Shown here: positions 1-20,000 of the stretch, in pieces
Layout: each line of letters opens with the position of its first letter
Position numbering within the stretch: position 1 is the first letter of the stretch
Source: an uncultured Methanosarcinales archaeon
GTDB lineage: Archaea; Nanobdellota; Nanobdellia; Woesearchaeales; CAYVYK01
Direction: 5' to 3'
DNA length: 20,000 bases
Assembly (NCBI GenBank): GCA_964455675.1
Contig: CAYVYK010000001.1
Location: 56,463 to 76,462 of the forward strand
Notes under the pieces: model-generated
What the model saw: the letters and a program-made list of their open reading frames with translations, nothing else
What the model was told of the DNA's origin: nothing
Databases searched by the model: none
Translations under genes and position numbers: made by a program

Positions 1-26
1 AAAACGCCTCCTGCCCGACAGAGTGT

Positions 27-1448
27 ATGGAACTGAAAAGGATTGGAGAGTTCGAGTGGGAAATACCAAAGTCTGGAAAGATGCTCGTTCCAGGCAGGAT
101 CTTCACTTCTGAGAAGATGCTTGAGAAGGTAAGGGATGATCAGTCCTTGGAGCAATTGCAGAACATGGCATGCCTTCCTGGTATTCGTAAGCACGCTCTT
201 GCGATGCCGGATGCCCATCGTGGGTATGGGTTTTGTATTGGTGGAGTTGCGGCGTTTAGCCAGAAGGAAGGGATTATTTCTCCTGGTGGTGTTGGGTATG
301 ATATTAACTGCGGCGTCCGTATGCTGAGGACTGACCTTGCGTATGATGATATCAAGGATGTCCGGAGCGCTTTGCTCGACGCCCTGTTTAAAAGTATTCC
401 TCCAGGTGCAGGCAGGAACGGAATCATCTCGATCTCGCGTGATGAACTGCTTGAGATTCTGGCGGAAGGTAGCAAGTGGGCGCTAAAGGAAGGATATGCC
501 ACAAAGGATGATATTGAGAAGACCGAGGAATATGGCAGGATGAGTGTGAAGGATCCAACAGTCCTAAGTAAGGACGCATTGGAACGCGGCCAGCCACAGA
601 TAGGTACGCTTGGAAGTGGTAATCATTTCCTCGAAATCCAGCGAGTTTCAGAGATATTTGATGGAAAGACTGCCGCAAAATTTGGACTGACTGATAAGGA
701 TCAGATTGTTGTCATGATCCATTGTGGAAGTCGTGGGCTTGGTCATCAGGTGGCGTCAGACTACATTCGGCTGATGGAGAAGAAGTTTGGGTATGCAAAG
801 CTTCCTGACCGCGAGCTCATTAATGCCCCGATCGATTCCGATCTCGGCAAGGAGTACCTTGAGGCGATGTCTGCATCTGTTAATTTTGCGTTCTGCAATC
901 GTCAGCTGATCGCGTATCATGTCCGTGAGACATTCAAGAAGGTTTTGGGCCGTTCTGTTGAGATGAAGCAGGTGTATGATGTCTGTCATAATATTGCGAA
1001 AATTGAGACACACCACGTCGATGGCAAAAAAGAGAGGCTTTGCGTGCACAGAAAAGGTGCGACGAGGAGCTTTGGCCCTGGCCGCGATGAGATCCCGGAG
1101 AGTTATCGCAAGATCGGCCAGCCAGTTCTCATTCCAGGAAGTATGGGTACATCTTCGTATGTTCTTGTTGGTACTGAGAAAGCAGAAGAAATCTCTTTTG
1201 GAAGCACGGCACATGGAGCTGGGCGAGCGCTGTCACGCCAGGCTGCTCTCGCAAAGTATCGCGGCCAAGAGATCGTTGTCGAGTTAAAGGGGCGCAACAT
1301 CCTCGTAAAGGGTGGCTCGATGAAAGGTATCGCGGAGGAGACATACCAGGCATATAAAGACGTTGATGAGGTGGTAAAAGTCTCTGACAAGCTTGGTATT
1401 GGTAATCTCGTTGCTAAGCTCGTTCCTTCCGCGGTGATGAAGGGCTAA
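27..1448 (+). CDS. rtcB: RNA-splicing ligase RtcB (archaeal type)
   Basis: 473 aa with RtcB motifs MPDAHxGYGFxIGGV, GYDINCG, GSGNHFLE, HCGSRG, HRKGA, PGSMG, HGAGR and YKDVDEVV; normal length, no intein. Confidence 0.97.
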   Translation: MELKRIGEFEWEIPKSGKMLVPGRIFTSEKMLEKVRDDQSLEQLQNMACLPGIRKHALAMPDAHRGYGFCIGGVAAFSQKEGIISPGGVGYDINCGVRMLRTDLAYDDIKDVRSALLDALFKSIPPGAGRNGIISISRDELLEILAEGSKWALKEGYATKDDIEKTEEYGRMSVKDPTVLSKDALERGQPQIGTLGSGNHFLEIQRVSEIFDGKTAAKFGLTDKDQIVVMIHCGSRGLGHQVASDYIRLMEKKFGYAKLPDRELINAPIDSDLGKEYLEAMSASVNFAFCNRQLIAYHVRETFKKVLGRSVEMKQVYDVCHNIAKIETHHVDGKKERLCVHRKGATRSFGPGRDEIPESYRKIGQPVLIPGSMGTSSYVLVGTEKAEEISFGSTAHGAGRALSRQAALAKYRGQEIVVELKGRNILVKGGSMKGIAEETYQAYKDVDEVVKVSDKLGIGNLVAKLVPSAVMKG

Positions 1449-1797
1449 AGCATGCTTTGCAGTCCTGGAGATTTTTACAGTGCCTTTTGTGTATCTCGCA
1501 GAGAAATCCTGATCGCCTGATTTCTCGGAGTAGTCGCTGGATTTCGCCAAGAACCTTTTGTGGATCTTCTGAGATGATGTGTGCTCCTTCGGCTATTTGC
1601 TGCTTGATCCGGAGGGGAAAAGAGAATTCTGTTCCTCGTTTCTTTTTTCTGTAGTGTGATACTGACGCTTCGGTAATCCCAAGGATATGTGCAACGTCGC
1701 GCTGCTTCATGCCTAGCTTAAGCAGTTCAAGTGAGAGTTCCCGTCGTAGTGCGGGTATGACGTACCATACTTCAACTTCTTCCGGCATTCCAAGCAT
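1414..1797 (-). CDS. XRE/HTH transcriptional regulator (COG2522-like) with C-terminal Cys/His cluster
   Basis: C-terminal part of ORF 1414..2256: PEEVEVWYVIPALRRELS, HTH GMKQRDVAHILGITEASVSHY, KRG, CEIH...C..CKAC. Start moved to ATG 1797 (alternative 1788) because a TATA box lies at 1821-1828. Confidence 0.85.
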   Translation of the reverse strand: MLGMPEEVEVWYVIPALRRELSLELLKLGMKQRDVAHILGITEASVSHYRKKKRGTEFSFPLRIKQQIAEGAHIISEDPQKVLGEIQRLLREIRRSGFLCEIHKRHCKNLQDCKACFSPSSPRKERA

Positions 1798-1855
1798 GGC
1801 TGTGTACAAGTATGTTTGGTATATATAATTTGCCTGCAAGTGAAAAATGTGGTTG

Positions 1856-2371
1856 CTATGCACGGGCTGATTTTGCATGGAGCCGCTGTATCTTGAAGAA
1901 GATATATGGAGCGACGAATGCGCAAGTGTAGACAATGCCGATGATGAGTGGATTGTGCCAGTTGTCGAGATTGATTGTTTTTGAAACGCTATTAGATAGG
2001 AGCGTGATGAAGTATGCGTTGATGAGCGCCTGGATGGGCAGGAAGATTTCTCCGATGACGTAGGATTGTGGATTGAGCGCTTCGATGTCTTTGAGGAGCG
2101 ATGCAAAAAGCAGGCCAAAAGTTGTTGCAACAATCGCAAGCACAAGGAGAAGTCCGGCGCTTGACAGAACGACAAGGAGCGGAACAAGAACGATCGTGAC
2201 AATGAGATTGCCGATGATTGCGAGAATGAGGAGAATCCAGTACAGCACTTTGTCAAATATTCTTACTTCTTTGTAATTTTTGGCGAAAACGCGATCAACA
2301 ACAAGTGATGGTTCGCGCTGGAATCTGTTGTACAAGTACTCCTGCTGCCTGTAGTTGATCGCGCGTGTCAT
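1856..2371 (-). CDS. Hypothetical integral membrane protein (about 4 TM segments)
   Basis: 171 aa with several long hydrophobic stretches; starts 1 nt after the stop of the upstream gene, suggesting an operon. Confidence 0.75.
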   Translation of the reverse strand: MTRAINYRQQEYLYNRFQREPSLVVDRVFAKNYKEVRIFDKVLYWILLILAIIGNLIVTIVLVPLLVVLSSAGLLLVLAIVATTFGLLFASLLKDIEALNPQSYVIGEIFLPIQALINAYFITLLSNSVSKTINLDNWHNPLIIGIVYTCAFVAPYIFFKIQRLHAKSARA

Positions 2372-2372
2372 G

Positions 2373-2825
2373 TTAACTGTCTCCGATGTATTTCATCATG
2401 TGCGCAAGGAACATGCGGGTGTCATGGTAGTACTGTGTGACGACATCGATGGTAAGATGGAGGTCACCATCGTCGAGATGGACGATCATGGCAACATGCC
2501 TTCGGTATTCTTGTGTTCGGTCAAATGGCGCGCGCAGGATTCTTCGGCAAAGGAGGTAGAAGTCAAGGTGTTTGGCGAGTGCCTCATCGTCGGGAAACTG
2601 CATTCGGAAGAATTCCACAACTTGTCCGGGTGCTGTTGGAACGTCCGTTTTGTGCGTTTCTTTGTACTCTGCAAGGTACCCCGCAAAGAGCCGCTCGTAC
2701 GTGTTGCAGAGCCGCTCCATAATGCTCTTGATGATGTCAGCAGTCCGAGTATATTTGAGGCTGACATAGATGAGATGATCGCACCGTTTCATCTCATGAT
2801 ATGCTTCTTCGAGATATTCCTTCAT
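2373..2825 (-). CDS. Hypothetical helical protein, possibly HEPN-like fold
   Basis: 150 aa, amphipathic helices (YLEEAYHEMKRCDHLIYVSLKY); similar layout to the neighbouring 164-aa gene. Confidence 0.7.
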   Translation of the reverse strand: MKEYLEEAYHEMKRCDHLIYVSLKYTRTADIIKSIMERLCNTYERLFAGYLAEYKETHKTDVPTAPGQVVEFFRMQFPDDEALAKHLDFYLLCRRILRAPFDRTQEYRRHVAMIVHLDDGDLHLTIDVVTQYYHDTRMFLAHMMKYIGDS

Positions 2826-3288
2826 GGGTTGTTACCTGTGTTGCCATATCCTGAACGAAAGCTTTGGCGGTTGCCAGATGCTTTTTCAGGGTTATGAGTG
2901 TGAGTGCGGTCATATCATACTCCGGACTGCAAATGATGTACTTGTCTTTTCGAGTGAATTCCATAGGGCTCTGTTGATGTTTGGTGATGATCTCCTTGAT
3001 GTCTCGGGCTGTGATGATGATTGCTGGATCGGTATGGTAAGTCTGTGTGAGGTGGGCAAATGCGTGTATCCTTCCTTCGAACGTTGGCTGGTACGGCTCG
3101 ATTCGCTTGTACAGGAGTTCGAATTGGAGCACACCTTCCATTGCGCCCATCATTGCTAAAAAGATGTTTTCGAGCGCCAAGAGGAGCACTTTGGGGTCCT
3201 TGAGCCCTGGATAGGTCATGGTGATGAGGTAGTCCGCGAGTTGGATCTTCTGTTGTGCAGTCGAGAAGGACCCCTCATAATCTTCCAT
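2794..3288 (-). CDS. Hypothetical helical protein, possibly HEPN-like fold
   Basis: 164 aa (AQQKIQLADYLITMTYP..KDPKVLL..., PMEFTRKDKYIICS); TATA box TTTTTAAA at 3311-3318. Confidence 0.72.
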   Translation of the reverse strand: MEDYEGSFSTAQQKIQLADYLITMTYPGLKDPKVLLLALENIFLAMMGAMEGVLQFELLYKRIEPYQPTFEGRIHAFAHLTQTYHTDPAIIITARDIKEIITKHQQSPMEFTRKDKYIICSPEYDMTALTLITLKKHLATAKAFVQDMATQVTTHEGISRRSIS

Positions 3289-3320
3289 GAGGGATTATAA
3301 GCGACAGAACTTTAAAAACA

Positions 3321-3659
3321 TTACGAGCTTTTAAGCGTAAGAATGGCCTTTGCGAGGTCTCCTTCGGCTTCTTTCAGTGCTTCTCGTGCGGCATCTTCAT
3401 CCACGCCTGCTTGCTCTGCGACCGTTTTAATGTCCTCGAGGGATAGTTCTGGCCTCGAATCCTTTGGTTGTTCCACCTCGTCTCCACTGATCTGGTAGGA
3501 TGTTTCTCCCATCATGTTGACTTTGGCGACAGATGGGTTTTCAATGATGATACGACTGTCTGAAAGCTCGATGATCACGCGCTCTGCGTTGATTTCAGTC
3601 TGAGAAATACCCATGCGCTTCATAGCCTGCTTCATCATGCGCGGATCGATTCCTTGCAT
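3321..3659 (-). CDS. nac: Archaeal nascent polypeptide-associated complex protein (aNAC)
   Basis: DPRMMKQAMKRMGI N-terminus, NAC beta-barrel (IIIENPSV...SYQISG) and C-terminal UBA-like domain (EDIKTVAEQAGV...EAEGDLAKAI). Confidence 0.95.
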   Translation of the reverse strand: MQGIDPRMMKQAMKRMGISQTEINAERVIIELSDSRIIIENPSVAKVNMMGETSYQISGDEVEQPKDSRPELSLEDIKTVAEQAGVDEDAAREALKEAEGDLAKAILTLKSS

Positions 3660-3668
3660 AAACCCACC

Positions 3669-3842
3669 TTAGATACCAAGCAATCCTTTCCCAAAGATAT
3701 GGAGTAGGATGACAACCAGCATGACAACAATGGTCATGACGATGACGACAACAGGCGAGAAACGTATCTTGCTTTTATAATCATCAAAATATCTGACAAG
3801 TCCTCCTTGAGAGGATGGCATACTGACGCGGTTTTGGCTCAT
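3669..3842 (-). CDS. secG: Preprotein translocase subunit Sec61beta/SecG (57 aa, absent from the ORF track)
   Basis: Manual translation MSQNRVSMPSSQGGLVRYFDDYKSKIRFSPVVVIVMTIVVMLVVILLHIFGKGLLGI; GGLVRYF...I.P motif plus one C-terminal TM helix; TATA at 3865-3872. Confidence 0.92.
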   Translation of the reverse strand: MSQNRVSMPSSQGGLVRYFDDYKSKIRFSPVVVIVMTIVVMLVVILLHIFGKGLLGI

Positions 3843-3894
3843 GTTTGGAATAAGTATGTCCAGATTTATAAATGTTGAGGCTGAGAACCTAGGA

Positions 3895-5562
3895 TCATGA
3901 AAATAGCTGCCTCAGTAGTCGTAATAAGGGTTCCCTGTCAACTGCGATGAGGAATGGTGCAAGTTTTGGTCCTGATTCTTTGCCAAACAGGATAAGGTAT
4001 GTTTTGCGGAAGAATTCCCGGCTGTTGATCTCATGGGCTTTGAGTGTTTCATAGATGAACGATGATATCTCTTCTTCAGTAGTCTTGCTTTCCTCGAGTC
4101 GTTTGATGATTTCTTTGTATACATCAAGTTCTGGCGTGGTCACCTGCTCTAGTGCCTGGAGTGGCACGTCATTCATGAGTTCAAACTTGAATTGGTCAGG
4201 CGCAAATTCATGGACCCATTTCTTCGCAAAGTCCAAGCGCTCATGCACAAGACGTTCTTCTTCTGGTGTCATCCCGGCAGGGTATTTCCCAAGGAGCTTG
4301 AGTTTCGCAATAACATCTTCTCTATTTGGACTCATCTGCACAACTAGTGATGCAAGCGTAAACGGTATTTGTGGAGGTAGCCGCACAGGCAGATTTCCCA
4401 CGTGGGATAACTCGTAGATGCGTTTGTGTTTCTGGATTTCATGAGGATTTTTTTCTTCATCAGAGCCAAAATAGATGCGTTCCGTTTTGTCGAACCGTTC
4501 GTAGAGGAGTATGAGGTCGTTCTTTTGTGCGGGCTGGAAGTCGATGACCGCTGTAGGCCTCGTCGCAATGAGGAGATACCGTAGCATGTGTGCTGGTGCA
4601 TACGTTGTTGATTCTGCAAATGGGATTCCCTGTCCCTTTGATGATGACATTTTCTTTCCGCCGACCGTGAAGAACTCGTATCCCGCGCCAATGCTTGTTG
4701 GTGTTGATGGAAAAGGCGGGGGGTAATGGAAAACCTCGTGGGATATCAGGATAGATATTGATCTGCTTCCGCCGGCCGTGAAGTGGTCTTTTCCTGCAAG
4801 TTCCGCCATGACTCCGACGACGGGCCACTTTGCTGCCCATTCCACTTTCCAGGGGAATTTTCCTCCTCCTTTGAATGGCGACCGCTCTCCTTCATAGCCG
4901 CAGCCTTCCGCCCAGTCCACGAGGTCTTTCACGCACCGGTATTTGACTATCCCGCGCGATGCGTCCCATGCGTACGCAACGGTTGTGCCAATCTTGCCGC
5001 ACTTCTCGCATATCGGATTGAATGGTAGCTTGTCGGGCCGCTCGCCGTACATGCGCTCGTAGATGTCGTTAATCTTATCTGCGTTGTCAAGGGCGACTCG
5101 AATCATGTTGTCAAAGTCGCCGTTGATGTAGCGCTGCCCCGTGCTTTCAAGCTCTGCTTCAATACCGAATTCCGCAAACTTTTCCGTGCATTCGTCAAAG
5201 TAGTAGTCGGCGAATGTCTTGTATTTCGGCTTCGGGCTTGGAATGTCTCGAAATGGCTTGCCAAGATACTCTTTGAATTCGGGTGGCAGGTCGACATTCA
5301 TTGCGTCAAACGGGTCCATATCATCGCTTGAGAGGATAAACCGCGCGCGGACTCCTCGCTCGCGCAGAGCCTTGGCAATGGTATCATGGATGATCCACCC
5401 GCGTCCTGATCCGATATGTATCCTCCCGCTGGGGGTTTTCTCGTCGTATACAATGAATCCGCGCTCCTCAGTGATCTTCTTGAGTTGTGGATCAAGCTGT
5501 GCCCGCCTGATTATTTCTTCAGCCATCTGGTCTGCCCAGTGGAGGCTGGTTTCGTCAGTCAT
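3895..5562 (-). CDS. lysS: Lysine--tRNA ligase, class I
   Basis: HWAD N-terminus, TPSGRIHIG (HIGH-like), DDMD, Zn knuckle CEKCG, GKFPWKVEWAAKW, GKDH, KMSSSKG, C-terminal GPKL anticodon-binding domain. Confidence 0.97.
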   Translation of the reverse strand: MTDETSLHWADQMAEEIIRRAQLDPQLKKITEERGFIVYDEKTPSGRIHIGSGRGWIIHDTIAKALRERGVRARFILSSDDMDPFDAMNVDLPPEFKEYLGKPFRDIPSPKPKYKTFADYYFDECTEKFAEFGIEAELESTGQRYINGDFDNMIRVALDNADKINDIYERMYGERPDKLPFNPICEKCGKIGTTVAYAWDASRGIVKYRCVKDLVDWAEGCGYEGERSPFKGGGKFPWKVEWAAKWPVVGVMAELAGKDHFTAGGSRSISILISHEVFHYPPPFPSTPTSIGAGYEFFTVGGKKMSSSKGQGIPFAESTTYAPAHMLRYLLIATRPTAVIDFQPAQKNDLILLYERFDKTERIYFGSDEEKNPHEIQKHKRIYELSHVGNLPVRLPPQIPFTLASLVVQMSPNREDVIAKLKLLGKYPAGMTPEEERLVHERLDFAKKWVHEFAPDQFKFELMNDVPLQALEQVTTPELDVYKEIIKRLEESKTTEEEISSFIYETLKAHEINSREFFRKTYLILFGKESGPKLAPFLIAVDREPLLRLLRQLFS

Positions 5563-5606
5563 GGAATTATGAAGTTGGACTTGCTATTTAAAATTGCCGA
5601 AGAAAA

Positions 5607-5953
5607 GTGTAGGGCAGCGATAAGCCGCCTTTTGTGCAGCCCAAAAGCACACAAGTGTTGTATGCTCGATGGCTGTCCTGACATTCGACTTCGCGGTTGT
5701 ACCTTGCACCGTTGGGTCTCGCCGTTTCACCCACTCCACAAGGATATTCAGCCGGTTTCCCTTAATCCAAGGGTTTTGGTTTGCACCAAACGCGCCTGTG
5801 TTGCCACAGGTTTCCAAGGCCACATGTCCATCTTGTGGTGGTTCGTTTCTGAGCGGTTGCCTTCCCTTTCGGGAACATGCGTTTCGCAAGCAACTTGCTA
5901 TGGTGGGCGGACTTTCCTCAGCATACGCCGATGGTCAGGTTGCTGCCCTACAC
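5607..5953 (-). ncRNA. rnpB: Archaeal RNase P RNA
   Basis: Minus strand has GAGGAAAGUCC (CR-I) and ACAAAAGGCGGCUUAU (CR-V), a 12-bp terminal P1 helix (GUGUAGGGCAGC/GCUGCCCUACAC), P2 CCUGAC/GUCAGG, AGAAAC and GUGAAAC junction motifs and GGUGCAAG; TATA TTTTTAAG at 5975-5982. Confidence 0.96.
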
Positions 5954-6031
5954 GGACGAGGGAAACAAAATCGCCTTAAAAACCTTATGCTTTTTATACG
6001 ATGAATGTTTTCCGACAATCGTGGGCACCGC

Positions 6032-6045
6032 GTAAAAAAGCTCAC
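6032..6045 (+). repeat. 14-bp direct repeat GTAAAAAAGCTCAC, copy 1
   Basis: Identical to 10937-10950; both copies are intergenic. Confidence 0.5.
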
Positions 6046-6059
6046 AGAGACCATGAGCC

Positions 6060-7211
6060 ATGATTCGTAAACCTGTAAACAGCGTTATTAATTCGCTTGG
6101 AGCATACTTTCCAAAAAATATTCTGGCAAATGATGATTTTGTGCATATTCTTGCGGCATCCGGAAAGGAGACTTCTGATGCATGGATCAAGGAACGCACG
6201 GGGATTGAGGAACGTCGTGTCTGTAGTCCTGGAGAAAGCGTCGAGTCTATGTCAGCGAATGCTGCTCGTGACTGTGTGAATCGTGCAAGTGACATTCCTC
6301 CAATTGAGTATGTGATTGTTGCAACGAATACTCCTGCGCGAAAGTTCCCAGGTATCGCTCCGCACGTACTTGGAGAATTATCAAATTATCAGGATGCCAC
6401 GGGTAGAAATATTGTATGTGATAATGCGAGTGGGTGCGACATTGAGGCAGGATGCGCAGGGATCAATCATGCCCTCATGGCCGGTGATTCACTGATCAGG
6501 TCGGGATTATACCATTCAGTTCTCGTGATAGGTTGTGATATGCTCTCGTCGATAACGGATTATGCTGATCGCGAGACATGTATTCTGTTCGGTGACGGCG
6601 CGGGAGCGTATCATCTCGTTGCGCATGACGATCTTGGTTTTGGCTTTTTGGGTCATGACATGTCAAGCGACAGTGCCAAGAGAGAGAAGATTTACTGCAA
6701 TGCTCTTGAGGAGAAAGTGATTCTCGCTGAGGCTCTCTGCGTTCTGAGGGAAGGTGTCAAACCCATAAAATCTCTTGGACCAGTTATTCATATGGATGGG
6801 CGTGCAGTCTACAAATATGTTGTTTCTCTCGTAAAGGGATTGATTGCATCATTCCCGGAGAATCATTACTTGAATCCTGATGGTATTCCCTTTGAGCGGG
6901 TGCGATTTGTCACGCCACATCAGGCCAATATGCGGATGATTGAGTCTATTGATGGTGATGTTCCAGGTTTCAGTGGCCGGTGCAGGTTGAACTTGAGATA
7001 TTTTGGGAATACTTCAACCGCTTCGCAGATACTCTCCTTGATGGATATTTTGTATACGGAGGCAGAGCGCGGCGACTATGTCTTTGAGGTCGCGTACGGC
7101 GCGGGGCTTACTGGTGGTGCTGGCCTCTATAGAGTACCCCATCGTCTCGTGGGAAGGATCCCAATTACGGATTTTGTCGCAGAAGGACGAAGGATAATTG
7201 GCCCAAGGTAA
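6060..7211 (+). CDS. fabH: 3-oxoacyl-ACP synthase III (FabH/KAS III family)
   Basis: TSDAWIKERTGIEERR, catalytic Cys in AGCAG, DRETCILFGDGAGA, MDGRAVYK, His in PHQAN, Asn in GNTSTAS, YGAGLT. Confidence 0.93.
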   Translation: MIRKPVNSVINSLGAYFPKNILANDDFVHILAASGKETSDAWIKERTGIEERRVCSPGESVESMSANAARDCVNRASDIPPIEYVIVATNTPARKFPGIAPHVLGELSNYQDATGRNIVCDNASGCDIEAGCAGINHALMAGDSLIRSGLYHSVLVIGCDMLSSITDYADRETCILFGDGAGAYHLVAHDDLGFGFLGHDMSSDSAKREKIYCNALEEKVILAEALCVLREGVKPIKSLGPVIHMDGRAVYKYVVSLVKGLIASFPENHYLNPDGIPFERVRFVTPHQANMRMIESIDGDVPGFSGRCRLNLRYFGNTSTASQILSLMDILYTEAERGDYVFEVAYGAGLTGGAGLYRVPHRLVGRIPITDFVAEGRRIIGPR

Positions 7212-8232
7212 TCACTTCTTTTCTTTCGAAGTGATAGTCTGCAGCGATTGCGCGAATGGTGTCGGGATTCTTGGTGATAATCACTAGGTTTCCATTCTTT
7301 TTCAGCACTGCTCCTCCGCGCTCGAAGAGTTGTGAATATAGATTTCGAAATCGACCCTCTTGAAAATTCCTAGAGAGGTGCGGAGGCTCAGTTACGATAC
7401 AGTCCACTTTTTCTTTGAGTTTGATGTCCACCCAGTCGACCTCTACTCTTCGTACGGTAATATCGTCTCCAACGCCTGCGATTTTGGCATTTTTTTGGGC
7501 GATGCGTACACTTCCCATCATGCTGTCAAAGGCATAGATGACACCCGATAATTGTGTGATGTTCTTGTCGATCTCTTCAAGTTCAGCAAGAGCGTAATCA
7601 TGATTAAAGGCAGTATGTGCAAGGAGCTTTTCCTTCTCGTAGTAGAACAGCGGAAGATTTCTGGCAACGAGTGCCGCCTCGATGGGTATCATGCCGCTGC
7701 CGCAGAATGGGTCCATGATGGTCTTTCCGTTCTGGTATCCTGCGAGCTTGAGGGCGGCATACGCAATCCATCCTTTGAGTGATGTGGGGTGCATGAATAC
7801 CTTGTACCTGCGCTTTGCGAAATCTATCTCAAATAGGTTGATGCAGAGGATGAATGATCTGTCCTGCCGGAGAATAGCGAGTGCAACGTCTGCCGCAGTA
7901 TAGACGACACGCAGCTCTGGCCGAACGGAGAGCAGTTGTGCTTTGTAGGAATCCCGTATCTGTTCTTGAAGCACTCGGTCGGTGCCAAAGACGGTAATGG
8001 AGACGCTTCCGATTCCCTCGGGGAGATTGACGAAGAGTTCCTCTATGGTTGACGACTCGCTGAGTATTCCAAGGATATGCTGGAAACTGTGACCGGTGTA
8101 TGCTAGGCGAAGAATTGTCTCCGGACTCGCGCAGAATCGAACACTATCCTCCTGTGCGGTGATATTCCGCGCGCCATGCATTTCAAGTTCTTCAACCGAG
8201 AACCTTGATAGCCCTTGGGGTATGAGGAGCAT
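7165..8232 (-). CDS. THUMP-domain/UPF0020 SAM-dependent RNA m2G methyltransferase (Trm14/RlmL-like)
   Basis: KRRYKVFMHPTSLKGWIAYAAL, motif I DPFCGSGMIPIEAA, AQKNAKIAGV, motif IV variant IVTEPPH. Start moved to ATG 8232, just after the gyrA stop, with AGGA upstream. Confidence 0.85.
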   Translation of the reverse strand: MLLIPQGLSRFSVEELEMHGARNITAQEDSVRFCASPETILRLAYTGHSFQHILGILSESSTIEELFVNLPEGIGSVSITVFGTDRVLQEQIRDSYKAQLLSVRPELRVVYTAADVALAILRQDRSFILCINLFEIDFAKRRYKVFMHPTSLKGWIAYAALKLAGYQNGKTIMDPFCGSGMIPIEAALVARNLPLFYYEKEKLLAHTAFNHDYALAELEEIDKNITQLSGVIYAFDSMMGSVRIAQKNAKIAGVGDDITVRRVEVDWVDIKLKEKVDCIVTEPPHLSRNFQEGRFRNLYSQLFERGGAVLKKNGNLVIITKNPDTIRAIAADYHFERKEVITLGQLSFVLLRQNP

Positions 8233-8254
8233 ACATTCCTGAGGAATAGGAAAT

Positions 8255-10822
8255 TTAGAGATAGTCGAGCTCATCTGCTGGTTTCTCGGATTCAGGGTGC
8301 GGGGGATGGATAATGCTTGGTATTGATCGCGCTGCTTCATGCTGCTCGATGTTGTCATCGATCACGTGCGCTGCTGAGACAATCATGTCACCGTTTTCCA
8401 AGGTCATCAGGCGTACTCCTTGCGTGTTCCTTCCAATCTCTCGAATATCACGGACAGGTGTCCTGATAACGACCCCTTTTTTACTGATGAACATGACCTG
8501 GTCTCCTTCTCGCACGGCAAGGACCGCAACGACTGCTCCGTTCCTCTCGCTGCATTGGATATTGATAACGCCTTGGCCTCCTCGTCTGATGATGCGGTAC
8601 TCTTCGAGTTTGGTGCGTTTGCCAAAACCGCGCTGGGTGATCGTGAGGAGCGATTGATCATCTGGTGCCACGACGATATCGATGACCTTGTCATCGTGTA
8701 CCCTGATGCCGCGTACTCCTCCGGCGGATCGTCCCATGGCACGGACGTCTGTTTCTTTGAATCTTATGGCGTTGCCCTTTGCTGTTGCGAGAAGGACGTG
8801 GTCCGTTCCTGCTGTATTGACGACTCCGATGAGTGAGTCCCCAGGATCGAGTGTGAGTGCAATGATTCCCCCCTTTCGTGGATGCGAGAACGCTTGCACA
8901 TCGGTCTTCTTGACAACTCCTTTCTCGGTTGCCATGATAAGATATCCTTGCTCGAAGTTCTTGAGTGGGATGAATGCGGTAACGACTTCTCCTTCAACGA
9001 GCGGAACAAAGTTTCGGATGCTGCTTCCAAGGGCCTGTCTGCTCGTCTCAGGTAGCTGGTATGTTTTGAGCCAATAGATCTTTCCTTGGTTGCTGAAGAC
9101 AAGGAGGTGATCGAGAGTGTTTGCCACGAATACGTCTTTGATCGTGTCTTCTTCTCGTGTTGCTGCCGCGATGATTCCTTTTCCTCCACGGCGCTGTTCT
9201 CGGTAATATGATAGGGATGTTCTCTTGATATATCCGGTGTGAGTGAATGTAATGACCATATCTTCTGGTTCGATCAGGTCTTCTGCCAATAGTAGAGTAT
9301 CTTCTTCCTCAATGTTGAGGATTTCCGTTCTTCGATCGTCTCCGTAGTTTTCTTTCATCTCTTGTGTTTCCTTCTTGATGATGTCAAGGATCTTGGTTTC
9401 GTCCGCAAGTATTGCTTTAAGTCTAGTGATGAGTTCGAGCAATTCCTGGTGCTCTTTTCGGACGCCTTCCTGCTCCATGCTCGTGAGGCGCTGTAGTCTC
9501 ATTTCAAGGATAGCAAGTGCTTGCTTGTCGGAGAGGCTGAACGTATCGAGCAGTGCTTGCTTTGCTTCCGCAGCATTCTTTGCCTTCCTAATGAGGTTGA
9601 TCGTTTTGTCAAGGTTGTTGAGCGCGATGATGAGTCCTTCAAGGATGTGTGCTCGCGCTTCCGCAGTTTTTCGTTCATACTCTGTTCTCTTTCGTACGAT
9701 CTGCTGCCGGTATGTGATGTATGCCCTAATGAATTCGCGCAAGTTGAGGACTTTAGGCGCGCCATCAACTATGGCGAGCATGATTGCGCCGAACGTGACT
9801 TGCAGATTGGAGTGGTGATAGAGCTGGTTAAGGATGACGTCGGCATTCGCTCCGGTTTTGAGCTCGATGACGATCCGCACGCCGTGCTTGTCTGATTCGT
9901 CGCGCAAATCCGAGATGCCGTCGACGATTTTGTCCTTGATGAGTTCTGCAATGCCTTGCACGAGGAGGGACTTGTTGACCTGGTAAGGTATCTCGGTGAT
10001 GAGAATCTGGCTTTTTCCTTTGTGGTCCTCAACGACAGTCTTGCCGCGGACGAGGATTCTTCCCTTTCCTGTTGTAAAATAATTTCGGATGCCCATGGTA
10101 CCGACGACTTGTCCTCCTGTCGGAAAGTCAGGCCCCTTCATGTGCTTCATGAGCTCGAGTGGTCCAAGTTCAGGATCATCGATAAGCGCGATGATGGCGT
10201 CCGATGCTTCTTTGAGGTTATGTGGTGGAATATTTGTTGCCATGCCGACTGCGATTCCGCTTGAGCCGTTCACAAGCATGTTGGGGAACCTGCTCGGAAG
10301 TACTGAGGGTTCAGTGAGTGTGTCGTCAAAGTTAGGAACATAGAGCACGGTTTCTTTCTCAAGATCTTCGAGGAGCGACTCCGCTGTCCGGGCAAGCTTT
10401 GCTTCAGTGTACCTCATGGCCGCAGGGCTGTCGCCATCCATGCTTCCAAAGTTTCCTTGTCCAAGGATGAGTGGATACCGCAATGAGAAGTCTTGTACCA
10501 TGCGCGCGAGTGCGTCGTATACGGCAAGGTCGCCGTGGGGGTGGAACTTGCCGATAACTTCACCGACGATGCGCGCGCACTTTTTGAATGGCTTGTTTGA
10601 CGCCATCCCAAGTGAATGCATAGCATAGAGAATGCGCCGATGGACTGGCTTTAGGCCGTCCCGAATGTCAGGTAATGCGCGTCCAACAATGACGGACATT
10701 GAGTAATCAAGATAGGAAGTCCTCATCTCGTCTTCGATTTCTCGCGAGATGATATTACCTTGAGGCTGTTCGCTAGCTGCCTTTTCCGTCGATTCTTCCG
10801 GCTGCTGCGGTTCATCTTCCAT
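8255..10822 (-). CDS. gyrA: DNA gyrase subunit A
   Basis: [22 protein letters not shown], catalytic Tyr in AAMRYTE, GyrA-box QRRGGKG, beta-pinwheel repeats (R..GV). Start 10822 preferred over 10837 from the TATA at 10845-10851. Confidence 0.97.
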
Positions 10823-10936
10823 AATACTTGAAGGCATGGGTCTCTTTATAAGTGTTGTGGTTGAAAAAGGGGGTTATGGCCCGTATAAAGCATGAATTAG
10901 GGGTTTTAACAGCCTCGAAAAATGCCTGATGAGAAG

Positions 10937-10950
10937 GTAAAAAAGCTCAC
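10937..10950 (+). repeat. 14-bp direct repeat GTAAAAAAGCTCAC, copy 2
   Basis: Identical to 6032-6045. Confidence 0.5.
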
Positions 10951-11041
10951 GCATTCATGGTGCACCACGCTGGAGATTCTGCCAAAAGCCTCTAGAGCGG
11001 GCACAGCAACCTTTATAAATCAACCCCGAATCCTTCTCGTC

Positions 11042-11296
11042 ATGGTTGAAGGACGGAAGAAATCGCGCTCAATGCGCAGGGTAAAGGTTGTGACACCGGG
11101 TCATCGTATGGTGATTCATTATGTGTCGCGAACGCCAAGGCAAGCAAGGTGTGCGCTGTCAGGCAAGGCTTTGCATGGTATCCCAAGGGATATGTCAAAG
11201 CTTTCCAAGTCTGAGCGTAGGCCTGAGAGACCGTTTGGCGGTGTTCTATCAAGCGCAAGCGCGAGGCGAACAATAATTCGTATGGTCAGGAAGTGA
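11042..11296 (+). CDS. rpl34e: 50S ribosomal protein L34e
   Basis: SRSMRRVKVVTPG...L.GIP...SKSERRPERPFGGVL; true start 11042 (TATA TTTATAAA at 11012-11019), not 10922. Confidence 0.93.
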   Translation: MVEGRKKSRSMRRVKVVTPGHRMVIHYVSRTPRQARCALSGKALHGIPRDMSKLSKSERRPERPFGGVLSSASARRTIIRMVRK

Positions 11297-11347
11297 CCTC
11301 TCCAGAAGTGTGGGCGACCGCTTCAACAAGTATAGAGGAGGGATAAC

Positions 11348-11674
11348 ATGTTTGATGTTGGACGATGGTGTGTGAAGATTGCCGGCCGTGATGGTGGCAA
11401 GAAGTGTGTTATTGTCGAGAAGATTGATGACACGTTTGTTCTTGTTGATGGAGAAACGAGGAGAAAGCGCTGTAATGTTCTGCATCTTGAACCGCTCACA
11501 TCAATAGCGAGCATCAAGGAAGGCGCATCTCACGAGGAGATTGTCGAGCTCTTCAAAAGTGAGGGTATTACTCTCGCAGAAAAGCGCGTGAAGGAAAAGC
11601 CTGTCAAGGAAGAACTTAAAGAGACGAAGAAAGCAGAGCCAAAAAAGCCAAGAAAGAAAGCGAAGAAAGAATGA
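11348..11674 (+). CDS. rpl14e: 50S ribosomal protein L14e with Lys-rich C-terminal tail
   Basis: DVGRWCVKIAGRDGGKKCVIVEKIDDTFVLVDG...RKRCNVLHLEP (KOW); SD GAGGAGG upstream. Confidence 0.95.
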   Translation: MFDVGRWCVKIAGRDGGKKCVIVEKIDDTFVLVDGETRRKRCNVLHLEPLTSIASIKEGASHEEIVELFKSEGITLAEKRVKEKPVKEELKETKKAEPKKPRKKAKKE

Positions 11675-12186
11675 GACTGTTCATCGCAATCGATCTTAAT
11701 GACAGCCGAGATTTCCTCCTTGCGGCGCAGCAACCGCTAAAGGATGCACACCTTTCATGCCCGAGCGTGTTCCATCTGACGTTGAAGTTTATTGGCGACA
11801 AGGATGATCCTACCGAGATAGCGGATGCACTCGCGAAGATAAGATTTCCTGCATTTTCGTTGACTCTGGAAGGCATGGGTTGTTTTCCGAATGCTCGTAG
11901 CCCAAGAGTTGTGTGGATAGGCGTTGCGCACAATAAGGTATTGATGGATCTTCAGAGAGAGATAGATCGATCGCTCTCGGGTATAGTACCCATGGAGAAG
12001 AGTTATGTTCCTCACGTGACGCTCGCGCGAGTGCGCAATGAATCCATTGATATCCCCCCATTAGTTGAGAGGGGCACAAAGAAGCTAGAAGTGCAAGTTC
12101 GCTCGTTTTTGCTAATGGAGAGCGATCTCTCTGGAGGCCGGCCTGTGTACACGGTGGTACGAGCGTTTCCAGGGGTAGATTTTTAA
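11671..12186 (+). CDS. thpR: RNA 2',3'-cyclic phosphodiesterase / 2'-5' RNA ligase (2H family)
   Basis: MRLFIAID, two HxT motifs (FHLTLKF, PHVTLAR), PRVVWIGV, LMESDL...PVYT; ATGA overlap with rpl14e. Confidence 0.93.
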   Translation: MRLFIAIDLNDSRDFLLAAQQPLKDAHLSCPSVFHLTLKFIGDKDDPTEIADALAKIRFPAFSLTLEGMGCFPNARSPRVVWIGVAHNKVLMDLQREIDRSLSGIVPMEKSYVPHVTLARVRNESIDIPPLVERGTKKLEVQVRSFLLMESDLSGGRPVYTVVRAFPGVDF

Positions 12187-12209
12187 AATCGTGCTGATTG
12201 GTGGAGTGA

Positions 12210-13634
12210 ATGAACGAGTTTCATGATGATGTCGTAATCGGTCTTGAGATTCATGTGGAGCTTGGCACGAAGAGTAAGTTGTTCTGTGCGTGCGCAAATG
12301 AGGCTACGGAAGAAGAACTTCCAAATGCAAGGACGTGCCAAGTCTGTCTCGGTCATCCAGGGTCTAAGCCAGTTCTGAATAAGAAAGCTGTAGAATTCGG
12401 AATTATGCTCGCGCTAGCGACACACTCGAAGATTGCCCCAGAACTTATTTTCTCAAGGAAGTCGTATTTTTATCCTGACCTTTCCAAGAATTACCAGATT
12501 TCCCAGTATGAGATTCCTCTCGCAACAGATGGTTTCATCAAGCTTGCATCAGGAAAGAAGGTCGGAATTGAGCGTATTCATCTTGAAGAGGATCCTGCCG
12601 CACTTGTGCATGCTGGTGGATCCATTGAGAGCGCTAAGTACGTTCTTGTCGATTATAATAGGAGCGGGACCCCGCTTGTGGAGATTGTGACAAGGCCTGA
12701 GCTCTCTTCTCCTGAAGAAGCCCGCGAATTCATGAAGCGGCTCCGGAGCATCTTGGAATACCTCAAGATTTTTCGCCCTGAGGGAACAATTAAGGCTGAC
12801 GTCAATGTCTCGATTAGAGAGGGCGGGTACGTGCGCGCTGAGGTAAAGAACGTAACGGGTTTTCGTGAGATTGAGCGCGCCGTCGAGTATGAGGTTATGA
12901 GGCAGAAGAAGGAGTCAGCTGAGGGAAAGAAGTTCTCGCAGGAGACGCGGGCGTGGAATGCTGCTCTTGGAGCGAGTAGCTTGCTGCGTAAAAAGGAGAC
13001 AGAGTCTGATTATGGGTACATCATTGATGCGGATCTCGTCCGTACCGATATTACAAGTGAGTGGGTGGCAAGGATGAAAAAGCAGGTGCCTGAACTTGCG
13101 GACGAGAAAGCGTTGCGATTTGCAAAGGAATACAGGATCGACGAAAAAGATGCGGAAGTGTTATCCCAGGATCGTTCGCTTGCTGGTTTCTTTGAGGAGA
13201 CTGCGCGACTTTGTCGTCCTGAACTTGCTGCACGTTGGATTCGTCGGGAGCTGACTCGCGTCTTGAACTACCAGAATAAGTCACTTTCTGATATTGCGTT
13301 CACTCCTAAGGAAGTTGCCGTGATACTTCGGCTGATTGACGAGAAAAGGATTAATGAGACAACCGCTCAGCGGCTGATGGAAAAGCTCATGGAAGGGCCA
13401 TATAATATCGAGGATTATGTGAATACTCATGGGCTAGCGATGATTTCTGATGTGAGTGAACTCGCTCGCCTCTGTCGTGAGGCGATTGCCGAAAACGAAA
13501 GGGCTGTCGCGGATTTCAGGGCGGGAAATGAAAAATCGCTTAATTTTGTTATTGGTCAGGTCATGAGAAAATCGAAAGGAAAAGCGACCCCTCAAGAAGT
13601 GGGTAGTATCTTGCGTAAGCTGCTTGCCCTCTGA
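12210..13634 (+). CDS. gatB: Asp/Glu-tRNA amidotransferase subunit B
   Basis: IGLEIHVEL, SKLFC, RKSYFYPDL, YQISQY, HLEED, DYNRSGTPLVEIVT, EVKNV, C-terminal Yqey domain (FVIGQVMRKSKGKA). Confidence 0.96.
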   Translation: MNEFHDDVVIGLEIHVELGTKSKLFCACANEATEEELPNARTCQVCLGHPGSKPVLNKKAVEFGIMLALATHSKIAPELIFSRKSYFYPDLSKNYQISQYEIPLATDGFIKLASGKKVGIERIHLEEDPAALVHAGGSIESAKYVLVDYNRSGTPLVEIVTRPELSSPEEAREFMKRLRSILEYLKIFRPEGTIKADVNVSIREGGYVRAEVKNVTGFREIERAVEYEVMRQKKESAEGKKFSQETRAWNAALGASSLLRKKETESDYGYIIDADLVRTDITSEWVARMKKQVPELADEKALRFAKEYRIDEKDAEVLSQDRSLAGFFEETARLCRPELAARWIRRELTRVLNYQNKSLSDIAFTPKEVAVILRLIDEKRINETTAQRLMEKLMEGPYNIEDYVNTHGLAMISDVSELARLCREAIAENERAVADFRAGNEKSLNFVIGQVMRKSKGKATPQEVGSILRKLLAL

Positions 13635-14839
13635 AACGCGAGGTCCGTTTCTTCAGTGATTCGTGATTCATACGTGTGGATTGTTTCACCCTCGTTCTTT
13701 TCTGTTGAGAAGACATGCATAAGGAGTCTGATGAGTTCTTTTTCTTGTTTCTGATAGGTTAAAGGCAGGAGTTCTGGTTTTGCGTGCGCTTCAAGGAGTT
13801 GTCGCTCCGTCTCTTCAGTTGAAAGTAGTGTTGCGGATATCCCGATGAGTTCGGGACTTGTGAGGGCTGCAGTATTTCTTAGGATCGCGAGCGCCCCACC
13901 TGTCATGAACTGATGGTATATTTTCTTAAAATCAATGTCAGATACCCGGCCGCTCGCGAGCGTTCCTTCGATTCTGATCGTAACGAGCGTTCCTCCGGTG
14001 TTCTCTTTTATGCTGAGGAGTTCTTCGGTGATCTGTGCTGGAGTTTTTCCGTGTGCCTTGACGTTAATGCTTTCGATTGGGAATGGGCGAAGTTTCTCAA
14101 AAGAGATTCGAGTGATGTTGTTGTCGACGGTGACGACGTAATAACCCCCTCCCTTGAGTTCCTCGAGCTCTGAGAATGTGTCGGGAAATAATGGTCCAGG
14201 ATACGCAATGAGGGGATACTCATCAAATTGGTGCTGTGACACTTGGTGGACGTGCCCCGCTGCATAGTAGTTGAATCCTTTCGGAAGCAGCGATAATGGT
14301 TGAGCGTCCATATGGTGATGTCCGAGCTCGTTGATGGACGTGTGGAGCATGAAGATTTTGTAGCCTTCTTCGCGCTCAAGGCTTTCATGATCAAGGATTG
14401 TATAGTAGTTGCGCTCGAGGCTTTTTCGTCGTCCTCCGATGCCTGTTATTTTTGCTCCTGTCTTTGGATCTGTCACAAAGGAGAGGAATAATTTTCCGGT
14501 AGTTTCGTCGTACGTTGCCTGCGATACATCCGTGACGAGTTTTGCTTCTTCAAGGATGCTGATGACGGTTTTTCCTGATGGCGAAAAGTCGTGGCTTCCT
14601 GTGATGATATAGACAGGGATGTTGTTGTCCTTGAGTGTTTGGAGTCGCATCACGGTTGTCCGAAGGCTTTCAAGTGGAGGTATTGCTGTGTGGAATAAGT
14701 CTCCCGCGATGAGGAGGAAGTCTGCGTGTTCATTGATGCATCGCTCGGTAACTTGGCCGAAGAGTTCTGTTGCCACATCTTTTAGTCGTGGATCTCTCCA
14801 GCTTCCGATGTGGCAGTCTGCGATGTGAAAATATTTCAT
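13592..14839 (-). CDS. mre11: DNA double-strand break repair nuclease Mre11 (SbcD family)
   Basis: Metallophosphoesterase motifs HIADCHIG, AGDLFH, GSHD, LH, GHVH, YPG plus capping domain. Confidence 0.9.
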   Translation of the reverse strand: MKYFHIADCHIGSWRDPRLKDVATELFGQVTERCINEHADFLLIAGDLFHTAIPPLESLRTTVMRLQTLKDNNIPVYIITGSHDFSPSGKTVISILEEAKLVTDVSQATYDETTGKLFLSFVTDPKTGAKITGIGGRRKSLERNYYTILDHESLEREEGYKIFMLHTSINELGHHHMDAQPLSLLPKGFNYYAAGHVHQVSQHQFDEYPLIAYPGPLFPDTFSELEELKGGGYYVVTVDNNITRISFEKLRPFPIESINVKAHGKTPAQITEELLSIKENTGGTLVTIRIEGTLASGRVSDIDFKKIYHQFMTGGALAILRNTAALTSPELIGISATLLSTEETERQLLEAHAKPELLPLTYQKQEKELIRLLMHVFSTEKNEGETIHTYESRITEETDLAFQRASSLRKILPTS

Positions 14840-14892
14840 GGCAACCCCGTGATGGTATGAGGAATGGACTTAAACTTAAATGCTTAGTGGTA

Positions 14893-14920
14893 TAAAGAAA
14901 AAGAGGAAAAAGAAAAATAA
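14893..14920 (-). terminator. Pyrimidine/oligo-T-rich archaeal-type terminator region
   Basis: Minus strand TTATTTTTCTTTTTCCTCTTTTTCTTT directly after the stop of the 76-aa gene. Confidence 0.55.
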
Positions 14921-14924
14921 GGCT

Positions 14925-15155
14925 CTAACGTCGAGCCATCTTTGCGCAGGAGATATCGCCCTGCTTGTCAATGAAGTAGAGATAACCTTCTTCTTTCTTG
15001 ACGCCGGCTTTCGCGACAACTTCCTTCTTTCCTTTCTTCTTGTTCTTTCCGCCGCCGCGTGCCATCATGGCTCGTGAGACATTGCCGTTACCATCCACAA
15101 AATAGAGCCATCCTTTTTCCTTCTTGACTCCAACCTTCGCAACTTTTTTTGCCAT
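14925..15155 (-). CDS. Small basic protein with two ~30-aa internal repeats (putative nucleic-acid-binding protein)
   Basis: VAKVGVKKEKGWLYFVDGNGNVSRAMMAR / VAKAGVKKEEGYLYFIDKQGDISCAKMAR; SD GGAGGT, TATA at 15217-15224, T-rich terminator. Confidence 0.85.
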   Translation of the reverse strand: MAKKVAKVGVKKEKGWLYFVDGNGNVSRAMMARGGGKNKKKGKKEVVAKAGVKKEEGYLYFIDKQGDISCAKMARR

Positions 15156-15279
15156 TCTGAATTACCTCCATGAGCGTCAATACGCCCCCACACTGTGAAT
15201 ACCTGAGTGCCACTCCTTTATATACTTTTCGTCTGTGATGTCGTACTTCCTAGACGGTGAATTGATGAGGCATAATACC

Positions 15280-15972
15280 TTACCGACGGATCTCAGTCTT
15301 TATGAGCCGTTCAATCTCAAGTCTTGAGATTGAGCATCCGTCGAGCTTGAGCCCCCAGAGGAGTGCATCAAGGAGTGTGGTTCTCGCATTCTTCTCGGTT
15401 GGCAGAAGTTCCTGGAGAAGGCCAAGTTCATATGCAACAAGCATGAGTTCCGTGCTTCGGATGGGTTTGATGTTTTTCACCATACCGCTGAATTGGTGCA
15501 GTGATTCTTCATTCACAGTGATCGAAGTGTGGTTTTTCTTTTCGAGGATTTTCTGCATCTGGTGGGGGCTTTCGAGCATGAGTCTTGTTGTGCGTTCATC
15601 GATGACGACGGTGGGTATGTCCTTGAGGATGCACGTTGCAAGCGCTTCGGTTTCTCCGCGATGCATGATCTGGATTGGGTGGTCATACGCTAAAAAACTG
15701 GTGTTCGCAGTATCGAGAAGCACCTTCGAGTACTGTGCGATCTCTTTGCTTGGAACGACGCTGAATACTTTTCTGCGTATCTCTCGCGCGACGAGAAGCG
15801 CTTCAAGTTTGAACATTTTAGTCCCGAGTGGCCTATCGACAACCTCATAGTGTACTCCTTCTGGCATGAGAAACTCTCCGCCAAAGCGGGCCTTGAGAGG
15901 CTCAAGTATCCAGAGCATGTTGTTCATGGTAAGGCTGATGATTGGGCTTGCGTCAAAGACCAGGGCTCTCAT
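15280..15972 (-). CDS. PIN-domain protein (VapC/DUF3368-like)
   Basis: ALVFDASPII, V.YEV, HRGETEALA, VIDERTTR and STELMLVAYELG give the acidic-residue pattern of PIN domains. Confidence 0.8.
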   Translation of the reverse strand: MRALVFDASPIISLTMNNMLWILEPLKARFGGEFLMPEGVHYEVVDRPLGTKMFKLEALLVAREIRRKVFSVVPSKEIAQYSKVLLDTANTSFLAYDHPIQIMHRGETEALATCILKDIPTVVIDERTTRLMLESPHQMQKILEKKNHTSITVNEESLHQFSGMVKNIKPIRSTELMLVAYELGLLQELLPTEKNARTTLLDALLWGLKLDGCSISRLEIERLIKTEIRR

Positions 15973-16523
15973 GATTCCCCTCCAAGATTAAACAGTCGTC
16001 GTGCGTAGTTGAGCCTCTTTTGTGCTGAGGGCCCTTCTTCGTACTGTTCTGGTTCTTTGACCTTCCCGATGTAGCTGAGGAGCTCCCATTGGGAGATTCC
16101 CATGAGTTCTGCTGCCCTTCCTATCGAGATGCCGTGTTCATAGATGCTCTGCCCTTTCCTTACCTGTGATCTGCTGATGACTTCTGTGATGTACTGGCTG
16201 ATCTGTGAGTCTGCCTCGCTGATCTTTTTGTAGAGCTGGTGCATGACTCCGTTGTACGCGTCGGTCTTGTCATCGTACAGAAGCGTATGAGCTCTCTTGA
16301 GCATCTGAACGATGTCGCTGTCAAGCTTTGGATTCTTGAACATGATCTTGGACAGGGAGTAAATGATAATGATCATCTGTACTGACATAGGGTCTTGAAA
16401 GACTGCGGCGTTGTGGATGACATAGTTGCTGATATCTTTCAGCTTGTTGACATCGTGCTGTTCAATCGAGAAAAGCGCCTGGTCGATCAGACGGAGAAGG
16501 TCCTGCTTGATCCTGTCATTCAT
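15969..16523 (-). CDS. Helical protein with C-terminal UPF0175-like HTH (putative partner/antitoxin of the PIN protein)
   Basis: C-terminal GISIGRAAELMGISQWELLSY; ATGA overlap with the PIN gene; TATA TTTTTATA at 16548-16555. Confidence 0.72.
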   Translation of the reverse strand: MNDRIKQDLLRLIDQALFSIEQHDVNKLKDISNYVIHNAAVFQDPMSVQMIIIIYSLSKIMFKNPKLDSDIVQMLKRAHTLLYDDKTDAYNGVMHQLYKKISEADSQISQYITEVISRSQVRKGQSIYEHGISIGRAAELMGISQWELLSYIGKVKEPEQYEEGPSAQKRLNYARRLFNLGGES

Positions 16524-16598
16524 GAAGATAGATAAAAGGAAAAACAGTATAAAAACGTTGTTGTTTGCTACGCTGAGCAGCTAACCCGCGATGTTAGT

Positions 16599-17201
16599 CT
16601 ATTCGCCGATAAAGTCTGCTGGCTTCGCTTGGAACTCCTCGTCGGACTTAATGACTCCTCGTACCTTGAGATATTCTCGCGCAAGGATGTAGAACACGAG
16701 TCCGAGGCTCTTTCTTCCCTTGTTATTGCATGGAAGAACGAGGTCGATGAAGTTGGACTGATTGTTGGTGTCGCAGAGTGCGACAACTGGTATCCCAACA
16801 TGCACGGCATCCTGTACAACGTTTCGGTCCGGCCATGCGTCAGCCACAAAGACAAGCTTGAATTCCTTGAACGTTTCGAGATCTGGATTGGTGAGCATTC
16901 CTGGTGGATACCTTCCGGGGATGACTTTGATGCCAGTCATCTTTCCAAGGAGTTTGAGTCCATCCCACCCGTTCTCACGCCTGCAGACCATAAGTATTTC
17001 GTTGGGTTCGTACTTGGCAAGAAACCGTGCGGCTACCCTCAGCCGGTCATCAATTTTCTGCAAGTTGAGGACGCATAAGCCATCCGGTCTCGTCTTGTAG
17101 ATGAAGTTCTCCATGTACTTTGTCTTGAATTTTGTTCCGATGTGAATTCCTGATTTCAAGTAGTCGTCCTGGGGGACGAGGAGCTGTTTTTCTTCTGTCA
17201 T
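16599..17201 (-). CDS. rps2: 30S ribosomal protein S2 (uS2, archaeal type)
   Basis: YLKSGIHIGTK...FIYKTRPDGL, GRYPPGMLTNP, GIPVVALCDTN, DLVLPCNNKGRKSLGLVFYILARE. Start 17201 (SD GGTGA); alternative in-frame ATG at 17228. Confidence 0.96.
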   Translation of the reverse strand: MTEEKQLLVPQDDYLKSGIHIGTKFKTKYMENFIYKTRPDGLCVLNLQKIDDRLRVAARFLAKYEPNEILMVCRRENGWDGLKLLGKMTGIKVIPGRYPPGMLTNPDLETFKEFKLVFVADAWPDRNVVQDAVHVGIPVVALCDTNNQSNFIDLVLPCNNKGRKSLGLVFYILAREYLKVRGVIKSDEEFQAKPADFIGE

Positions 17202-17361
17202 ATTTTCACCTGCAGAACATGTCTGCATTTTTTATTACCTCATGCAGCAGTACTCAGGTCCATGCGGACCTAAGTGTCGGTAATGACGATAAAGAGGCCG
17301 ACGGATATTTATAAAACTATGGGTGCACTGTTGGGTATTCTACAAGCAGTATCTGCCACAT

Positions 17362-17413
17362 AATTACGTATTATATTATATCTTATTATCATTATTTCGT
17401 ATAATACGTAATT
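17362..17413. promoter_or_regulatory. Perfect 14-bp inverted repeat with 24-bp spacer in the rps2/Lrp divergent promoter region
   Basis: AATTACGTATTATA (17362-17375) and TATAATACGTAATT (17400-17413), 8 bp upstream of TATA TTTTTATA (17422-17429). Confidence 0.65.
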
Positions 17414-17452
17414 TAGATACATTTTTATAGTGTTATACCAAGTTGAACCATA

Positions 17453-17959
17453 ATGCCAAAAGCGCGATCGTCAGACCTGACGGTGAATGATATGCGTATT
17501 CTTGGCGTGCTCTCGCTCGATGCGCGCGCTTCCATTGCAAAGATCAGTAGGGCTACAGGTATCCAGCGTGATAGTGTTGCCTATCGTATGCGCAGGCTCC
17601 TGGAGAAAGGGATCATTGAGGGTTTTTCGATGCAGCTGAATTCGAGTTTTCTCGGGTTCACCACGAGGTCTATCGTGCACTTCGCCTTGCATAACTTCAC
17701 CCTTGAAGATGAGAAAAAGTTTCTATCCGCATTGCGCTCTCACGCGAGTGTCGTAAGCGTTGCAAAGACAACGGGCGCGTTTGATGTGGAGATTGTGATA
17801 GTGGCAAAGTCTCTCATGCATCACGAGGAGGTGCTGAGCGGTTTTCGTCAGAAATTTGCCAAGATTATCAAGGATTACGCAAGCGCTCATGTGTTGGAAA
17901 CAACGAGCAGCGTTGCGGGATTGGTTCCTCATAAAAAATCAACAGGTGGTCATGGATGA
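17453..17959 (+). CDS. Lrp/AsnC family transcriptional regulator
   Basis: LTVNDMRILGVLSLDARASIAKISRATGI...VAYRMRRLLEKGIIEGF (wHTH) plus RAM domain (V...TTGAFDVEIVIVAKS). Confidence 0.92.
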   Translation: MPKARSSDLTVNDMRILGVLSLDARASIAKISRATGIQRDSVAYRMRRLLEKGIIEGFSMQLNSSFLGFTTRSIVHFALHNFTLEDEKKFLSALRSHASVVSVAKTTGAFDVEIVIVAKSLMHHEEVLSGFRQKFAKIIKDYASAHVLETTSSVAGLVPHKKSTGGHG

Positions 17960-18240
17960 AAAAGGGTGTTGAACTGAGTTTACAAACAATTGTGGTAGCG
18001 GCGCTGTCAGTCATCGTGCTAATTGTTGTCATCCTTGTCTTCGGAGGTCAGGTGAGGAAGGCGATATGGGGGTACAATGATGTTTCTAACGCATCCATAC
18101 AGGAATCACAAGGTAAGAGGTGTGCAAGCATCTTCATCCCTGATCGCAAGTGTGTGCAGACGGGTTGTCCTGATGGCTACGCTGAGGTCGATGGAGAGTG
18201 GAAGGATTGCCAAAACGGGTTATGTTGCGAGCGCGAGTAG
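17956..18240 (+). CDS. Small type IV pilin-like protein (class III signal peptide) with Cys-rich C-terminus
   Basis: MKKG|VELSLQTIVVAALSVIVLIVVILVF; six Cys at the C-terminus; ATGA overlap with Lrp. Confidence 0.8.
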   Translation: MKKGVELSLQTIVVAALSVIVLIVVILVFGGQVRKAIWGYNDVSNASIQESQGKRCASIFIPDRKCVQTGCPDGYAEVDGEWKDCQNGLCCERE

Positions 18241-18253
18241 GACCGGTGACACG

Positions 18254-18721
18254 ATGAATAGGAAAGGTAGTGTGTGGTGGGAGGTTCTTGCGCACGTGGT
18301 GATAGATGCGATTATATTATTCCTCGTGATTGGCGCGTTCTTTTTCGTATACCGGAGCTGCACGACAAAGGAGATTACCCAAGAACAGATGGATGGCCAG
18401 CGAATCCTGAGGGATATCGAGGCCTTGCGGCCTGACGAGAGTGTGTTCGTTCCGCTGATTGGCATGGAGTATTCTGTCGTTCTTCATCCTATAGATGGAC
18501 AGCTGAAACCGGGCACATGCAGGGACGATGCTTGCTTGTGTATATATCCAAAAGGATCATCGGATGCGTCCTACTGCGGCACCCTGCCGGCCGTCGTGAA
18601 GAATTGTGATGATGGTCCTTGTATTGAGGGTTTCCAGCGTGTTGAGGTAGGCGATGATCGCGTTGTGACAATTCGCAGGAAGAACAATCGATTAGTGATC
18701 GAGAAGGCACCAAAGATATGA
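18254..18721 (+). CDS. Type IV pilin-like protein (class III signal peptide), Cys-rich
   Basis: True start 18254 (SD GGTGA): MNRKG|SVWWEVLAHVVIDAIILFLVIGAFFFVY with Glu at +5; C..CLC and paired Cys. Confidence 0.78.
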   Translation: MNRKGSVWWEVLAHVVIDAIILFLVIGAFFFVYRSCTTKEITQEQMDGQRILRDIEALRPDESVFVPLIGMEYSVVLHPIDGQLKPGTCRDDACLCIYPKGSSDASYCGTLPAVVKNCDDGPCIEGFQRVEVGDDRVVTIRRKNNRLVIEKAPKI

Positions 18722-19749
18722 GCATGGCAAGAAAGCAAGGTCGGAAAGGCCAGCAGACATTGCTGCTGGAAGCAGTGGTATATGTGATAATCGCAGTGCT
18801 CATACTCTCAATCTTACTGGTGTACGCCAAGCATGTTGGTGAACAGGGCCCGTTTGAGCGAAAGAAGATTGCTATCGATCGGAGCATGACGATCAATAAG
18901 ATGCTTGGTTCGCCAATGAATATCGAGCTAGTCATGCCAAAATCATCAAACATCTCAGAGTACTATGAGAACAATCGTGTGACGATATCCGATGGAGCGC
19001 ATCCGACGGATAATGAGACATATTTTTTCTTCCCCTCGAAGAGTACGCATGTGGTTGAGAGTTCAATTGAGCCTGGGAGGAAAGCGAGGCTCCTTAAGGA
19101 AGGTGTTATGATAAGTGCTTCCCCTGACGGGGGATACATTCCTGAGTCAATCGCCTGTGTAAAGCCTAAGCTTGGGAATATAGAGGGTCTTGTCATTGAT
19201 CCGGCACGGGGGGGTTTTGCTGGTCAGTTCTACAGTGGATTGCCTGCTGATCTTGGAGCTGTAGCGCCAGACAATCATGAGTTCACAGAGGCGGAATTCA
19301 CTCTGGGTATTGCTCTGCAATTTTCAGGAGCGGCTCTTACAAGATCTGCGCAGTCACGCGTCGGACTGAATGAACGGCTTGAAGTCGTGAGGCGATATCC
19401 ATACGCGGCAATTCTAGGTTTTAGGGCGGGGAATTATTCATCGGATGTGGATCCTGTGAAGGCGTATGTGCTTCTTGATAGCGAAAAATACGCGGAGAGT
19501 AGGTATTTGGCATGCCTGATTCTTAACGATTTGAAGAAGAACTTGGCGCAGATTACGAGTATTTCCGTTATTCCGGTAAGTCAGCACTGGATGAATGCTG
19601 ATGAACAATTGCGGATCCTCTCACCAGGTCAGATTGGAGTTGTGCTTGAGATTGGAAACATGCAGCTTCCCTCATCCGTAGTTCGTGATAAGAGCAGGAT
19701 CGTGGACTCAATTCAGTCATCCTTGAGAACTTTTGAGGCGTCCTCATGA
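18718..19749 (+). CDS. Pilin-like protein (class III signal peptide) fused to a degenerate Amidase_3-like domain
   Basis: RKG|QQTLLLEAVVYVIIAVLILSILLVY; the C-terminal half follows the N-acetylmuramoyl-L-alanine amidase pattern (VIDPARGG, DLGAV, TEAEFTLGIA, LTR, LNER, SRYLACLI, VVLEIGN). Confidence 0.75.
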   Translation: MSMARKQGRKGQQTLLLEAVVYVIIAVLILSILLVYAKHVGEQGPFERKKIAIDRSMTINKMLGSPMNIELVMPKSSNISEYYENNRVTISDGAHPTDNETYFFFPSKSTHVVESSIEPGRKARLLKEGVMISASPDGGYIPESIACVKPKLGNIEGLVIDPARGGFAGQFYSGLPADLGAVAPDNHEFTEAEFTLGIALQFSGAALTRSAQSRVGLNERLEVVRRYPYAAILGFRAGNYSSDVDPVKAYVLLDSEKYAESRYLACLILNDLKKNLAQITSISVIPVSQHWMNADEQLRILSPGQIGVVLEIGNMQLPSSVVRDKSRIVDSIQSSLRTFEASS

Positions 19750-20000
19750 AGAAAGCACAGCTGAACCTCGTTCCGGCGCTTATTGTGTTATCGATCATTC
19801 TTGGAGCGATTTACGTGCTCCCAAATCAGGTATTGAGTCGATTTTTTGAAACTCGTCTCCTTGAGTCAAAGATATGGGCGGAACGGATAGAATCATCGGC
19901 GTGGAATCATGATCCCGTGACGGGTCGTGTCTATCCGGGTGTTGTTGCCGCCCATAATCTTTCTAATGATGTGTTCGATGCGGCATTCCAGAAGCTTGAC
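19746..20000 (+). CDS. Type IV pilin-like protein (class III signal peptide), truncated by the window end
   Basis: Manual translation MKKA|QLNLVPALIVLSIILGAIYVLPNQ...DPVTGRVYPGVV..., open to the window end; ATGA overlap with the previous gene. Confidence 0.72.
   Translation, partial: MKKAQLNLVPALIVLSIILGAIYVLPNQVLSRFFETRLLESKIWAERIESSAWNHDPVTGRVYPGVVAAHNLSNDVFDAAFQKLD

Follow-up and report, generated by a model that had tools for sequence, protein, structure and literature searches.

The enzymes of the Amidase_3 family bind zinc through a His-Glu-His set of ligands. They are described as zinc-dependent (PMC6403190), and the single-domain members used for comparison in this study were a C. 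difficile enzyme (4rn7), CwlD (7rag), CwlV (1jwq), LytH (7tj4), Nostoc AmiC2 (5emi), and AmiB (8c0j). Three further groups of proteins are relevant. In the modular type IV pilins of Streptococcus sanguinis (PMC8179133), PilB carries a vWA module and PilC a lectin module. In the non-catalytic PGRPs of animals, a zinc amidase fold has been turned into a peptidoglycan-binding sensor that exists beside catalytic relatives (PMC1383489, PMC8124813). Among archaea, large extracellular proteins of the murein-transglycosylase type are reported from Woesearchaeota and Pacearchaeota, which may live as episymbionts on bacteria (PMC8204110, PMC9723730).

Here we describe a gene in a 20,000-nucleotide stretch of archaeal DNA (the window), which we compare with each of these systems. 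Its product, in the following called the target, consists of two modules.

18718..19749, + strand: target gene, 343 aa, pilin-like N-terminal module (N-module) and Amidase_3 module without the His zinc ligands
19177..19746, + strand: Amidase_3-fold module, residues 154-343, delimited by the family profile and structural alignments

The target shares the whole-domain fold of the single-domain Amidase_3 enzymes (Z 19.5-21.1, rmsd 2.0-2.6 Å, 160-169 residues). The profile of its family has their motif order DPGHG, E, TR, S-x-H, and L-E-x-G, and the target keeps the third zinc ligand as well as the Glu that is presumed to be catalytic. In contrast to these enzymes, it has Arg in place of both His ligands, and its sequence falls below the Pfam cut-off. 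It also differs from them in an added conserved Cys pair, in the pilin-like fusion, and in an archaeal host without detectable murein synthesis.

With the modular pilins of PMC8179133, the target shares a small N-terminal carrier, a short linker, and a bulky module from a family that is not specific to pili. Both are encoded among similar genes, which are minor pilin genes in the one case and pilin-like genes in the other. As for the modular pilins, the carrier of the target family also occurs free of cargo, and the cargo differs between genomes (M23, M15_4), although the carrier is only a candidate pilin. Unlike the bacterial proteins, the target is archaeal, matches neither the bacterial pilin motif nor any curated pilin model, and is a putative filament component. 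Its cargo has a cell-wall hydrolase fold, a kind of module absent from PMC8179133, where the words amidase, hydrolase, and archaea do not occur.

The likeness to the PGRPs would be one of principle, namely that of a zinc amidase that has become inactive and now binds the wall, a role that we infer for the target. The PGRPs have the Amidase_2 fold, belong to another domain of life, and are without a pilin-like carrier. The DPANN SLT/GH23 proteins and the modular archaeal peptidoglycan hydrolases (PMC12352652) are exported, directed at bacterial walls, and read as tools for attachment or attack, and the target may be of the same kind. Unlike the SLT/GH23 proteins, it belongs to another catalytic family with another architecture, and its own genome has no SLT match. 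The 2025 survey of archaeal peptidoglycan hydrolases demanded a recognised wall-binding domain (PMC12352652), so that the target family would have gone uncounted there. A description of archaeal pilin-fused Amidase_3 was not found in the openly accessible literature, which was covered mainly by titles and abstract openings.

Fold and zinc site of the amidase module

The Pfam match of the target itself to Amidase_3 is weak, with an E value of 0.064 and 13.7 bits (cut-off 27) for residues 159-277. In the genome scan it reached 14.2 bits, likewise below the curated threshold of the Amidase_3 model (PF01520). Its relatives match far better: of 78 aligned sequences, 67 matched Amidase_3 with E values of 0.01 or lower, the best being 5e-19, and the solved Amidase_3 enzymes were matched by the family profile at E values from 1.4e-18 to 1e-13. 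The AlphaFold model of the target had a pLDDT of 93.1 and a pTM of 0.82. The best structural alignment of residues 154-343 was obtained with 4rn7 (Z 21.1, rmsd 2.1 Å, 167 residues). Fourteen Amidase_3 entries had Z values of at least 16.5, and the next fold followed at 11.3. Foldseek concurred, with TM scores of 0.70-0.76 when normalised to the matched structure. Because the relatives, the family profile, and the model structure all match, homology of the target to Amidase_3 is secure. The original prediction of a pilin-style N terminus followed by an Amidase_3 fold was thus borne out in its two-module architecture by sequence, model, and structural matches.

The key sites of the module are located as follows.

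19207-19209, + strand: R164, codon CGG
19288-19290, + strand: E191, codon GAG
19339-19344, + strand: T208-R209
19423-19425, + strand: R236, codon AGG
19513-19515, + strand: C266
19648-19650, + strand: E311, codon GAG
19657-19659, + strand: N314

The zinc-site triad His-Glu-His is absent from the target, where R164, E191, and R236 occupy the three positions. The catalytic Glu of the L-x-E-x-G strand is present as E311 within VVLEIGN. Replacement of both zinc-binding His residues by Arg with retention of E191 and E311, as originally proposed, was confirmed by the codons in the window sequence and by the columns of the family alignment. Of its 78 members, 55 have His in the R164 column and 56 in the R236 column, and Glu is found in 68 at E191 and in 69 at E311. 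Each of the two Arg codons is at least two nucleotide changes away from any His codon, and neither is therefore a single-base error. With both His residues lost (Arg-Glu-Arg-Glu for His-Glu-His-Glu), MurNAc-L-Ala hydrolysis is most likely impossible, and judging from these residues the target most likely lacks amidase activity.

Two cysteines covary perfectly in the family. Cys147 and Cys266 are both present in 74 members and both missing in 4, and no member has a single one. They would form a disulfide that staples the Amidase_3 module, and the covarying pair argues for an extracytoplasmic location of the protein.

Distribution of the family and loss of the zinc ligands

A word-index homologue search returned the target protein alone, and the family was recovered by exhaustive search. 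This unnamed family comprised 135 representatives, mostly of 300-380 aa, that matched over their full length. It is present in 255 of the 301 sampled genomes of the target's order and in 192 of 222 when high-quality genomes are considered. The fusion of a pilin-like module with an amidase fold is thus widespread and not peculiar to this gene. His-Glu-His-Glu is kept in 45 of the 78 aligned members, and from this majority state the family is to be regarded as mostly presumptive enzyme. As to whether the His or the Arg state is the conserved one, His prevails, and Arg-Glu-Arg-Glu is a minority state that originated twice independently, in the target protein and in the member P0008.

Loss of His is recurrent: the tree of 78 rows requires 22 changes, and well-supported branches force at least 8 of these. 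Ligand loss is spread across the family tree. The two closest relatives of the target (39-41% identity) have the states K-E-G-D and H-E-S-E. Contrary to the scenario in which close homologues all keep His, both nearest relatives are thus also without an intact set of ligands. This, together with the distance of the Arg codons from His, rules out a recent degenerate allele. No second intact Amidase_3 paralogue was found in the scan of the target's genome.

The remaining pocket residues were largely kept by the His-lost members: D161 in 27 of 30, T208 in 28, R209 in 27, and E311 in 24. E191 is also gone in 10 of the 30 ligand-lost members, which suggests that the pocket is simply decaying in some lineages. 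The replacing residues were K, G, D, Y, R, and E at site 1, and R, S, N, G, and T at site 2. For the amidase module, mean pairwise identity was 0.272 in ligand-lost and 0.301 in intact members.

These patterns bear on the possibility that the Amidase_3 module is a structural relic that binds nothing and is kept as a folded spacer or scaffold, with the Arg side chains filling the metal site and pairing with E191 and E311. Such a relic would account for the repeated loss of metal ligands from a gene that persists, for the heterogeneous replacements at both His sites, and for the missing E191 residues, and it would fit the wider distribution of the N-module, which often comes without cargo. However, the non-His pocket residues are kept at near-equal rates in ligand-lost and intact members, the identity of the amidase module is barely lower after ligand loss, and two independent origins of Arg-Glu-Arg-Glu look more like a preferred solution than like random decay. 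We consider a relic rather unlikely. Frequent His loss with the other pocket residues kept supports binding, and not catalysis, as the retained role.

N-terminal module

The part of the protein that precedes the amidase fold was divided into three segments.

18718..18750, + strand: residues 1-11, the basic leader MSMARKQGRKG, putatively a class III signal peptide of prepilin type
18751..18909, + strand: residues 12-64, long N-terminal helix in two models, its hydrophobic first part a putative membrane or filament-core segment
18910..19167, + strand: residues 65-150, beta-sheet part according to the models, ending at the conserved Cys147 (19156-19158)

The N terminus reads MSMARKQGRKG/QQTLLLEAVVYVIIAVLILSILLVYA, a basic stretch that ends in Gly and is followed by a hydrophobic helix, with the boundary at RKG/QQTLLLEAVVYVII. 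In 74 of 77 family members, a [KR][GAS] pair immediately precedes the hydrophobic stretch. The same holds for 142 of the 421 other ORFs of the genome with a hydrophobic N terminus (34%), and at this base rate the KG motif is not very informative. In two models, helices at about residues 8-41 and 45-64 are followed by 7 strands, which is compatible with a pilin layout, and the linker was modelled at residues 136-153. When the N-module was searched by fold on its own, the best Foldseek E value was 0.09 and the best VIA-align Z was 4.8, which came from the long helix only. The archaeal pilin 8fk7 (Z 4.7) and EpsI 2ret (Z 4.6) were level with unrelated helices. No Pfam or NCBIfam pilin model matched the target, its N-module, or its neighbours, and the N-module profile had no match in searches against PDB and Pfam. 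From the originally claimed class III signal peptide and transmembrane helix, the basic leader and the hydrophobic helix were thus recovered, whereas pilin identity was supported neither by fold nor by curated models. Export and cleavage of the leader are predicted from these N-terminal features.

In other orders of the class, the matches are mostly ORFs of ~110-150 aa in which the N-module stands alone and which cover only profile positions 1 to ~135. Among 20 sampled ORFs of this N-module-only type, one had a Peptidase_M23 domain (1.6e-26) and one a Peptidase_M15_4 domain (7.9e-22). Three unrelated families of peptidoglycan hydrolases, Amidase_3, Peptidase_M23, and Peptidase_M15_4, are thus found on the same N-module, which suggests that the cargo is aimed at bacterial peptidoglycan. 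The idea that the module is directed at a bacterial wall gains plausibility from this association, while binding itself is something that we infer.

Operon and genome context

The target gene lies among the following genes.

17453..17959, + strand: Lrp/AsnC-type regulator gene (Pfam HTH_24 3.6e-10, HTH_AsnC-type 4.6e-9, AsnC_trans_reg 9e-5)
17956..18240, + strand: small pilin-like protein, 94 aa, MKKG/VELSLQTIVVAAL, Cys-rich tail
18254..18721, + strand: 155-aa protein, pilin-like or anchored in the membrane, directly upstream of the target
19746..20000, + strand: 5' part of a further pilin-like gene, which continues beyond the window and has a full-length product of 153 aa

The stop codon of the regulator gene overlaps the next start (ATGA), and the regulator is therefore probably the first gene of the operon. 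The 94-aa protein is a candidate major subunit; it matched no curated family, and its homologues occupy the equivalent upstream position in 10 other loci. The 155-aa protein has positional homologues in the loci L031 and L032. ATGA overlaps also join the stop of its gene to the target start and the target stop to the start of the 153-aa gene, the orthologous family of which has a GRxYPGxID signature. At least one pilin-like ORF follows directly downstream on the same strand in 28 of 30 loci. Five neighbours in the window have positional homologues in other loci, and all operon neighbours have N termini of the same style. Judging from this arrangement, the target may assemble with the neighbouring operon proteins. 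A predicted complex of the soluble portions of the target (residues 42-343) and of the 153-aa protein (residues 30-153) had a score of 0.00 and a mark of 0.32, values obtained without controls and informative neither way.

The organism owes its Woesearchaeota label to the taxa of Atlas clusters (scores 0.88-0.89), which count as leads. Its genome encodes one Peptidase_A24 (40 bits), at 31313-31645 of contig C8, and six T2SSE-type ATPases. None of the latter is within the operon, and no assembly ATPase was found near it; two T2SSE matches are on the same contig at a distance of more than 60 kb. Neither a transpeptidase nor an SLT protein for own murein synthesis was found in the genome, and the single Mur-ligase-like match belongs to a family that also has matches in three archaeal control genomes. 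This agrees with the initial assumption that the archaeon does not make peptidoglycan. Action on the organism's own murein was rejected as unlikely, as no murein synthesis was detected. A separate, strong Amidase_2 gene (E 4.1e-25) is on another contig, outside any pilin-like operon, and any wall cutting that is needed thus need not involve the target operon.

Alternatively, the N terminus might stay uncleaved and act as a signal anchor, like that of S. aureus LytH or of CwlD, and the dead domain might regulate or position another hydrolase at the cell surface, much as degenerate LytM proteins of bacteria control amidases. LytH (7tj4) and CwlD (7rag) are among the top structural matches, and both are membrane-tethered and partner-dependent according to the titles of their PDB entries. 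No pilus ATPase is nearby, the fold searches did not confirm the N-module as a pilin, and the Amidase_2 protein would be a possible partner. Against such a tethered partner stand the basic-Gly/Ala boundary in 74 of 77 members compared with the 34% base rate, the general pilin layout of a ~53-residue helix after the putative cut and then a beta-sheet, and the N-terminal style common to all operon neighbours. The Amidase_2 gene, moreover, is on a different contig and outside the pilin-like operon. We consider this explanation improbable.

Discussion

Sequence and models together lead us to read the target of this Woesearchaeota-type (DPANN) archaeon, with slightly better than even confidence, as a pilin-like surface subunit of modular build whose head is zinc-free, does not cut, and probably binds the wall. 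The N-module, with its short basic leader ending in Gly, ~53-residue helix, and small beta-sheet, would be the carrier. Through it, the target would be held in the membrane or become part of a pilus-like assembly formed with the further pilin-like products of this translationally coupled operon. Recognition of peptidoglycan is suggested by the remaining pocket (D161, E191, T208-R209, E311, and N314), which is kept in a well folded domain. The zinc-free Amidase_3 domain would then serve as a head that binds without cutting and ties the cell or its filament to a bacterial wall, with bacterial peptidoglycan as the presumed ligand. To our knowledge, there is no precedent within the fold for a zinc-free Amidase_3 domain that binds peptidoglycan. 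In the original prediction, the Arg-lined pocket could bind peptidoglycan or another anionic glycan. More simply, the Arg side chains may occupy the vacant metal site, paired with the Glu residues that remain.

A more far-reaching extension of this surface-subunit reading is offered tentatively, and we think it doubtful. The double His-to-Arg replacement in the target lineage and in P0008 could be adaptive and convergent, with zinc replaced by two guanidinium groups held by Glu. The outcome would be a metal-free lectin for the carboxylate-rich stem peptide. Displayed at a pilus tip, it might let Woesearchaeota choose bacterial hosts by wall chemotype, while the heads with His-Glu-His-Glu, M23, or M15 would cut.

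We know of no metal-free member of the Amidase_3 family. Hydrolysis without metal, carried by the two Arg residues together with E191 and E311, or activity of the domain on another amide (the archaeon's own envelope glycoconjugates or poly-gamma-glutamate), would fit the retained E311, the recurrence of Arg-Glu-Arg-Glu, and the presence of related folds with other substrates lower in the structural list, such as the poly-gamma-glutamate hydrolase PghP (Z 11.3), but it is very improbable given the zinc dependence ascribed to the family in PMC6403190 and the other ligand-lost relatives with Gly, Ser, or Asp at the sites, which are unable to replace the metal.

The locus bears on host choice in Woesearchaeota-type DPANN archaea, for which both bacteria and other archaea come into question. 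One carrier in a conserved surface operon that holds three hydrolase folds specific for peptidoglycan, whether intact or dead, would be direct genomic evidence of bacterial-wall contact in many such archaea. The target gene itself adds only modestly to this, as many other members have likewise lost ligands. Taken as a whole, the family offers a naturally occurring series in which one fold appears in active and in inactive form, useful for following the transition from hydrolase to binding protein. Its soluble heads could be used to pull down sacculi of differing chemotypes.

A Probable Amidase_3 Pseudoenzyme on a Pilin-like Carrier

The target protein is a probable Amidase_3 pseudoenzyme on a modular pilin-like carrier. 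We lean, at somewhat better than even, toward a modular pilin-like surface subunit, with the N-terminal module as its carrier, whose disulfide-stapled, zinc-free Amidase_3 head would bind bacterial peptidoglycan and not cut it. The codons confirmed what the original prediction had read, Arg at both His positions and Glu at positions 191 and 311; a His codon is at least two nucleotide changes from either Arg codon. At both ends the ORF shares an ATGA overlap with the adjoining gene. Overall, the observation behind that prediction was confirmed and its interpretation was partly supported.

Target features and the corresponding columns in the alignment of 78 full-length family members
Window 18718-19749, + strand: target ORF, 343 aa
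Window 19207-19209, + strand: residue 164, CGG, Arg; column His in 55/78
Residue 191: Glu; column Glu in 68/78
Window 19423-19425, + strand: residue 236, AGG, Arg; column His in 56/78
Residue 311: Glu; column Glu in 69/78

Matched alone against Pfam Amidase_3, the target gave a weak hit below the cut-off (E 0.064, 13.7 bits, cut-off 27, residues 159-277), which by itself does not establish homology, and a word-index homologue search returned nothing beyond the target protein itself. An exhaustive HMMER search (E ≤ 1e-3) yielded 135 family representatives, nearly all of 300-380 aa and the majority matched full-length, the nearest relative having 41% identity. The 78 full-length members that were aligned have the consensus IDPGHG ... 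TR ... IS-x-H-x-G ... LEIGN, and 67 of them matched Amidase_3 (best 5e-19). The family profile matched solved Amidase_3 enzymes, with Cwp6 (5j72) at the top (1.4e-18), followed by 4rn7, LytH (7tj4), CwlV (1jwq), and AmiA/B/C. In the AlphaFold model built from the alignment (pLDDT 93.1, pTM 0.82), residues 154-343 superposed on 4rn7 with a Z of 21.1 and an rmsd of 2.1 Å over 167 residues. Fourteen Amidase_3 entries had Z ≥ 16.5, the next fold had 11.3, and the Foldseek ranking was identical. Because the Pfam and profile matches of the family agree with the fold superposition, the C-terminal module is a true Amidase_3 homologue, and the predicted fold is borne out.

Recurrent Loss of the Zinc Ligands

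The positions that we take to bind the metal agree with conserved columns in the profile match to the solved enzymes. His-Glu-His-Glu is intact in 45 of the 78 aligned members and in 16 of the 30 genome-derived ones. His is thus the commonest state, and its loss is recurrent: on a tree of the 78 sequences, built with both trait columns excluded, loss of at least one His required 22 changes, at least 8 of them forced by well supported branches, and the losses showed no clustering beyond that of shuffled labels. The close homologues do not all keep His; the two nearest relatives read K-E-G-D and H-E-S-E and form one fully supported group with the Arg-Glu-Arg-Glu target. The only other Arg-Glu-Arg-Glu protein among the 78, P0008, sits on a separate branch beside a His-Glu-His-Glu sister, so this state arose twice.

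Amidase_3 enzymes need zinc, according to the available text of PMC6403190. From sequence, we infer that the target would be zinc-free and non-cutting. A folded relic with no ligand is an unlikely account of such a protein, if the foremost of the alternatives; among the His-lost members E191 is down to 20/30, and D161 (27/30), T208 (28/30), R209 (27/30), and E311 (24/30) are retained. The cysteines follow a strict pattern: Cys147, in the linker just ahead of the amidase module, and Cys266, in a helix inside it, are both present in 74 of the 78 aligned members, both absent from 4, and never found singly. Exactly two cysteines occur in 65/78. The pattern fits a disulfide, and such a putative bond would imply an extracytoplasmic protein.

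The N-terminal Module

The family consensus starts with M-x-K-R-G and continues into a hydrophobic helix. In 74/77 members a [KR][GAS] pair immediately precedes the hydrophobic stretch, versus 142/421 (34%) among the genome's other ORFs with a hydrophobic N terminus. Both models have a long helix (8/9-41 + 45-64), of ~53 residues if cut behind Gly11, and then a β-sheet, which as modeled matches type IV pilins in general layout. Folded alone (pLDDT 84.8), the module found no fold match (best Foldseek E 0.09); the top VIA Z, 4.8, came solely from the helix, where one archaeal pilin and one pseudopilin scored level with helices of unrelated proteins. No model in PDB, Pfam, or NCBIfam fits the module or the neighboring proteins. 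Of the predicted class III signal peptide and pilin, the basic-Gly start and helix stand, and a fold or family match to a pilin was not found; "pilin-like" is a fair description, and pilin identity is putative only. Six T2SSE-type ATPases and a single A24 prepilin peptidase are encoded in the genome, none of them near the target locus. That the target stays uncleaved and membrane-tethered and partners or regulates some other hydrolase, as with LytH/CwlD or degenerate LytM factors, is improbable, and a candidate hydrolase is the strong Amidase_2 protein (PGRP/AmpD-type, E 4.1e-25, above cut-off) encoded on a contig other than the target's, with no pilin-like neighbors or operon around its gene.

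G000 (the window's own genome):C2:40322-40651 (fetched locus L073:1039-2046), - strand: 335-aa Amidase_2 protein; ordinary hydrophobic N-terminal segment, C-terminal extension of ~150 aa with no family match

Distribution and Exchange of the Cargo

Fusions of the pilin-like module to the amidase module, whose recurrence the original prediction had left to be checked, recur across the order. The family profile matched in 255 of 301 sampled genomes, seven of them unpublished (G209, G111, G205, G120, G207, G182, and G244), and in 192/222 high-quality ones; by hand count among the matches listed, a single match spanned both modules in at least 68 genomes, G209 included. A phylum-level sample had matches in 125/151 genomes. 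In other orders of the class nearly all matches were ORFs of ~110-150 aa covering profile positions 1 to ~135 only, so the N-terminal module also exists alone. Of 20 ORFs with an N-module-only match that were fetched and rechecked, 11 matched the amidase half as well, through a weaker second or full match, two carried other hydrolase domains, and the remaining 7 matched no Pfam domain.

L070:101-979, + strand, genome G229: N-module + Peptidase_M23 (E 1.6e-26)
L062:8-1507, + strand, genome G130: N-module + Peptidase_M15_4 (E 7.9e-22), the two separated by a weak Mab-21-like stretch

One carrier thus bears three unrelated peptidoglycan-hydrolase families, Amidase_3, M23, and M15_4, which is the strongest indirect sign that the bacterial wall would be the cargo's target. 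That the target protein is an enzyme, either metal-independent or aimed at a different substrate, is very improbable.

Large murein-transglycosylase proteins are reported for Woesearchaeota and Pacearchaeota in the available text of PMC8204110 and PMC9723730, where bacteria are proposed as hosts or prey of these archaea. Archaea produce peptidoglycan hydrolases according to the accessible part of PMC12352652, which counted solely proteins with a recognized wall-binding domain. Modular pilins of bacteria are defined in PMC8179133, whose available main and supplementary text contains neither amidase cargo nor archaea. The target's family is undescribed in the literature searched, where no archaeal pilin-amidase fusion was found.

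Operon and Genome Context

The target is one of a series of + strand genes linked by short overlaps.

Window 17453-17959, +: Lrp/AsnC-type regulator, its end overlapping the first pilin-like gene by ATGA
Window 17956-18240, +: 94-aa pilin-like protein, following the regulator
Directly upstream of the target, +: 155-aa protein
Downstream of the target, +: proteins of 153, 159, and 371 aa, in that order

Every operon protein except the regulator has a basic-Gly/Ala plus hydrophobic N terminus, and the surface operon may be co-transcribed with and controlled by its own Lrp/AsnC regulator. In 28/30 related loci at least one pilin-like ORF lies directly downstream on the same strand; five window neighbors have homologues at matching relative positions in other loci, and the gene just downstream of the target is an orthologous family of its own. 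Three small pilin-like proteins of 82-94 aa (window 17956-18240; L002:11524-11772 and 11775-12029) end at the C terminus in Cys-rich tails (for example, CVQTGCPDGY...CQNGLCCERE) and are candidates for major subunits with disulfide-knotted heads. A divergent neighboring cluster of similar genes encodes a 1000-aa protein with a pilin-like N terminus (L002:5977-8979, - strand; G000:C1:78976-81978), for which the sole match, weak and sub-threshold, was a model of a type III secretion translocon (E 4.6e-4, 19 bits, cut-off 540).

The genome (1.72 Mb, 99% complete) is archaeal by RtcB, NAC, L34e, and class I LysRS, and Atlas cluster taxa, as leads, make it a putative member of Woesearchaeota. Searches of it found no transpeptidase, SLT, or second member of the target's family. 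Its one Mur-ligase-like match belongs to a family also matched in three archaeal control genomes; the gene lies ~2.4 kb from the best-scoring T2SSE-type ATPase (E 4.6e-107; G000:C3:117121-117543 and C3:119912-121096), a proximity that may be coincidence. The window also encodes a bacterial-type FabH-like protein (6060-7208, + strand; ACP_syn_III, 2.3e-22), in agreement with the bacterial fatty-acid genes reported for Woesearchaeota in the available text of PMC8204110.
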